In this document: positions 1-64,000 of the stretch, in pieces | How the letters are laid out: each line of letters opens with the position of its first letter | How positions within the stretch are numbered: position 1 is the stretch's first letter | Assembly (NCBI GenBank): GCA_964508365.1 | Contig: CAZDTP010000003.1 | Coordinates: 34,589-98,588 of the forward strand | Direction: 5' to 3' | Length of the DNA stretch: 64,000 nt | Source: an uncultured archaeon | Lineage (GTDB): Archaea > Asgardarchaeota > Lokiarchaeia > Sigyniarchaeales > SOKP01 | The notes under the pieces: generated by a model | The model's database searches: none | What the model was told of the DNA's origin: nothing | The model's input: only the letters and a program-made list of their open reading frames with translations | Position numbers and translations under genes: made by a program

Positions 1-130
1 ATTTACGAGATATTAAATAATTGCATTTAATCCTATAATTCAAATACAACTCTTTACAATAGTTTTTCAATTCATCTAAACTAATAAGTTCTTTCTTTTC
101 TTCCCTAATTTTCTTAAGAATTCGATTCAT
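1..130 (-). CDS. Partial CDS running off the left edge; possible HTH/antitoxin-like protein
   Basis: ATG at 130, then open frame MNRILKKIREEKKELISLDELKNYCKELYLNYRIKCNYLISRK to the window end; not in the ORF track; function is a guess. Confidence 0.4.
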   Translation of the reverse strand, partial: MNRILKKIREEKKELISLDELKNYCKELYLNYRIKCNYLISRK

Positions 131-233
131 AAATCATTCAAGGATATATAATTACAAATTAATATAAAACACACACACATTTAGTACAGTATCTATATAA
201 GATGCCTCAACATTTATGCCTTTTCAGTAAAGA

Positions 234-821
234 TTAGATATATTTTTTGTTACTCATATAAAAGCTAAATTGGATTGAACCATTTATATTTTTTATTGAA
301 AACTCTTTTTCTAAGAGTGGTTTTATATTCCTCAATAAGCTAGATTTAACTCGTTTATAATTCTGAGTATAATTAATGATGCATAGTATTCCGTATTGAT
401 GTAGATAATATTTATATAAAAACTTGATAGAAAGATATCTTTTCTTTTTACTTAGTCGAGAATAAATTTTGTTAGCAATAACCATATCAAACTTACCATT
501 ATAAAAGATAAAATCATGAAGTGATACCCCTTTAGAAACATCGAGAAGATAAGTAGAATAATTTTTATGTTTCTTAAAATAATTTTTAAAGGATTCTAAA
601 ATCTTTTCTGATTTATTCGCAATAAAAAATTGCGAATCAGGAGAAATCTTATGTATTTGGGGATAAATTTCTATTAAAGATTCTCCAATTATCAAAATCT
701 TATTCAATTTTCTATTTTGTTCTTGAGTTAAACCTTTAATCAGATTTGTTAATACTTGATATTCTCCAGATTCAGTTGACTTTAAGTTATTGCGATTATA
801 ATTACTAATTTCTGTTTTCAC
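234..821 (-). CDS. Hypothetical protein, possibly a degenerate class I SAM-methyltransferase fold
   Basis: beta-alpha pattern ILIIGE...YLLDV...KFDMVIAN resembles MTase motifs I, II and IV, but the glycine loop is lost; the annotated GTG lies inside a GAGGTGA SD. Confidence 0.4.
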   Translation of the reverse strand: MKTEISNYNRNNLKSTESGEYQVLTNLIKGLTQEQNRKLNKILIIGESLIEIYPQIHKISPDSQFFIANKSEKILESFKNYFKKHKNYSTYLLDVSKGVSLHDFIFYNGKFDMVIANKIYSRLSKKKRYLSIKFLYKYYLHQYGILCIINYTQNYKRVKSSLLRNIKPLLEKEFSIKNINGSIQFSFYMSNKKYI

Positions 822-850
822 CTCTTTAAAATATGTATTTTACTTAGTAT

Positions 851-1297
851 CTAATAAAAAGGGAATCTATTTCTTCTGTCTTTCTGAGAAGGTAACAATT
901 TTTGGGAAATATCTTTATCTATTAGTCCTTCTATATGGCATAAATATTCGTATTCTTCTTTCAAAACTAAAGAAATTGCAATTCCATTTTTATTCATTCG
1001 AGATGTTCTGCCTATACGATGAACATAATTTTCTGGATAGTGTGGGATATCATAGTTAAAAACATGAGATATATTTTCTATGTCTAATCCTCTAGCAGCA
1101 ACATCTGTAGCAATAAGCATATTAATCTTGTTTTTTTTGAAATTCTTTAAAACATTCTCCCTTTTATGTTGAGATAACTCTCCTGAAATTAATCCAATTT
1201 TATAAAATCTATTAAAGAAAGAATTGTTTAACATCTTGAACAACCATTTTCCTGTTTTTTTTGTATTCACAAACACAAGAGAAAATTTATTAATTCC
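851..1297 (-). pseudogene. DEAD-box RNA helicase C-terminal RecA domain only
   Basis: Motifs IV (LVFVNTK), QxxR, V (ATDVAARGLD) and VI (HRIGRTSR) present; no Walker A or DEAD domain; frame opens after the TGA at 1298-1300. Confidence 0.75.
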
Positions 1298-1569
1298 TCA
1301 ATTTTCCAATCGAAATTATCATATTGCTTATTAATTCTCTTTTTTATGTTCCCAATCTCAGAATTGAGCTTTGTTTCAATATTTACAGATATACATTTAG
1401 GATTTACAACAATAAAGTCTAATAGCTCCTTTTTATTCAACTTTTTCCATTTCTCAACATCTTCTCTATTGACATAAATGTCATACCCCGTGCGACAACA
1501 CTCTCCACACATCGCACATTTAAAATAACTGAAAGAAAAATCTTTTGCTCTTCTTTTCGGATAACTCAT
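1267..1569 (-). CDS. YkgJ-type Cys-cluster protein, apparently truncated at the C-terminus
   Basis: FKCAMCGECC N-terminal motif and GGTGA SD; the second Cys group typical of the family is absent. Confidence 0.6.
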   Translation of the reverse strand: MSYPKRRAKDFSFSYFKCAMCGECCRTGYDIYVNREDVEKWKKLNKKELLDFIVVNPKCISVNIETKLNSEIGNIKKRINKQYDNFDWKIEELINFLLCL

Positions 1570-1592
1570 CTTAACTCACCTGTCAAATTCTT

Positions 1593-3137
1593 TTATAATT
1601 CAAAAACGCTTGTAATTCCTATTTCTGAAATAGTTTCTAGAGTTGGCTTAAATTTTGATTTAAAAATTCTCCAATAATACAATTCTTCCTTAGATCTCAC
1701 TGAAAAATCTGGTGTGATTTGTTTCTCATCATTGAACTCGGTATCAGATATAATTTTATTTAACTGATCTCTTAAAATGAATTGAGACCCTGCACCATCC
1801 GAAAACTTTTGCTTTTTCCTCCAAATAAATTTTTCAGGCATCTCGTTTTCAAATGCTTTCCTTAGGATCCATTTTTTTGCTATCCCAACATTATTTTTCC
1901 TAAAAATTTTTAATTCGGAGGGTATCTTAAATGAAAATTCGGCTAATCTATGGTCGAATAAAGGGGCTCTAGCTTCGATGGAAAAGAAGTAAGGAATACG
2001 ATCAACCCGTTGTAATCCTGTCTTATGCTCTACTTCTAACAAGTTTAAAAGTTCTTGATTCAATGACTCTTTGGACTCTAAATTGCCTAAATAGGAATAT
2101 CCCCCAAAAAGTTCATCTCCCCCTTCTCCTGTAAGAAGAACGCATTCTCCTTGGTCTTCTTTAATTTTTTTTGAAATTAAAAACATAGGGACAGAACTTC
2201 TTATCAAAGCTGCATCAAATGTTTCAAGTGCAAATATTACATCCGGTAAACATTCAATCATATCCTTTAGATTTACTTCAACAACAGTATGATTTAAATT
2301 ATACAATTTAGCAAATTTTTTAGACATAAATATGTCTTTTGACCCTTCAACTCCAACGGTGTAAACATTTAAATCTTCGGTTAAATCCTTGGCAATGTAA
2401 GTAACTATTGAAGAATCTAATCCTCCGCTTAACAAAGTACATATTTTCTCCCCCTCCTGAATGTTATCTGCTACAATTAATTTCACTAATCTATTTAATT
2501 CGACCGTATAATTAAATATGATCTGACTTGTTAGTTTGTATTTCTTGATAAACTCTGGATAGTGATAAAATTTCGCAGTTTTTCCCGAAGAATATCTTGC
2601 TCTTCCAGGTTTAATAGGGCTAATTTTATTGCCTAAAGAAGTAAGAGCTTTAAGTTCAGAAGAACAGATAAAGTAATCACTATTCTCACAATAATATAAG
2701 GGTTTTCCGCCTATTGGATCCTTAAAACCAATTAATTCATCTCCATTAAAAATAACTCCACTAAAAGAACCCACTAATTGATTAAGAATTTCAATCCCAC
2801 ATTTATGATATCCCGCAATTACCCCTTCTAAGTTATTACTTTTATCTTTATCTATATCTTCATAAACATTTAAATACTTAGCATTAATTTCCATTAAATT
2901 ATAGATTTGACCATCAATAATAATTAAATCATTCTTATTTCCATCAAAACTGAAATTTAAAGGTTTATTTGTTTCAATTTCCTTTCTTTGATAAAAAATG
3001 ATTTCAATAGGAAAGTTTTCATGCTTAAATCTATGATTTGCACCCCGATGTTTCAAAGTAGAGGAGCCTTTTCTGATTTTGTCTAATAAATCTTTATTCA
3101 ATTTATTCTTCTTATAAATTGCGAATATCCCTGCCAT
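1593..3137 (-). CDS. Asparagine synthetase B-like ATP-dependent amide ligase lacking the N-terminal catalytic Cys
   Basis: SGGLDSS PP-loop, TGEGGDELFGGY, EARAPLFD, RKKQKF; likely start MAGIF at 3137 instead of MCGI. Confidence 0.85.
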   Translation of the reverse strand: MAGIFAIYKKNKLNKDLLDKIRKGSSTLKHRGANHRFKHENFPIEIIFYQRKEIETNKPLNFSFDGNKNDLIIIDGQIYNLMEINAKYLNVYEDIDKDKSNNLEGVIAGYHKCGIEILNQLVGSFSGVIFNGDELIGFKDPIGGKPLYYCENSDYFICSSELKALTSLGNKISPIKPGRARYSSGKTAKFYHYPEFIKKYKLTSQIIFNYTVELNRLVKLIVADNIQEGEKICTLLSGGLDSSIVTYIAKDLTEDLNVYTVGVEGSKDIFMSKKFAKLYNLNHTVVEVNLKDMIECLPDVIFALETFDAALIRSSVPMFLISKKIKEDQGECVLLTGEGGDELFGGYSYLGNLESKESLNQELLNLLEVEHKTGLQRVDRIPYFFSIEARAPLFDHRLAEFSFKIPSELKIFRKNNVGIAKKWILRKAFENEMPEKFIWRKKQKFSDGAGSQFILRDQLNKIISDTEFNDEKQITPDFSVRSKEELYYWRIFKSKFKPTLETISEIGITSVFEL

Positions 3138-3313
3138 TTTTAACTCATTTGATTTTAAAATTTTAATTTGAAAATCTGCCCCGATAAAACGAGTTTGATT
3201 ATAAGAATGAAAAAAATTACAATCAAACTTCAATTATAACTCTAAAAAAATAATGGGATCAGCTGATTTGGGGGATAGCTCCTTATTAAATTGTTGGATT
3301 GCATCTTTTCAAA

Positions 3314-3538
3314 TCAAAATTTTCTCACTAATATTTGTTTCGAAGCGTGAATGATATCAAGTTTAGGTAATTCTTGTATCTTCTTAATGAATTCAACTTG
3401 ATTTTTGATAGTATTCCAGTTCGAGTTGCTCAATTCAGAAATTTCACTTATTGTATGAAATTTACCATCATCTAAAACTCTAAAAATATTTTCTAATATC
3501 TGCCATTTGGTTTTCCTGTGTGAAACGCTTACGGAAAT
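3314..3538 (-). CDS. Small winged-HTH protein (74 aa), ATT start, missed by the ORF track
   Basis: Open frame ISVSVSHRKTKWQILENIFRVLDDGKFHTISEISELSNSNWNTIKNQVEFIKKIQELPKLDII...; GGTGA-N6-ATT; HTH-like TISEIS...NWNTIK pattern. Confidence 0.7.
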   Translation of the reverse strand: MSVSVSHRKTKWQILENIFRVLDDGKFHTISEISELSNSNWNTIKNQVEFIKKIQELPKLDIIHASKQILVRKF

Positions 3539-3809
3539 ATCATTTCACCAATTGATTTAATTTTTATATCTGTATTAACAGTTTTTCATTATGCAAATAA
3601 TATTTTTCATTCTATATAAAAGTATATATGTCTATTTAATTTGCATATAAATATAATTCTTTAATAAGGGTGTTTATTTAATTTATAAATAGATTCTCTC
3701 TTATTTAAATGAACATTATATTTATATTACTAAAATTGCTATAATAATATAGTATCAACTATGTATATTTATAAATTCACTCATAAAGTGGTGAATATTC
3801 CTCTTTTTA

Positions 3810-3872
3810 TATCATATTGATCGGCTTTTGAAAGTCCCTCAAGCCGTTCTTTTGAATAATTGAGATATGATA
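3810..3872 (+). promoter_or_regulatory. Candidate structured 5' leader
   Basis: Nested inverted repeats TATCATAT/ATATGATA (3810-3817 and 3865-3872) around a CGGCTT...AAGCCG hairpin, about 30 nt before the AGGAGG SD and ATG 3903. Confidence 0.3.
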
Positions 3873-3902
3873 AATTAAAAATTCCGAAAAGGAGGTATTT
3901 TT

Positions 3903-5639
3903 ATGGTAAAAATTAATAATATTGGGTTTAAAAAACAAAAAGCAAGAAAAATTTTAACAGCATGTATTGGTCAATGTGTCCATGTAGCAGGAGTCCATAA
4001 TTTTATGAAGATAGCAACCGAATTAGGGTTTGAATGTTTATTTTTAGGCCCTGCGACACCGGTTTCTGTGATTATTAATAAATTAAAAACATTTGGACCT
4101 AACATTTTAGGACTTAGTTATCGGTTAACGCCCTCTACTCTTAGACCAATACTTCAAGAATTTAAAGAAAATTATAAAGAACTGAAAGAAAAACCTCAGA
4201 AACTTTTGTTTGCTGGTACTACTGAAGTAGTTAAAGTTGCTAAAGAGAGTAATCTTTTTCAAGAATTTTTTACTGGGGGAGAATCAAAACATAAAATAAT
4301 ATCCATTTTAAGAAATGATTTATCTGCTTATAAGGAAGATTATATAATTCCTGAAGATTTAATTTCACGAATAAAATGGAAAAGTCCATTTCCCGTATTA
4401 AGAGCACATTTTGGATTACCTACTTTAAAGGATACTTTAAAGGGAATAAAGAAAATAGCGGACTCAGAGGTTTTAGATATCATCTCAATTGCTCCTGATC
4501 AAAATACTCAAGCTAATTTTTTCCATCCTAAGGATCAAGTTAAAGAATTATCTGGAGCAGGAGGGGTTCCTATCAGAGCTAAAGATGATCTTTTCAAGTT
4601 ACATAACGCAAGATTAACGGGAAACCAACCATTATTACGAATATATGCAGGCACTCGTGATATTATAGAATTAGCCGAATTATTCAGGGAAACAATTCAA
4701 AATGCTTGGGCCGCTATTCCAATTTTTTGGTTTAACCAGATGGATGGTCGTGGACCTTTGACCTTAAAAGAATCAATTAAACAACATTTAGAAGCAATAA
4801 AATGGCACGCTAAAAATAATATTCCCGTTGAGATCAATGATTCTCACCATTGGAGCTTAAGAGATGCCCCAGATTCCATTGCAGTAGCAGACATGTATCT
4901 TTGCGGGATGATCGCTAAAAAGTTAGGGGTAAAACACTTTATAGCACAATTTATGTTCAACACGCCACCTTCAAGCTCACTAAATATGGATTTAGCTAAG
5001 ATACTCGCAAAAAATGAACTACTTCATTCTTTAACAGACAAAAACTTTTCGGTGATAAAACAAGTAAGGGCTGGATTAGCTAGTTTTCCAATAGATTCAG
5101 ACAAAGCTAAGGGTCAATTGGCATTAGCAACAATGGTTCAATTAACATTAAAACCAGATATCGTTCATGTCGTAAGTTACTCGGAAGCTAATAATGCTGC
5201 TCTTCCAGAAGATGTAATTGAGAGTTGTAAAATAGTGGATCAAGTCATAAATAGAATGTATTCAAGCGAAATTGACATGATTGATAGTCAAATACTAAAA
5301 AGAAAAGAAGAATTAATTAAACAAGCAAAATGGATAATTAATTTAATACCTTCTCTAGCTAAAAACAAAAAAGAGGTTAAAAATCCATATATTAATTCTA
5401 ATGTTTTAAATCGTCTTGTGAAATATGGGATATTTGATGCGCCACATTTAAAAAATAACGATTATGCTTTAGGTAAAATTAAAACTAAAATAATTGATGG
5501 CGCATGCTACTCTTGGGATGATTTAAGGCAAAAAAGATATAATGAAATACAAAGAATTACAGATGGTGTCTCTGATCTGCCTGATATTATATTACCTAAT
5601 ATGTTAAAACAAAAAATCTCTCTTTTAGGTGATATATAA
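3903..5639 (+). CDS. Cobalamin-binding domain fused to a glutamate-mutase E-subunit-like barrel (putative AdoCbl-dependent mutase)
   Basis: N-terminal CIGQCVHVAG (DxHxxG-like), LGLSY and FAG; C-terminal RIYAGTRDIIELAE and GLASFPIDSDKAKG...VVSYSEA resemble GlmE motifs as I recall them. Confidence 0.75.
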   Translation: MVKINNIGFKKQKARKILTACIGQCVHVAGVHNFMKIATELGFECLFLGPATPVSVIINKLKTFGPNILGLSYRLTPSTLRPILQEFKENYKELKEKPQKLLFAGTTEVVKVAKESNLFQEFFTGGESKHKIISILRNDLSAYKEDYIIPEDLISRIKWKSPFPVLRAHFGLPTLKDTLKGIKKIADSEVLDIISIAPDQNTQANFFHPKDQVKELSGAGGVPIRAKDDLFKLHNARLTGNQPLLRIYAGTRDIIELAELFRETIQNAWAAIPIFWFNQMDGRGPLTLKESIKQHLEAIKWHAKNNIPVEINDSHHWSLRDAPDSIAVADMYLCGMIAKKLGVKHFIAQFMFNTPPSSSLNMDLAKILAKNELLHSLTDKNFSVIKQVRAGLASFPIDSDKAKGQLALATMVQLTLKPDIVHVVSYSEANNAALPEDVIESCKIVDQVINRMYSSEIDMIDSQILKRKEELIKQAKWIINLIPSLAKNKKEVKNPYINSNVLNRLVKYGIFDAPHLKNNDYALGKIKTKIIDGACYSWDDLRQKRYNEIQRITDGVSDLPDIILPNMLKQKISLLGDI

Positions 5640-6749
5640 ATGAATTTTTGTGTAATAGGAGCAGGAAATGGTGGTCGTGCATTCGCGGCATACCTATCTT
5701 CCAAAGGATATCAAGTGAATCTTTATAATCGTTCTTTTTCAAGAATTATTGATATAAAGAAGAAAGGGGGAGTTAAGGCATCTGGAGAAATAAAAGGTAA
5801 ATTCCCATGTAATTTAGTTACACAGGATTTAGAAAAAGCAGTAAAAAATGTTGATGTTATATTAATAGTTGTCCCCGCTTCAGCACATAAAGGCATTGCT
5901 GAAAAAATTATACGGTATCTCTCTCATGATCAAATAATATTATTAAATCCTGGAAGAACTTTTGGTGCTGTTGAATTTCGAAAAATTATTGATAAGAAAG
6001 GTAGACCCTTTCCCATTTTTATTGCTGAAATTCAAACGCTACTTTTTACTTCAAGACAACTAAAAAAAAATAGAGTAGAAGTCCTTAAAATTAAAAATCT
6101 TGTCGATTTTTCTGCTTTTCCTGAAAAAGATACTTCTTTTGTGTATGATACATTAAAAGGAGTATTTCCTCAATTAAATCCTGTAGATGATTATCTTGAA
6201 ATGACATTGAATAATATTGGAATGTTAATGCATCCAATCATTTCACTACTAAATGCTGGTGCAATGGAATATGGAAAAGCTTTTAAATTTTATGCAGAGG
6301 GTGCAACTCCTCGCACTTGTAAGATTCTTGAATTTATTCAGAATGAAATTAATAAAATCTTTAATGTTTTAGGGTTAAAAGAATTTAGATTTTGTAATTG
6401 GGCAAATAAATCATATGGGGTTCGAAAGAAATGCATCCATGATGCAATTCATAATATAGGAGCATATGAAAATATAGTAGCACCAAAGAACTTAATTACA
6501 AGATATTTCACTGAAGATGTACCTACAGGTTTAGTACCAATTTCGTCTATAGCTAAGTTCTTGGGCATTGAAACACCCATAATTGATTCTGTGATTAATC
6601 TTTCTTCAATATTATGTGGAATAGATTTTAGAAGTGAAGGAAGAACCTTAAAAGGATTGGATCTCGAAAAATTTATTCAAAATAGAATCAAAATTGAGGA
6701 ATTTATAAATTTAGGAACAAAACAGAAAATTCCTACCAAGAGTATCTAG
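5640..6749 (+). CDS. NAD(P)-dependent opine (octopine/nopaline) dehydrogenase family
   Basis: VIGAGNGG Rossmann motif, LNPGRTFG, LNNIGMLMHP, RYFTEDVPTGL; abuts the upstream stop codon. Confidence 0.9.
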   Translation: MNFCVIGAGNGGRAFAAYLSSKGYQVNLYNRSFSRIIDIKKKGGVKASGEIKGKFPCNLVTQDLEKAVKNVDVILIVVPASAHKGIAEKIIRYLSHDQIILLNPGRTFGAVEFRKIIDKKGRPFPIFIAEIQTLLFTSRQLKKNRVEVLKIKNLVDFSAFPEKDTSFVYDTLKGVFPQLNPVDDYLEMTLNNIGMLMHPIISLLNAGAMEYGKAFKFYAEGATPRTCKILEFIQNEINKIFNVLGLKEFRFCNWANKSYGVRKKCIHDAIHNIGAYENIVAPKNLITRYFTEDVPTGLVPISSIAKFLGIETPIIDSVINLSSILCGIDFRSEGRTLKGLDLEKFIQNRIKIEEFINLGTKQKIPTKSI

Positions 6750-6802
6750 ACTCTCTGAGTGATAGGGATATGATCTTAGAATTTAATATAAATAAAAAAA
6801 CA

Positions 6803-7798
6803 TTATTTAATATAACCATTTTCTCTGAACCAGTTAATTGCCTTCTCAATAGTTTTTTTGATGGGTGTCTGTTTTAACCCCAATTCATTTACAGCCTTAG
6901 AACAATCAAAATGTTCCCCCATCTTTCCTAAGCGTACCTGAGACACCGAAACTATAGGGGGATTTTTCGTAATACGGGCTCCTACCTGAAATAAGTATCC
7001 TAAAAATAGTGCTACTTTATAGGGAATCTTCCGCTTTGGTGGTTTGACTCCTGCTATTTCAGCAATTAAATTAAAAAAATCTCCAACAAACAAATTTTCA
7101 TTGCCGAAGAGATACCTCTCACCAATTCTTCCTTTCTGAGCTGCCAGAATTTGTCCGCGTGCCACATCTTCAACATCAATAACATTAATAGCTCCTTCAA
7201 TATACCCTGGCATGGCTCCATTAGCAATATCGACAAGTAGTGCCCCAGAAGGTGTGGGTTTACAATCTCTCACCCCAATGACTAAAGTTGGATTTACTAT
7301 TACTAAAGGAAGTCCTTTTTCGCAAATTTTTTTTGCTTCAATCTCAGCAAGGTACTTTGAGATTGCATAATGGTCCCCTGCCTCCCATCCATTGAATTCA
7401 GCATCCTCTTTCACAAAGTTTCCAGCTCCATGAGATCCTATCGTATTAGAAGTGCTAGTATAAACAACTTTTTTTAATCCTTGAGAAAGTGCTTCCTCAA
7501 GAAGAGTTCTGGTCCCCTCGACATTTATATCATAAAATAATTTTTTATTAGGTGCCCAATGGGCAAATAAAGCAGCAACATGATAAAGTGTATCGCATCC
7601 CTTTAGTGCTATTATTACGGATTCCTTATCCCGAATATCACAATAGACCTTCTCCACATCTAGATCATCAATATTTCGAGTATCACTATCCTTTCTAATA
7701 GTAACCCTTACATCTGTGCCGTCTTTAATCAGCTCTCTTACAACATTTGAACCCATAAAACCATTTGCGCCCGTAACTAATACTGTTATTTTAATCAC
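6803..7798 (-). CDS. NAD-dependent epimerase/dehydratase (HpnA/dihydroflavonol-reductase-like extended SDR)
   Basis: VTGANGFMG, YTST, YAISK (YxxxK), VNPTLVIG; true start may be ATA at 7789. Confidence 0.9.
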   Translation of the reverse strand: MIKITVLVTGANGFMGSNVVRELIKDGTDVRVTIRKDSDTRNIDDLDVEKVYCDIRDKESVIIALKGCDTLYHVAALFAHWAPNKKLFYDINVEGTRTLLEEALSQGLKKVVYTSTSNTIGSHGAGNFVKEDAEFNGWEAGDHYAISKYLAEIEAKKICEKGLPLVIVNPTLVIGVRDCKPTPSGALLVDIANGAMPGYIEGAINVIDVEDVARGQILAAQKGRIGERYLFGNENLFVGDFFNLIAEIAGVKPPKRKIPYKVALFLGYLFQVGARITKNPPIVSVSQVRLGKMGEHFDCSKAVNELGLKQTPIKKTIEKAINWFRENGYIK

Positions 7799-8176
7799 CT
7801 TGTAAAATAATATTAATCTAAAAAAATCTTTCTACTATATATATTTTATAGACTAAGAATTCAATATCTTGTACTAAGACTAAAACTCCACTTTCAGCAA
7901 AATCTATTCATATAGAGAAGTCTTTGCTCTTAAAGCCGTCTAAAGACAATTACAAATAACAATGTAAGATAATTTTTTTCATAATTATTTGTGTGTAAAA
8001 TTAATACAAATTTAGATTCTTTTTTTTTCCCTTTTAAGAAATTAAGTTAAAAATATAACAATATATAATTAATGATAAATTAAATTATTAAAACTTAGAG
8101 TTTTGGTTTCACATTTCTTTATATCAAAATCAATAATCGTTGTTTTGGGAGAAATTTTTTGACTAATTAACTAAAA

Positions 8177-8192
8177 CTAAAAGGTTTAAATA
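8177..8192 (+). promoter_or_regulatory. Putative BRE/TATA promoter of feoAB
   Basis: Purine-rich run followed by TTTAAATA (8185-8192), about 50 nt before the feoA ATG. Confidence 0.4.
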
Positions 8193-8243
8193 AGTAGAAT
8201 CTTTATTTTCAATTGGGAAACAAAAATTAAAATTAAAAAAAAA

Positions 8244-8555
8244 ATGCCATTCCAACCACGTCACCATAGACCTCCTATACATCGTATAGCAAGTCAAAAA
8301 ATAGGAACTCGACTCACAAAATGTCTAACTGAGTGCGAAAGCGGAGAGGAAGTTATCGTATTAAGGGTAAATGCTGGATATGGGGCAAAGACACGTCTTG
8401 CTAATTTAGGAATTGTTCCTGGAGTAAAAGTTAAAAAAACGAAAAATGCTCCTTTTCGAGGACCAATAGAAATAAAAGTTAAAGGCTCATCCTTAGTCCT
8501 TGGTAGAGGTTTAGCATCTAAAATATTAGTAAGTTGTAACAATTCTTATACTTAA
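8244..8555 (+). CDS. feoA: Ferrous iron transport protein A
   Basis: RLANLGIVPG, APFRGPIEIKVKGSSLVLGRG; directly upstream of feoB. Confidence 0.92.
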   Translation: MPFQPRHHRPPIHRIASQKIGTRLTKCLTECESGEEVIVLRVNAGYGAKTRLANLGIVPGVKVKKTKNAPFRGPIEIKVKGSSLVLGRGLASKILVSCNNSYT

Positions 8556-8640
8556 TAATCGCGTTATAAGATTAAATTGGATTAATTTTATAAAAATTTC
8601 TAAGAGGAATTCATTAAAAAAAGATGGGTTGTTTTAATAA

Positions 8641-10779
8641 ATGAGTGATCACAGGCCAGATATTAAACTAAAGAACAAAGGGATGTATAAGGATACAATT
8701 AATATCGCTTTAGCAGGAAATCCAAATGTAGGAAAATCAGTTATTTTTAACCAACTTACTGGGTTAAGCCAAACCATAGGGAACTGGCCCGGTAAAACAG
8801 TTGAAAGAATGGAAGGCTATCTTAATTTTTTAGGATATCGTTTTAATATCGTTGATTTACCGGGTATTTATTCTCTTTCTACCTACTCCTTAGAGGAAAT
8901 AGTAAGTAGAGAATATATTGTTTCTGATGAGGTTGATGTTATTATAAATGTAGTTGATGCCACAAATTTAGAACGAAATTTATTTTTTACGTTTCAGTTA
9001 TTAGAATTAGAAGTTCCATTAATTATTGCAATTAACCAAATGGATATTTTAAGAAGTAGGAATATAGAAATTGATTTTAAAGCTCTGGAGAATATTTTTA
9101 AATTGCCTGTACTCCCTGTAGTTGCTGTACATGGTATAGGTGTCCATCAACTGTTAGAAGAAGCTATTGAAATGGTCGTTTTTCAGCATCCCCATACTCA
9201 TTTCAACGAAAAAACCCGAGATGAGTACGACCATCATTCTCATAATTATTATCGAACAGAACATATTCACGACAAAGTAAAAGTAAATAGTAAAGGGAAA
9301 AATAACTTTAAATTTCCTGATTTATCTAAAGTGCTCACCTTTGGGAAAGAAGTTGAGTCGTGTATTGGCAAATTAATCATGGAGATTAATAATAATCAAC
9401 TATCTTCTGCTCTAATTAAATACCCACCAAGGTTTTTAGCAATAAAGTTATTGGAAAATGATGAAGAAATTAAAAGTAGTATTACAAATAAAGAAATTAT
9501 AAAAATTGCCGATGAGTTTAGAAATCAATTAGAAGTTATTCATGGAGAAGATGTTCATACAATAATGTCGTCAGAGATTTACAATAAAATTCATGACATA
9601 AGCGATAAAGTTTTAATAATAAAACCACATAAAGGAAAAAAGAAAGTCAGTCTCGCTGATGTAATCGATCATCTTACTACTCATTCAATCTTAGGTTATT
9701 TTATTTTAGTTGCTGTACTATTTGGTATATATATCTTTACTTTTTCTTTTGGAAATTTTTTTAGTGGATTAATAGATGAGCTATATACGCTATGGAGTGA
9801 ATTTATTTACAATTCTTTTGGAGAAGAAAATTTAATAGTTAAGATATTTTGGGATGGCGGGTTGGGAGGATTTCTAGGCGGTATAGGCGGCGTTTTAGTA
9901 TATGTCATACCTTTCTTTTTTGTAATTGAAATTCTACAAGACTCGGGTTATTTACCAAGAGCAGCGTTTTTAATGGATAAGATAATGCACTCACTCGGAG
10001 TCCATGGAAAAACCATTATTCCAATGATTTTAGGATTTGGGTGTAATGTTCCAGCATGTGCTGGGTGCAGAATAATGGAAACAGAACGAGAAAAAAAAAT
10101 ATCTGTCGCATTAACATCGCTAGTACCTTGTGCTGCCGTTATGACAGTTGTGTTAGGATTGGTAGGGAGATATTTGGGATTTTTTTGGGTAATGATTTTG
10201 TTTTTAATAAACTTTGGTGTTATTTTTTTAATAGGTCGAATTCTAAATAAAGTAATGCCTGGTGAATGCACAGAACTTATAATGGAAATGCATGAATACA
10301 GGATGCCAAATTCTAAAGTTATTCTTAAACAAACCTGGCTTAGAACTAAAGAATTTATTTACAAGGCTTTACCAATAATAATCGTTTTTGGTATTCTTTT
10401 AGAAATATTATTAATATTCAACGCTTTAGAGCCAATAAATGTTGTTTTAAGTCCTGTCACAGTATTATGGTTAGGGCTACCTGCTATAACTGGCGTGTTC
10501 TTAATATATGGAATTTTAAGGAAAGAGTTAACCTTAGTTCTCTTATCGATTTTAGCTAATTCTTTAAATGTTACCCTTTTAGAATTACTTACTCCAATTC
10601 AGATGATTGTATTTTGTCTGGTTAGCATGCTTTATATTCCGTGTTTTGCAACAATCATAATTATTGCAAAACAAACGAACTGGAAATATGCTGCTCAAAT
10701 CTCATTTCTAGAGATAGGATTAGCCCTATTTATAGGTGGAATTATCAATCTTGGATTTCTAATATTAACAAGCTTTTAA
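8641..10779 (+). CDS. feoB: Ferrous iron transport protein B
   Basis: GNPNVGKS, GNWPGKTVE, DLPGIYSL, LQDSGYLPRAAFLMD, GFGCNVPA, LYIPCFAT; His-rich insert. Confidence 0.96.
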   Translation: MSDHRPDIKLKNKGMYKDTINIALAGNPNVGKSVIFNQLTGLSQTIGNWPGKTVERMEGYLNFLGYRFNIVDLPGIYSLSTYSLEEIVSREYIVSDEVDVIINVVDATNLERNLFFTFQLLELEVPLIIAINQMDILRSRNIEIDFKALENIFKLPVLPVVAVHGIGVHQLLEEAIEMVVFQHPHTHFNEKTRDEYDHHSHNYYRTEHIHDKVKVNSKGKNNFKFPDLSKVLTFGKEVESCIGKLIMEINNNQLSSALIKYPPRFLAIKLLENDEEIKSSITNKEIIKIADEFRNQLEVIHGEDVHTIMSSEIYNKIHDISDKVLIIKPHKGKKKVSLADVIDHLTTHSILGYFILVAVLFGIYIFTFSFGNFFSGLIDELYTLWSEFIYNSFGEENLIVKIFWDGGLGGFLGGIGGVLVYVIPFFFVIEILQDSGYLPRAAFLMDKIMHSLGVHGKTIIPMILGFGCNVPACAGCRIMETEREKKISVALTSLVPCAAVMTVVLGLVGRYLGFFWVMILFLINFGVIFLIGRILNKVMPGECTELIMEMHEYRMPNSKVILKQTWLRTKEFIYKALPIIIVFGILLEILLIFNALEPINVVLSPVTVLWLGLPAITGVFLIYGILRKELTLVLLSILANSLNVTLLELLTPIQMIVFCLVSMLYIPCFATIIIIAKQTNWKYAAQISFLEIGLALFIGGIINLGFLILTSF

Positions 10780-11229
10780 ATCGATTATTACTACATTCCT
10801 AATAATCTTTAATAAAATTGGATATGTCTATATTCTCTCTTATAAATTTAAAACGAAGTATTTCCTTTAGCACAAAATATTAATTCTTGAAATTAAAGAA
10901 AAAGTTATTATTATTAATCATATAATATTCAAAAATGCCAATTAAGAGAGGAAAACATGTTAAATCAAGCATACCATTTATCTCATTAGATTATATTTGT
11001 ATCCCATTTTTTAGATTTAAGGATTATCTTATTAATACCAAGATTTTTAATCTCATTAAATCTTGTATTGGAAGAAAAAAAATAGAGCAAAATTTTTTAA
11101 AAGAGTTCGTTTTTATATAATTTCAATAACAAATTTTTAACTTAATGAAACAAAATAAAATTTGAATGAAATTTTAAGTTAACTGATTAAGAATTAGATG
11201 AGATATAACAAAACAATTGACTTATTAAG

Positions 11230-11243
11230 AGGGATTAATCCCT
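11230..11243. repeat. Perfect 14-bp palindrome, possible operator
   Basis: AGGGATTAATCCCT, about 110 nt upstream of ATG 11355. Confidence 0.35.
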
Positions 11244-11354
11244 GTGTTAATCTTTTTGATAACCTAATTAAATCATTAACAGCATCATTCAAGTTAAAAT
11301 ATCTTTATTTTCTTCAGAATTTATCTAAATTAAAATATCAAGTATAAAATAATA

Positions 11355-13289
11355 ATGCCAAATCAAACAGAAAGCAGAGATAAAAAAAAAAGAACTTCTG
11401 AAAGTAAAGAGAAACACACACTAAAATGTTTTGGACCTGTTGGTAACCTAGAAGAATATGTTAAAAAGGACTGGTGGAAAAGGATATTTAACGCATTTTA
11501 TTTAAAAACAGATGGTGATGTAGTAGAAGACCAGAATATTACTGAATTCGAAGTGAATTACTTTTCTAAAATCATGAATTTTCAACCTGAACATCAGATT
11601 CTTGATCTCTGTTGTGGTCAAGGAAGACACTCCATTGAATTAGCTAATAAAGGTTTTAAAAACATATATGGTTTAGATCGTTCAAGATATTTAATTCAAA
11701 AAGCTAAATCAAATTCAAAAAAAAGGGGACTTTTATGTAAATTTCGAGAAGGTGACGCTAGAAACCTACCATACAATCCAGATACATTTGATTTTATCTT
11801 GCTTTTAGGCAATAGTTTTGGATATTTTGAATCAATTAACGATGATATTCAAGTACTAAGAGAAGTATTCCGCGTATTAAAACCACGGGGAAAAATATTA
11901 ATAGATCTAACTGATGGAGAATACATTAGAAACAATTTTCAAACACGTTCATGGGAATGGATTGATAAGGAACTTTTTGTATGTCGAGAACGATCTTTAT
12001 CATTAGATCAGCAAAAATTGATTTCACGTGAAGTGATAACCCATGTTAATAAAGGAGTATTAGTGGATCAGTTTTACTCAGAAAGATTATATTCTCAAGA
12101 GGGGATTTCAGAGTTTTTAAAGAAGGTAGGGTTTAATGATGTAATTGTTCATGGTTCAATTACTCCTGAATCTCAAAGGGATCAAGATTTAGGCATGATG
12201 GAAAAAAGAATTATAGTTAGCGGAATAGTTGAAAAAGAATGGACACAGATTAAAACGAAAGAAAAAACAGCTGCAAGAAATATTGTCGTAATTTTTGGAG
12301 ACCCTAAAAAACCAGATATACTTAAACCCTTACATAAATTTGATGATGACGATATCTTTACAATAAATCAATTAAAAGCTACACTAAAGGAGCTAGATGA
12401 ATATAAAATCTCATATTTAGATAATCACACCACTTTTATTCAAGATTTGCAAAATGTACAAGGAAAAATTGATTTTGTTTTTAATTTATGTGATGAGGGC
12501 TATTACAATGAAGCTAGAAAGGAATTACATATACCTGCCTTGCTAGAAATTCTAAAAATTCCATATACCGGATCTGGACCTCAATGTCTCGCCTTCTGTT
12601 ATGATAAATCTTTAGTAAGAGGTATAGCAAAAGAATTAGAAATTCCCGTTCCTGAAGCAGTTTTCATTAAACCTGGAGAAAAAATTATAGATTTACCACT
12701 ATACTTCCCTGCAATTGTAAAACCTAATTTTGGGGACTCTAGTTTCGGAATTACTCAGAAAAGCGTAGTGGAAAATGGAGAGGAATTATTAAGTGCAATT
12801 GCCGATATTCGTGAAAAATTTGGCTATGATAAACCTATTTTAGTGGAACAGTTCCTTCCTGACAAGGATCTCACCGTTGGAATTATCGGAAATTTACCTG
12901 AAAATTATATTATCCTCCCAATTATAGAAGAAGATTATTCAAGTTTACCTCCAGGATTACCAAAGATATGTGGTTATGAAGCAAAATGGTTAAAAGATTC
13001 TCCTTATTGGAATATTAAATCTATTCCTGCAAATCTTCCACAAAACACAATTGAAATTATTGAAAGTTGTTCTCTAAAATTATTTGAACGGTTAGAGTGT
13101 CAAGACTATGCGCGATTTGATTGGCGCTTGGATACCAAAGGAAATCCTAAACTTTTAGAAGTAAATCCTAACCCCGGTTGGTGTTGGGATGGTCATCTAG
13201 CAAAAATGTGTAATTTTGCAAATATCACATATAAGGAAATGTTAAATAAAATCTTAGAAGCAGCAGCAAGAAGGATTGGATCAAAATAA
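11355..13289 (+). CDS. Class I SAM methyltransferase fused to a D-Ala-D-Ala ligase-like ATP-grasp domain
   Basis: ILDLCCGQGRH, GLDRS, GDAR; VKPNFGDSSFGI, LVEQFL, ARFDWR, LLEVNPNPG. Confidence 0.9.
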   Translation: MPNQTESRDKKKRTSESKEKHTLKCFGPVGNLEEYVKKDWWKRIFNAFYLKTDGDVVEDQNITEFEVNYFSKIMNFQPEHQILDLCCGQGRHSIELANKGFKNIYGLDRSRYLIQKAKSNSKKRGLLCKFREGDARNLPYNPDTFDFILLLGNSFGYFESINDDIQVLREVFRVLKPRGKILIDLTDGEYIRNNFQTRSWEWIDKELFVCRERSLSLDQQKLISREVITHVNKGVLVDQFYSERLYSQEGISEFLKKVGFNDVIVHGSITPESQRDQDLGMMEKRIIVSGIVEKEWTQIKTKEKTAARNIVVIFGDPKKPDILKPLHKFDDDDIFTINQLKATLKELDEYKISYLDNHTTFIQDLQNVQGKIDFVFNLCDEGYYNEARKELHIPALLEILKIPYTGSGPQCLAFCYDKSLVRGIAKELEIPVPEAVFIKPGEKIIDLPLYFPAIVKPNFGDSSFGITQKSVVENGEELLSAIADIREKFGYDKPILVEQFLPDKDLTVGIIGNLPENYIILPIIEEDYSSLPPGLPKICGYEAKWLKDSPYWNIKSIPANLPQNTIEIIESCSLKLFERLECQDYARFDWRLDTKGNPKLLEVNPNPGWCWDGHLAKMCNFANITYKEMLNKILEAAARRIGSK

Positions 13290-13667
13290 TTATAATCATG
13301 GTTATAGATAATATTATGAAAAAAAATGAAGAGAGTTTTCCTACATCAAACATTTTCTTGTAAGCTTAGTATTAAAAAACGGATTTAAAGGAATTAGATC
13401 AAGAAGTCAAATAAAAGGAGTATAAGATGTTAAACTTAAAGGAAATATGGAATTTAGCCCAAACTCGAGTCTTTATATTCTTAAAAAAAAAAAACTTTTT
13501 TTACTTTGGTTATTTGTATTAAATTCCAAGCTAAACCTCCTAAATCACTCAAATCACTCAAATTCTTTTAGATCTCTAAAAACTATGGATTAAAGTATAT
13601 AATACATTTAAATTATCTTGAAAATTCTTATTTATAGTTTAAAGTTCCTTAATTTAAGAACATAAAT

Positions 13668-14684
13668 ATGACCACTTTAAGGATAACAACCCCTTGTAGA
13701 ATCCATCTTTCTTTAATCGATGAAAACGGATACACTGGCCGAGTTGATGGTGGAATCGGTCTAATGTTAGACCGTCCTAACGTAATTATTGAAACTACGA
13801 ATCACGCGGAAGAATTTAAAATTGAAGCTCATAAATATTATCGCGAATCAATTGAAGTGATTAATGAGCAAGCTTCAAAAATTTTTAAAGCGTTCAATAT
13901 AAACAATAAGAACTTCCATTTTAATCTTAAAAGGTATTTTCCAAGCCATGTAGGTTTAGGTTCAAAAACACAATTATCGTTGGCTATCGCTGTCGCGATA
14001 ACTACATTGAAAAACATTACTCATCACTCTTTAAAGGATCTTACTCGACTTGTTAATAGAGGTGGAACTTCAGGAATAGGATGGAGGGGTTTCGAACAAG
14101 GTGGCTTTATAGTTGATGCCGGACACGAGTTTGGGAAAGGTAAAGAAAAAGAAACTTTTTTGCCTTCTTCAGCATCAAAAGAAGTTAATCCTGCACTTAC
14201 AATTTTAAGATATCCTATCCCAGAACATTGGAGATTTGTATTAGTTATACCTAATGTAAAGAAAGGAGCTTACGGCGATGAAGAAATAAGTATTTTCCAA
14301 AGTCATGCTCCAATCCCAAAAGTAGAAGTTAATGAAGTTTCACATCAAATTTTAATGAAAATTGTGCCAGGAATTATTAAAAAAGATTTAGAATGTTTTG
14401 GGGAAGGTTTAAAAAGAATACAGAGCATAGGATTTAAAAAAATCGAAATCTCTCTACAACATGAAATCGTAAAAAAAACACTCAATCTTTTTGAAGATAA
14501 TGGAGTTAAAGCTTTTGGAATGTCTTCTTTTGGCCCTAGTGTGATTGGGATTGTAGAATCTGATGAGGATGCTAACAAACTTTTAAAAATTGTTCAGATA
14601 TGTCTTAATAGTAATGGTGGGCACATCTACTTATGCAAACCTAATAATTATGGAGCAAAAATTGAATTTTTTGAGGAGAATTAA
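13668..14684 (+). CDS. mptG: Beta-ribofuranosylaminobenzene 5'-phosphate synthase (GHMP family)
   Basis: TPCRIHLSLID, GRVDGGIG, PSHVGLGSKTQL, RGGTSGIG, GGFIVDAGH, GMSSFGP. Confidence 0.9.
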   Translation: MTTLRITTPCRIHLSLIDENGYTGRVDGGIGLMLDRPNVIIETTNHAEEFKIEAHKYYRESIEVINEQASKIFKAFNINNKNFHFNLKRYFPSHVGLGSKTQLSLAIAVAITTLKNITHHSLKDLTRLVNRGGTSGIGWRGFEQGGFIVDAGHEFGKGKEKETFLPSSASKEVNPALTILRYPIPEHWRFVLVIPNVKKGAYGDEEISIFQSHAPIPKVEVNEVSHQILMKIVPGIIKKDLECFGEGLKRIQSIGFKKIEISLQHEIVKKTLNLFEDNGVKAFGMSSFGPSVIGIVESDEDANKLLKIVQICLNSNGGHIYLCKPNNYGAKIEFFEEN

Positions 14685-15079
14685 TGTCAAACGGAAAAGA
14701 AAACGCCTATTTTTCTTTTGATATAAACGATAGAGAAAGGGCATGTTTTGAAGTAGGTATAAAATTAGGAGCTCTTTATCATATTTTGTGTGGGATGCCA
14801 ATATCATCAAATTCTAATGTTATTGAGTCAATTGAAAAGGGTATTGAAGCATCGATTTCATGCCAGCCTTATGTCATATCGGTCAAGATTAATGTAAATC
14901 GAGATGAAATTCAAGGTGATAAATCTACCGAGTTTGACTACGATGAAATTACTGGAAAGTTAATAACTGCAACTGTTGTTCTTGAGTTTAACTCGGTTGA
15001 AATTACCGCAAAAGTAGAGTGGATTCAAGAACTTAATTACCCTTTGATGTTTATTGAGAAAATAAGAAATAAAAGCTAA
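14684..15079 (+). CDS. mptD: Archaeal dihydroneopterin aldolase
   Basis: ERACFEVGIKLGALYH...G.P.S and LNYPLMFI signature; coupled to mptG. Confidence 0.85.
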   Translation: MSNGKENAYFSFDINDRERACFEVGIKLGALYHILCGMPISSNSNVIESIEKGIEASISCQPYVISVKINVNRDEIQGDKSTEFDYDEITGKLITATVVLEFNSVEITAKVEWIQELNYPLMFIEKIRNKS

Positions 15080-15825
15080 GATTCTAATCTATTAATGTAG
15101 TTATAGACATGCTCAATCGCCTTTATGGCACTCTCATTTTTTCCAAATCTCCGTATTTCACTTACATTTTCTTCAATTTTATGCTTAATTGTTCTGATTA
15201 AGGTTTTGTCTTTTTTTTTTGTAGCGATATTTAATTTAGTGGCGAGTACGATAGTTTCCAATGTAAGATTTTCCGCTCTATTAAACAATTTAAAAGATTC
15301 TTTAAATTTTTTGTAGGAAATAACAGATAAATTTATTTCCATTAACTCTACCTGTCCGAAATTATCAGTCTTTACGGTTTGATTTTTATTCGTTGCTACG
15401 CATGAAATAATAGCCCACGCTTGATTTAAATATGGCAAATGAATAGTGTTATCTCGTATAATTCCTTTAAAAATTGCCTTATACTTGTTTTTCACATCAA
15501 AGGGAAAATAATTATAATATTGTTCCGATGATGTTTCGATACTATTAGAAAAATCAATAGCTTTTAAAGATGTTATCGCATAAAGAAAGATGTCATCGAC
15601 GAAATTTAAAGTAATTAATTTAGTACTATCGAGATTTTTATATGTAGTAGTATCTGGGAAAGGCCAAATTTTTATAGTATTATTTTCCAACAATCTTATA
15701 CCCATAGCGGCAGTGTTTGGAATTATCTTATTATTCTTTATAGAATAAGTCGTAGCTAAAACTTCATATAAATAATTCATTTTCAGACCTATAGATGTAA
15801 GGTCTACTTGAGAATTGGATGACAT
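15076..15825 (-). CDS. DUF447 family protein (FMN-binding split barrel)
   Basis: YEVLATT...NTAAMGI, TTTYKNL, FNRAENLTLE. Confidence 0.75.
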   Translation of the reverse strand: MSSNSQVDLTSIGLKMNYLYEVLATTYSIKNNKIIPNTAAMGIRLLENNTIKIWPFPDTTTYKNLDSTKLITLNFVDDIFLYAITSLKAIDFSNSIETSSEQYYNYFPFDVKNKYKAIFKGIIRDNTIHLPYLNQAWAIISCVATNKNQTVKTDNFGQVELMEINLSVISYKKFKESFKLFNRAENLTLETIVLATKLNIATKKKDKTLIRTIKHKIEENVSEIRRFGKNESAIKAIEHVYNYINRLES

Positions 15826-16000
15826 TACCTTTAATAATACAAATTCTTGGTGGTATAAGTAAGAATATATCCAAGTTCTTTAATATTTTATAAAAATATA
15901 ATCATATCTATACCTCGAACAAGAAGCATTAAAAATTAATAAAAATAAAAAGAATTGTTGAACTTTAATTATAAGCAAAACAACTAGAACTTGATAATCA

Positions 16001-17092
16001 TTGAATAAGGTATTAGGAATCGACCCTGGCTCATTAACCTGGGATTTTTTCGCTTTAAAAGGTAAGCAAGTTATCTTAGATATTTCAATTCCTACAAAAG
16101 AAGTGATAGAAGAACCTTCTAAAGCGATTTCACTCATAAAATCAATAAAAAATCTTGATTTAATCGTCGCACCAAGCGGTTTTGGATTACCACTCAAATA
16201 TGTTAAGGATATTACCAAAAAAGATATTTTTTTAACACTTTTAAAATTTGACAAGAAGGAGAGGGAACAATTAGTTGGATTAGGGGAAGTTCTTCGCTTG
16301 ATTAAAGCAGAAAATCTTCCTGGGATCATTGTTCCTGGAGTTAAACATCTAGTTACAATCCCTCGATATCGTAAAATAAATAAAATCGATATGGGAACAG
16401 CAGATAAACTTTGTTCTGTCGTTACGGGAATTAGAGATCAAATGGAACGTTTAACAATATTACCTACAAAAACTAATTTCATTATGGTCGAACTTGGATT
16501 TGGTTTCACAGCAGTTTTAGCAATAGAAAACGGACAAGTGATTGATGGGATTGGGGGTTCCAACATTATGGGATTCAGAGCTTGTGGAAGTCTCGATGGA
16601 GAATTAGCCTATTTAATTAAAAACATTAAGAAAAACACCATATACGGAGGAGGATTATCCTCAATATCAGGGCATAGCGATTTAAACTTAAAACAATTTA
16701 CTAGATTAGTTAAAGATGACCATCAAACAAGATTGGCTTTTCACGCTTACATTTCGGATTTAATCAAGGCAATTTATGCTATATCATCTTCTTTTTCGAA
16801 TAAGGATCAAATAACTGAGATACTATTAGCTGGAAGAGTTGCAGATAATCATATTATTAAAGACGAAATTACTAACAGGTTAGAAGGTTCCTTTATCGTT
16901 AAATTGATGCGAACCTACGGTAGTATTTCAAAACACGCAGCTCAAGGCGCTGCTTTTATTGCTAATGGTCTCCTTGAGGGAGAATTTAGCTCTATTGTAA
17001 ATAATCTGAAAATTAAAGAAGCTGAAGGTTCAATTTTAGACGATATTTATATTCCTTTTGATAAAAACAAATTATTGAGTGATTTAAATTAA
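16001..17092 (+). CDS. DUF1464 family protein (ASKHA/sugar-kinase-like fold)
   Basis: LGIDPGS, APSGFGLP, KIDMGTADK, ELGFGFTA, IDGIGGS, AAQGAAFIANGL. Confidence 0.8.
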   Translation: MNKVLGIDPGSLTWDFFALKGKQVILDISIPTKEVIEEPSKAISLIKSIKNLDLIVAPSGFGLPLKYVKDITKKDIFLTLLKFDKKEREQLVGLGEVLRLIKAENLPGIIVPGVKHLVTIPRYRKINKIDMGTADKLCSVVTGIRDQMERLTILPTKTNFIMVELGFGFTAVLAIENGQVIDGIGGSNIMGFRACGSLDGELAYLIKNIKKNTIYGGGLSSISGHSDLNLKQFTRLVKDDHQTRLAFHAYISDLIKAIYAISSSFSNKDQITEILLAGRVADNHIIKDEITNRLEGSFIVKLMRTYGSISKHAAQGAAFIANGLLEGEFSSIVNNLKIKEAEGSILDDIYIPFDKNKLLSDLN

Positions 17093-18662
17093 AAACATTT
17101 TAATTATTACTGGTCAAAGCAGTTACCCAATTATTGAAAAAGTTATTTCTCCTATTAAAAACCACAAGATTAAAGTTTATAAAGCTCCAATAACAATTTC
17201 TGCCTTTATTTCAGAAAACTTAGTTAAGGATATAATTAAAAAAATTGCTATTCAAGATTATGATTTAATTTTACTCCCTGGATTTATCCAGTGGGACACC
17301 ACAAAATTAGAGGAACTAAATTCAATCGCAATAAGAAAAGGTCCAGAGTTTGCTTCCGATCTCCCTACGGTTTTGAAACACATAGACACTCTTAAACTTT
17401 CTAATTCTGCTCCTGCAAATAAAATATTGGAACTCTCAAGCGAACAAGAATACGAAGAGATTCTAAAAGAACAGTTAGAAATTGCTAGAGATAACATAGA
17501 TTCCAACACATTCTTTTTAAATGAAAACACCTCAAATCTAATGATCGGACCTAATCTTCCGCCTCCGATTATTGCCGAAATAGTAAATTGCCCAGAAAAG
17601 AATAATCAAACAATACTTAGAAAAGTAAAGCATTACATAGAATCTGGTGCTGACATTATTGATATTGGCTGCGTCGCATACAAACCATATGCAGAAAAGA
17701 TAAAAGAAATAGTTCATCTTATTCGTAATAATTTTAATGTCTTAATTAGCATTGATTCAATGGATAAAAGCGAAATTCTATCCGCGGTTGATGTAGGCGT
17801 TGATTTAATTTTAAGTTTGGATCGTGGTAATTATAAAGATTTTTTAAATCTCCCTCGAGATATTCCTATTGTGATATTACCAACAAATATTAAAGCAAAT
17901 TATTTTCCTAAAGAACCTGAAATACGCGTTAAGAATTTGTTTAAGCTAACTCAAGAATTAAAACAAATTGGTTTTAAAAAGTTAATTGCCGATCCCCTAT
18001 TAGAAACGCCTATTATTCCGGGAATTTGTAACTCTCTAGAGGCCTATTTTCTCTACAAAAAACAAGTGGCAAAAGAAGCAAACAAAAATCTGGAAATTCC
18101 TCTCTTTTTTGGCATATCTAATGTAGTAGAGCTTATGGATATTGATTCAGTGGGAATAAATGGATTATTAGCAAGTATTGCAATTGAATTAGATATGGGA
18201 ATTCTATTTACAGTTGAACACAGCACTAAGCTAATGGAAGGAGTAAGAGAACTAAAAGAGAGTGTAAAACTCAATTATATGTCAAATTATAAAAAAACTC
18301 CTCCTATAAATCACGGAATTACTGTTTTTAGGGCTAAAGGTAAGACTAGTCAAGCTCTTCCTGAAATTGGCACTTCTGACGTAATAAATGTAAAAGAATA
18401 CGCTCTTGGCTACATAGCCGATAAAAATGGTTATTTTAAGTTTTATGTGAACCATTATACTAAAGAAATCTACGTATTATTTTTTTCGAATGACGATTTT
18501 CTTCTTAAAACTTTAGTAGGAACTAACGCTGAAGCACTTAGCAAAAAAGTTCTTGAACTAAATTTAACTACAAACCTGCAACATATAAGCTATGTTGGAA
18601 GAGAGTTAGCTAAAGCAGAAGTTTGTTTAAACTTTGGTAAACCTTTTATACAGGATGAATAA
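17088..18662 (+). CDS. Dihydropteroate synthase-like protein of the methanopterin pathway; N-terminus extended to an ATT start
   Basis: Frame is open from ATT 17088 (IKNILIITG...ILLPGFIQWD...KGPEFASDL) into the listed 17373 ORF; IIAEI, GADIIDIG, SIDS, IADPLL, FGISNVVELMDIDSVG. Confidence 0.85.
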   Translation: MKNILIITGQSSYPIIEKVISPIKNHKIKVYKAPITISAFISENLVKDIIKKIAIQDYDLILLPGFIQWDTTKLEELNSIAIRKGPEFASDLPTVLKHIDTLKLSNSAPANKILELSSEQEYEEILKEQLEIARDNIDSNTFFLNENTSNLMIGPNLPPPIIAEIVNCPEKNNQTILRKVKHYIESGADIIDIGCVAYKPYAEKIKEIVHLIRNNFNVLISIDSMDKSEILSAVDVGVDLILSLDRGNYKDFLNLPRDIPIVILPTNIKANYFPKEPEIRVKNLFKLTQELKQIGFKKLIADPLLETPIIPGICNSLEAYFLYKKQVAKEANKNLEIPLFFGISNVVELMDIDSVGINGLLASIAIELDMGILFTVEHSTKLMEGVRELKESVKLNYMSNYKKTPPINHGITVFRAKGKTSQALPEIGTSDVINVKEYALGYIADKNGYFKFYVNHYTKEIYVLFFSNDDFLLKTLVGTNAEALSKKVLELNLTTNLQHISYVGRELAKAEVCLNFGKPFIQDE

Positions 18663-18691
18663 TAAAAGATAAAAAAAGAAAGAATGTCCTT

Positions 18692-18982
18692 TTACACGAT
18701 CTCAAAGCAGGTCTTTAAATCCATCCCAGGTACTAACAAAGGAACTAATTTTGCAGTAGATTTTCCTAAATTAGCCATGTGTGTTTTCATCGCTTCTCCA
18801 TCTTCATATTTTTCGTAGAAAATGATTTTATTTTTGAATTCGCTCCCTTTAACGGTGTGAGGAATATATTCTAAAGTTCCTGGTTCAGATGCTTTTATTT
18901 GTGGGACAATTTCTTTCAAAACTTCAATTACTTCTTGCATTTTGCCTTCTTTAACTTCAATTGTTGCTATGATTGTAATCAT
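18692..18982 (-). CDS. Antibiotic biosynthesis monooxygenase (ABM) family protein
   Basis: ITIIATIEVKEGK, EPGTLEY, FYEKYED...H; ATG 18982 preferred over TTG 19006. Confidence 0.85.
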   Translation of the reverse strand: MITIIATIEVKEGKMQEVIEVLKEIVPQIKASEPGTLEYIPHTVKGSEFKNKIIFYEKYEDGEAMKTHMANLGKSTAKLVPLLVPGMDLKTCFEIV

Positions 18983-19145
18983 TTTTATTTTACCTTCTAA
19001 ATCCAATTTTGAATAAAGTAATTATCCTACCTACTTAAATGATAAACAAAAAAAAGAGGATTTACCATTCATTTTATCGTTTATAGTTTTAGATCATATC
19101 TTTCAAGAAAATATAAGAGCAGATATTCATATTAAACAAGTCAAA

Positions 19146-19160
19146 ACACTTTTAAAGTGT
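19146..19160. promoter_or_regulatory. Inverted repeat overlapping a TATA-like box
   Basis: ACACTTT-T-AAAGTGT in the divergent intergenic region, 56 nt before ATG 19217. Confidence 0.35.
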
Positions 19161-19216
19161 AAAATTCATATAAGTTAATGTATCGCTAAAATTTTTCGTT
19201 ATAAAAGGAAATAATC

Positions 19217-21079
19217 ATGCTACCCAAAAAAATGAAGGATTTTCTTAATGAACGCCTTCCAGAAGCCACGCTTCGAGCTAGAACTAAAAAAGACAATGAA
19301 AAATGTTATCTAGAATTTAGTAACTTTGACCAACACCTCTTATCAAGATTAGGAATTGTAAGTGATAAACTTGGTCCTCAACTAGTTGCTTGTATCTGGG
19401 ATGAAAATTCCGAACTTGAAATTGGTGGGTATTTAGTTGTTGATAATCTCTCTATGGGAAGACCTTCTATGGGTGGAATTAGAATGCTTCCAAACATAAC
19501 TCCTGCGGACATCCAAAATCTTGCTCGTGGCATGACGCTTAAAAATGCTGCTGCTAACTTACCATATGGTGGTGGAAAATCAGGAATAGTAGCTGAAACG
19601 AATATCTCATCGGAAATGCACGATAAAATTATAATTGGCTTCGCTCGATTAATAAGAAGATATAAAGATATTTATGTGCCCGGTCCGGATGTTGGTACTA
19701 AAGATGCTGACATGAAATTAATTGCTATTGAGAACGGTTTAGATAGTGCAGTATCTAAAACTGCTGATATGGGAGGTAATCGAATCGATGAATTAGGAGC
19801 TGCTGCAGGTGGAGTTGTGATCGCGTTACAGACTTTATTAAAAATTCTTCCCCGAATGAGAGTTTTACCTCAATTTGCAAATTTGGAAATACCCGATAAT
19901 AAAAAACTTACTGTCATTATTCAGGGTTTTGGAGCTGTTGGAGCACACGCTTCACGAATACTGTATGAACGAATACCTGATGCTAAAGTAATTGGTATAA
20001 GTGATCTAGAAGGATATCTATATAACGTTGATGGCCTTCCGATTAAAGATCTTTTTTCTTTATGGGAGGGTTCAGGATTAGTTACTTATAATTATTTCAA
20101 CGAGAAGATTATTTCAGAAGGGTATAAACATCCAACTAAATTTTCTACTGAAGCAAATAATTTACTTCTTGAAAATGCATTTTGTTTGGTGCCTGCTGCA
20201 CCAATCTTTAATTATTTAGGTGTGCGCGCTACTGACAATGCTTCTATGTTAGTTGAACGCATGGGAAAGTGGTCTGTAATTATTGAGGGTGCGAATACTT
20301 ATTCTCCAGATCCAAATCGAAAAGCTGCTCGAACTCGTATGGAACAAATAGTATATGGTGAAAAAGGCGTAATGATTGCAAATGATTATTTAGTAAACTC
20401 CGGAGGAGTAATTTTCGCAGCTCAGGAACATATTATCAAAACTCCGGATAACCTTCAAATCCCGGAAAATTTGTTAGGTGACCGTAAAGCAGTAGAGACT
20501 TGGTTAAAAGAGCACGAAAAAGATTTTGATGCGTTATCTAAAGAACGTCTTGCAGCGGGAGAAGATTGTAGAGAAAATGTAATTCATCATAATATGATTG
20601 AGTTGATTGATTTATTAGCAGCAAATCAAGACTTGTTGCCTTGTACTGCAGCGGAACGAGTTAGTCTTCAAAGACTCTCTGAAAAAGAAAAGCAACGTAC
20701 TGCGAAAGATATCATGGTGTCGATTCCAACTATTGATATCAATAGTAGCATACAAGATGCGGCGAAACTCATGATTGATAAAGCGAGCGGCATTATAGCA
20801 GTACTTTCTAAGGGAAAATTAAGTGGAGTTGTCACCGATTGGGATGTAACGCAAGCAACAGCTGAAGGTGTGAGTAACGTAACTTTAGAATTAGTAATGA
20901 CTAAGAATGTTATAGCAGTCGCTCCTGATTATTCTTTACTCGACATTGTACGTGATTTAGAGCAATATCAAATTTCTGCCATGCCAGTTGTTAAAGATGG
21001 AATGGTTCTAGGAAAAGTTAGCTCAGACTTAATTGCACAGCGATATATGTCAAGTCTTTTACAAGATCGTAGCCTTTAA
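19217..21079 (+). CDS. Glu/Leu/Phe/Val dehydrogenase family protein with a C-terminal CBS pair
   Basis: GGIRM, MTLKNA, GGGKSG, GPDVGT, QGFGAVG, EGAN, NSGGV; C-terminal AKDIM...GVVTDWD...AMPVV CBS domains. Confidence 0.88.
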   Translation: MLPKKMKDFLNERLPEATLRARTKKDNEKCYLEFSNFDQHLLSRLGIVSDKLGPQLVACIWDENSELEIGGYLVVDNLSMGRPSMGGIRMLPNITPADIQNLARGMTLKNAAANLPYGGGKSGIVAETNISSEMHDKIIIGFARLIRRYKDIYVPGPDVGTKDADMKLIAIENGLDSAVSKTADMGGNRIDELGAAAGGVVIALQTLLKILPRMRVLPQFANLEIPDNKKLTVIIQGFGAVGAHASRILYERIPDAKVIGISDLEGYLYNVDGLPIKDLFSLWEGSGLVTYNYFNEKIISEGYKHPTKFSTEANNLLLENAFCLVPAAPIFNYLGVRATDNASMLVERMGKWSVIIEGANTYSPDPNRKAARTRMEQIVYGEKGVMIANDYLVNSGGVIFAAQEHIIKTPDNLQIPENLLGDRKAVETWLKEHEKDFDALSKERLAAGEDCRENVIHHNMIELIDLLAANQDLLPCTAAERVSLQRLSEKEKQRTAKDIMVSIPTIDINSSIQDAAKLMIDKASGIIAVLSKGKLSGVVTDWDVTQATAEGVSNVTLELVMTKNVIAVAPDYSLLDIVRDLEQYQISAMPVVKDGMVLGKVSSDLIAQRYMSSLLQDRSL

Positions 21080-22176
21080 TGATACTTAAGAATACGATAT
21101 AAAGTGTCTCTTTGTGCCGGATGTTTTCCAGCTGATCGAATAATATCTATTATTTTCTCGGGAGTTAAATATTCTCCAAAATCAGCACCTGCACTTTTAG
21201 AGATATTCTCTTCCATTAACGTCCCCGAAAAATCATTAACACCAAAATTAAGAGACACTTGAGCAAATTTAGGACCCAATTTTACCCATGAGCATTGGAT
21301 ATTGTTTATATAGTTATTGAAAAATATTCTTGCTACAGCAAATAATTTCAAGTCAGCCATCCCATAACTTGCTTTTAAAGGGTATTCTGTTAGTTTAGAT
21401 AAAACAGGGTTCATGCTAACAAAAGATAGAGGAACAAATTCGGTAAAACCAGAGGTTTCCGCCTGAATATTCCTTAAAACTTGAAGGTGTTCTATTCTAT
21501 GTTGTAAATCTTCTATATGTCCATACATCATAGTTGAAGTGGTAGGGATGCCTGAATTATGAGCGATTTTTATAATATCAATCCATTGAGAAGTTGATAT
21601 TTTATTAGGACATATAACTTTCCTAATTTCATCTACTAATATTTCAGCAGCAGTTCCCGGCATTGAGTCTAACCCAGCTCTTTTTAATTCTTTTAAGACA
21701 TCTTCAATAGAAGAACCGTATAATTTTGCCATGTGGAATACTTCTTGGGGAGAAAAAGCATGAGTATGCATATTAGAATCAATTTCTTTAACAACCTTTA
21801 GAATATCTAGATAGTAATTAAAATCTAGCTCAGGGTTTATTCCTCCTTGTATACAAACTTCTGTACAACCTGCTCTTTTAGCATCAATTACATCTTCTCT
21901 GATTTCTTCATGGGTTTTTAAAAAACTCTCCTCACTTTTATTTGAAACGCTAAAAGAACAAAATTTACATCCTTGATAGCAAACGTTTGTGAAATTAATG
22001 TTTCGATTTATAATAAAAGTCACAAGATTATTTTTCTTTTCAAAACAAATCTGATCAGCTACCTGTTGTAGAGCAAAGAAATCTTTGCCGGTAACTTTTA
22101 GAAGAGCTAAAGCTTCTTCTTGGTTGATCTCTTCTGAATCCTCAGCTTTTTTGAGAATCTTATTTATTCCTTTCAT
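21076..22176 (-). CDS. cofH: FO synthase subunit 2 (radical SAM)
   Basis: NINFTNVCYQGCKFC, HAFSPQE, SMPGTAAEIL, NIQCSWVKLG; adjacent to cofG. Confidence 0.88.
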   Translation of the reverse strand: MKGINKILKKAEDSEEINQEEALALLKVTGKDFFALQQVADQICFEKKNNLVTFIINRNINFTNVCYQGCKFCSFSVSNKSEESFLKTHEEIREDVIDAKRAGCTEVCIQGGINPELDFNYYLDILKVVKEIDSNMHTHAFSPQEVFHMAKLYGSSIEDVLKELKRAGLDSMPGTAAEILVDEIRKVICPNKISTSQWIDIIKIAHNSGIPTTSTMMYGHIEDLQHRIEHLQVLRNIQAETSGFTEFVPLSFVSMNPVLSKLTEYPLKASYGMADLKLFAVARIFFNNYINNIQCSWVKLGPKFAQVSLNFGVNDFSGTLMEENISKSAGADFGEYLTPEKIIDIIRSAGKHPAQRDTLYRILKYH

Positions 22177-23278
22177 TCAAATTAATATTATCTATCGTTT
22201 TTTTAATATTTTCTGGGCAAAAACCATTTTTAGTAATATATTTCTCATAGACAGGAAGTCTCTCTACGAGTTGGTATCCCATCCTATTACAAATCGTCTC
22301 TAAGTATTCAATTTTAGGCCAAACATGTTTCGGGTTAATATAATCCAATGTATAGGGAGAAACACCTCCAAAATCATCAATTCCTAGCTCAATGGCTTCT
22401 TTTTCGTAATTTTGAATTAGATTTGGTGGTACTTGAATAGCTATCTCATTACCTAAAATAAGCTTTGCAAATCCCGCGGTTTTTAAAGTTTCTTCAATTG
22501 TTAAGGGGTTATCCGGATGGTATTCTATCCCTTCTTTATCAGTGAATTTTTGTATTATGACTTCTTGAATATGACCATATTTAGAGTGAATATCCTTAAT
22601 TAAAAGAAGGTCTTGTATTCTATCGTCAAAATTTTCTCCTATTCCTAGCAATAAACCCGTTGTAAAAGGGATTTTTAATCTACCCGCGTTTTTAATGTGT
22701 TTAATTCTGTTTTCTGGAATCTTGCCAGGTGAATTATAGTGAACTCCTCCTTCTTTGAGGAGGAGCTTGTTTGTACTTTCTATCATTAGCCCCATACTTG
22801 CATTACATTCCTTCAAACTTTTTAATTGTTCGTAAGTTAGTAACCCTACATTAGTATGAGGCAAAATATTTGCATCTAACAATCTGAAACATAAATTCCT
22901 TACAAATTGGGTAAAATCTTTAAAATTTCTTCCTTCCAACTCACTACGAACTTCATTATAGCTATCGGGAAATTCGCCTGACATTAATAGAGCTTCTTTA
23001 CAATTATATTGAGTGGCGGTTTGAATTAATTCATTAATTTTTTCCTCTCTAATTAATGCGACATTTTCTTCGTCAGAGCCCTTAGGAATTGTATGGTTGT
23101 AAAAACAATACTTACATCGGTTCTGACAATAGTTTGATAAGGATAAGGTAAAATTTTTGGAGTAAGTAATTACATTATGCTTTTCTCTTGGTAATTCTGC
23201 CCTTACTTCACTTATTTCTTCTTTTAACCTCTTAAGTGATAAATTTTTTAATCTTTCTAGATTCTTTGGTGCATTCAT
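22160..23278 (-). CDS. cofG: FO synthase subunit 1 (radical SAM)
   Basis: TYSKN...CQNRCKYC, PHTNVG, MGLMIES, PFTTGLLLGIGE, QVPPNL, DDFGGVSP. Confidence 0.92.
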   Translation of the reverse strand: MNAPKNLERLKNLSLKRLKEEISEVRAELPREKHNVITYSKNFTLSLSNYCQNRCKYCFYNHTIPKGSDEENVALIREEKINELIQTATQYNCKEALLMSGEFPDSYNEVRSELEGRNFKDFTQFVRNLCFRLLDANILPHTNVGLLTYEQLKSLKECNASMGLMIESTNKLLLKEGGVHYNSPGKIPENRIKHIKNAGRLKIPFTTGLLLGIGENFDDRIQDLLLIKDIHSKYGHIQEVIIQKFTDKEGIEYHPDNPLTIEETLKTAGFAKLILGNEIAIQVPPNLIQNYEKEAIELGIDDFGGVSPYTLDYINPKHVWPKIEYLETICNRMGYQLVERLPVYEKYITKNGFCPENIKKTIDNINLNERNK

Positions 23279-23958
23279 CGCTTCGTTTTTCTATATTTAA
23301 GAATTACATAATTATTTCTGCTGGTAACATTTATTAAACTATATCTTGGGCTCTCTATCATTTTTTCAAACCCTTCCCCTTCCACTAAGCTTACTGCATC
23401 TTTACCACCTACCATCCAAGGCGCAATAAATATTCTGATCTCGTCTACTATATTTTCCCTAATAAAACTCCAGTTTAAATTTCCTCCACCCTCTAGGAGA
23501 ATTCTTCTTATTCCCTTCTGATATAAAATGGGCATTAGTTTAATTATATCAACTCTACTCCCTGTCCCTGACTTTATAATCTCAATGTCGTTAGATTCGA
23601 ATTCTCTAATCCTCTCCACAGACGCATTTTCAGTAGTTGCTATTATGGTCGGATAAATTTCAGGTTTGTATCTAACTACATTTGATTCGATAGGTATCGA
23701 AAGAGTGCTATCTAACACAATTCTATAATAACTTTTGTGATCGTAGAACTTGATGTGCAATTTTGGGTTATCTGAAATAATCGAACATTTGCCAATCATG
23801 ATGGCATCGACTTCTGTCCTGAGCTTGTGAACAGCCATCCAATCTTCTTCATCTGAAATTTCTGGATCTCCAGTTTTAGAAGCAATTTTTCCATCGATTG
23901 TCATAGCAGCACTTAAAATTATGTAAGGTCGTTTATCTCCTTTCAAATACCACCACAC
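23275..23958 (-). CDS. arfC: 2,5-diamino-6-ribosylamino-4(3H)-pyrimidinone 5'-phosphate reductase (RibD C-terminal domain only)
   Basis: RPYIILSAAMTIDGKI, VHKLR, DAIMIG, LEGGGNLNWSF; no deaminase domain. Confidence 0.85.
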   Translation of the reverse strand: MWWYLKGDKRPYIILSAAMTIDGKIASKTGDPEISDEEDWMAVHKLRTEVDAIMIGKCSIISDNPKLHIKFYDHKSYYRIVLDSTLSIPIESNVVRYKPEIYPTIIATTENASVERIREFESNDIEIIKSGTGSRVDIIKLMPILYQKGIRRILLEGGGNLNWSFIRENIVDEIRIFIAPWMVGGKDAVSLVEGEGFEKMIESPRYSLINVTSRNNYVILKYRKTKR

Positions 23959-25105
23959 CTTTAATGTAAGTCTTCTTTATATTCTCTGATTTAGTTCTTT
24001 GAACGATGATGTTGTAAATACTTTCAGAATCAATTTTATATGTATAATAATTTGGATGAGAAAGGTCAACTAAAAAGAAATCAGCATATTTTCCTGCTGA
24101 AATTGAACCATATTCTTTTTCTAATCCCAAATTTCTAGCAGCAGTAATGGTAACCATTTCTAGTAGATCCTTTGATGTTAAATTCTTACAATCCTTATGC
24201 ACGGCTAATACTCGGGAAATTCTATATAAATATCGCATTTCTTCGAATAAGTCAGTATTGTTAGCCATTACATTATCAGTACCGAGACTAATTGGGATTC
24301 CAAGATCATAAATCTCATTTATTGGCGGAAATCCACTTCCAAAATAACCGTTGCATCTAGGACATAAGACTAAAGAAATGTTTTTTTTTTTTAATCTTTC
24401 CAAATCATCTTTATTGTAGTGAGTTCCATGTATAACGACATCAATCAGCTGATCATTTATAATTAGATTGAAGAGTAACTCGTCTCTCGAGAGTTCACTA
24501 TCATGAGTCGCAATAATTTTGTCTAAATATTCTCTCTTCAAACCTCTGATAATTTCTTTGTGTTCCGAAGATAATTGATCGTAGCTAGCAAATCCCAAAC
24601 CATCAGCACATTTAAAAACGGAATCGATCTCTGTTGTATCATTAAATCTTCCCAAGATGCGATAGTTAATTGGAGACTTTTGCAATGCTTCTTTTAAAAG
24701 GGCAATGCCAATTAATCCATCTTCTCTAAAGTCGAAGAACATAGTTATACCGCTTGCAAGCATTTCTATCGCAGCCTCTCTTATTCCATGCATTTTTATT
24801 TCTTTTGAGGTTTTACTTAGTAATACATGCTTGATTCCATTTGGAGGAGCAACCGTTTCTATTAAATCTTTATTAAAGCCCTGTTCTTTCGCAAAACTAT
24901 CACAAATATGAACATGGGAATTAATAAAACCAGGGATCAATAGGCAGAACTGTTTTTTTTTGGAGAAAGTAATATCCTCTTTAATAGTATCGTAGAAGAT
25001 GTCTGTGATCTTTCCATTATCATCTAATTCTATTGAAATATTCTTTTTTAATTCTAATCTATCTCCAATCAAACCAAAGTTACTGCGAATGGTGGTGTTA
25101 GACAT
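23933..25105 (-). CDS. Metal-dependent amidohydrolase (deaminase-like)
   Basis: PGFINSHVH, ATHDSE, IHGTH, SLGTDN, GKYADF. Confidence 0.88.
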   Translation of the reverse strand: MSNTTIRSNFGLIGDRLELKKNISIELDDNGKITDIFYDTIKEDITFSKKKQFCLLIPGFINSHVHICDSFAKEQGFNKDLIETVAPPNGIKHVLLSKTSKEIKMHGIREAAIEMLASGITMFFDFREDGLIGIALLKEALQKSPINYRILGRFNDTTEIDSVFKCADGLGFASYDQLSSEHKEIIRGLKREYLDKIIATHDSELSRDELLFNLIINDQLIDVVIHGTHYNKDDLERLKKKNISLVLCPRCNGYFGSGFPPINEIYDLGIPISLGTDNVMANNTDLFEEMRYLYRISRVLAVHKDCKNLTSKDLLEMVTITAARNLGLEKEYGSISAGKYADFFLVDLSHPNYYTYKIDSESIYNIIVQRTKSENIKKTYIKGVVVFERR

Positions 25106-25172
25106 AGGACACTCAAAATTTTTTGTTCTTTCGATTAAAAAGCATTACCTTTAACGACAATCAAGACTACAA

Positions 25173-25730
25173 CTAGCTCTTTAGAAGTTCTAACGCCTCT
25201 GATCTGGTAATAGGATTTGTTTTAAAAATACCTTTTATTGCCGATGTTATCATTATTGGGTTAGATTGCTTTACGCCTCTCATTATTTCACATAAGTGAG
25301 TTCCTTTTACAATAACCATCACTCCTCTCGGTTTTAAAGCACACTCCATTAAGTAATTAGCAATGTCATCTGTCATTTTTTCCTGAACATTTAACCTATG
25401 AGTAAAATAATTAACAACCCTTACGAATTTTGAAATTCCTAGAAGATATTCTCCGGGCATATATACGATATCAATTGTACCATAAAAAGGTAAAATGTGG
25501 TGTTCACACATGCTGTAAAATTGAATATCCTTTGATATTATTATTTCACTATATTGTGCTTTAAAAATTTTTATATCCTTATCCAAATCCAGCTGATATC
25601 CGTCAAAAATTTCATTGTACGAGTTAGCTACTCGTCTTGGAGTTTCTAATGTTGCAGGTCTTAAATCGTCATTACCTTCAATTTCTTTAATGAGTTGGGT
25701 AATTAATTCTTGTACTCTTTCTTTATTCAT
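25173..25730 (-). CDS. folE: GTP cyclohydrolase I (FolE/IA type)
   Basis: ETPRRVA, SMCEHHILPF, GISKFVR, RLNVQE, HLCEIMRG. Confidence 0.92.
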   Translation of the reverse strand: MNKERVQELITQLIKEIEGNDDLRPATLETPRRVANSYNEIFDGYQLDLDKDIKIFKAQYSEIIISKDIQFYSMCEHHILPFYGTIDIVYMPGEYLLGISKFVRVVNYFTHRLNVQEKMTDDIANYLMECALKPRGVMVIVKGTHLCEIMRGVKQSNPIMITSAIKGIFKTNPITRSEALELLKS

Positions 25731-25885
25731 TTTTTTGTATTAATCTCTTTTTTAATTTATATATATTGAAATTTAGGAAAATATAAATAAATATTAGAAT
25801 TCGAAAAAAATCGCTGTTAAAGAATTTAAAAAAAGCTTTGAGCGTTCAATTCCTTTATTTTCAAGATTTATCTAACTGTTTATCA

Positions 25886-27004
25886 TTACTTCTTTAGGAA
25901 ATGTCTATAAATTGTCACATAGTTTTTTACACTTACTACTCTAGGATTACGCCTAAAATTAGAAGGAATAAGAGCACTACAGCGTGAACAGAGTTTTGAA
26001 GTCTGCATCCAATCTTTAAATTCATCAGCGTGGGAAGGATACCTGCAGTTTGGACATACAACTACTCCTCGTCCTCTATCTTCCGGAAGTTTTGGTAATT
26101 TAAAACAAAAGATACACTTGAAATCCTCTAATGTTAAATATGATCCTTTTGGTTTAAATTTGTCAAAATTTTGGATTTTTGAAGTTGATTTAGTTCTAGT
26201 TATATGAGTTGCATTTGATGTTTTTTTTCTAGTGGTTTGCTTTTTTGACGTAGGAGTTATTCTTGATGATTGAGTTCTAGATCTTGTTGTACGAGTAGTT
26301 GCTCTAGTAGAGGGTGTTGGATTAGTTACCCTTGTTGTCCTTACATTCTGTCTCTGTATTGTAGGTGTGGTTAAACTATTAATAGTTCTAGTACGATTTG
26401 CGATGTAATCACGAGTTAATGTAGGTAGTGATGAGCGTGTATTAGTAAATCCAAAAAGTATTACTATTAAAATCGTAGCAATTAATAGCAGCAAGAGATT
26501 TAAGTCTAATGGAAAACTTTCAATAGAACCATAGAAAGTTATCCAATAAGTTAGAATGAAAATAAGAACTGAGATTGATAACATGTACCCTAGCGTTCTC
26601 GCTTTTACTGCCTTTGTTCCAAAGTATATTACATTGTATTTCTTAAAACAACGATATAAAGAGTAAGAACCATACAATATGTAAGGAAAAGCAAAAATTA
26701 GGCTCCATAAACTAAAATATACCCCTCCGAGAAGATTTTCACCCAATACACCTGTATAAAAACCCCATATAGAATAAAAAATTCCCACACATAACGGAAG
26801 AATTACAAAAAATGCAGTATTTTGTGGTGAATTAAACTCACGATGACGTTTTATGTTTTCAAATATTTTTAAAGTGAATATTAACCATAACCCAATTAAT
26901 AACCAAGTAACAAAATTAGAAAAAGAATAGGAGAGTAAACCATGGATTGCACCAATTATTAGAAAAATAGTACATATTATTGTTATAGTTTTATTTCTTG
27001 CCAT
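25886..27004 (-). CDS. Multi-pass membrane protein with a C-terminal RING-like Zn finger (putative E3 ligase)
   Basis: About 6 hydrophobic helices (aa ~6-186), a Thr/Arg/Ser-rich linker, then C-x2-C-x16-C-x2-C-x4-H-x2-E-x3-W-x6-C-x2-C; last gene of the Ub-E1-E2-JAB run. Confidence 0.75.
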   Translation of the reverse strand: MARNKTITIICTIFLIIGAIHGLLSYSFSNFVTWLLIGLWLIFTLKIFENIKRHREFNSPQNTAFFVILPLCVGIFYSIWGFYTGVLGENLLGGVYFSLWSLIFAFPYILYGSYSLYRCFKKYNVIYFGTKAVKARTLGYMLSISVLIFILTYWITFYGSIESFPLDLNLLLLLIATILIVILFGFTNTRSSLPTLTRDYIANRTRTINSLTTPTIQRQNVRTTRVTNPTPSTRATTRTTRSRTQSSRITPTSKKQTTRKKTSNATHITRTKSTSKIQNFDKFKPKGSYLTLEDFKCIFCFKLPKLPEDRGRGVVVCPNCRYPSHADEFKDWMQTSKLCSRCSALIPSNFRRNPRVVSVKNYVTIYRHFLKK

Positions 27005-27036
27005 GGTTTAGATATCACCAAAGGTGTTTTTTATCT

Positions 27037-27843
27037 TTATTCATCATATTCTAAATATGCTGGTTTCCCTTCAATAATTGGATTCATGAATTCTAAAATT
27101 TCTGGTAACATTCTCACATCTAAATGGCCCTTAATATCAAAAGGTACCGAGTACCATTTTTTAGTTTTAAAATTTGCACGATAGATCTCAAAACCTACAG
27201 ATTTTCCGTTAATTTGATAAGGATCAATTACTAAAGCTACTGATTTATCCCAAAATTGCTGATATCGCCTTTGAGTCCCTAAGTCTTCTCTAGACATGAA
27301 ACATCCATATGAGGGATGAGAATGATACCATCCACAAATAAATTGCTTACTTTTTACAATATCTTCATATGCTCGAGTAAAATTGTTATAATCTTTAATT
27401 TCAGCATAGACTGCAGTGCCGTGACCCATTGGATATGCATCTTCTAAATATAATATTCCATTGTCATAGCTTCCAGCGAGTAACCCAATCACCTCAACCC
27501 AGTTCTCTTTCCTAATTTTGGAATTCGCATATTTCAACGAATGACTTGAGATCTTTAGGATAGCTTTTACAGTTATTTTTATCTTTGCAGAAATTTTATC
27601 ACTTTTATCACCTTTAGCGATAGTTATTACAGGTTCCATTGGAATTGGTTCTAATTTGGTTTTTATACTTTCTGAATGGTTTAAAGATTTCGCATCAAAA
27701 ATTTCAGCGGTTATTTCTTCCTGTAATTCTTCGAGTTGTAATTCGGTGTATACTTCCTCAAGTATTTCTTTTTTGATCTTTTCCTTTATTTTTTGTTTAA
27801 TTGCATCTCTAATTTTTTCACCATTCTCATCGTTAATTTTCAT
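27037..27843 (-). CDS. JAB1/MPN+ (JAMM) metalloisopeptidase, Rpn11/CSN5-like
   Basis: EVIGLLAG...GWYHSHP...MSREDLGTQ...LVIDP. Confidence 0.93.
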   Translation of the reverse strand: MKINDENGEKIRDAIKQKIKEKIKKEILEEVYTELQLEELQEEITAEIFDAKSLNHSESIKTKLEPIPMEPVITIAKGDKSDKISAKIKITVKAILKISSHSLKYANSKIRKENWVEVIGLLAGSYDNGILYLEDAYPMGHGTAVYAEIKDYNNFTRAYEDIVKSKQFICGWYHSHPSYGCFMSREDLGTQRRYQQFWDKSVALVIDPYQINGKSVGFEIYRANFKTKKWYSVPFDIKGHLDVRMLPEILEFMNPIIEGKPAYLEYDE

Positions 27844-27847
27844 AAAA

Positions 27848-28375
27848 TCACCATTTATCCTTCGCGTATTTCTTTACCAAATTCCTAACTTTTTTTTCAA
27901 AATTTTTCTGATCTTTCATCATCTCAATAGCTGCCTTTTTGTTAAAAACATCAGTTGGATTAACATATTTTCCACGAGTGTTTAACATAGCAATTATTGC
28001 TTGAACAACTGTAACCGCTGTTTTTGAAGGACTCCATCCCCCTTTTTTGCCAGTTAGAGAAGGATCTACTAAAGCTAAGCAGATATTTCTTTGTCCTTTA
28101 TATTCACTTGGCTTTGGCCAAAAGTTTGGATGCCATATCGGAGTATGCAATCTAACAAAAGGAGGCTGATTTGGATATTGAACAGGAAACTTCATTTCTA
28201 ATTTAAACAATCCTCCTGCATAAGCAGTGCCTTTAGGACCTTTAATCGTAACAGCTAAGTGATCGATGCTCTTTTTTTTTGGATTAAATGGCTTTAATTG
28301 GATAATTGTACCTTCCTTTAGCAACTTTTTTAGTCCCGCAAAATCTCGGGAAACTCGACTACTTCTTATACTCAT
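27848..28375 (-). CDS. Ubiquitin-conjugating enzyme E2
   Basis: GPKGTAYAGGLF, FPVQYPNQPP, WHPN, catalytic ICL, WSP. Confidence 0.95.
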   Translation of the reverse strand: MSIRSSRVSRDFAGLKKLLKEGTIIQLKPFNPKKKSIDHLAVTIKGPKGTAYAGGLFKLEMKFPVQYPNQPPFVRLHTPIWHPNFWPKPSEYKGQRNICLALVDPSLTGKKGGWSPSKTAVTVVQAIIAMLNTRGKYVNPTDVFNKKAAIEMMKDQKNFEKKVRNLVKKYAKDKW

Positions 28376-28441
28376 ATTCTTAACCCCGTTTTTTCTTTTT
28401 TTTCTTTTTAATATTTTAAAATTATATTTTGGATTAAAATT

Positions 28442-29677
28442 TTATTTAAATTTTAAGGTTACATAAATCTCTCCACCTTTAAACCCCGCAACTGTGAGAA
28501 ATTCGTAATTCCTCAAATCGTTTTGTACAAGAGTTTGGTCATTATCTAAAACGACAATATCATTAAAATCTAATAAAGTTAAAACCGGTTCAAATTCAGA
28601 TTCCAATTCATATCCATTTCTTTCTAGTGTTTTAATTAAATTTGTACAAGGTGAAGTACTCTTCATTTTAATGGAAACTCGTCTTACCTTTTTACCGCAC
28701 TGAGAACATTCTGGATTTCTCTTCTTTTCAATGTGGTATAGTTTCATTGTCACAGCATTAAATATCACATAACTTGTAATAGGCTGACCTAATCCTTTAT
28801 GACCCCTTTTCCAATGAAGGATTTTAACCACCTCATGAGATTGTAATGCCGAAATAGTTGCGTTAATTGTAATTATCCCAGGATCGTGGCGATCAATAAT
28901 TTTTACAATATCATCTTCGGTATATTCAGGTAAGAAATTGTGTTTTACAACAAGTTCATTTGCAACTTTTTGAATAAATCTAATATCTTCTACATTTTTA
29001 GGATTTGGATCTGTGTCAAATTTATCTTTAAAGGCCATATCTCCTTTAAAGACACAATGAATTCTTTTTCGAGGGATGCCAACCACCGTGCAAGCTGCCA
29101 TTTCATCACTTTTGAGATCTGGCAATGGATTGCATTCATAACATGCATTTCGATATGGAAATATCGTATATATGTGACCATAATAACCAGAAACCCCTCC
29201 ATCTACTAAAGGTTTTCTGAATCTAATGCATTGAGCGTTTAAATTTAGCCTTGCGTTCATTGAATCAAGACCTCCAATTACAACATCTGCATTATAATAG
29301 AGTGCAGGGTTTAATCTTTCTAAGGATGAATGATACCCTTTAACAATAATATTTGGATTAATTTCGACTAATTTTCTTGCAGCTGCAATTGCTTTGGGTT
29401 CTCCTAACTTTGCGCCCACAAACAGAATTTGACGGTTCAGGTTAGAATGTTCAATTATGTCTAAATCGACAAGATCTATATGACCTACCCCTAACATGGT
29501 TAAGTTTTTAGCAATTTCACATCCTAAACCTCCTACGCCAGCTATTAATACTCTCGACTTTTTTACTAATTTCTGGGACCATCCTTCTAAACGAAATTGA
29601 CGATCGTATAAGTCTCTCTCTTCTTCTGACATTCCCTTTGCAAAAAAATCTGAATTCTTACGCAATATTATCACCAT
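28442..29677 (-). CDS. Ubiquitin-like activating enzyme E1 (UBA3/UBA2-like)
   Basis: YDRQ, GVGGLG, DLDIIEHSNLNRQ, CYEC and CSQC zinc pairs, catalytic ACTVVGIPRKRIHC; likely start TTG a few codons in. Confidence 0.93.
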   Translation of the reverse strand: MVIILRKNSDFFAKGMSEEERDLYDRQFRLEGWSQKLVKKSRVLIAGVGGLGCEIAKNLTMLGVGHIDLVDLDIIEHSNLNRQILFVGAKLGEPKAIAAARKLVEINPNIIVKGYHSSLERLNPALYYNADVVIGGLDSMNARLNLNAQCIRFRKPLVDGGVSGYYGHIYTIFPYRNACYECNPLPDLKSDEMAACTVVGIPRKRIHCVFKGDMAFKDKFDTDPNPKNVEDIRFIQKVANELVVKHNFLPEYTEDDIVKIIDRHDPGIITINATISALQSHEVVKILHWKRGHKGLGQPITSYVIFNAVTMKLYHIEKKRNPECSQCGKKVRRVSIKMKSTSPCTNLIKTLERNGYELESEFEPVLTLLDFNDIVVLDNDQTLVQNDLRNYEFLTVAGFKGGEIYVTLKFK

Positions 29678-29750
29678 TAATATTAATCAAAAAAATAAAA
29701 AAATTGAAGGGCTTTATGCCCTTACTATATATTATATTTTATGAAAAGAA

Positions 29751-30086
29751 TTATTTAAAAGTACCCGCTGTGCTTGCAGGGATTAAAAGTATATCGTCGC
29801 CATCATTAACATTATAGTCTTTTAACTGGCTACTCTCATCCATTGTTCTTCCACCAGAAGAAAGATGGAACTCATCTGGATCAAGTCCGAATAGATTTCC
29901 TAATGTTTGTTTGATATCGCTTACGTTATTTGCGTCATTTACAGTTAACTTTTCCTTCTTTTCACCAGGACCAATAGTTGACATGAAATATAAAGTCAAC
30001 TTCTTACCTGTTGAGGGAACTTTGCTTGATGGGGTTTTAGATTTAACTGGTTCTAACTCCTCATCAAAATCTTCATTATAACCCAT
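29751..30086 (-). CDS. Ubiquitin-like protein 1 (acidic N-tail, C-terminus ...STAG-TFK)
   Basis: beta-grasp pattern KLTLYF...VSDIKQTL...FHLSSGGRTMDES..LKDYNVNDGDDILL; first gene of the E1-E2-JAB run. Confidence 0.88.
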   Translation of the reverse strand: MGYNEDFDEELEPVKSKTPSSKVPSTGKKLTLYFMSTIGPGEKKEKLTVNDANNVSDIKQTLGNLFGLDPDEFHLSSGGRTMDESSQLKDYNVNDGDDILLIPASTAGTFK

Positions 30087-30348
30087 TTTAATCGTTTCTC
30101 TTATTTTTTTTTTAAAGTTTTTTTTTTAAACTTAATAATATCAAGTTAAAATGATATTAAAAAACCCATTGGAATGATTTTGAAGTTTTTTGAATTTTTG
30201 TTTAAAATATAAGTATCTACATCAAAAAACCTAATATCATATATTTATAAATTAAATGAATGACTATCAATATATATAAATAGGAAAATATCGTATTAGA
30301 GAGAAGATTTGATTATATAAATCAATTTATTCAACACGTTAAAATCAA

Positions 30349-31032
30349 TTGCTTATGAGCACTCCAGATAACCTTCAATCTATTGTTTGTAATCTAATAA
30401 AGGAATATCTAAAAAAGAAACCTTTCTTTTCAATAGAAGATATTGTAATGTTCATCAGTAATAGGGTAAGAACTAACCCTAATTTGAACAAACGCAGCAT
30501 TGAAATCATCATTAAAAATCTCATTAAAAGAAGAATTCTAATCCCTGGAACTAAATTAATGAAAAATAATATCATCGAGCATCCAATAAGAAATGAAATC
30601 TATAATTATATAAGAAAGAATCCTTCGAATGTTAATGATATAATGAAAGCAATTAATATTGGGAGTAATCAAGCGTTATGGCATTTATCTTGCTTAGAAA
30701 AATTTAGATTTACAAGATCAACAAAAATCGAGAATCAAAGAATAATTTTTGAATATGAATCAAATTCAGATCTAGATGAGTTGTATTACTATTTAAAACA
30801 GGATATTGTACAAGATATTATCAACCTACTGAAAAAAGAAAACACCTCATTTAAAATTACGGAAATTGCTGCCAATTTAAAAAAAAATTACAATACTGTA
30901 AAAAAATATCTTGAAATATTAGGAACTCTGAAAATATTAAAAATTGAAAAAAATAAAAAAAGAGTTTTATTCAGATTAGATCAAGAGAAATATGATAATA
31001 TTAGGAAATCCATTATTGATGGTGAATTATAA
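30349..31032 (+). CDS. Tandem winged-HTH transcriptional regulator
   Basis: RNEIYNYIRKNP...LWHLSCLEKF and ITEIAANLKKNYNTVKKYLEIL; divergent from the Ubl operon. Confidence 0.8.
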   Translation: MLMSTPDNLQSIVCNLIKEYLKKKPFFSIEDIVMFISNRVRTNPNLNKRSIEIIIKNLIKRRILIPGTKLMKNNIIEHPIRNEIYNYIRKNPSNVNDIMKAINIGSNQALWHLSCLEKFRFTRSTKIENQRIIFEYESNSDLDELYYYLKQDIVQDIINLLKKENTSFKITEIAANLKKNYNTVKKYLEILGTLKILKIEKNKKRVLFRLDQEKYDNIRKSIIDGEL

Positions 31033-31111
31033 AATTTACAAAGTTATTCCAATGGAATTTATATTTTGAATTATATATTAGAAAATTAGATAATACTTTA
31101 ATCAAAAAATC

Positions 31112-31900
31112 ATGAAGAAGAAATATAGAGTTTTAAATATCATAACTCTTTATGTTGTTTTCACTTTAATTTATTTGATTTTTTTCATATTCCAAATAGA
31201 GAGTTTACCTTTATTTCTCTTTCTAACTATTGGGAGTGTTGCTGTATTATCTACCAGCACGATCTATACCGTTGTTAAATCTAAAAGCAGTCCAGCGAAG
31301 AGGATAAAAAAAGATAAATATTATCAAAAACCAAAATCAATCAAAAGAATATCGAGTGATTTGATTGAGGATTACTTCGAAGCCATGCCATTAATAGATC
31401 AATACGCTGATACTGATGTATCTTTTGAAAATGTAGAATCAATCGATGATTATATCTTCACTTTTTTCAAACAAGAGGAAGTAGATAAAATCGATTTGTT
31501 AGGGTTTTCAAAAATGGATAAAATCTTTTTTATCAGAGAGATGTTGTATTTTGATGCTGGTGAGAGAAAGCAGCTAATCGAAGATATTTTGAAAAATAAA
31601 GATATAACTGATGAACAGATAAAATACTACCCGCCTTTAAACATAATTGGATTGAATGATAAATTACGCGTTTACATAAGGTCATTAGTCGAACCTGGTG
31701 AGAAGACCAAAATACTCATAATTGAAACCTCCGAATTAATAAGTATAATCAAAGAACAAGTTGGAATTCTATTTGATTATGGTTTAGAAGATTTTTCCCT
31801 ATCCACAGGAGGTTTAATATTAGATGAAACTAAGCAGATAAAGGACTATTTTATTGACGAGGATGACGAAATTGCTTTAATTCCATCAAAAAAAAAATAG
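31112..31900 (+). CDS. Membrane-anchored protein with a C-terminal ubiquitin-like domain lacking a terminal Gly
   Basis: Two N-terminal TM helices; C-terminal RSLVEPGEKTK...LSTGGLILDE...DEDDEIALIPSKKK is paralogous to the two soluble Ubls. Confidence 0.85.
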   Translation: MKKKYRVLNIITLYVVFTLIYLIFFIFQIESLPLFLFLTIGSVAVLSTSTIYTVVKSKSSPAKRIKKDKYYQKPKSIKRISSDLIEDYFEAMPLIDQYADTDVSFENVESIDDYIFTFFKQEEVDKIDLLGFSKMDKIFFIREMLYFDAGERKQLIEDILKNKDITDEQIKYYPPLNIIGLNDKLRVYIRSLVEPGEKTKILIIETSELISIIKEQVGILFDYGLEDFSLSTGGLILDETKQIKDYFIDEDDEIALIPSKKK

Positions 31901-31919
31901 AATTATTTTTTTTATAGTT

Positions 31920-32339
31920 TTATATCCTTTCAATATAACAACCAGCAACACTCGCTGGAATTAATAAAATGTCATCTCCATCATCTACATTGTAATCACT
32001 CAGCGTAGATTCTTCATCCATGGTAACTCCTCCAGAAGACAAATAAAAATCAGATGGATCTAAAGCAAATAAATTCGCTATAGTATCTTTAATATCTCTT
32101 ACCATATTACCCGTGAAGACGGTAAGCTTTTGTTTTTTCTCCCCTGGTCCTATAGTGGATAAAAAAAAAACTGAAATCTTTTTTCCTTCAGAAGAGATTG
32201 TGGGTTCTGGAGTTTTAGATCTAATATCTTCTGTTTGGTCCTTTTTAGACTGATCATCAATATCTTTATCCAAGCTTTCATCAATTTCCTCATCGAATTC
32301 TTCATCGAACTCCTCTTCAAATTCATCGTCAAAATCCAT
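31920..32339 (-). CDS. Ubiquitin-like protein 2 (long acidic N-tail, C-terminus ...SVAG-CYIERI)
   Basis: Core closely matches Ubl1 (STIGPGEKK.KLTV, LSSGG.TMDE, DYNV.DGDDILLIPAS). Confidence 0.88.
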   Translation of the reverse strand: MDFDDEFEEEFDEEFDEEIDESLDKDIDDQSKKDQTEDIRSKTPEPTISSEGKKISVFFLSTIGPGEKKQKLTVFTGNMVRDIKDTIANLFALDPSDFYLSSGGVTMDEESTLSDYNVDDGDDILLIPASVAGCYIERI

Positions 32340-32518
32340 TAGATTAACACCATAAATTTAGATTACTTAATTTTATATTACTTTTAAAAAATAAAGGAAT
32401 TTATGTTATATAAATAGACTTCACAAAACCAAAAAAATTCTTAAATTGAAATTACAAACACTTTAGAATTTGAGTTAATATAATATAATTAATAATTTAC
32501 ATAAGTTTAAGAACTACC

Positions 32519-33622
32519 ATGAAGGATAAACCTATTCCTAAGTATCAAATTCGAGAAAAAACACCCGAAGAGCAACTAGACACCATTCCTAAAACAAAAT
32601 TACTTAAAAAAATTAAGGAAGAAAGAATTAAATTAAATAGAGAAAAAACTGAATGGGAGAGCGTTATTAGCAAAGTTGAAGGTTATCAAGATAATATTCA
32701 AGATTTAGAAAAAAAAAGAAAAGAAAAAGAACTTCAAGTCAGAGACCTTCAAAATCAACACGAAAAACTAAAAAACGATCTAGACAATATGAGAAATGAA
32801 TTAAAAGAAAGTAAAAATAATCTATATGAGAAAGAAAGGGAGTTAGATCAAAAAAATGCTGACTTAGAGCGATATCAAGAGAGATTAGATGGACTAAGAG
32901 ATGAATTAGAGAGTGAGAAGAAAGACTTAGAAAGAGAAAAAGAAAAAGCAAAAGAAAGAATTAAAGAAATTAAAACCAAATTACCCGGAATGGAACGGAG
33001 AGAGAGTGCCTTAGAGAGAACAATTGAAAAGTTGGAAAACAATTTAATGGATTTAAGAAACGAAGGTAAGAGTTTAACGAGAGAAAGAGATAATTTAAAC
33101 AATGAAATCAATAGTTTGAGAAGAGAGATAGTAGATGAAAAAAATCGAATTGATGATGAGAAAAGAAGATTAAAAGATGAAAAAGAAAAGGTTCGCTATA
33201 AGAAAAAAGACTTAAGTCTCAAAGCTCGTGATATTGAAAAAAAAAAAGAGCAATTGGGAAAATTTAAAGAGGATGTAGATCACGATGTAAAAGACTTAGA
33301 AAGAAAGAAAAAAGGGCAAGAAGTAAGATTAAAGGAATTAGATAGGAAGGTACCTAAGGCAGAAGATACTTATTTTTCATTAGAACATAAAATTGGTAAC
33401 TTAGAAAATAAACTGAAAAGCTTAAAAGATGAAATAAAAAAACTGGAAAAGGAAAAATCGAAAATAGAAGACGATAAATTTTCAATTAGAAAGGAGAGGC
33501 AAAGATTAGAAAGTGATAAAGAGAGATTTCTTAAAGAAAAAAGAGATTTTGAAAGAGAATTGAAAAAAACAAAAGAAATCCCAAAATATAAAATCAAATC
33601 AAAAACGCCTTCGAGATATTAA
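32519..33622 (+). CDS. Long coiled-coil protein with repeated terminal motifs
   Basis: About 320 aa of K/E/R/L-rich heptads; IPKYQIREKTP at the N-terminus and IPKYKIKSKTP at the C-terminus; no TM or ATPase motif. Confidence 0.85.
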   Translation: MKDKPIPKYQIREKTPEEQLDTIPKTKLLKKIKEERIKLNREKTEWESVISKVEGYQDNIQDLEKKRKEKELQVRDLQNQHEKLKNDLDNMRNELKESKNNLYEKERELDQKNADLERYQERLDGLRDELESEKKDLEREKEKAKERIKEIKTKLPGMERRESALERTIEKLENNLMDLRNEGKSLTRERDNLNNEINSLRREIVDEKNRIDDEKRRLKDEKEKVRYKKKDLSLKARDIEKKKEQLGKFKEDVDHDVKDLERKKKGQEVRLKELDRKVPKAEDTYFSLEHKIGNLENKLKSLKDEIKKLEKEKSKIEDDKFSIRKERQRLESDKERFLKEKRDFERELKKTKEIPKYKIKSKTPSRY

Positions 33623-33642
33623 TTAGTATAGTTGGGGGATTT

Positions 33643-34680
33643 ATGAAAATTCCAAAAGGAATTGAAGGGGATTACCTTGAAACAAAAGAAAACAACCTTT
33701 TTTTCGATATAAAAGGTTATCACCATCCCCGAGACCGTAGAATTTGTTTTTTAAGATTTTATCCAGATCAAAATGGGGAAAGAATAAAAGAAGGCAAAAA
33801 ATTTAATAAAATCTATTCTTTAGATGAAAGATATTTGAAATTAAGAGAGGAATACCCACAGTATCTTTTTTTTTCAAATGAACTTGATTTAGAGCTTCAG
33901 GGCGTAGAAATTAAAGATATAAAGAAAATTTATACGCCCCGAGAATACTATGATGCATTAAAAATGAGGAATAATTTGTCAGAAATCGAAATCCATTCCA
34001 AAAATTTGTGTGAGTTATTTATTACAGGCGGTTCCATACCAGAAGATGCAATCGGTATTTCTGGTTCCCCCATGATCGGATTAAGTAAAGATGATTCTGA
34101 TATAGATGTAATAATATATGGAACTCGTGCTAGTTTAGAGTTTCAAGATAAATTAAAAACAATACTGCTTACTTCAAACAATTGTAGGGCGTATAACTTA
34201 AGCGAATATAAAACTCATTATAATTGGAGGGTAGGAGGTTCTGGCATTAGTTTCGAGAATTTTTTGAGAAGTGAAAAAAGAAAGTTACATCAAGGAAAAT
34301 TCTATGGAATTGATTTCTTTATACGATATATTAAAAGCCCTAATGATTGGAATGGAACTTTCTACGATTACAAATTCAAGAACTTAGGAAGGATTGAAAT
34401 AAAAGCAAAAATTGTAGATTCAACCGATTCCATTTTTACTCCCTGCTCTTATAAAATTAATGGTATAGAAATCGTAGATAAAAAATTTATTAGAAATGAT
34501 ATAAATTTAAAAGATATTACTGAAATCAACTCATTTCGCGGTAGATTTTGTGAACACGCTAAAGATGGAGAAACTGTGTTAGTTAAAGGAAAACTAGAAG
34601 AAGTAGTTTTCAAAAATAACAAAAAATATCTAAGAATTCTACTTACGGATCAAAAACAAGATATTTTTTGCGTAATATAG
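33643..34680 (+). CDS. Predicted nucleotidyltransferase (Pol-beta-like, COG1665-type)
   Basis: GISGS...SDIDVIIYG, FFDIKGY.HP, SFRGRFCE. Confidence 0.8.
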   Translation: MKIPKGIEGDYLETKENNLFFDIKGYHHPRDRRICFLRFYPDQNGERIKEGKKFNKIYSLDERYLKLREEYPQYLFFSNELDLELQGVEIKDIKKIYTPREYYDALKMRNNLSEIEIHSKNLCELFITGGSIPEDAIGISGSPMIGLSKDDSDIDVIIYGTRASLEFQDKLKTILLTSNNCRAYNLSEYKTHYNWRVGGSGISFENFLRSEKRKLHQGKFYGIDFFIRYIKSPNDWNGTFYDYKFKNLGRIEIKAKIVDSTDSIFTPCSYKINGIEIVDKKFIRNDINLKDITEINSFRGRFCEHAKDGETVLVKGKLEEVVFKNNKKYLRILLTDQKQDIFCVI

Positions 34681-34783
34681 CTCTAATTATCCGACTTAAA
34701 ATAACAAAACACTTTTTTTCCTAAAACAAAAAAAATAATAGGTATCCACCATTAAATTATTTCAGAAATATCTGATTTAAAAT

Positions 34784-35857
34784 ATGATTGAGCGATATAA
34801 AAAATCAGTCGAAATAGACCCGAAAGACGCAGACGCGTGGATTAACTTAGGGGATGCCTATTACGACGAAACAAATTTTGATGAGGCAATAAAAGCATAT
34901 CAGAAAGCAATTGATATTAATCCTTTTTTTTCCGAAGTATGGAATAATTTAGGTCTAGCACTCAGTATGATACATAAATTTAAAGATGCAATAGAATGTT
35001 ATCAAGAAGCGCTTAAAATCGAACCAGACGACGCAATTTCTTACTATAACATGGGATTTGCATATGAGGATTTAGAAGATTATGATAATGCGTTAAAATT
35101 TTACAAGATTGCACTAGAATATGAACCAAGCTACACAGATGTGTGGAATAATATTGCTTTAATTTATAGAGAAAATGAACAATATGATGAAGCAATAGAA
35201 TGCTACAAAAAAGCGATAAGAATCAACCCAGATGAGCAAATGTTATATAATAATATAGCCATCATCTATTACGATACCCAAAACTTCGATGAAGCCATAA
35301 AGTATTATAAAAAAGCTATTGATCTAGATCCCAACAATGCAGAGTTATGGTTTGATTTAGGTGACATTGCATATGAACAAAACGACTATGAATTGGCAAT
35401 ATCCTGTTATAAAAAAGCAACTGAGCTTAATCCTCAATTCATTGAAGCATGGAATAATTTGGGGTTATCCTACACATTTACGAAAGAATTTAAAAAATCT
35501 ATCAAGTGCTATGAAGAAGCACTAAGTTTACAATCTGAGGACCCAGTACTTTATGAAAATTTAGCGTTTAGCTATAGTGCTTTAAATGATTTTGATAATG
35601 CTATTTTATATTATCAAAACACTCTTAGAATCGATCCTGAGAACATCAACGTACTTAAGAAATTAGGCCGAATTTATTGCGATGTAAGAAAAAATTATGA
35701 AGAAGCAATAAAACATTTTAATAAAATTGTCGCTTTGGATCCTTCTGAATTAGATTTTTGGGAATCAGCGGTAAGTTGTCATGAAAAACTAGGAAATTTT
35801 GAAAAAGCTAAAGAATGGAATGAAAAAGGGTCTAAACTAAAAGCAAATGATTATTAA
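34784..35857 (+). CDS. Tetratricopeptide repeat protein (about 10 TPRs)
   Basis: Repeated WxNLG...Y.EAI..Y.KAI.I.P units. Confidence 0.95.
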   Translation: MIERYKKSVEIDPKDADAWINLGDAYYDETNFDEAIKAYQKAIDINPFFSEVWNNLGLALSMIHKFKDAIECYQEALKIEPDDAISYYNMGFAYEDLEDYDNALKFYKIALEYEPSYTDVWNNIALIYRENEQYDEAIECYKKAIRINPDEQMLYNNIAIIYYDTQNFDEAIKYYKKAIDLDPNNAELWFDLGDIAYEQNDYELAISCYKKATELNPQFIEAWNNLGLSYTFTKEFKKSIKCYEEALSLQSEDPVLYENLAFSYSALNDFDNAILYYQNTLRIDPENINVLKKLGRIYCDVRKNYEEAIKHFNKIVALDPSELDFWESAVSCHEKLGNFEKAKEWNEKGSKLKANDY

Positions 35858-35881
35858 TCGATTCTAGTTTTAAATTAACTA

Positions 35882-37192
35882 ATGGATTCATTTAATGCTG
35901 ACTTACACATCCACTCACCTCATTCAATTGCAGTATCTAAAAATCTTAATTTAGATACTATGGTAGAAACCTGTAAGAAAAAAGGGTTGGATATCCTTGG
36001 AACCGGAGATGTGTTGCAACCGGATTGGTTAAAGTATTTAGAAAAGAATTTGAAAAAAGACCATGTCGGAGCTTTCTCTTATAAGGATATTTACTTTATT
36101 TTACAAACTGAGATTGAAGACGAAAATTCGATTCACGAAGTGGTTTTTTTCCCCGATTTTTCAACCGTAAGAGAAGTCCAAAAAAAGATTAAACCATATT
36201 CAAAAAATATTTTGGGTGAATGGGGGGGTCGCCCAAGGGTAAATTTACCTCCTGCGGAATTAGTTGACATTATCACAGATTTTGGAGCAATAATAGGTCC
36301 TGCTCATGCTTTTACTCCATTTAAAGCAATTTTTCGCCAAAGTAAATATGCGACTCTCGAAGAGTGCTATCAAGACGCTACTAAAAAAGTGAAATTTTTA
36401 GAATTAGGACTCTCTGCTAATACAGATTTAGCCGATAAATTAGAATCTCTTAAAAATATATCTTTTTTAAGCAATAGCGATGCGCATTCTGAAAGTCCCC
36501 GCTCTTTAGGGAGAGAATTCAACAAAATTAAAATGGAAAACCCTTCGTTTGATGAGCTAGCCTTAGCCTTAGAAAGAAAAAGTCAACGCAAAATTGAACT
36601 AAATGTAGGACTTCACCCGAAGCTAGGAAAATATTATAATATGTTCTGCAACAAATGTAGAAGAAGAGTAATATTTGTTAAATCAGAAAAAACTAAAGAT
36701 ACACTATTAAATGAATATACTATTTCAGAAGACTTCATAAAAATTTTATCAGAAAACCCCTTAAATGCGAGAAAAGAATACATAAACAATGTTTCCAAGG
36801 AGAAAATTACTTGTCCTGCTTGTAAAGAAAAAATTAACAAGAACATTAAAATTAAATTAGGAGTCAGTGAGAGAATAGATGTTATTTCTACATCAATCGA
36901 ACCAATACATCCAAATCATAGGCCTCCATACATCAATGCGGTTCCTTTAATAGATATTATTCGCGCGGTAAAAAAAATTAAGAGCGCTACGAGTGTTACA
37001 GTTTTAAAATCATATGAGAAAATGTTAAATGAACTAGGCGCCGAATTTATTATTTTATTTGATACAGAAATTGAAGAAATCAAGAAATTTGACAAGAATA
37101 TTGCCACAGTTATCGAAGCAATAAGAAAAAATAAAGTTAAATATACACCTGGTGGCGGTGGGACTTATGGGCAAATTCAACTCGAAATGTAA
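35882..37192 (+). CDS. Endonuclease Q-like PHP-domain protein
   Basis: ADLHIHS, GTGD, PAHAFTP, ELGLS, SNSDAHS, GREFN, GKY, CNKC/CPAC zinc pair, PGGGGTYG. Confidence 0.85.
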   Translation: MDSFNADLHIHSPHSIAVSKNLNLDTMVETCKKKGLDILGTGDVLQPDWLKYLEKNLKKDHVGAFSYKDIYFILQTEIEDENSIHEVVFFPDFSTVREVQKKIKPYSKNILGEWGGRPRVNLPPAELVDIITDFGAIIGPAHAFTPFKAIFRQSKYATLEECYQDATKKVKFLELGLSANTDLADKLESLKNISFLSNSDAHSESPRSLGREFNKIKMENPSFDELALALERKSQRKIELNVGLHPKLGKYYNMFCNKCRRRVIFVKSEKTKDTLLNEYTISEDFIKILSENPLNARKEYINNVSKEKITCPACKEKINKNIKIKLGVSERIDVISTSIEPIHPNHRPPYINAVPLIDIIRAVKKIKSATSVTVLKSYEKMLNELGAEFIILFDTEIEEIKKFDKNIATVIEAIRKNKVKYTPGGGGTYGQIQLEM

Positions 37193-37261
37193 CTATCTAA
37201 AGAAGAATTTAAGTAGCTGTTAATAAGGAAATCTAAGTATTGAAAAAAGTTCAAAATTTGG

Positions 37262-37501
37262 CTATATTTCAAACTCTAAATCAAGATTTAAAAGTTCTCC
37301 ACATTTAGAGCAAGTCATAAAATCAAAAATTTTAAATGCTACAACCATAAGCTCTAAATCTTTTCTAGGAAATCGATTTTTAAACTTTTTTTTATAATCT
37401 CCGGAAGGACAGCTAATAATCGCTCGTACATTAATAATGTCCTCCGCTTCCGAACTATCGAAAGCTTGTTCAGTTGTATTCTTATTCATATCAATTTCCA
37501 T
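37262..37501 (-). CDS. Small hypothetical protein, possible zinc ribbon
   Basis: ISCPSG...TCSKCGELL. Confidence 0.65.
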   Translation of the reverse strand: MEIDMNKNTTEQAFDSSEAEDIINVRAIISCPSGDYKKKFKNRFPRKDLELMVVAFKIFDFMTCSKCGELLNLDLEFEI

Positions 37502-37709
37502 TTTAATTAACCCCGAGCATATAAAATATGAAAATTCGGTCTTTTAAATTTATCTACTTCGAAATTTATCCTTTTTATCACGCGAACAAGTGGAAATTTG
37601 ATGTATTTTCATTGTAATACTCATATAACATCTATATTAATAATATTAATTTTGATATGTATTATTAGCGTATTATATAGCTAATTACTCCATATTATGG
37701 TAATGATTA

Positions 37710-38852
37710 ATGAACAACGATGAATTTGATCTAAGCGAAATTGTAAAATCTAGAGAATCTGTTAGAACTAGGTTTAATGAGATAGCGCGTCAGAATGTTA
37801 AATCAAATAACGTGTCAAATCTAGATAACGACACTTATCTAGCGGATCTGCTAAAAGTTATAAAAATTAAGTCTTTAGTTATTGGAGTCGGTGGAGCTGG
37901 GAATAACACCGTATCGAGAATGCACGATATTGACTCTGATTACATCGACTCGCTCACTATTAATACGGATGCTCACGATTTATATTACTCAAATTCTAGC
38001 CAGAAACTTTTAATCGGAAAAGAGATTTGCAACGGATTAGGGTCTGGTAATGATCCCAGCATCGGTAGTGCGGCTGCTGAAGAAGATGTAGATCGCCTTT
38101 CTCAAGTGTTAAACGCTGATGTAGTTTTCCTTACTTTTGGCTTGGGTGGTGGTACTGGTACTGGTGCAGCTCCTATTATTGCTAGGGAAGCCAAAAAAAA
38201 TAATGCCACAGTTGTATCGTTTTGTTCAGTACCTTTTAAATCTGAAGGAGTGGAACGAAATTTAAGAGCAAGAAAAGGTCTAGAGGAACTTATGAAATAT
38301 TCTGATACATTAATCCCTATACCAAATGATAATCTTCTCCGATTTAACCAAAAATTACCTATTCTAGCAGGTTTTAAGATTATGGATGAGGTTTTAATCA
38401 GGTGTATTAAAGAAATAATTAATCTAATAAATAACTGTGGTTTGATTAATATTGATTACGCAGATGTTAGAAAAGTTTTAGAAAAAAAGGGAAATTACCC
38501 TTCTGGGCTAATTGGTATTACAGAATCGTTAGGTGAAGAAAGAGATTTAATAAGAAAGTCTAAACTAGCATTACATAATCCTCTTTTAGAACCGGACATA
38601 AAAAAAGTTGATAAATGCATAGTTTCTGTTTCTGGTGATCATCAATTATCGTTATCTAATATTGATAGGATTATTTCAACAATTTCAAGTGAAATCCCCG
38701 AGGATGCATCTCTTAAATTCGGAACTTCATTAAATCCAACCCTAGGATCGAAAATTAGGATTATGGCGTTAGGGCGAGGCCCAATCTCGCCATATGTTCA
38801 AGCGGCAATAGATGGGACTGAATTTCCACACACTCACATAAGCCAGCTGTAA
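37710..38852 (+). CDS. ftsZ: FtsZ/tubulin family GTPase
   Basis: VIGVGGAGNN, INTD, GLGSGNDP, GLGGGTGTG, IPNDNL, GLINIDYADV. Confidence 0.92.
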   Translation: MNNDEFDLSEIVKSRESVRTRFNEIARQNVKSNNVSNLDNDTYLADLLKVIKIKSLVIGVGGAGNNTVSRMHDIDSDYIDSLTINTDAHDLYYSNSSQKLLIGKEICNGLGSGNDPSIGSAAAEEDVDRLSQVLNADVVFLTFGLGGGTGTGAAPIIAREAKKNNATVVSFCSVPFKSEGVERNLRARKGLEELMKYSDTLIPIPNDNLLRFNQKLPILAGFKIMDEVLIRCIKEIINLINNCGLINIDYADVRKVLEKKGNYPSGLIGITESLGEERDLIRKSKLALHNPLLEPDIKKVDKCIVSVSGDHQLSLSNIDRIISTISSEIPEDASLKFGTSLNPTLGSKIRIMALGRGPISPYVQAAIDGTEFPHTHISQL

Positions 38853-38972
38853 AAAATTTTTATGTAAAACGGGTATTTAATAATCAAACTACATCATTCA
38901 TTAAACTTTTTTTTAAAAAAATCTTATAACTAATAACAATTGCGATTAGGTGAATCTATCATCGGAAATAAA

Positions 38973-39410
38973 ATGTCAGAAGAGGATTTAAAAAAAAAAA
39001 TCCGAGATTTTTTAGATAAAAGAAAGATACTCGTACTTTGTACTTGTTCGGATAACACGCCTCGCGCAACACCTATGGATTTTTACATGGATAAGAAATC
39101 TAATGATTTTAATATATATGTAGGACCTGCTCCTGGGAGAAAGGTAAAAAACATCGAAGAAAATCCAAATGTCAGTATTGGGATATATACACCAATGAAC
39201 ACTGGTAAAATACAGGGCATGCAAATTACAGCATCCGGGAAAGAAAGACTGATTTTTTTGAGGGAAGGGGACAAAGATTTTGATGAAGCTCAAAAAATAG
39301 TGCGGGGAAAGAGAAAGCTCCTCTTGAAGATCATTCCAGAGAAAATCGAATTACTAGATTATGATTTCATTAAAAAAGGGTATTCAAGACTTCAATATTT
39401 AGAATTATAG
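38973..39410 (+). CDS. Pyridoxamine 5'-phosphate oxidase-like FMN-binding protein
   Basis: LVLCTCSDNTPRATPM, KVKNIEENPNVSI, GMQITA; ATG 38973 preferred over TTG 38940. Confidence 0.8.
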   Translation: MSEEDLKKKIRDFLDKRKILVLCTCSDNTPRATPMDFYMDKKSNDFNIYVGPAPGRKVKNIEENPNVSIGIYTPMNTGKIQGMQITASGKERLIFLREGDKDFDEAQKIVRGKRKLLLKIIPEKIELLDYDFIKKGYSRLQYLEL

Positions 39411-39714
39411 TAAATTTAAAATCTTAGATACTGAAATTACAAGAGAACTGAAATTAGAAGGAATAGCTAGAAATTTAATAAGAAATATTAATAACCACAG
39501 AAAGAAAATGAGATTATCAACGAAAAACAGAATAAGATTATATTTAAATGCTGAAGACGATGAGATTTTAGCATCAATATCTAAGTATCAAAATTACATC
39601 AAAAAAATGGTACAAGCAGATATAATTTTTGATAAATTAGATAATAACAGAGAGATAAAGATATTTAAAGTAAACCAGAGCGAAGTTTCAACCTATCTCG
39701 AGGTAATAACTTAA
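39403..39714 (+). pseudogene. Stand-alone fragment resembling the C-terminal domain of archaeal/eukaryote-type IleRS
   Basis: Frame open from 39403: LDTEITRELKLEGIARNLIRNINNHRKKMRLSTKNRI; no ATG/GTG/TTG ahead of the conserved part. Confidence 0.6.
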
Positions 39715-39816
39715 TATTACTTATTTATTTTTGAAATTTAAGAAGTGAACATAAAGAAAGAAGAAAGAAATAATATTAGTTCTTAGATGTTATTTTTTAA
39801 AAGTTAATTTTTGGAA

Positions 39817-40125
39817 CTACTTTTTTAACATCAGCTTTATTGCTTCATCAGCATCCATAAGTAACTCCATTGTGTATGTAACTCCTTCTACCGAAGCATA
39901 AAAACTAAATCTTTTAGAAAGAGCAGTAAAACCTTCAACAATTTTATCATCCGGGCATTCATATATAGCGTAAGTTTTATGTCTATCATCAGTTACTTGT
40001 GCTGCCCAAGCTCCTACTTTCTTTAAATAATCAGGATAAACTGGTTTATTTGAAGACATATAGTTTTTTATTACTTCATTAATTTTATGAGGAGGGTATT
40101 TAGATATCATCATTATTTTAGCCAT
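39817..40125 (-). CDS. Hypothetical protein, probable dimeric alpha+beta barrel
   Basis: Short beta-alpha-beta-beta-alpha-beta pattern, YAIYEC. Confidence 0.6.
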   Translation of the reverse strand: MAKIMMISKYPPHKINEVIKNYMSSNKPVYPDYLKKVGAWAAQVTDDRHKTYAIYECPDDKIVEGFTALSKRFSFYASVEGVTYTMELLMDADEAIKLMLKK

Positions 40126-40323
40126 ACAATTTTCACCATTTTACCTATTTTTTAATTTTGGATTAGAAATGTTAAGAAATAGTATGAAATTTCTCTATAA
40201 AAACTTTTACAATTTAGTAAAATAAAAACTCTCAAGTTTTATTATACCACCTTTCAAATTTGATTTCCTTAATTTAGAAGAAAAGATTTTAGGAAATCAT
40301 TAATTGTACTAATTAAATATCAG

Positions 40324-43311
40324 ATGATCATCAACACCAAGCTTTTGATTAATATGTTATCCGATGAAGATAGAAAGCAATTAAAAGGCGCTAATAACGA
40401 TAAAGAGCTTAAAAAAATATTCAAATTAATCGCATCAAATAATCCCGACGAATTCTTTCCAACCGAGGAACTGAAACATTTGGGTTACATTAGAAGGCAA
40501 TGTGAATGTTGCGGTGTTTATTTCTGGACCACCATCAATGAAAGAAAGGTATGTGGAGATCCTGTTTGTTCTGGGGGATTTCAAGTCACTATTAATAATC
40601 CTGCGAAAGTAAAGCTCTCCTATATTGGTGTATGGAAAAAAATTGTTGAGATACTAGAGCCTCGGGGGTACGTCCCTATTAAAAGATACCCCTGCGTAGC
40701 AAGATGGAACCCTACTTCAGAATTCACTATAGCATCAATTTCTGCTTTTCAACCTTATGTTATTACGGGTGAAGTTGAACCACCTGCAAAAAAATTAATA
40801 ATACCTCAATTCTGTTTAAGATTTAATGATATTGAAAATGTAGGAGTAACTTCAAGCCACAACACTGGCTTCGTAATGATAGGGCAGCATTTTTTTGGTA
40901 CATCTTTAGAGTGGAATCAAGGAGAATTCTTTTTAGACATTCATGCTTTTATCCACGAAGGTGTAGGTTTACCAAAGGAAGAAATCACGATTCACGAAGA
41001 CAGCTGGGCAGGAGGTGGCTCCTTTGGATGTAGTCTTGAATTTTTTAGTCGAGGAGTCGAATTGTTCAATCAAGTGTATACTATGTTTGAGCAAACTCCA
41101 GATGGCCCTCGAGAATTGAGTTTAAAAGTTTTAGATATGGGGCTAGGTCAAGAACGTGTAGCATGGTTCTCCCAAGGAACTCCAAACATTTACGAAGCAA
41201 CATTTCCATTTGTGATCTCTAAATTAAAAGACATTACCAAAGTTAAAACACATTTTGAGTTATATAATAAATTTTCGAGATACTCTGCTTATTTAAACAT
41301 AGATGAAGTAGACGACATGGATGCAGCCTGGGAGAAAGTAGGAATAGAGCTTAATATAGATGTAAATGAGTTGAAAGAAAAGATTTTACCTATGACAGCG
41401 ATATACTCTATTGCTGACCATGCTAGGACTTTACTATTTGCAATAAACGATGGAAAACTACCCTCAAATGTTGGGGGAGGATACAACCTAAGAGTTATAT
41501 TAAGACGCGCTTTAAGTTTTATCGATAAATTTGGTTGGGATATCGAAATTTCTGATGTTTGTAATTGGCATGCGAAAGAACTGAAAGAACTATTTCCGGA
41601 AGTTTCTGAACGGTTAGATGAAATAAAGAAGATTTTGAGCGTTGAAAAAGAGAAGTTTTATACTACAAAACGAAAAGCGAGTAAAATGCTAGAAAAATTA
41701 CTTGCTGAAGGAGATATTTCTACCGAAACATTGATAGAAATTTATGATTCAAGAGGCATAAATCCAGAGATGGTTAAAGAAATGGCGACAAAATTTGGCA
41801 AAAAAATCAAAATTCCTGACAATTTTTATAGTCTAGTAGTAGAAAGACACGAAAATAGAGAAAAAATCGACGCTATATTAGACGAAATCAAATTAGACTT
41901 AAATAATGTTTTAGAAACCAAATCTCTTTACTATTACAATTATACTGAGACATCTAACAATGCTAAAGTATTAAAACTAATTGGAAATAATGTAATCCTT
42001 GATCAATCCGTTGCTTATCCAACATCCGGTGGGCAGGAACATGATGTTGGAACTATTAATGGTCAAAAATTCAATAATGTGTTTAAACAGGGTACTCACG
42101 TTATTCATGTTTTATCTGAAAAACCTAAATTCAAAGAAGGAGATATGGTTAAAGTTGAAGTTGATAAAAAGTGGCGCACACAACTTTCTCAACATCATAC
42201 TGCTACTCATATTGTAAATGCTGCAGCTCGTTTTGTATTGGGGGCCCATATTAATCAAGCTGGAGCGAAGAAGACTATGAAACATTCCACCTTGGATATT
42301 ACTCATTACGAACAGATTTCTCGAGAAGATCTGTTAAAAATAGAAAAAAAAGCAAATGAAATAGTTGACAATGCAATTGATATGAAACTCTTTTTTATAC
42401 CCCGTTCTGAGGCTGAACAGAAATATGGTATGGCAATTTACCAAGGAGGTGCTGTTCCTGGAAAAAGCATTAGAATCGTTGAGATTCCAGATGTGGATGT
42501 AGAAGCTTGTGGTGGTACGCATTTGAATAATACTTCAGAGACAGGGAGAATTAAAATAATTAAATCACAAAAAATACAAGACGGAATTGTCAGATTAACA
42601 TTTACAGCAGGCTCAGCGACTAAGGAACTTGAAGGAGAGGAATCTCGAATCTTGGATCAATTAAAAACTTTATTGGATGTTCCACAGAATCAAATTGTTG
42701 GACGAGTTGAAGAGTTATTAGAAAAGTGGAAAAATTTAAACAAATCACTACAAACTGGAAAAGTAAATGAAAAAGATCTAACGCTTAAATCAGAGCTTAT
42801 ACACGAAACGAAGATTTTAACAGAATTATCGAGAATTTTAAACACAAAAAAAGAAGATATTCCTCTAAAAGTAAATAAAATCTATTCTGAATGGAAAAAT
42901 GCCAAATCTAAATTAAAAGATATAGAAGATTTGTATAACAAAGAATCCATTAAGCTCCTTGTCGAATCAGCAATTCCTTTGATGGACACAAAAATGATTC
43001 TTAAAACCTTCGATAATCTTTCTTTAAAAGATATTAAAAATCTTAGCGTGAATATTCTCCATATGTCTGAGGAATTAAGCACAATTATTATAAACAAAGA
43101 TGAGAAGGGAATAAAAGTTATTGGAATGGTTGGTAAAGAACTTTTGAAAAAATCTGATTTCAACATGGGTAGTCTTGTTAAAAAAATCGCTTCAAAATAC
43201 GGTGGCAAGGGCGGCGGTAAGAAAGATTATGGTCAAGTTTTTATCGGAGACATAGGTTTAGAAGTTGAAGAATTATTAAATTTTGTAAGAAAGATTTTAT
43301 CGAATTATTAG
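40324..43311 (+). CDS. alaS: Alanine--tRNA ligase, archaeal type
   Basis: CECCGVYFWT...CGDPVC, IASISAFQP, QFCLRFND, DMGLGQER, ADHAR, editing HHTATH and EACGGTH, GGKGGG; likely ATG at 40354. Confidence 0.96.
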   Translation: MIINTKLLINMLSDEDRKQLKGANNDKELKKIFKLIASNNPDEFFPTEELKHLGYIRRQCECCGVYFWTTINERKVCGDPVCSGGFQVTINNPAKVKLSYIGVWKKIVEILEPRGYVPIKRYPCVARWNPTSEFTIASISAFQPYVITGEVEPPAKKLIIPQFCLRFNDIENVGVTSSHNTGFVMIGQHFFGTSLEWNQGEFFLDIHAFIHEGVGLPKEEITIHEDSWAGGGSFGCSLEFFSRGVELFNQVYTMFEQTPDGPRELSLKVLDMGLGQERVAWFSQGTPNIYEATFPFVISKLKDITKVKTHFELYNKFSRYSAYLNIDEVDDMDAAWEKVGIELNIDVNELKEKILPMTAIYSIADHARTLLFAINDGKLPSNVGGGYNLRVILRRALSFIDKFGWDIEISDVCNWHAKELKELFPEVSERLDEIKKILSVEKEKFYTTKRKASKMLEKLLAEGDISTETLIEIYDSRGINPEMVKEMATKFGKKIKIPDNFYSLVVERHENREKIDAILDEIKLDLNNVLETKSLYYYNYTETSNNAKVLKLIGNNVILDQSVAYPTSGGQEHDVGTINGQKFNNVFKQGTHVIHVLSEKPKFKEGDMVKVEVDKKWRTQLSQHHTATHIVNAAARFVLGAHINQAGAKKTMKHSTLDITHYEQISREDLLKIEKKANEIVDNAIDMKLFFIPRSEAEQKYGMAIYQGGAVPGKSIRIVEIPDVDVEACGGTHLNNTSETGRIKIIKSQKIQDGIVRLTFTAGSATKELEGEESRILDQLKTLLDVPQNQIVGRVEELLEKWKNLNKSLQTGKVNEKDLTLKSELIHETKILTELSRILNTKKEDIPLKVNKIYSEWKNAKSKLKDIEDLYNKESIKLLVESAIPLMDTKMILKTFDNLSLKDIKNLSVNILHMSEELSTIIINKDEKGIKVIGMVGKELLKKSDFNMGSLVKKIASKYGGKGGGKKDYGQVFIGDIGLEVEELLNFVRKILSNY

Positions 43312-43405
43312 TATCCGAATATATATTTAAAAAATTTCTTTACAAAATCTGCTTTTTTTTAGATTAGGATATCTTTCTGAACTATATAGAATCTATATAT
43401 TATGT

Positions 43406-43421
43406 CGAAATTATTTAAATA
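43406..43421 (+). promoter_or_regulatory. Putative BRE/TATA promoter of the two small ORFs
   Basis: CGAAA followed by TTATTTAAATA, about 50 nt before ATG 43472. Confidence 0.45.
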
Positions 43422-43471
43422 AGAACGAAATCTCTTATAATATAAGAAAAAACGAAGAAATTAGATGAACT

Positions 43472-43633
43472 ATGTTTGAAGAAATCTTAGATGAAATGAA
43501 CGAAAAGGTAGAAGATCATCCAGAACTCAAGAGGAATTATACGGAAACACCTTTTGAAAAATCAATTGATATTATTCTGGATCAGATTAATTTAGATATA
43601 GTTAAAATCTTAAGATATAACAGAATTGAATAG
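43472..43633 (+). CDS. Small hypothetical protein (53 aa), below the ORF-track cutoff
   Basis: MFEEILDEMNEKVEDHPELKRNYTETPFEKSIDIILDQINLDIVKILRYNRIE; amphipathic; promoter upstream. Confidence 0.55.
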   Translation: MFEEILDEMNEKVEDHPELKRNYTETPFEKSIDIILDQINLDIVKILRYNRIE

Positions 43634-43644
43634 TGAAATTTAAT

Positions 43645-43806
43645 ATGAAGTTAGTATATCAAGAATTTATATGTCCTGAATGTGGCCAAGTTAGATGGCT
43701 AAAAGTTGAAAATATGTGCGTAGATTGTAAAGATAAGCTGTTTTTAGATGAAGTGTCTCAATCTAGAAAAGAGCAACATGTTTTTAACGAGCAAATATGT
43801 TTTTAA
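43645..43806 (+). CDS. Small zinc-ribbon protein (53 aa), below the ORF-track cutoff
   Basis: MKLVYQEFICPECGQVRWLKVENMCVDCKDKLF...; two CxxC motifs. Confidence 0.7.
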   Translation: MKLVYQEFICPECGQVRWLKVENMCVDCKDKLFLDEVSQSRKEQHVFNEQICF

Positions 43807-43983
43807 AAAAAAGGTAGAAACTTACCTTAATAACTTAATTTTTTAATTTAAGATTTTTTATTTAGAATTTATTAGATTGGTTTTCTTAGAATTTAATTAA
43901 ATTCATTAATATTGTTAAAATTTTATATACATTAAAACACCTTATATATATAATAGTTTGTTAAGAGATGGAGATGAGAGATT

Positions 43984-44790
43984 TTGGTTGAAATTGTTCA
44001 TATTTCTGACTTACATTATGGTAGCGAGTTTGTTAGTGAGTATCTTGAAAATATTATAAGTTTTATCAGGGACGAAAAGCCAGATGTGGTAGTGTGTACT
44101 GGGGATTTAGTTCATAAAGGGAGAGTTACTCAATTTCAAGCGATTCTTCCTTATATTCAGAGAATAAGGAGTATCACCAAATTTTTAGTAGTGCCAGGTA
44201 ACCACGATGCGAAAAATTCAGGTATAATTTACTTCGAGAAAATAATTGGGCCTCGACGCTCCAGATTAGTAATGGATGAATTGGACACCATAATTGTTGG
44301 AGTCTGCTCAGCGAGGGATGACATGAGCGAAGGAATGATTGGGGACGAACAGCTAGACTACCTCGGCAGGAGCTTCAATAAAAACTTAGAAAATAGGATA
44401 ATGGCACTTCACCATCACTTAATACCTGTACCTCTTTCAGGGCAAAAATTCACAACAGTGAGAGATGCGGGAGAAATTCTCGAGTTTACCCAACTATTCG
44501 AACTAGATTTGGTTTTAATGGGACATAGACACGTTCCACATGCTTATGTAATCGGACCAACAACATTCCTCTACTGTGGCACATCTGCTTCTAATAAAGT
44601 GAGAGCAGACGATAGTCCTAGCTTCAATCACATTTTTTTAAATGAGGGTGATATCGAAGTCTATATGGTTAATTCAACAAATCTCGAAAAACACCTACTA
44701 CTGGAACGAAAATTAAGTCGTACTAAATTTGTTAGACCACGAAGAACGCGAATAGAGCATCTATTAAGCTCTGATGTATGGGATGATTAA
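43984..44790 (+). CDS. Calcineurin-like metallophosphoesterase
   Basis: HISDLH, TGDLV, PGNHD, LHHH, GHRH. Confidence 0.92.
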   Translation: MVEIVHISDLHYGSEFVSEYLENIISFIRDEKPDVVVCTGDLVHKGRVTQFQAILPYIQRIRSITKFLVVPGNHDAKNSGIIYFEKIIGPRRSRLVMDELDTIIVGVCSARDDMSEGMIGDEQLDYLGRSFNKNLENRIMALHHHLIPVPLSGQKFTTVRDAGEILEFTQLFELDLVLMGHRHVPHAYVIGPTTFLYCGTSASNKVRADDSPSFNHIFLNEGDIEVYMVNSTNLEKHLLLERKLSRTKFVRPRRTRIEHLLSSDVWDD

Positions 44791-44792
44791 AA

Positions 44793-45212
44793 ATGGCAAG
44801 ACCTATAACTCCAATAGTGGCTGTTGATGCGGTTATAAGATTTAAAAAAACTTCGATAGTGCTAATTCGGAGGAAAAATCCCCCCTTTAAAGGAGAGTTC
44901 GCTTTACCTGGAGGATTTGTTGATGTTGGAGAGAGCGTCGAGGACGCGTGTATTAGAGAAGCTTATGAAGAAACAAATATTAAGGTAAAAATTAAAAAAC
45001 TGATTGGTGTTTTTTCAGCACCCAATAGAGATCCTAGAGGACATACCATATCAGTAGCTTATTTATGTGAACCATTAACAAATTCAGAGAAGCCAATGGC
45101 CAAAGACGATGCTCAGTCTTTAAAAATTGTAAAATTAACAGATATTTCATCTTTAAAACTAGCGTTTGATCATAAAGATATCATAAATGCGTCAGGTATT
45201 ATTAAGATTTAG
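44793..45212 (+). CDS. Nudix hydrolase (ADP-ribose pyrophosphatase-like)
   Basis: LPGGFVDVGESVEDACIREAYEET Nudix box, RDPRGH, LAFDH. Confidence 0.92.
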   Translation: MARPITPIVAVDAVIRFKKTSIVLIRRKNPPFKGEFALPGGFVDVGESVEDACIREAYEETNIKVKIKKLIGVFSAPNRDPRGHTISVAYLCEPLTNSEKPMAKDDAQSLKIVKLTDISSLKLAFDHKDIINASGIIKI

Positions 45213-45227
45213 AAAGTATATTATCAT

Positions 45228-46001
45228 TTAATCGAAAATCTTTTTATAACACTCGCAACAAGGAATTCCAAGACTAATTTTATTGGAGTAATCAACTCTT
45301 ATTTCCTCAATATTATTAACTAATCTGATTAGGCTCTCTTTAAATTTCAATACTTCGGGATCCAAAATATTTTTATATATATTTTTTAATCCAACATTGT
45401 TATGAATTCTCTTTTTGCAAATGGGGCATCGATCAAAGAAATTTTTTAACCTTATCAATTGCTCGTCTTCTTTATTAATAGTTAAACGAAAGTGAGATAA
45501 AGTGTGTCCTGGATGTAGTGTTATAATTAATTTCTTAAATATTTCCTCTAAATTTTCTTCTAGACTTAATAGCGAGGTGTGTTCGATATATACGAGGTCT
45601 TCCTCAGCTATCAAGTTATTAATCGCTTCTTCTGATACTTCCCTATTTGCTAAATTGGCTTTGATCCCAATTAAAATAATTGGAATATCATTCACATTCT
45701 CCTTAAAAAGAGTTATCCACCTATTTAAGTCGGAGAAAGTTTCTTTATTAGATATGTTAAAGCATAACAATCCTGTACAGGCACCTCGACAGAATACAGG
45801 AAAAAGAAACCTAAATCTTTTGCTATCTTTCAAATCCCAAATAATAAACTTATAGTTATCTTCCTCATTAACTTGACATTCCACAGATTTAAACGAAACA
45901 CCAATCGGGCTTCCGTTATTTCCATTATTATCAATAACGGTATTTTTACCCGAGTTAAATGATCCTCCTAAAACCAATTTTAACTTATAAGATTTGGGCA
46001 T
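45228..46001 (-). CDS. Degenerate Rab/Ras-like small GTPase fused to a C-terminal Cys-rich domain
   Basis: KLVLGGSFNSGKN, FIIWDLKD, LLCFNIS, LIGIKAN; C-terminal CPIC...PCCEC. Confidence 0.8.
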   Translation of the reverse strand: MPKSYKLKLVLGGSFNSGKNTVIDNNGNNGSPIGVSFKSVECQVNEEDNYKFIIWDLKDSKRFRFLFPVFCRGACTGLLCFNISNKETFSDLNRWITLFKENVNDIPIILIGIKANLANREVSEEAINNLIAEEDLVYIEHTSLLSLEENLEEIFKKLIITLHPGHTLSHFRLTINKEDEQLIRLKNFFDRCPICKKRIHNNVGLKNIYKNILDPEVLKFKESLIRLVNNIEEIRVDYSNKISLGIPCCECYKKIFD

Positions 46002-46082
46002 TTTAACTATTCTCGTTAATTACTCGAGGACATATTATAAGGCTTCATGTTCTAATAAAAATCCACTCTAAAAAATATTACT

Positions 46083-46475
46083 CTATTTAATTTCAAATAA
46101 ATTCCCATAAAAATCTTTTAAAAATAAGTAGAAACTATCACTATTTTTTCTAGGTACTTGAATCACTTCAAAATTTAATTCTTTCGCTCTTTCGATTAAT
46201 TTATTACGATCCTCAACGATTAAGCAAGTATGGGTAAATTTATCTTGTGCTTGATTTTTATCGTCAGTTATAAACGCTTCCACGCCCAAATCTTCATTTT
46301 CATATCTAAGAACCCTCTGTTCCTTCTTAATATTAAAAAATTTTTCCATTAAGTCATCAGATACTACAAAGGATCTAACTTTTTTCATATTTAAGAGATT
46401 AATGAAAAATTCATCTGCCTTTTCTTCGCTATTTGAGCTTACTGCAATATGCTCTATTTTCAAAATTAATATCAC
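46083..46475 (-). CDS. VOC/glyoxalase family protein
   Basis: IEHIAV, VEAF, HTCL, FLKDFYGNLFEI. Confidence 0.85.
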   Translation of the reverse strand: MILILKIEHIAVSSNSEEKADEFFINLLNMKKVRSFVVSDDLMEKFFNIKKEQRVLRYENEDLGVEAFITDDKNQAQDKFTHTCLIVEDRNKLIERAKELNFEVIQVPRKNSDSFYLFLKDFYGNLFEIK

Positions 46476-46601
46476 TTATCTTTTTGAGTTTTTCTGAAAT
46501 TTATTAATGTATTACTTATCTTAAATGAAACTTTAATAATTTTTAGTGTTTAATATTTATTAATTTTAAATTGAGTAGCTAGAAAGTTAAGGGATTCTTG
46601 G

Positions 46602-47465
46602 ATGACTAATGTAACTTCAGAAATGTTTTTGAATAAACTATTTAGTGTTGTATACAAACTATATACTATTGCAAAAACACAATCCGAACGGCTTAAAAAG
46701 GAATGGGATGAAGATTTCGCCTTATTAACTGAAAAACCTCATTTAGTTCGCTACATTCGAGCTGAAAAAGAACAATTTCTGACCAATATAGATTATCGTA
46801 TTAAAATTCTAAACACTATAAAGTTATCGTTTGAGGATGGATTCTATTCTATAAAATCCATATTAAATGCTCTATATCATTCGTATTTTAAGGATTCAGA
46901 AATCTTTACACAGAATTTTTTTGGAGAGGATCAAAATAAACTCAAGTACTTAGTGGCTAAAGAAATTTTGGGAAATTTAATTCAGTACAATCAACTTGAT
47001 CATGAAACTGTACCAGTAAAATATAATATCCTAGCAAGAAATTACTTATTAATTAAATTTAAAGAACAGAGCGCTAAAGATATCAATGAGAACCTAAAAA
47101 AAATTAAAATAGCACTTAAACTCCCAGAATTAAAAAAAATCTTGAATGAGATAATTGCTGAAGGATTTTTAAAAAAAAAAAAGGTGGGCAAAATTATGTA
47201 TTACAGTTTAAAACAGGAATTAGAATTGTCGGAAAAAGGTAAAGCAACTTACAATCAAACTATACGACCATTAGTAGATTGGCCAACTTTGTTTTATCGT
47301 AGCTATTATAATATAAGAGAGTTAAATGTTACAGTGGATGACGATTCTAAGCATCCAGAGTTCCTCAATACAGTTTTACAAAAAGCAGCTACACAAGGTT
47401 ATACTGCTTGCCACTATGTCTTTAAAAATTTAGTAAAATATTACGAGAAATTAAAAGATGAGTAG
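46602..47465 (+). CDS. Hypothetical protein with a winged-helix-like C-terminal segment
   Basis: Long clean ORF; LKKILNEIIAEGFL...YYSL...ELSEKGK pattern. Confidence 0.6.
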   Translation: MTNVTSEMFLNKLFSVVYKLYTIAKTQSERLKKEWDEDFALLTEKPHLVRYIRAEKEQFLTNIDYRIKILNTIKLSFEDGFYSIKSILNALYHSYFKDSEIFTQNFFGEDQNKLKYLVAKEILGNLIQYNQLDHETVPVKYNILARNYLLIKFKEQSAKDINENLKKIKIALKLPELKKILNEIIAEGFLKKKKVGKIMYYSLKQELELSEKGKATYNQTIRPLVDWPTLFYRSYYNIRELNVTVDDDSKHPEFLNTVLQKAATQGYTACHYVFKNLVKYYEKLKDE

Positions 47466-47494
47466 TATTTTTCCGCTGTGAATATTAATCCTGC

Positions 47495-48406
47495 TTAAAT
47501 TGTTGAAAAACTCCTTGTTTTCCTAACGGGAATATCAAACTTTTCAAGTAAAGGAATCAAGTGTTCTTTGTCTTTAGAATTAGTACCCTTCCAATCTACT
47601 ATGAAGTAATCAATTTCTTCTAATGTGTTGTTGATCATCATTTTAATTAGGTTCTCGTTCAATACTTGGACATAATACTTCGGACAAATAAATGAAAGTG
47701 CAATGTTATTATTGGTTATTAACCTATTAAAATTAGGAGCGTAGTGAGTACCACCGAACCCTAAACCAACTTTTTGATTTTTCTCCTTTTTAAAAATCAG
47801 ATATTTAAAAATAGAATTAACAATAGCATTCGCTACGAGTTGACCTGCTTCTTTAATTACCCATTCTTGCTTACTACTACCTAATTCTATAAAAATTAAA
47901 GGTATTTCTAAATTCGTCGGTCCATGATGAGTTACTTCAATATCTAAGGAGAAACCAGTAAAATTTTCTATTACTATTTGTTCTCTTAAAGATTCAAAGT
48001 TGGCTTTATGAATTAAAGCACTCGTTTTTGATAACATTTGAGGTATTCCTCCAAAATCATTATTTCTACCCCAGTTCCCGGTTGTGTGAACCAAAAATGC
48101 GGGTCGCGCTGTTTTTGATGTATGCCTGCTTGCAAATAATAGGAGATCCGGTTTGATTTTTGATTTATCAAAATTTAAATTTTCCAAGAAAATCAATGGT
48201 TTTTCTGTTAAACCTAAATAAATTTGGTTGGTATTAAGAAGATTATTCAGATTACTCTGAGATATTACTTTTTTTAAATAAAATACCGGATTCTCATCCC
48301 ATCTTGCATTTACCTCTTTAAAGGAATAGGAGTTAGAATTTAACAAATTTTCTCTCATATTCATAGATGCTGTGTCTTCTTTTGAAGTAATAATAAAGAA
48401 TTGAAT
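47495..48406 (-). CDS. dtdA: D-aminoacyl-tRNA deacylase (archaeal DTD2 type); N-terminus extended to an ATT start
   Basis: IITSKEDTASMN, FASRH, VHTTGNWG, EVTHHGPT, FIELGS..EW, GFGGTHY; GAGGTGA-N6-ATT. Confidence 0.9.
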   Translation of the reverse strand: MQFFIITSKEDTASMNMRENLLNSNSYSFKEVNARWDENPVFYLKKVISQSNLNNLLNTNQIYLGLTEKPLIFLENLNFDKSKIKPDLLLFASRHTSKTARPAFLVHTTGNWGRNNDFGGIPQMLSKTSALIHKANFESLREQIVIENFTGFSLDIEVTHHGPTNLEIPLIFIELGSSKQEWVIKEAGQLVANAIVNSIFKYLIFKKEKNQKVGLGFGGTHYAPNFNRLITNNNIALSFICPKYYVQVLNENLIKMMINNTLEEIDYFIVDWKGTNSKDKEHLIPLLEKFDIPVRKTRSFSTI

Positions 48407-48578
48407 TAGGACTCACCTCTGAAAGAATTCGTAGTAATTATAAACATTATCATTATAAAATTCAAGTAAAAATGACTTAAATATTTATGATCTTAATTCT
48501 TTTATTCGTTCAGAATGTAATATTAACCCAGATTTAATACTAAAAACCTTTTAAATAAAAATCGTATTAAAACATTTA

Positions 48579-49544
48579 ATGTCAATTGATTTTGTATTTG
48601 TAGCTGCCATTTCATTAATTTTTGGTACTTTGTTCTTCATAATTGATTTTTATCAACGTACCCATCCTAAAATCAATATTTCCTTAATTGCAGGTATCTC
48701 TATCTCTTATTTCTTCTTAGTACTCCTTCCAGAAATTGCTGAAAATATTCCCGTATTCCCATTTGAACTCACAATTTTTGAGTATTTATTTGTGTTAATT
48801 GGTTTTATATTTGTTCACACTTCTGAAAAATTAATTTTACAAAAGGTAGAGTCTAAGTCGCAAAAGAGAATGCGTAAATTAATTGAAAAAGAAAGAATTT
48901 TGGAAAGTGTTGAAGAAAATATCGAGAACATATTAACTAAAGAATTAGAAAAAGAGGATTTAGACGATATAGCTCTGAAGGATTTAGCCCAAACATTAGT
49001 TGATTTAAAAAAAAAAGGTGGAGAGTTCATAGAGAAAATAAATCGCTATAAGGCTAAGATTCAAACACACATCAACGAAGATTTAAGCAATCTTCGTTTT
49101 TTCACTAATTTTTCATATCATCTTCTTGTAGGGATTATTGTTGTAGGGTTATTAACTATTGATTTAGTTGGAGGGATATTATTTTTCCTTTTCGCCTGGT
49201 TTAGAGCAGTTATAACAAACAGATCAGAAAGCCATATCGTATTTACTGATCTGGAAATCTATGAAACATACGATATTGAAGATAATTTGGCCAGAAAATA
49301 TGTTCTAGCTCTTTCAAATTTTTTAGGAGTTTTATTTGGATTATTTTTAGATTTAATAGGTTTTGAATACTCTGAGTTATTCTATGTTTTTTATTCTTTT
49401 ATATCAGGAGTTATTCTGTATACTATTGTAAGGGAAGTTCTACCCGAAAAAGAAAAAGGAAATCCATTATTTTTTCTCATTGGATTCTTTGGATTTACAC
49501 TTGTAATCTTTATTATAAATATCTTCACAAGTATAATTTATTAA
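48579..49544 (+). CDS. ZIP-like multi-pass membrane protein with a coiled-coil insertion
   Basis: IAGISISYFFLVLLPE, SYHLLVG, ISGVILYTIVREVLPE; charged loop of about 75 aa. Confidence 0.6.
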   Translation: MSIDFVFVAAISLIFGTLFFIIDFYQRTHPKINISLIAGISISYFFLVLLPEIAENIPVFPFELTIFEYLFVLIGFIFVHTSEKLILQKVESKSQKRMRKLIEKERILESVEENIENILTKELEKEDLDDIALKDLAQTLVDLKKKGGEFIEKINRYKAKIQTHINEDLSNLRFFTNFSYHLLVGIIVVGLLTIDLVGGILFFLFAWFRAVITNRSESHIVFTDLEIYETYDIEDNLARKYVLALSNFLGVLFGLFLDLIGFEYSELFYVFYSFISGVILYTIVREVLPEKEKGNPLFFLIGFFGFTLVIFIINIFTSIIY

Positions 49545-49764
49545 GAAAAAACCTCATATTAATCCCTCTTATTAAAAATAAATAGTATGGAACCCGTTTT
49601 TTATAATTAAAAAATAAATTGGATTTGTTCCTTATTTTTTGTAATTATTACATTATAAAATTTTAAAACTATTAAATATAAATTTATATTATCATTTAGT
49701 TATGAACTATTTGGTAATGTGTATATAAAAAAAATAATAAAAAAGATTAAATTTAAGGAGCGAA

Positions 49765-50343
49765 ATGATGATTAAAAAGACCTTTAAGGAAATTTTAGGT
49801 ATTGATGATGACGATTATAAGATCATTGAGATGATGGAAAAAAATCCATCCGTAACGCACAGTGACATAGCACGTGAAATCGATAAGTCTCAGCCGGCAG
49901 TAGGGGCAAGAATTATTAAATTAGAACGAAAACATTTACTTACAAAACAGGTTGGATTTAATATAAAAAAAGTTGATATTAAAGTTGCGATTGTTTTCGT
50001 GTCAACCAAAGATGTAGAAGTAATAGTAAAAAAAATAGAAAAGTGTCCTTTCATTAATCATGCATTCAAGATTTCTGGGGAATTTAATCTTTTGTGCTTT
50101 GTTGCTGCTTCAGATCTTCAAACAATTGAGAAATTAGTAGATTTATGTTTTAGAAAAGATTCGAATGTAATTAACGTAAAAACTAACATACTTATTGATT
50201 CCGTTCATGATTTCATCGTGCCCATTGATTTCCAAATCGAAAAGTTTGATTTTCTTTCAAATGTATGTGGTCCTGATTGTAATTTGAACGTAAATCTACC
50301 TAAGTATAAATTTGATACTGCTCAAGAAGAGGAAGAAGAATAG
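49765..50343 (+). CDS. Lrp/AsnC family transcriptional regulator
   Basis: DDYKIIEMMEKNP...SDIAREIDKSQPAVGARIIKLE; ISGEFNL. Confidence 0.9.
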   Translation: MMIKKTFKEILGIDDDDYKIIEMMEKNPSVTHSDIAREIDKSQPAVGARIIKLERKHLLTKQVGFNIKKVDIKVAIVFVSTKDVEVIVKKIEKCPFINHAFKISGEFNLLCFVAASDLQTIEKLVDLCFRKDSNVINVKTNILIDSVHDFIVPIDFQIEKFDFLSNVCGPDCNLNVNLPKYKFDTAQEEEEE

Positions 50344-50356
50344 AAAAAGGAAGTAT

Positions 50357-50914
50357 TTACTCTAATTTACTAGTTAATCCTTTCAGTTGAGCAATTTTGT
50401 ATCTACATTTCTCCCCACAACCTTCTTCTAAAGTAGGATTATGTTCTTCGCTTGTGAAATCTATGGGTAATATAAAGTCCTTAGCAATTTCTGTTATCAT
50501 ATTCATCGAGACTGAAGTTACTTCAGGATCGCTTCTAAAGTGGTAATTTACTATGTTATCCAGTTTGGTAATATTAGAACTTGCGAGTAGAATACATATA
50601 TTATGGGAACCACTTAATCTAAATGCGTTCAACATGAATGGACAGAACCTAGCCATATCAAGAATCTCATTTGGGTGTTTTGTATTCAGTTCCACAGTTG
50701 CTAAGAAGAGATCTACCTTTTTAAAATTAATACCGGGTTGGAATTGTAGTATTCCTTCTTTTTCAAGCTTCTTTATTCTCATCCCAACAGTTGGCTGAGA
50801 TCTATTAATTTTTTCCGCAATTTGAGTATGAGTTAAGTTTGGATCTTCTTGTACTAATGTAATGATACGGCGATCGATATCATCAAGTTTTAATTTGTCT
50901 GAAATCATATCCAT
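50357..50914 (-). CDS. Lrp/AsnC family transcriptional regulator
   Basis: LDDIDRRIITLVQEDP...AEKINRSQPTVGMRIKKLE; LSGSHN. Confidence 0.9.
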   Translation of the reverse strand: MDMISDKLKLDDIDRRIITLVQEDPNLTHTQIAEKINRSQPTVGMRIKKLEKEGILQFQPGINFKKVDLFLATVELNTKHPNEILDMARFCPFMLNAFRLSGSHNICILLASSNITKLDNIVNYHFRSDPEVTSVSMNMITEIAKDFILPIDFTSEEHNPTLEEGCGEKCRYKIAQLKGLTSKLE

Positions 50915-51071
50915 TAATCAATTAAAATTTTAGTTCTTTTATCTAGATAATGACTTTTCACATTAAAAAGATACTTATATTTTATAAATTTTGAAAAAAT
51001 TGTACAAGATTAAAATGCGTATTACATTAATGGGCTAAGATGTGTTTAGACAAAAACTTACCTACTTAATC

Positions 51072-51311
51072 TCAATCAATGGTTAAAGCCCTCAACTTGC
51101 ACGCAGTTGTACAAATATGACATTTTACGCAATGATCTTCTCGATCTTCTACAACAATGCTCCTAGGTTCAGATTCTTTATTTATAACTTTATAGATTCC
51201 TCTGAAACACGCATCTTCACAAAAAAAGCCTTCACATATCTTGCATTTATTTACATCAATATGGTGAAACTTGTAATTAACGATATTGGTTTGTTCGGGT
51301 GCATCGCTCAT
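51072..51311 (-). CDS. 2[4Fe-4S]-type ferredoxin
   Basis: CKICEGFFCEDAC and CVKCHICTTAC. Confidence 0.85.
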   Translation of the reverse strand: MSDAPEQTNIVNYKFHHIDVNKCKICEGFFCEDACFRGIYKVINKESEPRSIVVEDREDHCVKCHICTTACKLRALTID

Positions 51312-51413
51312 TATTTTAGTTAAAATGCAACTCCTTTTATCTCTATAGTTTATATAATATAATGGAATTTATTAAAATCAATTTAAATTATTTTTAATTA
51401 AATTAATTTTATT

Positions 51414-52097
51414 GTGAGTAGTTTTGGAATGCGTAACGCTAAGATTCCCCTCTTTGAAATCCCAAATCTCAAAAAAGGTACATTTTTACGGCGCCCTAAT
51501 CGATTTGTAAGTGAAATTGAATACAAGCATCAAATAAATACTGCTCACATTCATGATCCTGGAAGACTAAAAGAGTTATTAATCCAAGGAAAAGAAGTCC
51601 TTTTCACCGAATCTCGTGGGAAACTAGATTATTATATTAAAGCAGTAAAAATTCAAGATGATTGGATCTTAATTGACACTGCACTTCATTCTAAAATTGC
51701 TTTAAAAGTTTTTCCATGCATTAGTGAATTTTCAAATGTGAGGGAGATAAGGAAAGAAGTTAAAATTGGAAAGAGTCGAATAGACTTTGTATTAGATGGA
51801 GTTCCTTTAGAAGTAAAGGGAGTGACACTTGTCAAAGATAATTTAGCTTTATTTCCCGACGCGCCTACAGAGAGAGGGACTAGGCACGTACAAGAAATTA
51901 TTGACAATCATGGTATGCTTTTATTTTTAGTATTTCGTAAGGCGTCTAAGTTTAAGCCTAATTTCATTATGGACCCACAATTTTCGAATAAATTATCTGA
52001 AGCTAGAAAAAAAGGTGTAAAAATTTTTGTTATACAGCTTAGTTTTGATGGAAAAATAATATATTACAACGGTAGTATTCCTTTAGCAGATTTTTAG
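51414..52097 (+). CDS. sfsA: SfsA family nuclease
   Basis: FLRRPNRF, HIHDPGRLKEL, SRIDF, EVKGVTL, FPDAPTERG.RH. Confidence 0.92.
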   Translation: MSSFGMRNAKIPLFEIPNLKKGTFLRRPNRFVSEIEYKHQINTAHIHDPGRLKELLIQGKEVLFTESRGKLDYYIKAVKIQDDWILIDTALHSKIALKVFPCISEFSNVREIRKEVKIGKSRIDFVLDGVPLEVKGVTLVKDNLALFPDAPTERGTRHVQEIIDNHGMLLFLVFRKASKFKPNFIMDPQFSNKLSEARKKGVKIFVIQLSFDGKIIYYNGSIPLADF

Positions 52098-52267
52098 GTT
52101 GCTATTCTATCCGATTTATAAAATAAAAAAACACACAAATAACAAGCTGTTTTTTAATAGCAAACCTAAAAGAAATCTTGTATTTCATTAAACAGACTTT
52201 TAAATTGTCTAAATTAGATTTAAAGAAATAAAGTTAAACCTAAATAAATTCAACAAGGAGAAATAAA

Positions 52268-52576
52268 ATGTCAGAAGTAAAAGAAAAATATGTAACATCT
52301 CCGGAAATTTGTGCATGGGCTGATGATGAACACGACAGTTACCACTTTGAAATTACAATGCCTGGTGTTGAAAAAGACACGATCAAACTCAAAATCCACG
52401 AGGATTCATTTCTCGTGAAGGGTGAAACAGACGGTACAATCTATGTAGGCTCTTATGCTATTTGTTGTCCTGTTAAGGCTAAAGAATCAAAAGCTACTTA
52501 TAAAAATGGAATATTAAAAGTCGATGTACCATTTAAAGATCCAATGGAAGATGCCATTGAGGTTAATATCGAATAA
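52268..52576 (+). CDS. Hsp20/alpha-crystallin family protein
   Basis: EITMPGVEK..I, ATYKNGILKVDVP. Confidence 0.9.
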   Translation: MSEVKEKYVTSPEICAWADDEHDSYHFEITMPGVEKDTIKLKIHEDSFLVKGETDGTIYVGSYAICCPVKAKESKATYKNGILKVDVPFKDPMEDAIEVNIE

Positions 52577-52577
52577 A

Positions 52578-52600
52578 TTTCTTTTTTTTCCTACTTTTTT
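52578..52600 (+). terminator. Archaeal U-rich terminator
   Basis: TTTC-T8-CCTAC-T6 immediately after the Hsp20 stop, facing a convergent gene. Confidence 0.5.
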
Positions 52601-52682
52601 GGATTTAAAATGAGTTAACTGATTAAGGATTTAAAATCTAAGTTATTTTAGATTATTGAAAATAGTTTGAATTTGGTTAATG

Positions 52683-52979
52683 TCATTTTTTCTTCTTCTT
52701 TTTACGTTTTTTATCCCGTTTTTCCGGCTCTGGAGTGATATCAACGTCAACTTCTGCGATAATGAACGCCAGTAGAATAGGTCCCGCGTTAGAATAGCGG
52801 GGATCAGAAAAAGCACTAAATTTAATATCTTTTAATTTAAAGTTCTTATCGCTTTGTTTTAAGATCATTAGGTTTTTATTAACCTTTTGAGTAAATTCTG
52901 ATGGATCTTCGAACGTCCCTCCGACGGCAAAAACTTGATCCATTCTTATAATTTGGTGAATTGGAGTTTCTTCTTCCAT
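52683..52979 (-). CDS. Hypothetical protein with a basic C-terminal tail
   Basis: ATG-led ORF ending KRDKKRKKKKK. Confidence 0.6.
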   Translation of the reverse strand: MEEETPIHQIIRMDQVFAVGGTFEDPSEFTQKVNKNLMILKQSDKNFKLKDIKFSAFSDPRYSNAGPILLAFIIAEVDVDITPEPEKRDKKRKKKKKK

Positions 52980-53094
52980 ATTTTTTTACCGATTATTTAC
53001 TTCTTTTAATAAAAATTAAAATTCTTTGTTTTATAATTATTAGCCTTTTTTCACAATATTCAAAAAATAACCAATTAAGTGAATCCTAACCAAG

Positions 53095-54039
53095 CTAATA
53101 TTCTATATTCATTTCTTTAATAAAATCGAAGGCTGAATATGCCGCTATAACGCCTTCTGATACTCCAGTAATCGCCTGCTTAAATGGTGCGTCTGCGACA
53201 TCGCCAGCTGCGAATACACCCGGTATATTTGTTTCCGACTTTCTATTGATAATAATTTCATCCTTTTCATTCGTTCTTATGCCTATATGTTTTGCAAGAT
53301 CTGAGTTAGGTATAGACCCTACTTCGATAAAAACACCATCTATTTCAAATTCTTTGCCATTATCGAAAATTACTGATTTTACCGTATTATCTCCTTTAAT
53401 TTCTGTGACATTGGTTTTATATATGATTTCAATTTTTTGATTCTCCTCTACTCTTTTCTTATTAATTGGTTCTGCCCGTATTTCTTCCCCCCGATATATT
53501 ATATAAACCTTTTTTACATTTTGAGATAAAAATAACGCTTCCTTGGCTGCAGAATCACTTCCGCCAATCACACATACCGTTTTATCTTTGTAAAATGGAC
53601 CGTCACATGTAGCGCAATAAGAAACACCCCTTCCAGCAAATTCCAGTTCTCCTGGGATTCCTAACTTCTTCCTTTCAGATCCTGTGGCGATAACCACACT
53701 CTTCGCTTTAAATTTTTGAAAAAACGAATACAGAATGAAGTGATCACTTGCTTGCTCTATATTTCTAATTTCGTCTGTTATGTAAGGAATACATAAAGAA
53801 TTCATGTGTTCTTTAAACATTTCCATTAAACCTTGACCACTCGTAGAGGTGACTCCAGGATAATTTTCTACAAGATGAGTTGTGGCAATCAAACCTCCGA
53901 AAATTTTCCCTATGACTAAAACATCCAATGCAAATCGAGCAGCATAGATTGCGCAACCTATCGCAGTTGGTCCACCACCTAAAACAATAAGATCGTACCT
54001 CTTTTCTAGATCAATGTCTTCCATATCAATATTATACAT
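53095..54039 (-). CDS. trxB: Thioredoxin reductase
   Basis: GGGPTA, ATGS, GVSYCATCDG, IGGSDSA, FAAGD. Confidence 0.93.
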   Translation of the reverse strand: MYNIDMEDIDLEKRYDLIVLGGGPTAIGCAIYAARFALDVLVIGKIFGGLIATTHLVENYPGVTSTSGQGLMEMFKEHMNSLCIPYITDEIRNIEQASDHFILYSFFQKFKAKSVVIATGSERKKLGIPGELEFAGRGVSYCATCDGPFYKDKTVCVIGGSDSAAKEALFLSQNVKKVYIIYRGEEIRAEPINKKRVEENQKIEIIYKTNVTEIKGDNTVKSVIFDNGKEFEIDGVFIEVGSIPNSDLAKHIGIRTNEKDEIIINRKSETNIPGVFAAGDVADAPFKQAITGVSEGVIAAYSAFDFIKEMNIEY

Positions 54040-54109
54040 TCTTAAATCCTTCTTTTATGTAATATCTAATAACTAATTGTAAGGTATTGATTTTTAAATG
54101 TAATTTAAT

Positions 54110-54793
54110 TTAGTATTGTACTTTAATGTTTCCTCCGATAAGTGCTCCTAGTATTTCATTCGCCCCAACCATACCAACTAAAGTTTTCTTATCGTTTATA
54201 ATCGTATAAGGCACTCCCGAAGCATCATAGAATTGTCCAATATCTGGATTCGCCAGAATATCAACGATCACGGTTCTAATCTTTCCTTCAGATGCAAGTG
54301 CAAATTGAGAGGCTGTAGATACAACACTAGGACAATATGGGCACATCTCTGTTATCATTACTTTGATAGTTGATGGTTGAATACGATCAAGATTTTGTTT
54401 TATTGTTGCTTCGTAATAATTCGGCGCTCCCGCAAATGTAAATAATGATTGAACAAACGGTTGGATTTCGCCACCTCTTGGTGCTGCTAAATAGCGTATT
54501 ATTTCTCTTCCGTCGTCATTAATAAATAAAATGGTTGGTACCCGCTGAATATCATAACTCTTTACGAATTCGGGATTATTATCTATTGATAGTTCTTCTA
54601 TCGTTAACATCCCATTCGAGTTTTCTTCATAGATTCTTAAGAGTGCCATGAATTGCCCACAATCCATACAAGCTCTTATTTTACTCCCATCTGCTTCTGT
54701 TCTTTGCGATGTGAAAATCTTTAGCCTTGCAGGTTTAGTGAGTTTCGCCATCTCTTTTTTAATAATTTCCTTATATTTATCATCCTGAGACAA
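54110..54793 (-). CDS. Protein disulfide oxidoreductase (two thioredoxin folds), copy 2
   Basis: CMDC and CPYC, VPT and VPY cis-Pro motifs. Confidence 0.88.
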   Translation of the reverse strand: MSQDDKYKEIIKKEMAKLTKPARLKIFTSQRTEADGSKIRACMDCGQFMALLRIYEENSNGMLTIEELSIDNNPEFVKSYDIQRVPTILFINDDGREIIRYLAAPRGGEIQPFVQSLFTFAGAPNYYEATIKQNLDRIQPSTIKVMITEMCPYCPSVVSTASQFALASEGKIRTVIVDILANPDIGQFYDASGVPYTIINDKKTLVGMVGANEILGALIGGNIKVQY

Positions 54794-54819
54794 ATTTAAA
54801 ACACCTCTTAGTATACAGA

Positions 54820-55512
54820 TTATGCGTACATTCCTCCAAAATCTCTTTGACCTTTTGTTAATTTATCTAACAAATCTTGTGGAGTAAACATCCCAACAAT
54901 TCTTTCACTCTCGTTTACGACTGTTAGTGGAACACCTTGAACATCATACTTTTTTGCGATGTCAGGATTTAAGCTAACATCGATAACTTCTGCTGTAATC
55001 TTCCCTTTAGAAACTATAGCAAATAATGTTAAAACTGGAACGGTCGCAGGACAATAAGGACAAGTTGGGGTTATAAAAATCTTCATCTCTGATTTATCGA
55101 TTTTTTTGAGATGAGTAAGGATTTGATCAGCATAATAAGGTCTTATGCCTGAAAAATATTGAATTGAATTTAGAAAGGGTACAAATTCAGAACCGGTGGG
55201 GTGTGCTGAGTATCGGATAATTTCCTTACCGTCATCAGTAACGAATAAAATCGCCGGAATTCGGGTAACATTGTATTTTTTTGCTTCTTCTGGATTTTCT
55301 TCAATAGATATCTCTTCGACACCCAACTTCCCGTTTGATAGTTCCTCAAGCGTTTTTAATAAATTATAAGCACCCTCACATGCCATACACACCCTAATTC
55401 TTGAGCCGTCTTCTTGAGTTTTAAAATCGGTAAACAATTTCAACACCACTTTGTCTTTTAATTTATTCATTTCTCTCTTAACATTATCAAGTTCATTTTG
55501 GGAAAATAACAT
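54820..55512 (-). CDS. Protein disulfide oxidoreductase (two thioredoxin folds), copy 1
   Basis: CMAC and CPYC, IPA and VPL. Confidence 0.88.
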   Translation of the reverse strand: MLFSQNELDNVKREMNKLKDKVVLKLFTDFKTQEDGSRIRVCMACEGAYNLLKTLEELSNGKLGVEEISIEENPEEAKKYNVTRIPAILFVTDDGKEIIRYSAHPTGSEFVPFLNSIQYFSGIRPYYADQILTHLKKIDKSEMKIFITPTCPYCPATVPVLTLFAIVSKGKITAEVIDVSLNPDIAKKYDVQGVPLTVVNESERIVGMFTPQDLLDKLTKGQRDFGGMYA

Positions 55513-55564
55513 TATATCACCATTTAAATTTCATTCTATTGTGGATATTTTTATGTTTAACGAA

Positions 55565-56551
55565 TTAAGTATTTTTTGTTAATAGTTCTTCTCTTCTACG
55601 ACGGTAATACAGAATGGGATAATCACCCTGAATAAGTTTTTCACCCATTTTTAATTGAGTTTTAATTGGTTGTTGTGTTAAAACAACACATCTATCCTGA
55701 TGGAGGATAATGAAATTAAATTTATTGGCTAGCCAATTAACAAATGATTTTAAAATGGGGATTCTTAGAAATTTTTGATAGAATCTCATGTAAAACTTTG
55801 TATGTGTCTCATCTATCGGAACGAAAGCTATAAATATCCGAACATTATTCCCAAGGTAATTCTGCCATATATGTGGAAATTTAAACTGAAGATGGAAAAA
55901 TTTCATTTCATCAGTAAATTCTTCAGGTTTTAAAGGTCTGGTCTTTCCATCATCCTTTTGGTTATAAACCCAAATTATAAACTCATTTCCGTCTTCGGAA
56001 GGCTCAACCAATGGTCCATGAACAAGTGTTTGATAACCTCGACCAATTGTATTATGATGGACATAAGGTAAATGAATTACATCCAATTGATTTTCTATTG
56101 CCCGAGAATAATGAACTGGCCATACTTCTGTATGAGTTTTATATGAGAATTTTTTATCAATATCTTGGAAAAAGGGTACTGGAGGATATTTCGGTTGATG
56201 TTCTCCCCACCATATCCATATAAAATCATGTTTTTCTTTAGTAGGATAAGCTATAACTTTAAAGCGCTCTGGCACCGGAGTGTTTTTGCCATTTGCAGGT
56301 ATTATAGTACATTTTCCTGTCTCATCATACCTTAAACCATGGAATGGACATTCTACCTTTTCTCCATTATCGCATATTTTTCCTATACTAAGCGCCGCAC
56401 CTCGATGAGCACATTTATCTTTTAAACATATAACATCTCCATTTTTCTTACGCCAGAAAACTAACTTTTCTCCAAGCCTTGTAACTCCAATTAGTTTGCC
56501 TTTTGGAACTTCTTTAGATTCTAATACTGCATACCATTGATTCCTAATCAT
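55565..56551 (-). CDS. Rieske non-heme iron oxygenase alpha subunit (VanA-like)
   Basis: CAHRG...CPFHG Rieske ligands; ENQLDVIHLPYVH mononuclear-iron motif; ILHQDR. Confidence 0.92.
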   Translation of the reverse strand: MIRNQWYAVLESKEVPKGKLIGVTRLGEKLVFWRKKNGDVICLKDKCAHRGAALSIGKICDNGEKVECPFHGLRYDETGKCTIIPANGKNTPVPERFKVIAYPTKEKHDFIWIWWGEHQPKYPPVPFFQDIDKKFSYKTHTEVWPVHYSRAIENQLDVIHLPYVHHNTIGRGYQTLVHGPLVEPSEDGNEFIIWVYNQKDDGKTRPLKPEEFTDEMKFFHLQFKFPHIWQNYLGNNVRIFIAFVPIDETHTKFYMRFYQKFLRIPILKSFVNWLANKFNFIILHQDRCVVLTQQPIKTQLKMGEKLIQGDYPILYYRRRREELLTKNT

Positions 56552-56780
56552 ATTTAATCGATAGCAAAAATTTAACTGAATTTAAGATTTTGTGTTTAAT
56601 AATTTATAAATTGATTTATTTAAATCCTCGATCTATTAAATTAGTAAACATATGTTTAAATATACTATTTTTAATTTTAACCAATATTTATTATCGGAGA
56701 AATTCTCTCGATAAAGTTAAGATAAATGAAATCGAAAAGGATTATTGCAAAATTCTATTTATGATTAATCAAATGTTTTC

Positions 56781-57779
56781 TTATTCTGTTAGTAACTCAC
56801 ACATACCTATGAGTTTGTATTTAGTTCTTTGCTTTTTCCCAAAGAATTTTAAAATCCAATACGCATCAGGGCAATAGGTGGTGATATAGGTATCGTTATC
56901 TGCAATTTCTGAATTATAATATTCATTATCCTTAAACTCTTTCATTCTCTTAGTCGCAATCATTTCAGAGATATCTGTTCGTAATTGATGACCAACGCCT
57001 CCTCCACAACAATTATGTGGGATAAGTAGAACATGATATCCACTAGCTTCGTATAACTGTTTTAACTCTTTTTCTATACTTGGAAATACGACATATTTTA
57101 AAGGACAAGCGTGTTGAATTATTAGATTTCCTTTATTTTTTCTTACTCGTGGTGTTAAATATTCCGTAAAATATTCTATTTTAATATCTAAATCTTGGTA
57201 GTGTTTTTTTAATACCATGTAACAACTTGGACAGACAGTTATGATTTTTTCAAATCCTTTTTCTATAAAAAGTTTTTTATTTCTCTCAATTAGAAGATCG
57301 TAAGTATCTAATTCTCCAGTACATAAAATTGGATAACCACAGCATATTTCCTTTTCTAAGACATTAAAGTCTACATTTTTACTAAGCAAATATTTTGCGA
57401 TGCTTAAGCCATATTTTGGAGTTTTAACGGTAGTAAAACAACCAAAATATAAAAGAGTCTTACTTTTTACATTAATACCTTCTATACTCTTAATGCGACT
57501 CTTATTTAACTTAAATGGCGTTCCGAGTTTTTTAAGAGCTTCAATTTGTTCGTTTAGACCTTCAATTTTATTTCCATCCCGTAAGAATTTTTGCTTTAAT
57601 AGAAAACGCTCGTTGTGTGTACCACAAGCTCCACAATGAACGCAATTATATAACCTAAGATAGTCTCCTTGATTGAACTTATAATCATCCTTAGTTTCTA
57701 ATAATTTTATTACTTCTTCGTTTGTAACGAAATTATCTGGATCGACATCCCTACAAGGACAATTATAATCTTCGTTCAT
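56781..57779 (-). CDS. Fe-S protein with two CCG domains (HdrB/GlpC-like), copy 2
   Basis: CVHCGAC; YFGC, CCGYP, CPSC; HACP, CCGGG, YCP. Confidence 0.85.
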   Translation of the reverse strand: MNEDYNCPCRDVDPDNFVTNEEVIKLLETKDDYKFNQGDYLRLYNCVHCGACGTHNERFLLKQKFLRDGNKIEGLNEQIEALKKLGTPFKLNKSRIKSIEGINVKSKTLLYFGCFTTVKTPKYGLSIAKYLLSKNVDFNVLEKEICCGYPILCTGELDTYDLLIERNKKLFIEKGFEKIITVCPSCYMVLKKHYQDLDIKIEYFTEYLTPRVRKNKGNLIIQHACPLKYVVFPSIEKELKQLYEASGYHVLLIPHNCCGGGVGHQLRTDISEMIATKRMKEFKDNEYYNSEIADNDTYITTYCPDAYWILKFFGKKQRTKYKLIGMCELLTE

Positions 57780-57788
57780 TTTACAATT

Positions 57789-58781
57789 TTATATCAGTAA
57801 TTCAAATATATCCTTAGCTTTTGGATTTATTTTGCATAATTTGCTATACCTTTTTAAAATCCACCAACAACTCGGACAGTATGTCGTCGAATAATCACCT
57901 CCAGCTGTATCGAAATCGCTCATTCGTTTATTTGCAACTTTATCGATCACATCAGTTCGATGCATATAACCAAGACCACCACCGCAACACCAATGAGGTA
58001 TATCTATGACTTCATATCCACTTTTTTCTAAAATGTTATTTACCAGTTTATCAACCCCCTTCTTGCCACGGTTCATTAGTTGGCAAAGATGTTGCACTCC
58101 TACCTTTCCCGATTTTTTTATATCAGAGGGCTTCAAATAATCAGATATATATTTAAATTCAGTATTCGATTTCATTGAAGGTTTATAATATTTATTAAAA
58201 AGAAAATAGCACGCAGGGCATAAACAGATTATTTTCTTATATTTATTAAAAATTTCAATATTTTCATTCGTACATATTTCAAATTCTTCAGTACAACCGG
58301 ACGCAAACCAAGGCCAACCACAACATATTTCCTTATCAAGGATTGTAAAATCGTTTTTATGTTTAAGTAAATATTCAAGTGAATGTTCTGTGTATCTTGG
58401 GATCCGAATTGTAGAAAGACAACCCATAAAAAATAGCGTGTCAGATTCAGCAGGAATTCCTTCAGGTCTTCTAATTCGCATCTTATTCGAAGGATAGGGG
58501 CTGCGATATTTACGGAAACATTCTATCATGTCATCAAGACCTTCAACGACATTACCATCATCAAGAAATTTTCGCTTTAAGAGTATGCGTTCCTCTTCTG
58601 TTTCGCATTCACCACAATGTACGCAATTGTAAAGCTCATAATAGTCATCTTGTTTAAATTTAATTTTATTCTGGTTTTTGATTAAATTTCTGATATCATC
58701 ATCGCTTAAATAGTTTCCTGGGTCAACTTCGTCAGTAGGAAAATTTTTTCTACCTTTAATTCTTTCCCTCAAGGTATTCAC
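57789..58781 (-). CDS. Fe-S protein with two CCG domains (HdrB/GlpC-like), copy 1
   Basis: CVHCGEC; FMGC, CCGWP, CPAC; HLC, CCGGG, YCPSC. Confidence 0.85.
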   Translation of the reverse strand: MNTLRERIKGRKNFPTDEVDPGNYLSDDDIRNLIKNQNKIKFKQDDYYELYNCVHCGECETEEERILLKRKFLDDGNVVEGLDDMIECFRKYRSPYPSNKMRIRRPEGIPAESDTLFFMGCLSTIRIPRYTEHSLEYLLKHKNDFTILDKEICCGWPWFASGCTEEFEICTNENIEIFNKYKKIICLCPACYFLFNKYYKPSMKSNTEFKYISDYLKPSDIKKSGKVGVQHLCQLMNRGKKGVDKLVNNILEKSGYEVIDIPHWCCGGGLGYMHRTDVIDKVANKRMSDFDTAGGDYSTTYCPSCWWILKRYSKLCKINPKAKDIFELLI

Positions 58782-58973
58782 CTAAGGTTTGAAATTGAGA
58801 ATCTTTATTAAAAATTTGGTTTAAAAATTAAATACTATTACATAAATGAAATTTATTCAGATTTTAAAGACTATTCCAAATTCATAATGAATTTTTTATA
58901 CAAAAACTAATTCAAAATCTTAAATAATTCAAATATATTAAAAAAAAAGCCATTGAAATCAAAAGTTATTTCT

Positions 58974-59129
58974 TTATTCTTTTTTTAGTTTAACGCCTGT
59001 TCTCTGAATTCCTACCTCTTTATTTGTAGGAATGGGACTACCACATTGATCTTTTTTCGCCTCGTTCGACTTAAAAGCTTTTTCTAATTCTTCTTCTATC
59101 TCTTCGTCTGTTAATTCTTTATTTGGCAT
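58974..59129 (-). CDS. Small hypothetical protein (51 aa)
   Basis: MPNKELTDEEIEEELEKAFKSNEAKKDQCGSPIPTNKEVGIQRTGVKLKKE; same strand as its neighbours. Confidence 0.45.
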   Translation of the reverse strand: MPNKELTDEEIEEELEKAFKSNEAKKDQCGSPIPTNKEVGIQRTGVKLKKE

Positions 59130-59239
59130 ATATTATTATGAGAATTCGGAATATTTAAGGCTTTTATTTATAAAAAATTGATTTGTAAAACAAGAAAAAT
59201 AGGATTTAATGCTGATAAAGAAGATTAAGTCTAAACTAA

Positions 59240-59611
59240 TTATAACTGTTTGTTAAAGTAATCCAAAACTGCGTTCTCCTTTTCTATAGGTCTTCTCTCT
59301 GGTATATTTACGTAATTAGCTTTAAATTTATCATAAAAATCTAATCGTAAGTACAAATTGCAATAGCAGGCTCCAAATTCCTTTACATCATCGGAAGCAT
59401 AATCACAAGGACAAATTAAATCTCTATCTAAATCTCTTTTTCCTGAAGCAAGACGACACGGACAGGATTGATATCCGTACGATTTTTTATTATCTACTAA
59501 CCCATTAATTAAATCATTAAATGTACTTTGGTCTTTGTTAAGAATCCAACTGTTTTTCTGGCTAACCATTCCTACATATTCTTTCATTCCTTCGGTTGTT
59601 TCCATGTCCAT
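59240..59611 (-). CDS. Ferredoxin:thioredoxin reductase catalytic-subunit homolog
   Basis: YGYQSCPCR, ICPC, GACYCNLY. Confidence 0.92.
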   Translation of the reverse strand: MDMETTEGMKEYVGMVSQKNSWILNKDQSTFNDLINGLVDNKKSYGYQSCPCRLASGKRDLDRDLICPCDYASDDVKEFGACYCNLYLRLDFYDKFKANYVNIPERRPIEKENAVLDYFNKQL

Positions 59612-59612
59612 A

Positions 59613-59939
59613 TTAATTTCCTCCTTGATTTATTAATTTTTCATATTTAGTTGGATCGTAACCAACAACAAACTTGTCATCGCACACAACAAATGGATAG
59701 GATATTCTTTCTGGCTTGTAGTTTTCTCTCAAATATGCTAGCACTTTTGATTTTTCGCTTGGATCAATTTTATCAATATCTACATAACGATATTTAATAT
59801 TTTTGTCGTTCAAATATTGTTTACACTTCTTACACCATCCGCAGGTAGATAGGGTGAAAATCGTCCATTCATGGGAGTCATTTTCACCATCAACACTTTG
59901 AGCTAATTTCTCAATAAATTCTGGGAACATATCATTCAC
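59613..59939 (-). CDS. Glutaredoxin (NrdH-like)
   Basis: LSTCGWCKK, SYPFVV, VVGYD; likely ATG at 59930. Confidence 0.9.
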   Translation of the reverse strand: MNDMFPEFIEKLAQSVDGENDSHEWTIFTLSTCGWCKKCKQYLNDKNIKYRYVDIDKIDPSEKSKVLAYLRENYKPERISYPFVVCDDKFVVGYDPTKYEKLINQGGN

Positions 59940-59977
59940 TCTTTATTTTAATAATTATTAGTTTAAGATTATTATTA

Positions 59978-60454
59978 TTAGATTTTACTATTTCCTGTGA
60001 GGTTTTTCTTCCAGTTGGGATCTATACATTCTAAAGCCTCTTCTGTAAGTTTTTTTATATCACCCTCACAGAATTCCAAAAGTAGGCCCAAATGTTCTAA
60101 CGCTCTCTTATCTCCAATTTTCATTAAGCTTTCAACAATCAAAAATAGTAGACTCTTATCTTGCTCGATATCTTGTTTATCAAGCTCTTTTTTTAATATT
60201 TCCACGATCGCCATAGTTGCTTTTGCATCTTTAATTTCGCCCATAGCTTCAATTATTCGATTTATAACAATGGAATCTTCTTCAGACTTTAAAGCTTTTA
60301 TTAATAAGTTTGAAGCTCTACTATCCTTTAAATGCCCGATTTGTCTTGCAGCAGAAGCTCGGACCAATATCTCTCCATTAAATAAATTTTTCATGGCGAG
60401 ATTGTATTCCATATCTCGAGAATTAGAATTCATTAAGTTAGTAAAATAGGACAA
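59978..60454 (-). CDS. HEAT-repeat protein
   Basis: VRASAARQIG, IIEAMGEIKD, VESLMKIGD. Confidence 0.85.
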   Translation of the reverse strand: MSYFTNLMNSNSRDMEYNLAMKNLFNGEILVRASAARQIGHLKDSRASNLLIKALKSEEDSIVINRIIEAMGEIKDAKATMAIVEILKKELDKQDIEQDKSLLFLIVESLMKIGDKRALEHLGLLLEFCEGDIKKLTEEALECIDPNWKKNLTGNSKI

Positions 60455-60600
60455 ACTTTAAAACTTGTTTTTTATAAATTATTAAATCTAAGCCTAATAT
60501 TGGTTAATTTATTTGAAATCTAAATTAAAAAACATTTGATATAAAACTTATAATGTCTTAAATATATTTTAGGTAAAAATATTTATCATCGAGTGCAAAC

Positions 60601-61644
60601 ATGGCTAATGAAGTCATCCTCTGTTTAAGTTATTTCGACACAATTTTCGGACCTAACACCTTATATTGCAGTTCCCCTTTGATTCCTGAGGAACATCCAG
60701 ATTTAGGAAGAATTTTGGAATTCACAGAGGAAGAGGGTAATTTTATCTTTACGTTTAGGAAATATCAGACGATTAATCATATTTTTTACGTCAAGTCAGA
60801 GTATGCTCGTGGTGGTAAAGAACTCTTAATGATAACCTATATGATCAAAGCTGCCTATTTTAAGGAAGAAATAACAGATGTTTACGAATTTTTATTATCT
60901 AAAACATCTGATCTTGAATCTTACGCTTTAGAACTAAAAGAACTTCAGGAAATTACTGAATTACTTCACACTCATAAAAATCGTACTAATCAAAAAAAAA
61001 TTCTTGATGTCGCATCTAAAGAATTTAAAGAAAAATTCCTTACCCTATTCCAAAAATATTTAGAAAAAATGATGCCTCGAATAGATATTAATGCACCCTT
61101 ACTAGATAAGGGAAATTTGAAGAAGATTTATGTTTTTGGACCAACAAACGCAGGAAAATCCACACTAGTACAAAATTTAGAAGTAATTCAATTTCTCCAA
61201 TATAAGAACAATGAAATGAAACGAGATTTGGCAAGTAAGATCTATGATTTTATAATTGATAGTATCGAAGTATTAACTTTTGAGTGTATTGATGAAAATA
61301 CAGATACGGAAAAAATTGAGATTTATAAAGACTGTATCGATAATGCTCAAGGCTTTATTTTAATCTTTAACGCATCTAATATAGAGTTTTTGAAAGAAGC
61401 TATCGAGATGTTCCAATTAGTTATAGCCCGGTGCTTAGATCAAGGAGATTCTATGCCTATTCTGATTATTGGCAATAAATTTCAAAACAAAGAGGAAATC
61501 AGATCGGATATGATTTTTGAGAATTTCGATATGGATGAATTAAATGAATGTGGATTACTCCCCCACTATTTCTCGATTAATATACTTAGTGAAGATGATA
61601 AAATTATCAATGCTTTGCGCTGGTTCTTAACACAAATTATATAA
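60601..61644 (+). CDS. Longin/uDENN-like domain fused to a small-GTPase domain
   Basis: N-terminal LSYFDTIFGP...ARGGKELLMI; GPTNAGKS, GFILIFNAS, IIGNKF. Confidence 0.78.
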   Translation: MANEVILCLSYFDTIFGPNTLYCSSPLIPEEHPDLGRILEFTEEEGNFIFTFRKYQTINHIFYVKSEYARGGKELLMITYMIKAAYFKEEITDVYEFLLSKTSDLESYALELKELQEITELLHTHKNRTNQKKILDVASKEFKEKFLTLFQKYLEKMMPRIDINAPLLDKGNLKKIYVFGPTNAGKSTLVQNLEVIQFLQYKNNEMKRDLASKIYDFIIDSIEVLTFECIDENTDTEKIEIYKDCIDNAQGFILIFNASNIEFLKEAIEMFQLVIARCLDQGDSMPILIIGNKFQNKEEIRSDMIFENFDMDELNECGLLPHYFSINILSEDDKIINALRWFLTQII

Positions 61645-61709
61645 ATTTTCTTTCACTGAAGCTAAATGCTATAGAAGAGCTATAAGTACCCGATAATCTA
61701 ATTACATTT

Positions 61710-62156
61710 CTAATTATAAGGAGACTTCCACTTTCTGAAGTAAAGATCGTATTTCTTTAACAAATCCTTAGGATCCAATTGCTGTTCTTCTTGGATTGCT
61801 TTCAGTGCTTCAAGAACGATTTCAGTCTGCAAAAGTTGAAATTCTTGGCTCTTTAAATCACTGGTAGTAAGATACCGATTTCCTATTTCATTTGCTTTTA
61901 GGCTATCCATAGTGTTTATATTATAAATATCCATGAAATATCCAATTACAAATGCTCCAAGCAGTAGCACCGGAAATATAAATATTAACATCCAAAAGCT
62001 AATCTCAAAAGCTAAAGATATTAATGATATAGCGCTAACGGTAGATACCGCAATTGCATAATAGGATTGGCCCAACTTAAGCCGGGACAACTGCCTTCCA
62101 ATAAAATGTGCGCTCTTCACTCGTTTTACTATATTTGATTTTTTCAGTCTTAACAT
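61710..62156 (-). CDS. Hypothetical membrane protein (2 TM)
   Basis: Hydrophobic segment aa ~30-75. Confidence 0.65.
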   Translation of the reverse strand: MLRLKKSNIVKRVKSAHFIGRQLSRLKLGQSYYAIAVSTVSAISLISLAFEISFWMLIFIFPVLLLGAFVIGYFMDIYNINTMDSLKANEIGNRYLTTSDLKSQEFQLLQTEIVLEALKAIQEEQQLDPKDLLKKYDLYFRKWKSPYN

Positions 62157-62332
62157 TTTATTATGTACGAAAATATTATATTGATTTTTTTCAACTACTA
62201 AAATTTGAAAAATACTGTATTATTTATAAAAAAACTTCAGAAAATTACGATTTATTATTATATCTTGAATTCATCGTTTTATGAATTAGAAGCTAAATCT
62301 TTTTTATTGAATATTGCTATTTTATAATTACT

Positions 62333-62629
62333 ATGAGTAAAATGCAAGTACCTATCATTATTACAAAAACTGACTGCCACCGCTGTCATGAACTTAAGGT
62401 GTGGCTTGATGAACGAGAAGTTAATTATATAGAGAAAGACATTGACGATGAAGAATTAGTTCCTAAGTTATTGCTCGACAATAACTTTCTAAAAAATTTC
62501 TGTGACGCAGACGGATGTGTTGTAAATACGCCAGTTGTAATAATGGATGGAAAATATTGGTTTAAAGAGCTCTGGGGCATCTCAGGACTCAGAGAAAAAG
62601 CTGCTATGAAATTATTTGGCGTTAAATAA
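62333..62629 (+). CDS. Glutaredoxin-like protein
   Basis: TDCHRC, TPVVIMDG. Confidence 0.8.
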   Translation: MSKMQVPIIITKTDCHRCHELKVWLDEREVNYIEKDIDDEELVPKLLLDNNFLKNFCDADGCVVNTPVVIMDGKYWFKELWGISGLREKAAMKLFGVK

Positions 62630-62660
62630 AATTTATTTAGTGAATATTTAATTTTTTTAT

Positions 62661-63260
62661 TTATTTTTTAAATTCTGCAAGTCTTTTTATAACTTTTCTA
62701 ATTGCTCTTAATCCTTCTTCATCCTTTTGAACCCCTTCCTTACCTTTATCCCCGCTCCATAAGGAAGCACCCAGATTCGCCCCAAACGCTCCACCTGAGA
62801 CGGAAATAACATGGTTTTGCTGGTAGAAATCTAAAATACTTCTTATTGCAATTTCTTGACCACCATTTCTATCTCCTCCTACCGCAAGAGCGATTCCATA
62901 TTTATCTTTAAATACATTAGGATTTTTAGCAACTAATCCACGACAGCGATCAAGTACTGTTTTAAGCTGTCCTGACATAGTTCCTTGAAAAACCGGCGTT
63001 CCTAAAAGTAAAAATTTCGATTCTTCTAATTTAGGGTAAAGCTCTGAAACATCATCGTCGTTAATGCATCCTTTTTTCTCTCTGATACAATAGTCGCAGT
63101 GAGTACAAAACTCTATTTTTTTGCCTTTTACCGTCCAGTATTCAATTTCAAAGCTAAATTTCTTGGCTGCGTAATTTAAAGCGTATTGCACAGCAAAATC
63201 AGTTCCTTGTTTTCTGGGGCTTCCACAAATGCCTAATAGTAAATTCTTGTTTTCCACCAT
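62661..63260 (-). CDS. Iron-sulfur flavoprotein / flavodoxin-like FMN reductase
   Basis: GSPRK, CTHCDYC...C, GTPVF, GGDRNGGQE. Confidence 0.9.
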   Translation of the reverse strand: MVENKNLLLGICGSPRKQGTDFAVQYALNYAAKKFSFEIEYWTVKGKKIEFCTHCDYCIREKKGCINDDDVSELYPKLEESKFLLLGTPVFQGTMSGQLKTVLDRCRGLVAKNPNVFKDKYGIALAVGGDRNGGQEIAIRSILDFYQQNHVISVSGGAFGANLGASLWSGDKGKEGVQKDEEGLRAIRKVIKRLAEFKK

Positions 63261-63350
63261 AATAATAATAGTATATAATTCTATCTTTAATTATTACTAT
63301 CCATTTTTAATCTAAAAAATGTTTTAAATTCTTTATTACTACAAATTACG

Positions 63351-64000
63351 ATGGAATCAACCAAATCGAGTTTAGCAAGAATTAGAATTAAATTCCCAGA
63401 CCAGTTGTGGATATCTGAGATTTTCAAAAATTTTCGAGATATCCGAATGGAAATTGAATACTTTCTTCCCTACGATTTTGAAAACTCAATAGGTAATTCT
63501 ATAATTGAAATTTTTCACCACAATATCGATTTAATAATTGAGGAAGTTAAAAATCATAAATCTGTCATTGATATCAGTATTCTAGAAAAGGATGAAAACC
63601 GAGTTAAATTCAACGTCAAAACTAAGGATCCCTTTCTTTTGTACGCGATAATTAAATGTGGCGTTTTAGTGAATTTTCCTGTGCGGGTTAGAGATGGTTA
63701 TGCGTTTTGGAGGTTAGTTTCAAATAGGGAGAGTATAGACAACCTTTTAACGCTATTTGATCAGAATGGTATCGATTATTCACTTCTCAGAATTGGAAAT
63801 TCTCCCTACAGTATTGACGACGACAAAAATAAGCTAACCTTAGATGAATCTACTATATTGAATAAAGCCATATCCTTAGGCTTTTTTGAAATTCCAAGAA
63901 ATATCTCTTTAGAACAATTAGCAAACGAGTTAGGAAAATCAAAATCTGCTTTATCTGTTACTCTAAGAAAAATAATAAAAAAAAAAGTCATGTTCGAGAT
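63351..64000 (+). CDS. Partial bacterio-opsin-activator-type HTH regulator running off the right edge
   Basis: ATG 63351 with open frame to the end; LNKAISLGFFEIPRNISLEQLANELGKSKSALSVTLRK; absent from the ORF track. Confidence 0.88.
   Translation, partial: MESTKSSLARIRIKFPDQLWISEIFKNFRDIRMEIEYFLPYDFENSIGNSIIEIFHHNIDLIIEEVKNHKSVIDISILEKDENRVKFNVKTKDPFLLYAIIKCGVLVNFPVRVRDGYAFWRLVSNRESIDNLLTLFDQNGIDYSLLRIGNSPYSIDDDKNKLTLDESTILNKAISLGFFEIPRNISLEQLANELGKSKSALSVTLRKIIKKKVMFE

Follow-up and report, generated by a model that had tools for sequence, protein, structure and literature searches.

A B12 mutase and opine dehydrogenase pair divergent from a Cys-less AsnB homologue in an Asgard archaeon

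A new family of B12-dependent proteins was predicted by Zhang, Rodionov, Gelfand and Gladyshev, who found it 'always adjacent' to a PF02317 octopine/nopaline dehydrogenase, with a D-Ala-D-Ala ligase or an asparagine synthase nearby (Zhang et al. 2009, BMC Genomics 10:78, PMC2667541). That report covered 11 bacteria, left the barrel fold unassigned and proposed no function. For the barrel described here, the closest structural match is glutamate (methylaspartate) mutase, GlmS/GlmE (MutS/MutE, EC 5.4.99.1; 1cb7, 6h9e), a two-subunit enzyme with the motif DxHxxG that is paired with methylaspartase. The dehydrogenase resembles N-(1-D-carboxyethyl)-L-norvaline dehydrogenase (CENDH, 1BG6) and the metagenomic mODHs, in which the positions equivalent to A111 and N198 of 1BG6 switch preference to Asp/Glu (Telek et al. 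2024, PMC10787698). The third enzyme belongs with E. coli AsnB (1CT9), and two further homologues, beta-lactam synthetase (1JGT) and CarA (1Q15), have no N-terminal Cys.

The window analysed here, a stretch of 64,000 nt, comes from an uncultured Asgard archaeon of the lineage SOKP01 (Lokiarchaeia; Sigyniarchaeales; NCBI GenBank assembly GCA_964508365.1, contig CAZDTP010000003.1, positions 34,589-98,588, forward strand), and its positions 1,593-6,749 carry a cluster that is a member of this widespread set of enzymes, to which attention was first drawn in 2009 (Table 1). With that family the window mutase shares an N-terminal, distant B12-binding domain and a neighbouring opine dehydrogenase; against bacterial members, Thermoanaerobacter and Caldanaerobacter proteins among them, its identity is 43-49%. 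A preliminary description of the locus had named a candidate new pathway; 'new' was overstated, since the trio had already been noted. The four elements it named (mutase, opine dehydrogenase, a small winged-helix (wHTH) gene and a Cys-less AsnB) were all recovered; the set was, however, incomplete, as orf195 and a gene for a small CxxCxxCC protein are members of the AsnB operon in relatives.

Table 1. Coordinates of the features of the cluster, numbered from the first letter of the window
Feature	Position	Strand	Basis or remark
orf195, class-I-methyltransferase-like	234..821	-	weak Pfam hits of orthologues, language-model neighbours, gene order
small CxxCxxCC (PF03692-like) protein	1267..1569	-	follows AsnB gene; PF03692 5.5e-4, slightly under cut-off
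AsnB-like ATP-dependent amidoligase, 514 aa	1593..3137	-	PF00733 6e-54; glutaminase site dead, synthetase site intact
uncalled winged-helix regulator, 74 aa	3314..3538	-	probable ATT start 3538-3536, stop 3316-3314
conserved leader upstream of mutase	3820..3902	+	intergenic alignment, covariance model R1
leader inverted repeat P1	3820-3828 with 3840-3848	+	
leader conserved box TTTTGAATAATTGAGA	3850-3865	+	
leader anti-SD UUCC	3882-3885	+	pairs with SD GGAGG 3891-3895
single-chain B12 mutase-like enzyme, 578 aa	3903..5639	+	Pfam, PDB, AF2, Foldseek
opine dehydrogenase, acidic-amino-acid type, 369 aa	5640..6749	+	Pfam Octopine_DH (PF02317) 1e-39

The mutase and dehydrogenase pair

The mutase-like protein matched Pfam Met_asp_mut_E (PF06368; 3e-8, 33 bits against a cut-off of 26.6), gave a weak, sub-threshold match to the B12-binding family (PF02310) and found B12 domains in the PDB. 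It is a fusion of an N-terminal cobalamin-binding Rossmann domain, bearing C25-x-H27-x-x-G30, with a GlmE-like TIM barrel, and the CxHxxG motif was near-invariant across 17 diverse homologues. When its AF2 model (pLDDT 87.6) was searched with Foldseek, the glutamate mutase E chains ranked top (1cb7_B/6h9e_B, 5e-17), followed by ornithine and lysine aminomutases and MCM. Sequence similarity to GlmE was weak (21.6 bits against TIGR01503, cut-off 390), GlmE was unmatched when the mutase-family profile was run against the PDB, and the reaction may therefore differ from that of glutamate mutase. While a Rossmann-type B12 domain carrying the His ligand is shared with GlmS/GlmE, the window mutase is a single polypeptide whose S domain is N-terminal, reads CxHxxG in place of DxHxxG and has an opine dehydrogenase as its partner rather than methylaspartase. 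The window's own genome encodes a CobA-type adenosyltransferase; no canonical GlmE was found in that genome, and no GlmL/MutL was seen within the 64-kb window.

The dehydrogenase aligned with CENDH over its full length (9e-78), the His of 'MHP' and the Asp of 'TEDV' coinciding with the catalytic dyad. Its Arg106 and a Gly fall at A111 and N198 of 1BG6, and the same Arg/Gly combination is present at these two positions in the aspartate/glutamate-preferring mODHs (Telek et al. 2024, PMC10787698). This specificity signature makes an acidic amino acid the likely substrate of the partner mutase, as for GlmS/GlmE. In contrast to CENDH and the mODHs, the window enzyme, whose putative substrates are read from its sequence, translationally abuts a B12 mutase: the mutase stop codon is followed directly by the dehydrogenase ATG (5639/5640), as had been described. 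The two genes adjoin in nearly all of 109 distinct loci, including 60/64 Asgard and 39/44 bacterial ones, and the pair occurs in Asgard archaea, Bacillota, Aminicenantes, Ignavibacteriota, Chloroflexota, Poribacteria and one Methanomicrobia MAG.

The AsnB homologue and its operon partners

The AsnB reading frame extends from a TTG (1593..3233, reverse strand), but in every relative the start is the internal Met, which lies here at 3137 and from which the sequence reads MAGIF; Cys1 is thus replaced by Ala, and the absence of the glutaminase Cys was borne out. The protein was closest to E. coli AsnB (8e-48, as against 9e-14 for CarA and 1.5e-10 for beta-lactam synthetase), with which it has in common the two-domain architecture, the PP-loop SGGLDS and the catalytic Glu/Asp/Arg/Lys motifs. 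Compared with 1CT9, the synthetase motifs SGGLDS, GEGxDE, EAR.P and K.KFSDG were retained and the glutamine site was degenerate (VNGEIYN to IDGQIYN, SDCE to NNLE); the protein scored below the cut-offs for AsnB equivalogs (NF006949, 332 bits against 499). Although beta-lactam synthetase and CarA likewise lack the N-terminal Cys, the window protein falls in a separate Asgard clade (28 rows, SH-aLRT 100) derived from AsnB and not from these two enzymes. Throughout this clade Cys1 is replaced by Ala, Thr, Ser or Pro, and Asn74, Glu76 and Asp98 of the glutaminase site are also changed.

The homologue might be a housekeeping, ammonia-dependent asparagine synthetase that lies near the pair by inheritance, the functional unit being the mutase and dehydrogenase only. 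The genome, which is 100% complete, has no other Asn_synthase-family gene; AsnRS is present in it and AsnA absent, and the acyl-adenylate and Asp-site motifs of the homologue are conserved. Moreover, most pair-bearing genomes, and the majority of pair loci, are without an AsnB homologue, which is hence not essential to the core chemistry. However, gatB is also present, so that Asn-tRNA can form without free Asn, and the distribution of the Cys-less clade argues against a housekeeping role: it occurs in just 19/399 Asgard genomes, 17 of them mutase-positive, as against a mutase in 159/399 overall, and in the window's genus all 7 carriers have the mutase (23/42 overall). Of the 11 genomes that carry the two genes on a single contig, 9 have them no more than 5 kb apart, and this proximity survives at least five different gene orders, AsnB being divergent from the pair in six Asgard genomes, immediately upstream in one and immediately downstream of the dehydrogenase in two; AsnB is also in one operon with the regulator gene that belongs to the pair. 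Directly behind the mutase, AsnB homologues of other lineages are found in five bacterial loci (Thermoanaerobacter thermocopriae, Caldanaerobacter subterraneus, a Clostridia MAG, Ignavibacteriaceae and Oscillospiraceae) and in Asgard family f9, with separate placements in a quick tree, which points to independent recruitment. Three of the bacterial proteins retain MCG(I/L), the N-terminal nucleophile of glutamine-dependent amidotransferases. A housekeeping function is thus unlikely, and the link to AsnB, previously credited to proximity only, gains from the co-occurrence, the varied gene orders and the bacterial recruitment. In the gene-neighbourhood comparison the three enzymes make up a functional set that recurs across Asgard genomes and bacteria, which runs counter to the refuting outcome named in the preliminary description, an AsnB homologue that never co-occurs with the pair.

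Two further genes travel with AsnB. In relatives orf195 lies between the wHTH and AsnB genes (wHTH-orf195-AsnB at two loci), and the order wHTH-orf195 was seen at two others. The orf195 of the window had no Pfam hit; its orthologues gave weak Methyltransf_31/12 matches and its language-model neighbours were class I SAM methyltransferases (0.96, 177-181 shared features), with SAM binding uncertain because motif I is atypical (ILIIG). An orthologue of the CxxCxxCC gene follows AsnB at one locus (49% identity), and the window copy continues directly into a helicase fragment and is probably truncated at its 3' end. Inherited synteny could account for some of the closeness of AsnB to the pair within family f1.

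Regulatory elements of the divergent cluster

The hidden wHTH gene of the preliminary description proved real: 14 distinct loci have it next to the mutase (54-78% identity), it is invariably divergent from the mutase, and in loci with orf195 and AsnB it heads their operon; it is uncalled in the public annotations of two loci (L001, L002). Its stop-to-stop frame (3314..3544, reverse strand) holds no ATG, GTG or TTG before an internal TTG at 3433, and an SD-like GGTGA (3549-3545) and an in-frame TGA (3547-3545) precede the ATT. Translation from the ATT is probable, judging from the [A/G]GTGA-N5-6-ATT arrangement in 12/14 loci and from the relatives P0391-P0394, which carry ATG or GTG at exactly this point. 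The AF2 model (pLDDT 89.6) has an H-H-H-beta-hairpin topology, all top Foldseek matches were winged-helix domains, though at E about 0.1, and the language-model neighbours were HTH_11, ArsR, MarR and IclR.

In the leader upstream of the mutase, P1 was 86% paired with compensatory changes at 5/9 pairs, a level reached by 0/500 shuffles, while slid controls gave 29-47%. Covariance model R1 matched only upstream of the mutase, at 16 distinct loci and once in the window's own genome, and no Rfam family matched in the 64-kb window. The leader, which is also present in three genomes without the wHTH gene, may function either at the RNA level or as an operator in the DNA. In bacteria, a c-di-AMP riboswitch lies directly upstream of the operon in 16/21 loci tested; in the archaeal lineage the conserved leader, with its predicted SD-sequestering hairpin, occupies this place. 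Riboswitches of this class for the most part govern osmolyte and potassium functions, and their presence points to a role in osmolyte or potassium balance. Of the roles suggested earlier, that of osmolyte is thereby strengthened, while that of metallophore found no support here.

Proposed pathway and physiological role

We favour, at a probability of about one half, a divergent biosynthetic cluster for a small acidic amino-acid derivative, formed by mutase and dehydrogenase with optional AsnB amidation and serving most likely as a compatible solute or potassium counter-ion. In the order of steps and with the substrates that we infer, the adenosylcobalamin enzyme (a fused GlmS/GlmE-like protein with a His-on CxHxxG) would act on an acidic amino acid and rearrange its carbon skeleton, the model reaction being glutamate to 3-methylaspartate. 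The opine dehydrogenase would then reductively condense the mutase product with a 2-oxo acid, for example pyruvate, to an N-(1-carboxyalkyl) product, a condensation that would pull the unfavourable mutase equilibrium forward. As optional tailoring, the AsnB-like enzyme would adenylate and then amidate the side-chain carboxylate, using free ammonia in the Cys-less clade, and the methyltransferase-like and CxxCxxCC proteins may tailor further. The 74-aa wHTH protein, with its ATT start, and the SD-sequestering leader hairpin would control the divergon.

The likeness of this scheme to the methanogen N-epsilon-acetyl-beta-lysine (AblA/AblB) and NAGGN pathways would be functional only. The shared logic is that of isomerising a common amino acid to a poorly metabolised form and masking charges by amide formation, and NAGGN synthesis, with an AsnB-type amidotransferase plus a ligase, is a case of solute tailoring by an AsnB-family enzyme. 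The mutases of the known pathways are, in contrast, radical-SAM enzymes, and no opine step is involved, whereas the window set has a B12 mutase and an opine dehydrogenase.

The cluster could instead serve catabolism: an acidic amino acid of opine-like or branched form would be imported, cleaved oxidatively by the dehydrogenase and converted by the mutase to glutamate for fermentation. The reactions of opine dehydrogenase and of glutamate mutase can each run in either direction, an MFS transporter 3' of the pair in several Asgard loci fits uptake and catabolism, and the surroundings of the pair in family f1 include 2-hydroxyglutaryl-CoA dehydratase and gamma-glutamyl enzymes. However, the recurrent partners are ATP-consuming ligases, namely AsnB or the Ddl-type ATP-grasp ligases that take its place in 11/44 bacterial loci, neither methylaspartase nor an opine permease/ABC system recurs in the neighbourhoods of the pair, and the riboswitch association mentioned above also weighs against breakdown, making catabolism an improbable role. 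Lactam closure as by beta-lactam synthetase or CarA, in which the beta-carboxylate of an N-substituted (methyl)aspartate would be adenylated and attacked by the opine secondary amine to give an azetidinone, would suit the dead glutaminase site of the Asgard clade and, on chemical reasoning, the four-membered ring geometry of an N-carboxyalkyl aspartate, but is very unlikely given that Cys1 in the three bacterial proteins implies ammonia transfer, that the window protein is much nearer to AsnB and keeps its GEGxDE, and that E. coli AsnB without Cys1 still uses ammonia. The independent recruitment of AsnBs, some with Cys, favours amidation over lactam closure.

To the set flagged in 2009 the present analysis adds Asgard members, a Cys-less AsnB clade, an ATT-start regulator, the leader and a methyltransferase-like partner. 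Under the biosynthetic reading, the product of the cluster is probably a small stress-protective amino-acid derivative.

The mutase-like protein and its paired dehydrogenase

The locus belongs to an uncharacterised variant of B12 mutase with a recurrent set of partner genes. ORF calls and Pfam matches placed the mutase and opine dehydrogenase genes (the pair), the AsnB homolog and the small regulator where a preliminary description, which had read them from the sequence as a candidate new amino-acid pathway, located them; its linkage of AsnB to the pair and its regulator were upheld, whereas lactam closure became unlikely and the gene combination, taken to be new, proved to be already published. 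Zhang et al. 2009 (PMC2667541) predicted, in 11 bacteria, a B12 family that they called 'always adjacent' to PF02317 and that had D-Ala-D-Ala ligase and asparagine synthase in its vicinity. Literature searches on the opine dehydrogenase-B12 mutase pair, including Asgard archaea and the c-di-AMP riboswitch, gave nothing relevant beyond that study, and no paper assigning a reaction to the mutase family was found. The window has a G+C content of ~30%, its source assembly (4.07 Mb) is 100% complete, and the closest relatives of its proteins are found in Asgard (Promethearchaeota/Lokiarchaeia-type) MAGs.

Features of the locus and its surroundings, in window coordinates
Feature	Position	Strand	Remarks
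orf195	234-821	-	no Pfam match; class-I-methyltransferase-like by orthologs and language-model neighbours
DEAD-box helicase fragment	851-1276	-	C-terminal half only; Helicase_C 5e-26; motifs ATDVAARGLD and HRIGRT
CxxCxxCC protein gene	1267-1569	-	
AsnB homolog	1593-3137	-	ORF opens at TTG 3233; relatives all start at an internal Met, here MAGIF at 3137
Predicted wHTH regulator	3314-3538	-	stop-to-stop frame 3314-3544
Near-palindrome CTATAATAATATAG	3741-3754	+	~165 nt upstream of mutase start
P1, inverted repeat of the leader	3820-3828 with 3840-3848		upstream of mutase start
Invariant-rich box of the leader	3850-3865		upstream of mutase start
Anti-SD / SD of the leader	3882-3885 / 3891-3895		upstream of mutase start
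Mutase-like protein	3903-5639	+	578 aa; Met_asp_mut_E 3e-8 and weak B12-binding match (Pfam); abuts dehydrogenase ATG
Opine dehydrogenase	5640-6749	+	369 aa; Octopine_DH PF02317 1e-39, 136.4 bits vs cut-off 30 (Pfam)
HpnA-like SDR	6803-7798	-	TIGR03466 363 bits, just below 367.65 cut-off
FeoA/FeoB iron-transport genes	8244-8555; 8641-10779	+; +	
Methyltransferase/ATP-grasp fusion	11355-13289	+	644 aa; class I SAM methyltransferase (residues 69-206) fused to D-Ala-D-Ala-ligase-type ATP-grasp (449-635); 4.6 kb 3' of dehydrogenase

The mutase-like protein is accessory, being present in 159 of 399 Asgard genomes (23 of the 42 in the genus of the window), and identity among its best 120 matches is 64-97%. 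Its family comprises 640 clusters at E <= 1e-3 in a library of 1.84 billion representatives. Across 17 diverse members C-x-H-x-x-G is nearly invariant, as are SYRLT and GG, and the barrel residues R167, R225, E310, W317 and H422 are invariant. The DxHxxG...SxL...GG motif of glutamate mutase is not matched in full, the His, SxL (SYRLT) and GG being kept and the Asp replaced by the nearly invariant Cys (CVHVAG). Sequence matches to solved structures were limited to the B12 domain, and a profile of the 17 family members did not reach GlmE in the PDB. Because the profile missed GlmE, the E-subunit TIM-barrel fold of glutamate mutase was established by fold comparison: in Foldseek the AlphaFold model (pLDDT 87.6) gave as its best match the glutamate mutase E chain (1cb7_B/6h9e_B, E 5e-17, TM (target) 0.64-0.65), followed by ornithine and lysine aminomutases and acyl-CoA mutases. 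The source genome encodes a CobA-type adenosyltransferase, and a search of it for a canonical GlmE found none. Taken together, the fold match, the CxHxxG motif and the adenosyltransferase without a canonical GlmE predict that the protein works like an AdoCbl carbon-skeleton or amino mutase, closest to glutamate mutase. In contrast to the two subunits of glutamate mutase (GlmS/GlmE, EC 5.4.99.1), however, it is a single fused chain with Cys for Asp in the motif, and it scores 21.6 bits against the glutamate mutase equivalog TIGR01503, for which the cut-off is 390.1.

The dehydrogenase has a Rossmann part (NAD_Gly3P_dh_N, 9e-12) with GxGxxG, followed by the Octopine_DH helical domain, and matches CENDH (1BG6; 9e-78) over its full length. 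The catalytic His-Asp dyad described for opine dehydrogenases (Telek et al. 2024, PMC10787698) is represented by the His of 'LMHP' and the Asp of 'TEDV', both of which match the corresponding 1BG6 residues. Where CENDH has A111 and N198, the enzyme has R106 and a Gly; this Arg/Gly combination makes opine dehydrogenases prefer aspartate or glutamate (Telek et al. 2024, PMC10787698). The alignment therefore points to an acidic-amino-acid-type signature, of the mODH-582 type of that study. Of the distinct loci collected, 64 were Asgard and 44 bacterial; the two genes were neighbours in 60 of the former and 39 of the latter, the exceptions lying mostly at contig ends. The mutase precedes the dehydrogenase in the window; the order is reversed in other Asgard families and in most bacteria.

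Neighbourhood and control of the pair

Of the 21 bacterial loci tested, 16 have a c-di-AMP riboswitch immediately 5' of the operon (16/18 in Bacillota). Such riboswitches are mainly known for osmolyte and potassium functions. The same slot holds a fluoride riboswitch (RF01734, 50.3 bits), directly 5' of the dehydrogenase-mutase operon, in one Bacillota MAG (L126:8682-8743). Positions 1-14000 of the window gave no match to RF00379 at E <= 1, nor to any other Rfam family. A Ddl-type ATP-grasp ligase replaces AsnB in 11 of 44 bacterial loci, and in six of the 44 a 4HBT hotdog thioesterase stands behind the mutase with the Ddl-type ligase divergent, an arrangement seen in the Tepidanaerobacter-type loci (L101, L093, L103 and L106), where the thioesterase is 3' of the mutase. 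The methyltransferase/ATP-grasp fusion of the window, at ~28% identity to the pair-linked Ddl-type ligases, was left out as a member of the cluster.

A catabolic use of the cluster is possible, an MFS transporter being found 3' of the pair and glutamate-fermentation genes close by in the Asgard family f1. Riboswitch control, an acid-type dehydrogenase and charge-masking ligases, considered jointly, suggest that the product most likely serves as a compatible solute or potassium counter-ion.

Loci of family f1 (L001, L006, L012-L018 and others) carry a conserved, glutamate-centred block 3' of the pair, comprising the MFS transporter, a class-I GATase/peptidase C26, GGACT, a GCS2-like ligase, two HGD-D (2-hydroxyglutaryl-CoA dehydratase) genes and a BcrAD/BadFG activator, which is missing from the window. 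Since the window has the SDR and the FeoA/FeoB genes where relatives have the MFS transporter, local synteny is broken in its genome.

AsnB homologs linked to the pair

Cys1 of the AsnB homolog is Ala (MAGIF against MCGI) and its glutamine site is altered (VNGEIYN to IDGQIYN; Asp of SDCE to Asn), whereas the PP-loop SGGxDS and the other synthetase motifs that it shares with glutamine-hydrolysing AsnB (EC 6.3.5.4) are intact, LLSGGLDSS, TGEGGDE, EARAPLFD and KQKFSDG matching 1CT9. It scores below the curated equivalogs NF006949 (332 vs 499) and TIGR01536 (220 vs 267). All homologs above ~36% identity to it are without Cys1 (Ala, Thr, Ser or Pro), and in a quick tree the Cys-less Asgard homologs group as one clade with strong support (28 rows, SH-aLRT 100). 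Ser-type Cys-less homologs of bacteria (P0230, P0211) were not found beside the pair.

Co-occurrence of AsnB with the pair had been set beforehand as the refutation test of the proposed pathway, and the linkage holds by co-occurrence, by position and in other lineages. The clade is present in 19 of 399 Asgard genomes, 17 of which also have the mutase, and all seven carriers in the window's genus are mutase-positive; these are plain counts rather than a statistical test, related genomes not being independent. The two genes are less than 5 kb apart in nine of the 11 genomes with both on one contig. They are divergent with the regulator (and orf195) alone between them in G000, G167 and G166, and divergent with Usp/ArsR-type genes or Metallophos and SUI1 between them in G231, G266 and G185; AsnB lies immediately upstream on the same strand in G130, and immediately 3' of the dehydrogenase in G165 and G138, the latter a single-contig 6.0-Mb genome. 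In G266 it is found between two copies of the pair. These copies (L003, G266:C23, 3136-6005 and 13865-16707), 65-68% identical to the pair of the window, stand on a single contig on either side of orf195 and AsnB.

AsnB homologs of other branches follow the mutase at a distance of 39-127 bp in Thermoanaerobacter thermocopriae, Caldanaerobacter subterraneus and MAGs of Clostridia, Ignavibacteriaceae and Oscillospiraceae, and follow the dehydrogenase in the Asgard family f9. As these are scattered among Cys-bearing AsnBs in the quick tree, recruitment of AsnB to the pair looks repeated. Of these other-lineage proteins, three retain MCG(I/L), and in three others Ala or Gly takes the place of the Cys. 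Since this slot of the operon can be filled by a glutamine-dependent amidotransferase, the reaction called for there would be amidation, for which the Cys-less forms would draw nitrogen from free ammonia.

That the AsnB homolog is the housekeeping asparagine synthetase would agree with its being the only AsnB-family gene of a source genome that has AsnRS and no AsnA, yet the same genome has gatB and the majority of relatives are without this AsnB gene, which makes such a role improbable. Lactam closure, one option of the preliminary description on the model of beta-lactam and carbapenam synthetases, with which this protein shares a Cys-less AsnB-like N-terminal domain, is unlikely, as the three pair-linked AsnBs with MCG(I/L) in the same slot point to amidation and the window protein is nearer to AsnB (1ct9, 8e-48) than to either synthetase (1q15, 9e-14; 1jgt, 1.5e-10).

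The order wHTH gene, orf195, AsnB is found in L005 and L010, and orf195 orthologs directly follow the regulator, without AsnB, in L011 and L061. Weak Methyltransf_31/12 matches of orthologs and language-model neighbours at 0.96 indicate a probable class-I-methyltransferase-like fold for orf195, with an atypical motif I. A bona fide methyltransferase stands 3' of AsnB in G165; BLAST detected no homology of orf195 to it or, in G138, to the ORF 3' of AsnB. The CxxCxxCC protein gene lies behind AsnB both in the window and in L004. In the window it is shorter than its L004 ortholog and the helicase fragment opens inside its end (junction ~1267-1276), which suggests a scar left by a deletion or rearrangement; a rearrangement here would explain the displacement of orf195. 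A similar helicase fragment adjoins the wHTH gene in L017.

The divergent regulator, the leader and the predicted solute

The small wHTH gene between AsnB and the mutase proved to be real. Fourteen distinct loci share its frame at 54-78% identity, and in every one of them it is divergent from the mutase; those loci that could be placed belong to the window's family by GTDB kinship, and the Hod-, Hermod-, Odin- and Thorarchaeota labels of NCBI submitters on some of the MAGs are no sign of wide phylogenetic spread. Close to the 5' end of the frame there is no ATG, GTG or TTG. Instead, [A/G]GTGA, a spacer of 5-6 nt and ATT are common to 12 of the 14 loci, and other relatives (P0391-P0394) have ATG or GTG exactly at the ATT position. 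Gene callers skip the gene or shorten it to 54-63 aa, and all 23 database clusters are termed 'hypothetical'. The 74-aa protein has no Pfam match. Its AF2 model (pLDDT 89.6) consists of three helices followed by a beta-hairpin wing (H11-24, H30-36, H41-56, E60-64, E69-73), and wHTH domains make up nearly all of the top 50 Foldseek rows, at E >= 0.1 and none individually significant. On this model it is a predicted winged helix-turn-helix regulator. Its gene offers a rare case, in archaea, of a conserved and probably non-canonical (ATT) start missed by gene callers.

The divergent intergenic region of 360 nt is conserved in blocks. The near-palindrome, the position of which is conserved in most wHTH loci, could serve as an operator or a promoter element. 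In the leader, RNAalifold gave no consensus structure on the alignment, and P1 and the SD helices were accordingly evaluated as predefined structures. P1 was 86% paired, with compensatory changes in five of nine pairs and several G-U intermediates; none of 500 shuffles was as good, and slid controls gave 29-47%. Single-sequence folds of the leader reach -5 to -9 kcal/mol with insignificant z-scores. Matches of a covariance model were confined to this position, with 16 distinct loci and a single site in the source genome. As that genome has no convincing second copy by this model, the leader was rejected as a regulon motif. Three near-complete genomes have the leader without the wHTH gene, which weakens P1 as the wHTH operator; the leader is thus not simply that protein's operator. 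With a TATA-like block just 12-15 nt upstream, P1 may act as RNA or as DNA. We regard the whole as a candidate structured leader in Asgard archaea.

The most far-reaching reading, to which we give roughly one chance in four, is that the product of the cluster is a compatible solute of a class not described before, namely an N-(1-carboxyalkyl) branched acidic amino acid that is amidated and possibly methylated. The mutase would then be the first B12-dependent carbon-skeleton mutase dedicated to small-solute biosynthesis, and in this Asgard lineage the operon would be controlled by a cis-acting leader RNA of a new kind, made up of the P1 hairpin, the conserved box and a hairpin that sequesters the SD, in place of the bacterial c-di-AMP riboswitch, together with an ATT-start regulator.

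Few adenosylcobalamin isomerases are known, and each newcomer has revealed new radical chemistry. The present family occurs in hundreds of anaerobes, including cultured Thermoanaerobacter, Caldanaerobacter and Tepidanaerobacter and the Asgard isolate Promethearchaeum syntrophicum, and has been without an assigned reaction since its prediction in 2009. Strict coupling to a dehydrogenase predicted to be acid-tuned, the apparently repeated recruitment of ATP-dependent amide-formers and the c-di-AMP riboswitch control of the bacterial operons make the question of function directly testable, with a new solute as the prediction.

Follow-up and report, generated by a model that had tools for sequence, protein, structure and literature searches.

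A 64,000-nucleotide stretch of archaeal DNA (hereafter, the window) includes a ubiquitin-system operon whose last gene most probably encodes a polytopic, membrane-anchored RING-type E3, with six transmembrane (TM) helices and N-in/C-in topology, for the ubiquitin-like modifier (Ubl)/E1/E2/JAB cascade encoded directly upstream (probability about 0.75). The order of the operon is Ubl–E1–E2–JAB–TM-RING with gaps of 4-66 nt:

29751..30086, (-): ubiquitin-like modifier, the operon's first gene (PF00240, 6.5e-8, above cut-off)
28442..29677, (-): E1-like ThiF-family activating enzyme (PF00899, 2.7e-56)
27848..28375, (-): E2 ubiquitin-conjugating enzyme, predicted RING partner (PF00179, 7.8e-27; complex prediction)
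27037..27843, (-): JAB/MPN (Rpn11-like) isopeptidase, directly upstream of the TM-RING gene (PF01398, 8.7e-14)
25886..27004, (-): whole TM-RING gene, the operon's last (372 aa plus stop; six TM helices, lysine-poor linker, RING-like finger)

Downstream of the TM-RING gene, T-runs and an A/T-rich promoter-like stretch precede folE. In the list of open reading frames, the gene is an open frame of 372 aa, and the position of its start codon agrees with 327 homologues, all of which are unnamed Lokiarchaeota/Promethearchaeota proteins. Of 300 genomes of the phylum that were sampled, 123 contain the family. JAB followed by TM-RING is the order kept in all four distant relatives examined (20-26% identical overall), in which the E2, E1 and Ub genes are present wherever the contig extends; a Prok-RING_1-like gene neighbourhood (Ubl, E1, E2, JAB) occurs in the window and in these four relatives. 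A preliminary description of this DNA had proposed a layout of six TM helices, a Thr/Arg/Ser linker of about 100 aa and a finger, which is confirmed by hydropathy, composition and translation.

The finger belongs, as a divergent but true homologue, to the RING-H2/prokaryotic C4HC3 RING lineage, and comprises:

25889..26170, (-): RING domain with flanking helices, residues 279-372 (AF2, fold matches)
25979..26116, (-): ligand core C297-C342, C-x2-C-x16-C-x2-C-x4-H-x2-E-x3-W-x6-C-x2-C (translation, invariance, RNF24 alignment)

The motif string given in the preliminary description is exact, as 25979-26116 translates to this core. When the 106-domain family HMM was compared with PDB sequences, the best match was the RNF24 RING-H2 finger (6.4e-8), followed by RNF165/Arkadia (about 5e-6 to 1e-5), EL5 (1.1e-5), RNF38 and listerin (about 1e-4), and then by gp78 (0.0028), synoviolin (0.0048) and yeast Hrd1 (0.012). 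In the RNF24 alignment, ligands 1, 2, 5, 6, 7 and 8 and the Trp all fall in register, with H325 at ligand 5, E328 at ligand 6 and W332 at the RING-H2 Trp. A single-sequence phmmer search of the domain against PDB gave chance matches only (E>0.3). The AF2 model of the RING domain, which was based on the 106-sequence alignment (pLDDT 89.7, pTM 0.76), has a strand-strand-helix core with C-terminal helices at residues 348-352 and 359-371, and the top matches in a fold search are all RING/U-box, as are all 50 of the 50 listed VIA matches. The profile homology to RING-H2 and the RING/U-box fold matches bear out the initial reading of the domain as RING-like.

Pfam models capture the family in part. 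At E<=0.01, zf-RING_2 (PF13639) is matched by 32 of the 106 members and Prok-RING_1 (PF14446) by 42 (best 1.9e-7). The zf-RING_2 gathering score of 27.3 bits is passed only by relatives with His at ligand 6 (28.2-31.3 bits), a close TM relative (P0225) lying below it at 26.2 bits, and the Prok-RING_1 cut-off of 29.1 bits is reached by no member seen (best 28.5 bits, P0242). The window's own protein matches no Pfam RING model at E<=0.01, including Prok-RING_1; against Zn_ribbon_15 (PF17032) the whole protein scores 15.4 bits (E 0.033) and the domain alone 19.0 bits (E 0.0024), both below the cut-off of 28.9. RINGv (MARCH/RING-CH) and PHD were considered on account of the C4H pattern and look less likely: RINGv is absent among the members' listed Pfam matches, and PHD appears among them only very weakly (E 0.054-0.062) and outside the RING, in two His-type relatives.

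Within the ligand core, the following residues characterize the zinc sites and the putative E2-binding surface:

26111..26113, (-): I298, hydrophobic residue after ligand 1 in the first zinc loop (Ile 93/106; predicted interface)
26021..26023, (-): E328, Glu in place of zinc ligand 6 (alignment; predicted E2 interface)
26009..26011, (-): W332, central-helix Trp at the E2-contact position (invariant; complex model)
25982..25984, (-): R341 in C-S-R-C, candidate relocated linchpin Arg (Arg 87/106; complex model)

In the conservation set, which consists of 106 domain sequences from representatives of 50%-identity clusters, C297, C300, C317, C320, H325, W332, C339 and C342 are invariant (106/106); the ligand motif is far beyond chance. 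Seven of the eight ligand positions are therefore invariant Cys/His; Glu occupies the remaining one, ligand 6. The alignment of homologs, proposed earlier as a check on the H-x2-E element, upholds it: H325 does not vary, and ligand 6 is Glu in 97 of the 106 sequences, His in 8 and Ala in 1 (P0132), E328 being invariant in 47 diverse full-length members. As Ala occurs in P0132, the Glu is not strictly indispensable. Judged from the alignments, Glu at ligand 6 is a real peculiarity of the finger. Cys at ligand 4, which had also been singled out as non-canonical, is not, as the other RINGs of the genome are nearly all C-x2-C-x4-H-x2-C; in PMC11354881, which cites Burroughs et al. (2011), prokaryotic RINGs are described as C4HC3. 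In a cross-brace arrangement, site 1 would be formed by C297, C300, H325 and, at the ligand-6 position, E328, which may bind zinc, and site 2 would consist of C317, C320, C339 and C342.

The Glu at ligand 6 co-varies with C-S-R-C in place of C-P-x-C-R/K. In the eight His-type relatives the motif reads C-P-[LIMV]-C, and the next residue is R/K in seven and Q in one. The linchpin Arg/Lys directly after the last ligand is absent here (S343), the family having N in 35, D in 33, S in 12, G in 9, R in 5 and K in 2 of 106 sequences at this position, and an Arg is conserved two residues ahead of it (R341, 87/106). With Ser/Asn/Asp at the canonical linchpin position, E2~Ubl might be activated allosterically only weakly or not at all; R341 probably fills in for the linchpin Arg/Lys. 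In the literature searched, no description of a conserved RING ligand-6 Glu coupled to C-S-R-C was found, and this covariation offers a clean natural experiment on rearrangement of the RING zinc site and linchpin.

Prediction of a complex of the RING with the operon's E2 gave ipSAE values of 0.74, 0.75 and 0.71 (best control 0.00). Among solved complexes, 58 of 80 attain this mark, compared with 2 of 110 among mismatched pairs. Two provisos apply: RING–E2 is a textbook pair, so that ipSAE may reflect memory of solved complexes, and the run used custom alignments and two zinc ions, unlike the calibration set-up of the tool. The runs share 100% of contacts, and the partner has a pLDDT of 92. In the model, the E2 side contributes helix 1, loop 4 (P68) and loop 7 (S115-P116-S117), and the RING side contributes residues 298-302, 328, 331-332, 335-336, 338, 340-341 and 343; W332 touches E2 residues 69, 115 and 116, E328 touches P116 and residue 3, and R341 touches S115 and S117. 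The features of an E2-binding surface are present, namely, I298, the invariant W332 and the S340/R341 loop in the predicted interface. The Trp had been noted at the outset as sitting where RING E3s contact E2, and both its alignment with the RING-H2 Trp and its place within the predicted interface agree with this. The complex model suggests that, to recruit the charged E2 of the operon, the RING would use the canonical surface composed of I298/F299, W332 and the S340-R341 loop. In the Caldiarchaeum system, mutagenesis shows the same E2/RING contact surfaces: in srfp, W58A, equivalent to W332, impairs the protein, and I30Q, equivalent to I298, abolishes its activity (PMC5654768). Pairing of the TM-RING with the operon E2 is not forced, since UQ_con occurs at two other loci of the genome, a second full E2 lies on contig C6, and RING proteins besides this one number at least seven.

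The membrane part of the protein consists of:

26447..26989, (-): membrane domain, residues 6-186, six TM helices, N-in/C-in (hydropathy, positive-inside count, AF2 helices)
26819..26860, (-): conserved cytoplasmic loop 49-62, E-N-I-K-R-H-R-E-F-N-S-P-Q-N (homologue alignment)
26594..26653, (-): conserved, very basic cytoplasmic loop 118-137, R-C-F-K-K-Y-N-V-I-Y-F-G-T-K... (alignment, AF2 model)

By Kyte-Doolittle hydropathy the protein has six hydrophobic segments (about 6-24, 30-48, 64-82, 91-117, 137-155 and 168-186), with which the AF2 helices agree (2-25, 28-55, 63-80, 95-121, 135-160 and 168-186). The K/R-rich parts, i.e., the N-terminus, 49-62, 118-137 and the linker, all lie on one side, and therefore the topology is N-in/C-in and the finger is cytoplasmic. 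In loop 49-62, N50, R55, N58, S59, P60 and N62 are invariant among 25 homologues, and the R..N.P..S motif persists in the consensus of a 47-sequence deep alignment, in which the TM domain is the fast-evolving portion of the family. In loop 118-137, which has 6 K/R and 0 D/E, C119, F120, K121, Y123, Y127, F128 and K131 are invariant (alignment A1), and the AF2 model predicts a beta-hairpin (strands 125-128 and 131-134). The membrane domain matches no Pfam or NCBIfam family, and the whole protein matches no NCBIfam family. An ESM Atlas feature search with residues 1-200 gave no usable match, and the sole match in a shape search was the protein's own Promethearchaeota cluster (TM 0.41).

The membrane domain and the finger are joined by a disordered region:

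26135..26446, (-): Thr/Arg/Ser/Pro-rich linker, residues 187-290 (pLDDT 28-46, composition)
26249..26446, (-): lysine-free stretch, residues 187-252 (0 Lys, 12 Arg)

This strongly basic linker is a conserved lysine desert. Residues 187-252 have no Lys against 12 Arg, compared with a K/R ratio of 2.29 across the window's 46 long ORFs, and the aligned stretch in 25 homologues has a total of 16 Lys versus 302 Arg. In components of the ubiquitin-proteasome system, disordered regions are known to be rich in lysine deserts (PMC10169902, PMC10665810). The Arg-rich, Lys-poor linker of about 100 residues would allow the RING to range over the membrane on its cytoplasmic side and would present no lysines for self-modification, suggesting that avoidance of self-ubiquitylation might be as old as the archaeal system.

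An alternative to an active ligase is a degenerate, silent RING (pseudo-E3) in which only one zinc is held firmly, E328 lies at the surface to contact E2 or Ubl instead of binding metal, and the protein serves as a membrane dock or as a negative regulator sequestering E2, JAB or Ubl conjugates. This is unlikely. A ligand 6 that is neither Cys nor His, and even Ala in one member, Ser/Asn/Asp at the canonical linchpin position, the modelled contacts of E328 with P116 and residue 3 of the E2, and a gene that always follows the JAB gene and not the E2 gene are all consistent with it; however, C297, C300 and H325 of site 1 are invariant, which argues that this site still binds metal, and the sister group swaps the Glu only for His, another metal ligand. 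In addition, the Ile and Trp hot spots for E2 contact are all conserved, an Arg is conserved ahead of the last Cys (R341), and a lysine desert is most sensible beside an active ligase.

Two further readings concern the ancestry of the domains, and both are much less probable than a pseudo-E3. It is very unlikely that the protein is a true homologue or archaeal ancestor of the Hrd1/gp78 ERAD ligases whose TM bundle forms a retrotranslocation-type groove, even with the same order of TM bundle, disordered linker and cytosolic RING-H2-type finger and with Hrd1, synoviolin and gp78 among the profile matches (0.003-0.012). Those RINGs score four to five orders worse than RNF24/Arkadia/EL5, the protein has six TM helices and not eight, and the TM domain is the family's fast-evolving part. 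The Hrd1 TM match comes 18th, level with soluble helical repeats that have no relation to it, and scores far below the tool's noise for helical bundles, and Foldseek of the full-length model against PDB gave no match for the TM part at E<0.7, a weak comparison because this model, built on a shallow 25-sequence alignment, is poor for the TM question (pLDDT 57.9). Also very unlikely is a pair of independent zinc ribbons or treble clefs in a non-ubiquitin role, such as the binding of nucleic acids or proteins; the basic linker would then bind RNA, DNA or acidic lipids, and the place in the operon would be incidental. The strongly basic linker and the window protein's only Pfam match, Zn_ribbon_15 (15-19 bits), would fit such a role, but that match is sub-threshold, and the in-register homology to RING-H2 E3s (6.4e-8), the RING/U-box identity of 50/50 listed VIA matches, the invariant Trp on a central helix and the E1/E2/JAB synteny conserved down to about 20% identity all stand against it. 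The preliminary description had named independent zinc ribbons as contrary to its RING-like reading, and the profile and fold matches indicate a RING.

For the preferred reading of a membrane-anchored E3, the membrane domain and the two conserved basic cytoplasmic loops might select membrane or membrane-proximal substrates, or might bind other partners, e.g., a neighbouring membrane-tethered Ubl protein (31112-31900). A more far-reaching proposal, tentative and on balance doubtful, is a prokaryotic membrane-protein ubiquitylation machine: the TM bundle and basic loops would recognise integral clients, and the Ala-Gly-ending Ubl would mark them for extraction, degradation or sorting, by means of a finger with an undescribed Cys2-His-Glu site and a relocated linchpin Arg. 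In function, though not necessarily by sequence descent, such a machine might be an Asgard forerunner of ERAD or endosomal membrane E3s. Membrane-protein ubiquitylation is the basis of ERAD and ESCRT sorting, and both Caldiarchaeum and Asgard archaea are known to have ubiquitin operons that include a soluble RING E3. In the literature searched, no Lokiarchaeal transmembrane RING E3 of the ubiquitin system was found, and the papers there on Asgard archaea, ERAD and Hrd1 mention no such protein. A conserved, putative polytopic E3 in a core operon bears on the in vivo targets of the system and on whether membrane-protein ubiquitylation predates eukaryotes, and the operon, as a defined E1/E2/E3/DUB/Ubl set with a membrane address, provides a concrete, testable entry point.

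Among known systems, the eukaryotic RING-H2 fingers (zf-RING_2; RNF24, Arkadia/RNF165, EL5, RNF38) are the best sequence-profile matches (6.4e-8 to 1e-4) and have an identical H-x2-[ligand 6]-x3-W-x6-C-x2-C spacing. They differ in having C-x-H at ligands 3/4 followed by x2-H, where the protein here has C-x2-C followed by x4-H, and in having Cys at ligand 6, where the protein here has Glu, with Pro after ligand 7 and Arg/Lys after ligand 8. RNF24, RNF13 and ZNRF3 are membrane-anchored RING-H2 E3s. Rbx1 (Asp ligand), plant RING-D, SP-RING and U-box illustrate that the RING scaffold tolerates a carboxylate or a lost ligand or site and stays an active E3; in these, the changed position is another one or a whole site is lost. 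Prok-RING_1 (PF14446)/prokaryotic C4HC3 fingers, whose bacterial members also carry TM helices, share C-x2-C at ligands 3/4 (C4H... pattern) and the association with Ubl/E1/E2/JAB genes, and differ from the protein here, which has Glu at ligand 6 and a six-TM domain without a family and does not match the Prok-RING_1 model.

The Caldiarchaeum subterraneum srfp belongs to the same archaeal RING-H2 lineage, lies in one operon with Ub, E1, E2 and JAB/Rpn11, and has an extra Cys near ligands 3/4 as here (PMC5654768). Its E2 contacts that are also predicted here are the Ile after ligand 1, the helix Trp, and E2 loops 4 (P-Y) and 7 (P-S). Unlike the protein here, with its six TM helices, 100-aa lysine-poor linker, ligand-6 Glu and C-S-R-C, srfp is small and soluble, has Cys/His at all ligands, and has C-P-x-C-R with the linchpin R69 after the last Cys.

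With Hrd1, gp78 (AMFR) and synoviolin, the protein shares its architecture: the membrane domain is polytopic, the linker is disordered, and the cytosolic finger is of RING-H2 type and recruits a soluble E2 (here by prediction). Hrd1 has eight TM helices and the protein here six, the TM domain showed no specific likeness to theirs in sequence or structure (in the poor model, pLDDT 57.9), and the RING is no closer to theirs than to any other RING-H2. The parallel with Hrd1/gp78 drawn in the preliminary description holds for domain order and not for closeness of the RING (0.003-0.012, well below RNF24/Arkadia/EL5); most plausibly, the domain order arose by convergence, or an ancient RING was fused independently.

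The TM-RING gene (25886..27004, reverse strand) is an uninterrupted ORF of 372 residues, and its start position agrees with the starts of its homologues. It is the fifth and last of five co-directional genes with short intergenic gaps (32 nt between the JAB and TM-RING genes). T-runs follow its stop codon, in a window of ~30% G+C, and the next gene, for GTP cyclohydrolase I, is unrelated. The operon genes and the relevant features of TM-RING are as follows.

Gene 1: ubiquitin-family Ubl (PF00240, 6.5e-8)
Gene 2: ThiF-type E1 (2.7e-56)
Gene 3: UQ_con E2 (7.8e-27)
Gene 4: JAB/MPN isopeptidase (8.7e-14)
Gene 5: TM-RING
26249-26446, reverse strand: lysine desert, residues 187-252 (0 Lys, 12 Arg)
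25979-26116, reverse strand: ligand core, translated C-I-F-C ... C-S-R-C, i.e., C297-x2-C300-x16-C317-x2-C320-x4-H325-x2-E328-x3-W332-x6-C339-x2-C342
25979-25990, reverse strand: C339-S-R-C342, followed by S343 (ending of the Glu-type domains)

The Cys/His domain is homologous to RING-H2 fingers. The window protein alone yields just a sub-threshold Zn_ribbon_15 match in Pfam. When a family HMM built from 106 domains (50%-identity cluster representatives) was run against all PDB sequences, the top matches were almost only RING-H2 E3 ligases, i.e., RNF24 (6.4e-8), RNF165/Arkadia (5e-6 to 1e-5), EL5 (1.1e-5), RNF38 and listerin. In this alignment, ligand 5 is matched by H325, the ligand-6 Cys by E328, the RING-H2 Trp by W332 and ligands 7/8 by C339/C342; C-x2-C (C317, C320) stands in place of the C-x-H of RING-H2. 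When the 106 members were scanned one by one (E<=0.01), Prok-RING_1 was matched by 42 and zf-RING_2 by 32. AF2 with the 106-sequence alignment models residues 279-372 confidently (pLDDT 89.7, pTM 0.76), with a pair of short strands and a central helix (326-335) flanked by further helices. The RING-like domain proposed in a preliminary description is upheld by the HMM match, in register over ligands 1, 2, 5, 6, 7 and 8 and the Trp, and by the model's top fold matches, all RING/U-box, and the motif spacing proposed there matches the translation exactly.

The Cys at ligand 4 had also been regarded as non-canonical, which does not hold: C-P-x-C-x4-H-x2-C occurs in nearly all other RING proteins of the window's genome, a review that cites Burroughs et al. 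(2011) assigns prokaryotic RINGs the C4HC3 arrangement (PMC11354881), and srfp, the small RING finger protein of the Caldiarchaeum subterraneum ubiquitin operon, likewise has an extra Cys in the ligand-4 region (PMC5654768). Prokaryotic RINGs with the C4H pattern are already known. The Glu at ligand 6, by comparison, is a genuine and conserved peculiarity of H-x2-E, with Glu in 97, His in eight and Ala in one of the 106 representatives. The eight His-type sequences are short proteins without the six-TM domain; four pass the zf-RING_2 gathering score, and the one locus examined lies outside any ubiquitin operon. They end in C-P-[LIMV]-C followed by R/K (seven) or Q (one), as in canonical RING-H2 fingers with their linchpin basic residue, whereas Glu-type domains end in C-S-R-C followed by Asn/Asp/Ser. 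Glu at ligand 6 therefore co-varies with an apparent shift of the arginine from just after ligand 8 to two positions earlier, which suggests that the linchpin arginine has been relocated in Glu-type domains.

E328 is homologous in position to ligand 6 and follows the His by three residues, within the helix's first turn. Because of this homology, its near-invariance and its replacement by another metal ligand only, zinc binding by E328 has slightly better than even odds. Counting against it is P0132 (418 aa), the sole natural member with Ala at this position (A-H-A-D-A-F).

In an alignment of 47 full-length, diverse members, invariance is confined to P285, the seven Cys/His, E328 and W332; the membrane domain can be aligned but varies far more. 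P285 (26150-26152, reverse strand, in F-K-P-K-G), twelve residues before the first Cys and within a K-P-K/R motif, might be a non-RING element touching Ubl or E2. In four of four distant members (P0186, P0225, P0191 and P0173; 20-26% full-length identity), TM-RING is directly 3' of the JAB gene, and E2, E1 and ubiquitin genes adjoin wherever the contig reaches far enough. A word-indexed search gave 327 homologues, none of them named or assigned a Pfam domain; the organism names attached to them put the window in Lokiarchaeia/Promethearchaeota. The family is narrow, since only 123 of 1.84 billion cluster representatives were matched in an exhaustive HMM search. The gene is matched in 123 of 300 genomes sampled from the phylum, among them 58 of the 68 from the taxonomic family of the window, with 0 of 76 and 0 of 19 in two other well-sampled families. 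Three of the ten own-family genomes without a match are 98-100% complete. In G210, a complete genome from the same order (one contig, 4.4 Mb), the gene seems to have been lost or decayed, leaving only a 42-residue RING-region remnant broken by a TAA stop (C1:594198-594323).

TM-RING has six hydrophobic segments within residues 6-186 by hydropathy, concordant with the AF2 helices and with the approximately six TM helices initially described. Its K/R-rich parts (N-terminus, 49-62 and 118-137, the last with six basic and zero acidic residues) are all on the linker side, and the three short loops opposite are devoid of K/R; the topology is therefore N-in/C-in, with a cytoplasmic finger. Within the membrane domain, conservation among close homologues is highest in loops 49-62 and 118-137, which are the obvious candidates for contacting a partner or substrate. 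A basic Thr/Arg/Ser-rich linker of ~100 aa, also anticipated, corresponds to residues 187-290, which are Thr/Arg/Ser/Pro-rich and predicted to be disordered (pLDDT 28-46, AF2). The window's 46 long ORFs have a Lys:Arg ratio of 2.29 to 1, and the stretch aligned to 187-252 in 25 homologues has 16 Lys vs 302 Arg; linkers of distant members are mostly Arg-rich and Lys-poor, too. Lysine deserts in disordered regions of ubiquitin-proteasome components limit self-ubiquitylation (PMC10169902, PMC10665810). The linker fits such a desert, which we read as pointing indirectly to an active ligase at the tether end. In a subgroup of the family representatives (P0128, P0133, P0143, P0145-P0150 and P0153), a longer, highly charged stretch rich in Arg/Glu/Lys/Gln and resembling a coiled coil or single alpha-helix takes the place of the Thr/Ser/Arg linker; the tether therefore varies in chemistry within the family.

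The RING domain and the operon E2, each with its own alignment, were co-folded with two zinc ions. The ipSAE was 0.74, 0.75 and 0.71 in three runs (best of three controls, 0.00), a level that 58 of 80 solved complexes attained, as did 2 of 110 mismatched pairs, in a calibration whose conditions differ in both the self-made alignments and the riding zinc; as RING-E2 is a textbook pair, the score shows likeness to solved complexes, not binding by this pair. Partner pLDDT was 92 and contacts were 100% concordant between runs. The interfaces in the complex model are:

E2: helix 1 (3, 6, 7, 10); loop 4 (68-69); loop 7 (108-112, 115-117, including S-P-S)
RING: 298-302, E328, D331, W332, T335, S336, L338, S340, R341, S343

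W332, aligned with the RING-H2 Trp, is in this interface, as the preliminary description had foreseen. In the Caldiarchaeum cascade, mutagenesis showed the importance of P-Y in E2 loop 4 and of I30 and W58 in srfp (PMC5654768), and these surfaces are those of the predicted interface. The finger is predicted to dock on the operon E2. The window's genome (G000) has, outside the operon, a second full-length E2 (C6:45934-46365, reverse strand) and a partial E2/UEV-like ORF (C31:15201-15452, forward strand); E2-E3 pairing in the organism is therefore not one-to-one. At least seven further RING proteins (L005-L011; contigs C26, C21, C9, C25, C31 and C12) are encoded there, nearly all with C-x2-C-x4-H-x2-C (C4HC3). 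Two of these, of 404 and 407 aa, have two RING-like fingers each, and a RING locus on C31 is ~0.6 kb from the partial UQ_con/UEV-like ORF.

In the proposed mechanism, Ubl would be matured by the JAB enzyme, activated by E1 and handed to E2. With its flexible lysine-free linker anchoring it to the membrane, the RING would bind charged E2 via I298/F299, W332 and the S340-R341 loop; R341, as a possible linchpin, would promote Ubl transfer to lysines on proteins that the six-TM domain keeps at or in the membrane. Homology, fold class, synteny, topology and the conservation patterns are shown by the data; metal binding by Glu, E2 binding, catalysis, the part played by R341 and the substrates are inferred. 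Within 2.3 kb of the operon, and separated from it by a wHTH regulator (30349-31032), are two extra Ubl genes:

31112-31900, forward strand: membrane-anchored protein with a weak C-terminal ubiquitin-like domain, a candidate partner of TM-RING
31920-32339, reverse strand: second soluble Ubl

In the literature searched, we found no description of a conserved six-TM E3 that consistently closes the Lokiarchaeal core operon, of a ligand-6 Glu paired with C-S-R-C, or of the lysine-desert tether. RING E3s encoded in archaeal ubiquitin operons are already known and were reconstituted in earlier work (PMC5654768; for a soluble Helarchaeal RING E3, bioRxiv 10.1101/2023.07.25.550441). The membrane domain has no family match in Pfam or NCBIfam, and neither a look-alike in Atlas beyond its own cluster nor support for Hrd1/gp78 homology was found with a full-length model too poor (pLDDT 57.9) for a firm negative. 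In the PDB search, gp78, synoviolin and yeast Hrd1 reached only 0.003-0.012, and the finger is no closer to their RINGs than to other RING-H2 fingers. The parallel with Hrd1/gp78 drawn initially is supported for the architecture, and this shared architecture is therefore read as convergent.

What the first reader, a model, noticed from the sequence alone, without database searches (positions are those of the whole stretch)
29751..32339. Two Ubl paralogs ending in single-Gly ...AG plus a propeptide, with SUMO-like acidic N-tails
Ubl1 ends PASTAG-TFK and Ubl2 ends PASVAG-CYIERI. Similarity between them stops exactly at the Gly, as expected for a cleavage site. Ubiquitin, SUMO and SAMPs end in GG; single-Gly modifiers such as UFM1 and ATG8 are the eukaryotic exceptions. 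Both carry disordered acidic N-tails (about 25 and 50 aa). Inference: JAB removes the tail to expose AG, defining a separate modifier class; the two paralogs sit in separate transcription units.
Basis: partly seen in the sequence, partly recalled or inferred. Interest (0 to 1): 0.72.

Follow-up and report, generated by a model that had tools for sequence, protein, structure and literature searches.

The report
Asgard ubiquitin-type tags ending Ala-Gly
Two neighbouring genes of a Loki-type Asgard archaeon encode ubiquitin-family protein tags whose reactive end is Ala-Gly instead of Gly-Gly, with their own activating, conjugating and trimming enzymes next door; this is a widespread lineage variant of archaeal ubiquitin, apparently running beside a separate Gly-Gly tag in the same cell.

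Summary
Ubl1 (29751-30086, minus) ends ...LLIPASTAG-TFK and Ubl2 (31920-32339, minus) ends ...LLIPASVAG-CYIERI. They are 63% identical, and each has a disordered N-terminal extension.

The Gly is the conserved end. All 240 close homologs and all 136 Ubl ORFs in 80 species-representative loci carry x-S-x-A-G. 100 of the 136 stop exactly at the Gly; the rest have 1-9 variable residues. Natural two- and three-unit tandem genes join directly after ...AG.

The proteins are ubiquitin-family beta-grasps, closest in structure to Caldiarchaeum ubiquitin. Ubl1 heads an operon with a UBA1/2/3-type E1, a UBC E2, an Rpn11-like JAB and a membrane zinc-finger protein. This module recurs in several Asgard classes.

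It is therefore a variant of the known archaeal ubiquitin operon, not a UFM1 or ATG8 relative. The "propeptide" is optional, so JAB is probably mainly a deconjugase that also trims tails.

The genome also holds a highly conserved Gly-Gly Ubl and a second E1-E2 pair. This gives partial support to "separate modifier class".

The tail carries a conserved [IV][KR][SE]KTP motif, also found at both ends of the neighbouring coiled-coil protein.

Conjugation itself is untested. The scan reached the same reading on other genomes (e1-5569159, e1-5702188).

The parts
29751..30086 (-). Ubl1: 111-aa ubiquitin-family modifier precursor and first gene of the operon. The beta-grasp spans residues about 28-103; the C-terminus is ...LLIPASTAG followed by TFK.
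   Evidence: PF00240 32.7 bits; AlphaFold2; Foldseek top hit is Caldiarchaeum ubiquitin
29754..29765 (-). Codon of Gly108 (29763-29765), the predicted mature C-terminus, followed by the three-residue tail TFK (29754-29762).
   Evidence: AG invariant; tails absent or variable; tail residues 100-110 modelled against the JAMM site
30003..30086 (-). N-terminal extension of Ubl1 (residues 1-28): acidic-aromatic head, then V-K-S-K-T-P and a Lys/Ser/Pro-rich stretch. Predicted disordered.
   Evidence: K17 and P19 invariant, T18 nearly invariant; pLDDT below 50
31920..32339 (-). Ubl2: 139-aa paralog, monocistronic. C-terminus is ...LLIPASVAG followed by CYIERI (Gly133 codon 31941-31943; tail 31923-31940).
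   Evidence: 107 of 120 close homologs end exactly at AG
32181..32339 (-). N-terminal extension of Ubl2 (residues 1-53): repeated acidic-Phe units, then I-R-S-K-T-P.
   Evidence: 24 acidic and 6 basic residues
28442..29677 (-). E1-like activating enzyme (411 aa), ThiF family. It has two CxxC pairs, and Cys196 aligns with the catalytic Cys173 of human UBA2.
   Evidence: PF00899 190.8 bits; UBA2 4e-36, UBA1 about 1e-34, UBA3 about 5e-32, UBA5 2e-14
27848..28375 (-). E2 (175 aa), UBC fold with HPN at residue 82 and Cys99.
   Evidence: (PF00179 94 bits)
27037..27843 (-). Rpn11-like JAB/MPN metalloprotease (268 aa) with Glu117, H174-S-H176 and S184-x-x-D187. Predicted to trim tails and remove the tag from targets.
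   Evidence: PF01398 51.8 bits; closest solved relative CsRpn11, 4e-16
25886..27004 (-). Membrane protein with a Thr/Arg-rich linker and a C-terminal zinc finger, in the E3 position of the operon.
Evidence: only sub-threshold RING-family hits. Homologs follow JAB in other Asgard classes.
31112..31900 (+). Membrane-anchored protein (262 aa) whose C-terminal domain is a paralog of the Ubls but ends ...ALIPSKKK with no Gly. It is a non-conjugatable Ubl domain.
   Evidence: 34% identity to Ubl1; phmmer 1e-15; family P0312, P0317, P0344, P0380; syntenic
30349..31032 (+). Tandem winged-helix protein (227 aa), conserved between the two Ubl genes.
32519..33622 (+). Coiled-coil protein (367 aa) carrying I-P-K-x-x-I-[KR]-[SE]-K-T-P at both ends, the same motif as in the Ubl tails. 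It is divergent from Ubl2.
   Evidence: motif conserved in orthologs; a neighbour in another Asgard class ends ...IRTKTP

Best explanation
Ubl1 and Ubl2 are conjugatable ubiquitin-family modifiers of a Lokiarchaeial (Asgard) ubiquitylation system whose reactive C-terminus is Ala-Gly.

Inferred mechanism:
1. Where a tail is present (TFK, CYIERI), the operon's Rpn11-like JAB metalloprotease cuts after Gly108 or Gly133.
2. The E1 adenylates the Gly carboxylate and takes it onto Cys196.
3. The tag passes to Cys99 of the UBC-type E2.
4. It is ligated to Lys residues with the help of the membrane zinc-finger protein.
5. JAB reverses the modification.

The N-terminal extension stays on the mature tag and carries a conserved [IV][KR][SE]KTP motif of unknown role.

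Shown here: sequence, fold, family-wide conservation, gene context and a supportive complex model. Inferred: every chemical step.

The system is a lineage variant of the Caldiarchaeum/Asgard ubiquitin operon. It coexists with a separate Gly-Gly Ubl.
For: C-terminus:
- x-S-x-A-G is present in 240/240 homologs. 34/120 of the Ubl1-like and 107/120 of the Ubl2-like proteins end at Gly; the others carry unrelated 1-9-residue tails.
- In 80 species-representative loci, 136/136 ORFs carry the motif and 100 end at Gly.
- The same end is found in other Asgard classes.
- Four independent 2x/3x tandem genes join units directly after ...AG. Each unit has its own N-tail.

Family:
- PF00240 matches all 28 of 28 members tested.
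- The best PDB sequence matches are all ubiquitin.
- The Foldseek top hit is CsUb. VIA gives Z of about 13 to ISG15 and ubiquitin.

Enzymes:
- E1 is closest to UBA2, UBA1 and UBA3, and its catalytic Cys aligns.
- E2 is UQ_con with HPN and Cys.
- JAB is closest to CsRpn11, which cleaves the CsUb precursor and CsUb conjugates in vitro (PMC6043591).
- Gene gaps in the operon are 4-73 nt.

Context:
- The locus is syntenic in other genomes.
- The Ubl-E1-E2-JAB-TM/Zn module is present in three further Asgard families.

Complex model (JAB 80-268 with Ubl1 26-111):
- Score 0.83, best control 0.23. The mark was reached by 58 of 80 solved complexes and 2 of 110 mismatched pairs.
- Runs agree in at least 91% of contacts; partner pLDDT is at least 87.
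- Ubl residues 100-110 touch JAB residues 117, 174, 176, 184 and 187.
- A like complex is solved, so the pass may come from memory.
Against: - No biochemical evidence exists for cleavage, thioester formation or conjugation in this family.
[quoted passage not shown] An Ala at that position therefore needs co-adapted enzymes, which I did not demonstrate.
- Most orthologs need no trimming, so the maturase role of JAB is secondary at best.
- The RING nature of the last gene was not confirmed here; only sub-threshold Pfam hits were found.
- Ubl2 falls 0.2 bits under the Pfam ubiquitin cut-off.
Confidence: 0.8

Rival explanations
1. The AG Ubls are the Asgard counterparts of eukaryotic UFM1, the single-Gly modifier, rather than of ubiquitin.
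For: - Both have a single Gly preceded by a small hydrophobic residue and followed by a short propeptide.
This is the same Ile-Pro + 4 residues + Gly spacing as ...LIP-ASTA-G.
- PMC12962969 reports structure-detected 'Ufm1 homologues' in nine Asgard clades. They have long disordered termini, partial hits and multiple hit regions per protein. Those features also fit this family's tails, fusions and tandem genes.
- The genome encodes a UFL1/DDRGK-domain protein.
Against: - Pfam Ufm1 (PF03671) matches nothing in the genome at E up to 1 and none of 28 family members at E up to 10, whereas ubiquitin matches all 28.
- E1 is UBA2/1/3-like (about 1e-36) rather than UBA5-like (2e-14).
- E2 is UQ_con, and no UFC1 was found in the genome.
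- The protease is a JAMM enzyme.
- All 60 best PDB sequence matches are ubiquitin.
Confidence: 0.07
2. The proteins are non-conjugated ubiquitin-like domain proteins (adaptors or regulators). The C-terminal Gly has no chemical role and the tails are not removed.
For: - Conjugation has not been shown.
- A clearly non-conjugatable paralog, the membrane Ubl domain ending ...IPSKKK, lies in the same locus.
- Hub1-type Ubls act without conjugation (PMC8431670 abstract).
Against: - An invariant AG that is the natural stop in 100 of 136 ORFs, with unconstrained sequence after it, is the signature of a reactive C-terminus.
- There is tight operon linkage with E1, E2 and JAB across classes.
- Tandem head-to-tail genes exist.
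Confidence: 0.06
3. The Ubls are sulfur carriers of the MoaD/ThiS/SAMP type, activated by the ThiF-family enzyme for thiocarboxylate formation.
For: The E1 belongs to the ThiF family. One database source named a homolog 'molybdopterin converting factor small subunit' (P0210).
Against: - The E1 has the catalytic-Cys segment and aligns best with eukaryotic UBA2, UBA1 and UBA3.
- A UBC E2 and a zinc-finger protein are in the operon.
- The Ubl matches ubiquitin rather than ThiS in Pfam.
- The genome has separate small ThiF-like genes, one next to a JAB, for such roles.
Confidence: 0.02

Closest known systems
Ubiquitylation operon of Candidatus Caldiarchaeum subterraneum (pro-ubiquitin CsUb, E1-like, E2-like, CsRpn11, small RING finger protein; PMC5654768, PMC6043591)
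   Same: - Same gene set, with the modifier at the head.
- CsUb is the top structural match of Ubl1, and CsRpn11 is the closest solved relative of the JAB.
- CsUb is also made with a C-terminal extension, which CsRpn11 removes.
   Different: - CsUb ends Gly-Gly and has no long N-terminal extension.
- Here the end is Ala-Gly, the tail is optional, and the tag carries a conserved N-tail with a KTP motif.
- The E3 candidate is membrane-anchored.
- The locus has a second modifier gene and a membrane Ubl-domain paralog.
Asgard (Helarchaeial / Heimdallarchaeial) ubiquitin systems linked to ESCRT (PMC9192718; bioRxiv 10.1101/2023.07.25.550441)
   Same: - Asgard E1-E2-RING cascade with a pro-ubiquitin. 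The Hel pro-ubiquitin has a four-residue extension.
- In vitro activity was shown for the Hel enzymes.
   Different: - Those ubiquitins have the Gly-Gly motif and sit with ESCRT genes.
- This family has Ala-Gly and no ESCRT genes in the locus.
- It was found in 193 of 399 Asgard genomes searched.
Eukaryotic ubiquitin and polyubiquitin genes
   Same: - After the family's own members and fusion proteins, eukaryotic polyubiquitins are the next group of matches in the 1.8-billion-protein library.
- Beta-grasp fold.
- Head-to-tail tandem precursor genes exist in this family too.
   Different: - About 20% identity.
- The C-terminal segment is P-A-S-T-A-G, not L-R-L-R-G-G.
- Each tandem unit includes a disordered N-terminal extension of about 40 residues.
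SUMO
   Same: - Disordered N-terminal extension on a beta-grasp modifier.
- Dedicated E1 and E2. The E1 here scores best against SUMO E1 UBA2.
   Different: - SUMO ends Gly-Gly and is processed by cysteine proteases.
- Pfam Rad60-SLD is only sub-threshold here.
- The tail motif is unrelated.
- The resemblance is by analogy.
UFM1
   Same: Single Gly after a small hydrophobic residue, a short propeptide, and Ile-Pro + 4 residues + Gly spacing (the UFM1 sequence is from memory).
   Different: - No Pfam Ufm1 match.
- The E1, E2 and protease are of the ubiquitin type, not UBA5, UFC1 or UfSP.

Membership tests
Ubiquitin family (Pfam PF00240) conjugatable modifier | Beta-grasp fold with sequence match to the ubiquitin profile | tested here: met
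   PF00240 scores 32.7 bits for Ubl1 (cut-off 25.4) and 25.2 for Ubl2, and matches 28/28 family members. AlphaFold2 gives a beta-grasp with pLDDT of about 90. Foldseek and VIA best matches are CsUb, ubiquitin and ISG15.
Ubiquitin family (Pfam PF00240) conjugatable modifier | C-terminal Gly-Gly | tested here: not met
   The end is Ala-Gly in 240/240 and 136/136 relatives.
Ubiquitin family (Pfam PF00240) conjugatable modifier | Conserved terminal Gly that is the natural end or is followed by a variable extension | tested here: met
   tandem junctions.
Ubiquitin family (Pfam PF00240) conjugatable modifier | ATP-dependent activation, thioester transfer and isopeptide formation | not testable with these tools
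   Needs biochemistry.
Caldiarchaeum/Asgard-type ubiquitylation operon | Linked genes for modifier, E1 with catalytic Cys, UBC E2 and Rpn11-like JAMM | tested here: met
   The arrangement is conserved.
Caldiarchaeum/Asgard-type ubiquitylation operon | RING-type E3 | tested here: inconclusive
A zinc finger with seven Cys/His ligands is seen in the sequence. Pfam RING families score only at E 0.2-0.4.
UFM1 system | Match to the Ufm1 profile (PF03671) | tested here: not met
   No match in the genome at E up to 1, and none in 28 members at E up to 10.
UFM1 system | UBA5-type E1 and UFC1 E2 | tested here: not met
   E1 scores 4e-36 to UBA2 against 2e-14 to UBA5. E2 is PF00179. No PF08694 match was found in the genome.
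UFM1 system | Structural likeness to UFM1 above that to ubiquitin | tested here: inconclusive
   UFM1 is not listed among the 50 best rows of either structure search. A family that is not listed is not excluded.
SUMO | Match to the SUMO-type profile and a Gly-Gly end | tested here: not met
   Rad60-SLD scores 18.5 bits against a cut-off of 23.8. The end is Ala-Gly.

The most novel reading that the evidence does not exclude
Lokiarchaeia and some other Asgard classes run two orthogonal ubiquitin-type systems, as eukaryotes run ubiquitin beside SUMO or NEDD8.

- One is a highly conserved Gly-Gly Ubl, served by another E1-E2 pair.
- The other is the Ala-Gly family, with its own E1, E2, JAB and membrane E3.

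Features that would go with the Ala-Gly system:
- The N-tail [IV][KR][SE]KTP motif is the recognition or acceptor site. It is shared with a coiled-coil substrate encoded next door.
- The tag can be made as a polyprotein.
- In some lineages the tag is fused to the C-terminus of whole proteins (Roadblock, zinc-ribbon, vWA, ATPase), which would then be ligated to targets through their own Ala-Gly end.
Probability: 0.35. Interest if true: 0.75.

Novelty: new variant of a known kind. Interest (0 to 1): 0.55.

Why it matters
Asgard ubiquitin systems are used to reconstruct how eukaryotic ubiquitin signalling arose. The Gly-Gly end is treated as nearly universal for ubiquitin-type tags.

This family is large: it was found in 193 of 399 Asgard genomes searched. 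It shows that the canonical E1/E2/Rpn11 machinery can run on an Ala-Gly end.

It also suggests that multiple parallel modifiers, tandem precursor genes and tail-borne linear motifs already existed in archaea.

There is a practical consequence. The last Lys or Arg of Ubl1 lies 19 residues before the Gly, so tryptic di-Gly remnant proteomics would not detect this modification in cultured Lokiarchaeia.

Tried and rejected
- **Literature:** six full-text searches found no paper that describes an Ala-Gly Asgard ubiquitin. This is absence in the held library only.
- **PDB entries 8HM1-3 and 8YPT**, which matched the family profile, turned out to be Bacteroides ubiquitin homologues, not archaeal.
- **Asgard 'Ufm1 homologues' of PMC12962969:** I could not check whether they are this family. 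No supplementary files are held, and neither the paper nor its preprint names sequences.
- **UFM1 in structure searches:** it does not appear among the 50 best rows of Foldseek or VIA. This does not exclude likeness.
- **Tandem poly-Ubl genes** lie on contigs of 1.2-1.6 kb, so their gene context could not be read.
- **P0393** (Ubl fused to E1, 534 aa) lacks the ...LLIPASTAG end. It looks like a frameshift or gene-call artefact, not a natural fusion.
- **GG Ubl versus AG profile:** profile-profile comparison gave only a weak match (probability 9%), so their relationship is unresolved beyond a shared Pfam family.
- **Second E1 and the GG Ubl:** the second E1 is not adjacent to the GG Ubl in the five genomes checked. 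Their pairing rests on phyletic pattern only.
- **Co-adaptation:** I did not attempt residue-level analysis of how the JAB or E1 pockets accommodate Ala.
Full report
**What is there**

The window comes from a Lokiarchaeial (Asgard, "Promethearchaeota") MAG with about 30% G+C. On the minus strand five genes lie 4-73 nt apart:
- Ubl1 (30086..29751)
- a ThiF-family E1 (29677..28442)
- a UBC E2 (28375..27848)
- a JAB/MPN protease (27843..27037)
- a membrane protein with a C-terminal zinc finger (27004..25886)

Upstream and divergent are a tandem winged-helix protein (30349-31032) and a membrane protein whose C-terminal domain is a Ubl paralog ending ...ALIPSKKK (31112-31900). Next comes Ubl2 on the minus strand (32339..31920). 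A divergent coiled-coil gene follows (32519-33622). The whole nine-gene arrangement is syntenic in unrelated metagenomes and MAGs.

**The observation**

Ubl1 (111 aa) and Ubl2 (139 aa) share 64 of 102 aligned residues. Ubl1 ends ...LLIPASTAG+TFK and Ubl2 ends ...LLIPASVAG+CYIERI. The AlphaFold2 model built on a 28-sequence alignment has a confident beta-grasp (residues 28-103, pLDDT about 90). The N-terminus (1-23) and the last three residues are of low confidence. The description is correct.

Three points were missed:
- A third AG paralog lies on another contig.
- The membrane Ubl-domain paralog lies between the two genes.
- Ubl1's tail is bipartite rather than simply acidic (6 acidic and 4 basic residues in 28).

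**Is the Gly a real end?**

This is the strongest result.
- Among the 240 best homologs of the two proteins, every one has [AS]-S-x-A-G. 34 of 120 Ubl1-like and 107 of 120 Ubl2-like proteins stop exactly at the Gly. The rest carry unrelated tails of 1-9 residues, such as YF, RLI, K and CFE.
- In 80 loci from species-representative genomes, 136 of 136 Ubl ORFs have the motif and 100 stop at Gly. 56 are followed directly by the E1, and 49 loci show the JAB at the expected distance.
- A profile search of 399 genomes of the phylum finds the family in 193. These include families from other classes (f13, f15, f16, f17, f28), where the proteins again read acidic tail, KTP motif, beta-grasp and ...IP-x-STAG, with or without a short tail.
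- In three of those distant genomes the Ubl again sits with E1, E2, JAB and the membrane zinc-finger protein.
- Four independent genes encode two or three head-to-tail units joined directly after ...AG. Each unit has its own N-terminal extension.

The tandem genes imply cleavage after the Gly, as with polyubiquitin. They also imply that the extension belongs to the mature tag.

**What kind of modifier?**

- Pfam ubiquitin matches all 28 members tested. Ufm1 matches none.
- The family profile and Ubl1 itself find only ubiquitin and ubiquitin variants among solved structures.
- Foldseek ranks Caldiarchaeum ubiquitin first. An exhaustive structural alignment puts ISG15, ubiquitin and Dsk2-UBL at Z 12-13 and SUMO near 11.4.
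- In the 1.8-billion-protein library, after the family's own members and fusion proteins, eukaryotic polyubiquitins are the next group of matches.
- The E1 aligns best with SUMO E1 UBA2, UBA1 and UBA3 (about 1e-36 to 1e-32), far better than with UBA5 (2e-14). Its Cys196 falls on UBA2 Cys173 (the catalytic role of Cys173 is from my own knowledge).
- The E2 has HPN and Cys99.
- The JAB has Glu117, His174, His176, Ser184 and Asp187. It is closest to CsRpn11, then to Rpn11 and CSN5.

So this is the known Caldiarchaeum/Asgard ubiquitin operon with a changed C-terminus. It is not a UFM1-, ATG8- or Urm1-type system.

**Processing**

CsRpn11 is known to cut the CsUb precursor after Gly-Gly. It tolerates Ala at the penultimate position only poorly (PMC6043591). 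A natural Ala-Gly end therefore implies co-adapted enzymes, and I did not show this.

The complex model of JAB 80-268 with Ubl1 26-111 supports binding:
- Score 0.83, best control 0.23. The mark was reached by 58 of 80 solved complexes and 2 of 110 mismatched pairs.
- Runs agree in at least 91% of contacts, and partner pLDDT is at least 87.
- Ubl residues 100-110 lie against the JAMM catalytic residues.

Because Rpn11-ubiquitin complexes are solved, this shows likeness, not proof. Since most orthologs have no tail, the conserved job of JAB is more likely deconjugation. Tails look like tolerated drift of the stop codon.

**A separate class?**

- The genome also encodes an 83-residue Ubl ending ...TQAGG. 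It is at least 89% identical across the family and about 62-81% identical elsewhere in the class. It is present in 69 of 80 class genomes sampled, sometimes with 1-2 extra residues.
- The genome also has a second E1 (525 aa) and E2 on contig C6, and a small ThiF+JAB pair.
- One complete relative (G148, 100% complete, 10 contigs) has no AG Ubl and only the second E1, yet keeps the GG Ubl.

This pattern fits two independent modifier systems. The pairing of the GG Ubl with the second E1 is inference.

**The N-terminal extension**

It is conserved, not merely disordered. K17 and P19 of the K-T-P motif are invariant and T18 is nearly invariant.
- [KR][SETA]KTP occurs in only 8 of about 3,800 ORFs of the genome. 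Four of these are the three AG Ubls and the neighbouring coiled-coil protein, which has it at both ends.
- The terminal motifs are conserved in orthologs.
- A neighbour gene in another class also ends ...IRTKTP.
- In fusion proteins the motif is repeated in the linker before the Ubl domain.

Its role (acceptor lysine, docking site or phospho-site) is open.

**UFM1**

UFM1's single-Gly end has, from memory, the same Ile-Pro + 4 residues + Gly spacing. A 2026 paper reports structure-detected Ufm1 homologues in Asgard archaea without naming sequences. I could not exclude that its cluster overlaps this family. Every test I could run points to ubiquitin instead.

**Verdict**

This is a new variant of a known kind, and the scan has already met it in other genomes (e1-5569159, e1-5702188).

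Noticed in passing
G000:C1:58412-58660 (L001:1492-1740, minus): A highly conserved 83-aa ubiquitin-family protein ends ...TQAGG. In this genome it has no ATG, GTG or TTG start. Where relatives have ATG before T-Q-Y-R-F, this genome and some others have ACG, and others have ATT. This suggests a near-cognate start codon on a very conserved gene.
   Followed up: partly
G000:C6 (L103:7524-9101 plus strand; L103:9911-10420 minus strand): A second E1 (525 aa, ThiF) and a second UBC E2 (169 aa) lie near each other, with no Ubl or JAB beside them. The E1 is conserved at 51-73% identity in relatives.
   Followed up: partly
Genome G148 (same family, genus g2): This complete relative lacks the AG Ubl and the operon-type E1 but keeps the GG Ubl and the second E1. 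It is a natural test of independence of the two systems. In genus g2, 1 of 5 genomes has the AG Ubl.
   Followed up: partly
window 32519-33622; L005:3460-4581; L008:5648-6784; L119:8843-10030: The coiled-coil protein next to Ubl2 carries I-P-K-x-x-I-[KR]-[SE]-K-T-P at both termini. This is the motif of the Ubl tails, and it is conserved in orthologs and in another Asgard class.
   Followed up: partly
Proteins P0241, P0242, P0391, P0392: These genes encode two or three tandem AG-Ubl units, each with its own N-tail, joined directly after ...AG. They are polyubiquitin-like precursor genes in Asgard metagenomes. All lie on short contigs.
   Followed up: partly
Proteins P0245-P0251, P0257, P0260, P0265, P0269, P0277, P0279, P0283, P0394; L119:10072-11814: Whole proteins carry the KTP linker and an AG-ended Ubl at their extreme C-terminus. 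By eye, their N-terminal parts look like a Roadblock-like domain, a Y-N-C-P-K-C zinc-ribbon with coiled coil, a vWA-type domain and a P-loop ATPase. They might be ligated to targets through their own Ala-Gly end.
   Followed up: no
window 31112-31900: The membrane-anchored Ubl-domain paralog without a terminal Gly (...ALIPSKKK) belongs to a conserved family (P0312, P0317, P0344, P0380) that is always in this locus. It may be a docking or decoy Ubl at the membrane.
   Followed up: partly
G000:C1:154043-156415 (L116:433-2805, minus): A 790-aa protein combines DDRGK, E3_UFM1_ligase (UFL1-like), PCI and VPS28 domains. The genome has no Pfam-detectable Ufm1 or UFC1.
   Followed up: partly
L014 (DATKTW010000176.1) and protein P0122: Contigs 93-99% identical to this Asgard locus are labelled 'Candidatus Nanopelagicaceae bacterium' in the public record. 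This is probably a mis-binned or mislabelled MAG.
   Followed up: no
window 25886-27004 versus the Ubl tails: The E3 candidate's linker is strongly basic (Thr/Arg/Lys-rich), while the Ubl N-tails, especially that of Ubl2, are strongly acidic. Electrostatic recruitment is conceivable.
   Followed up: no
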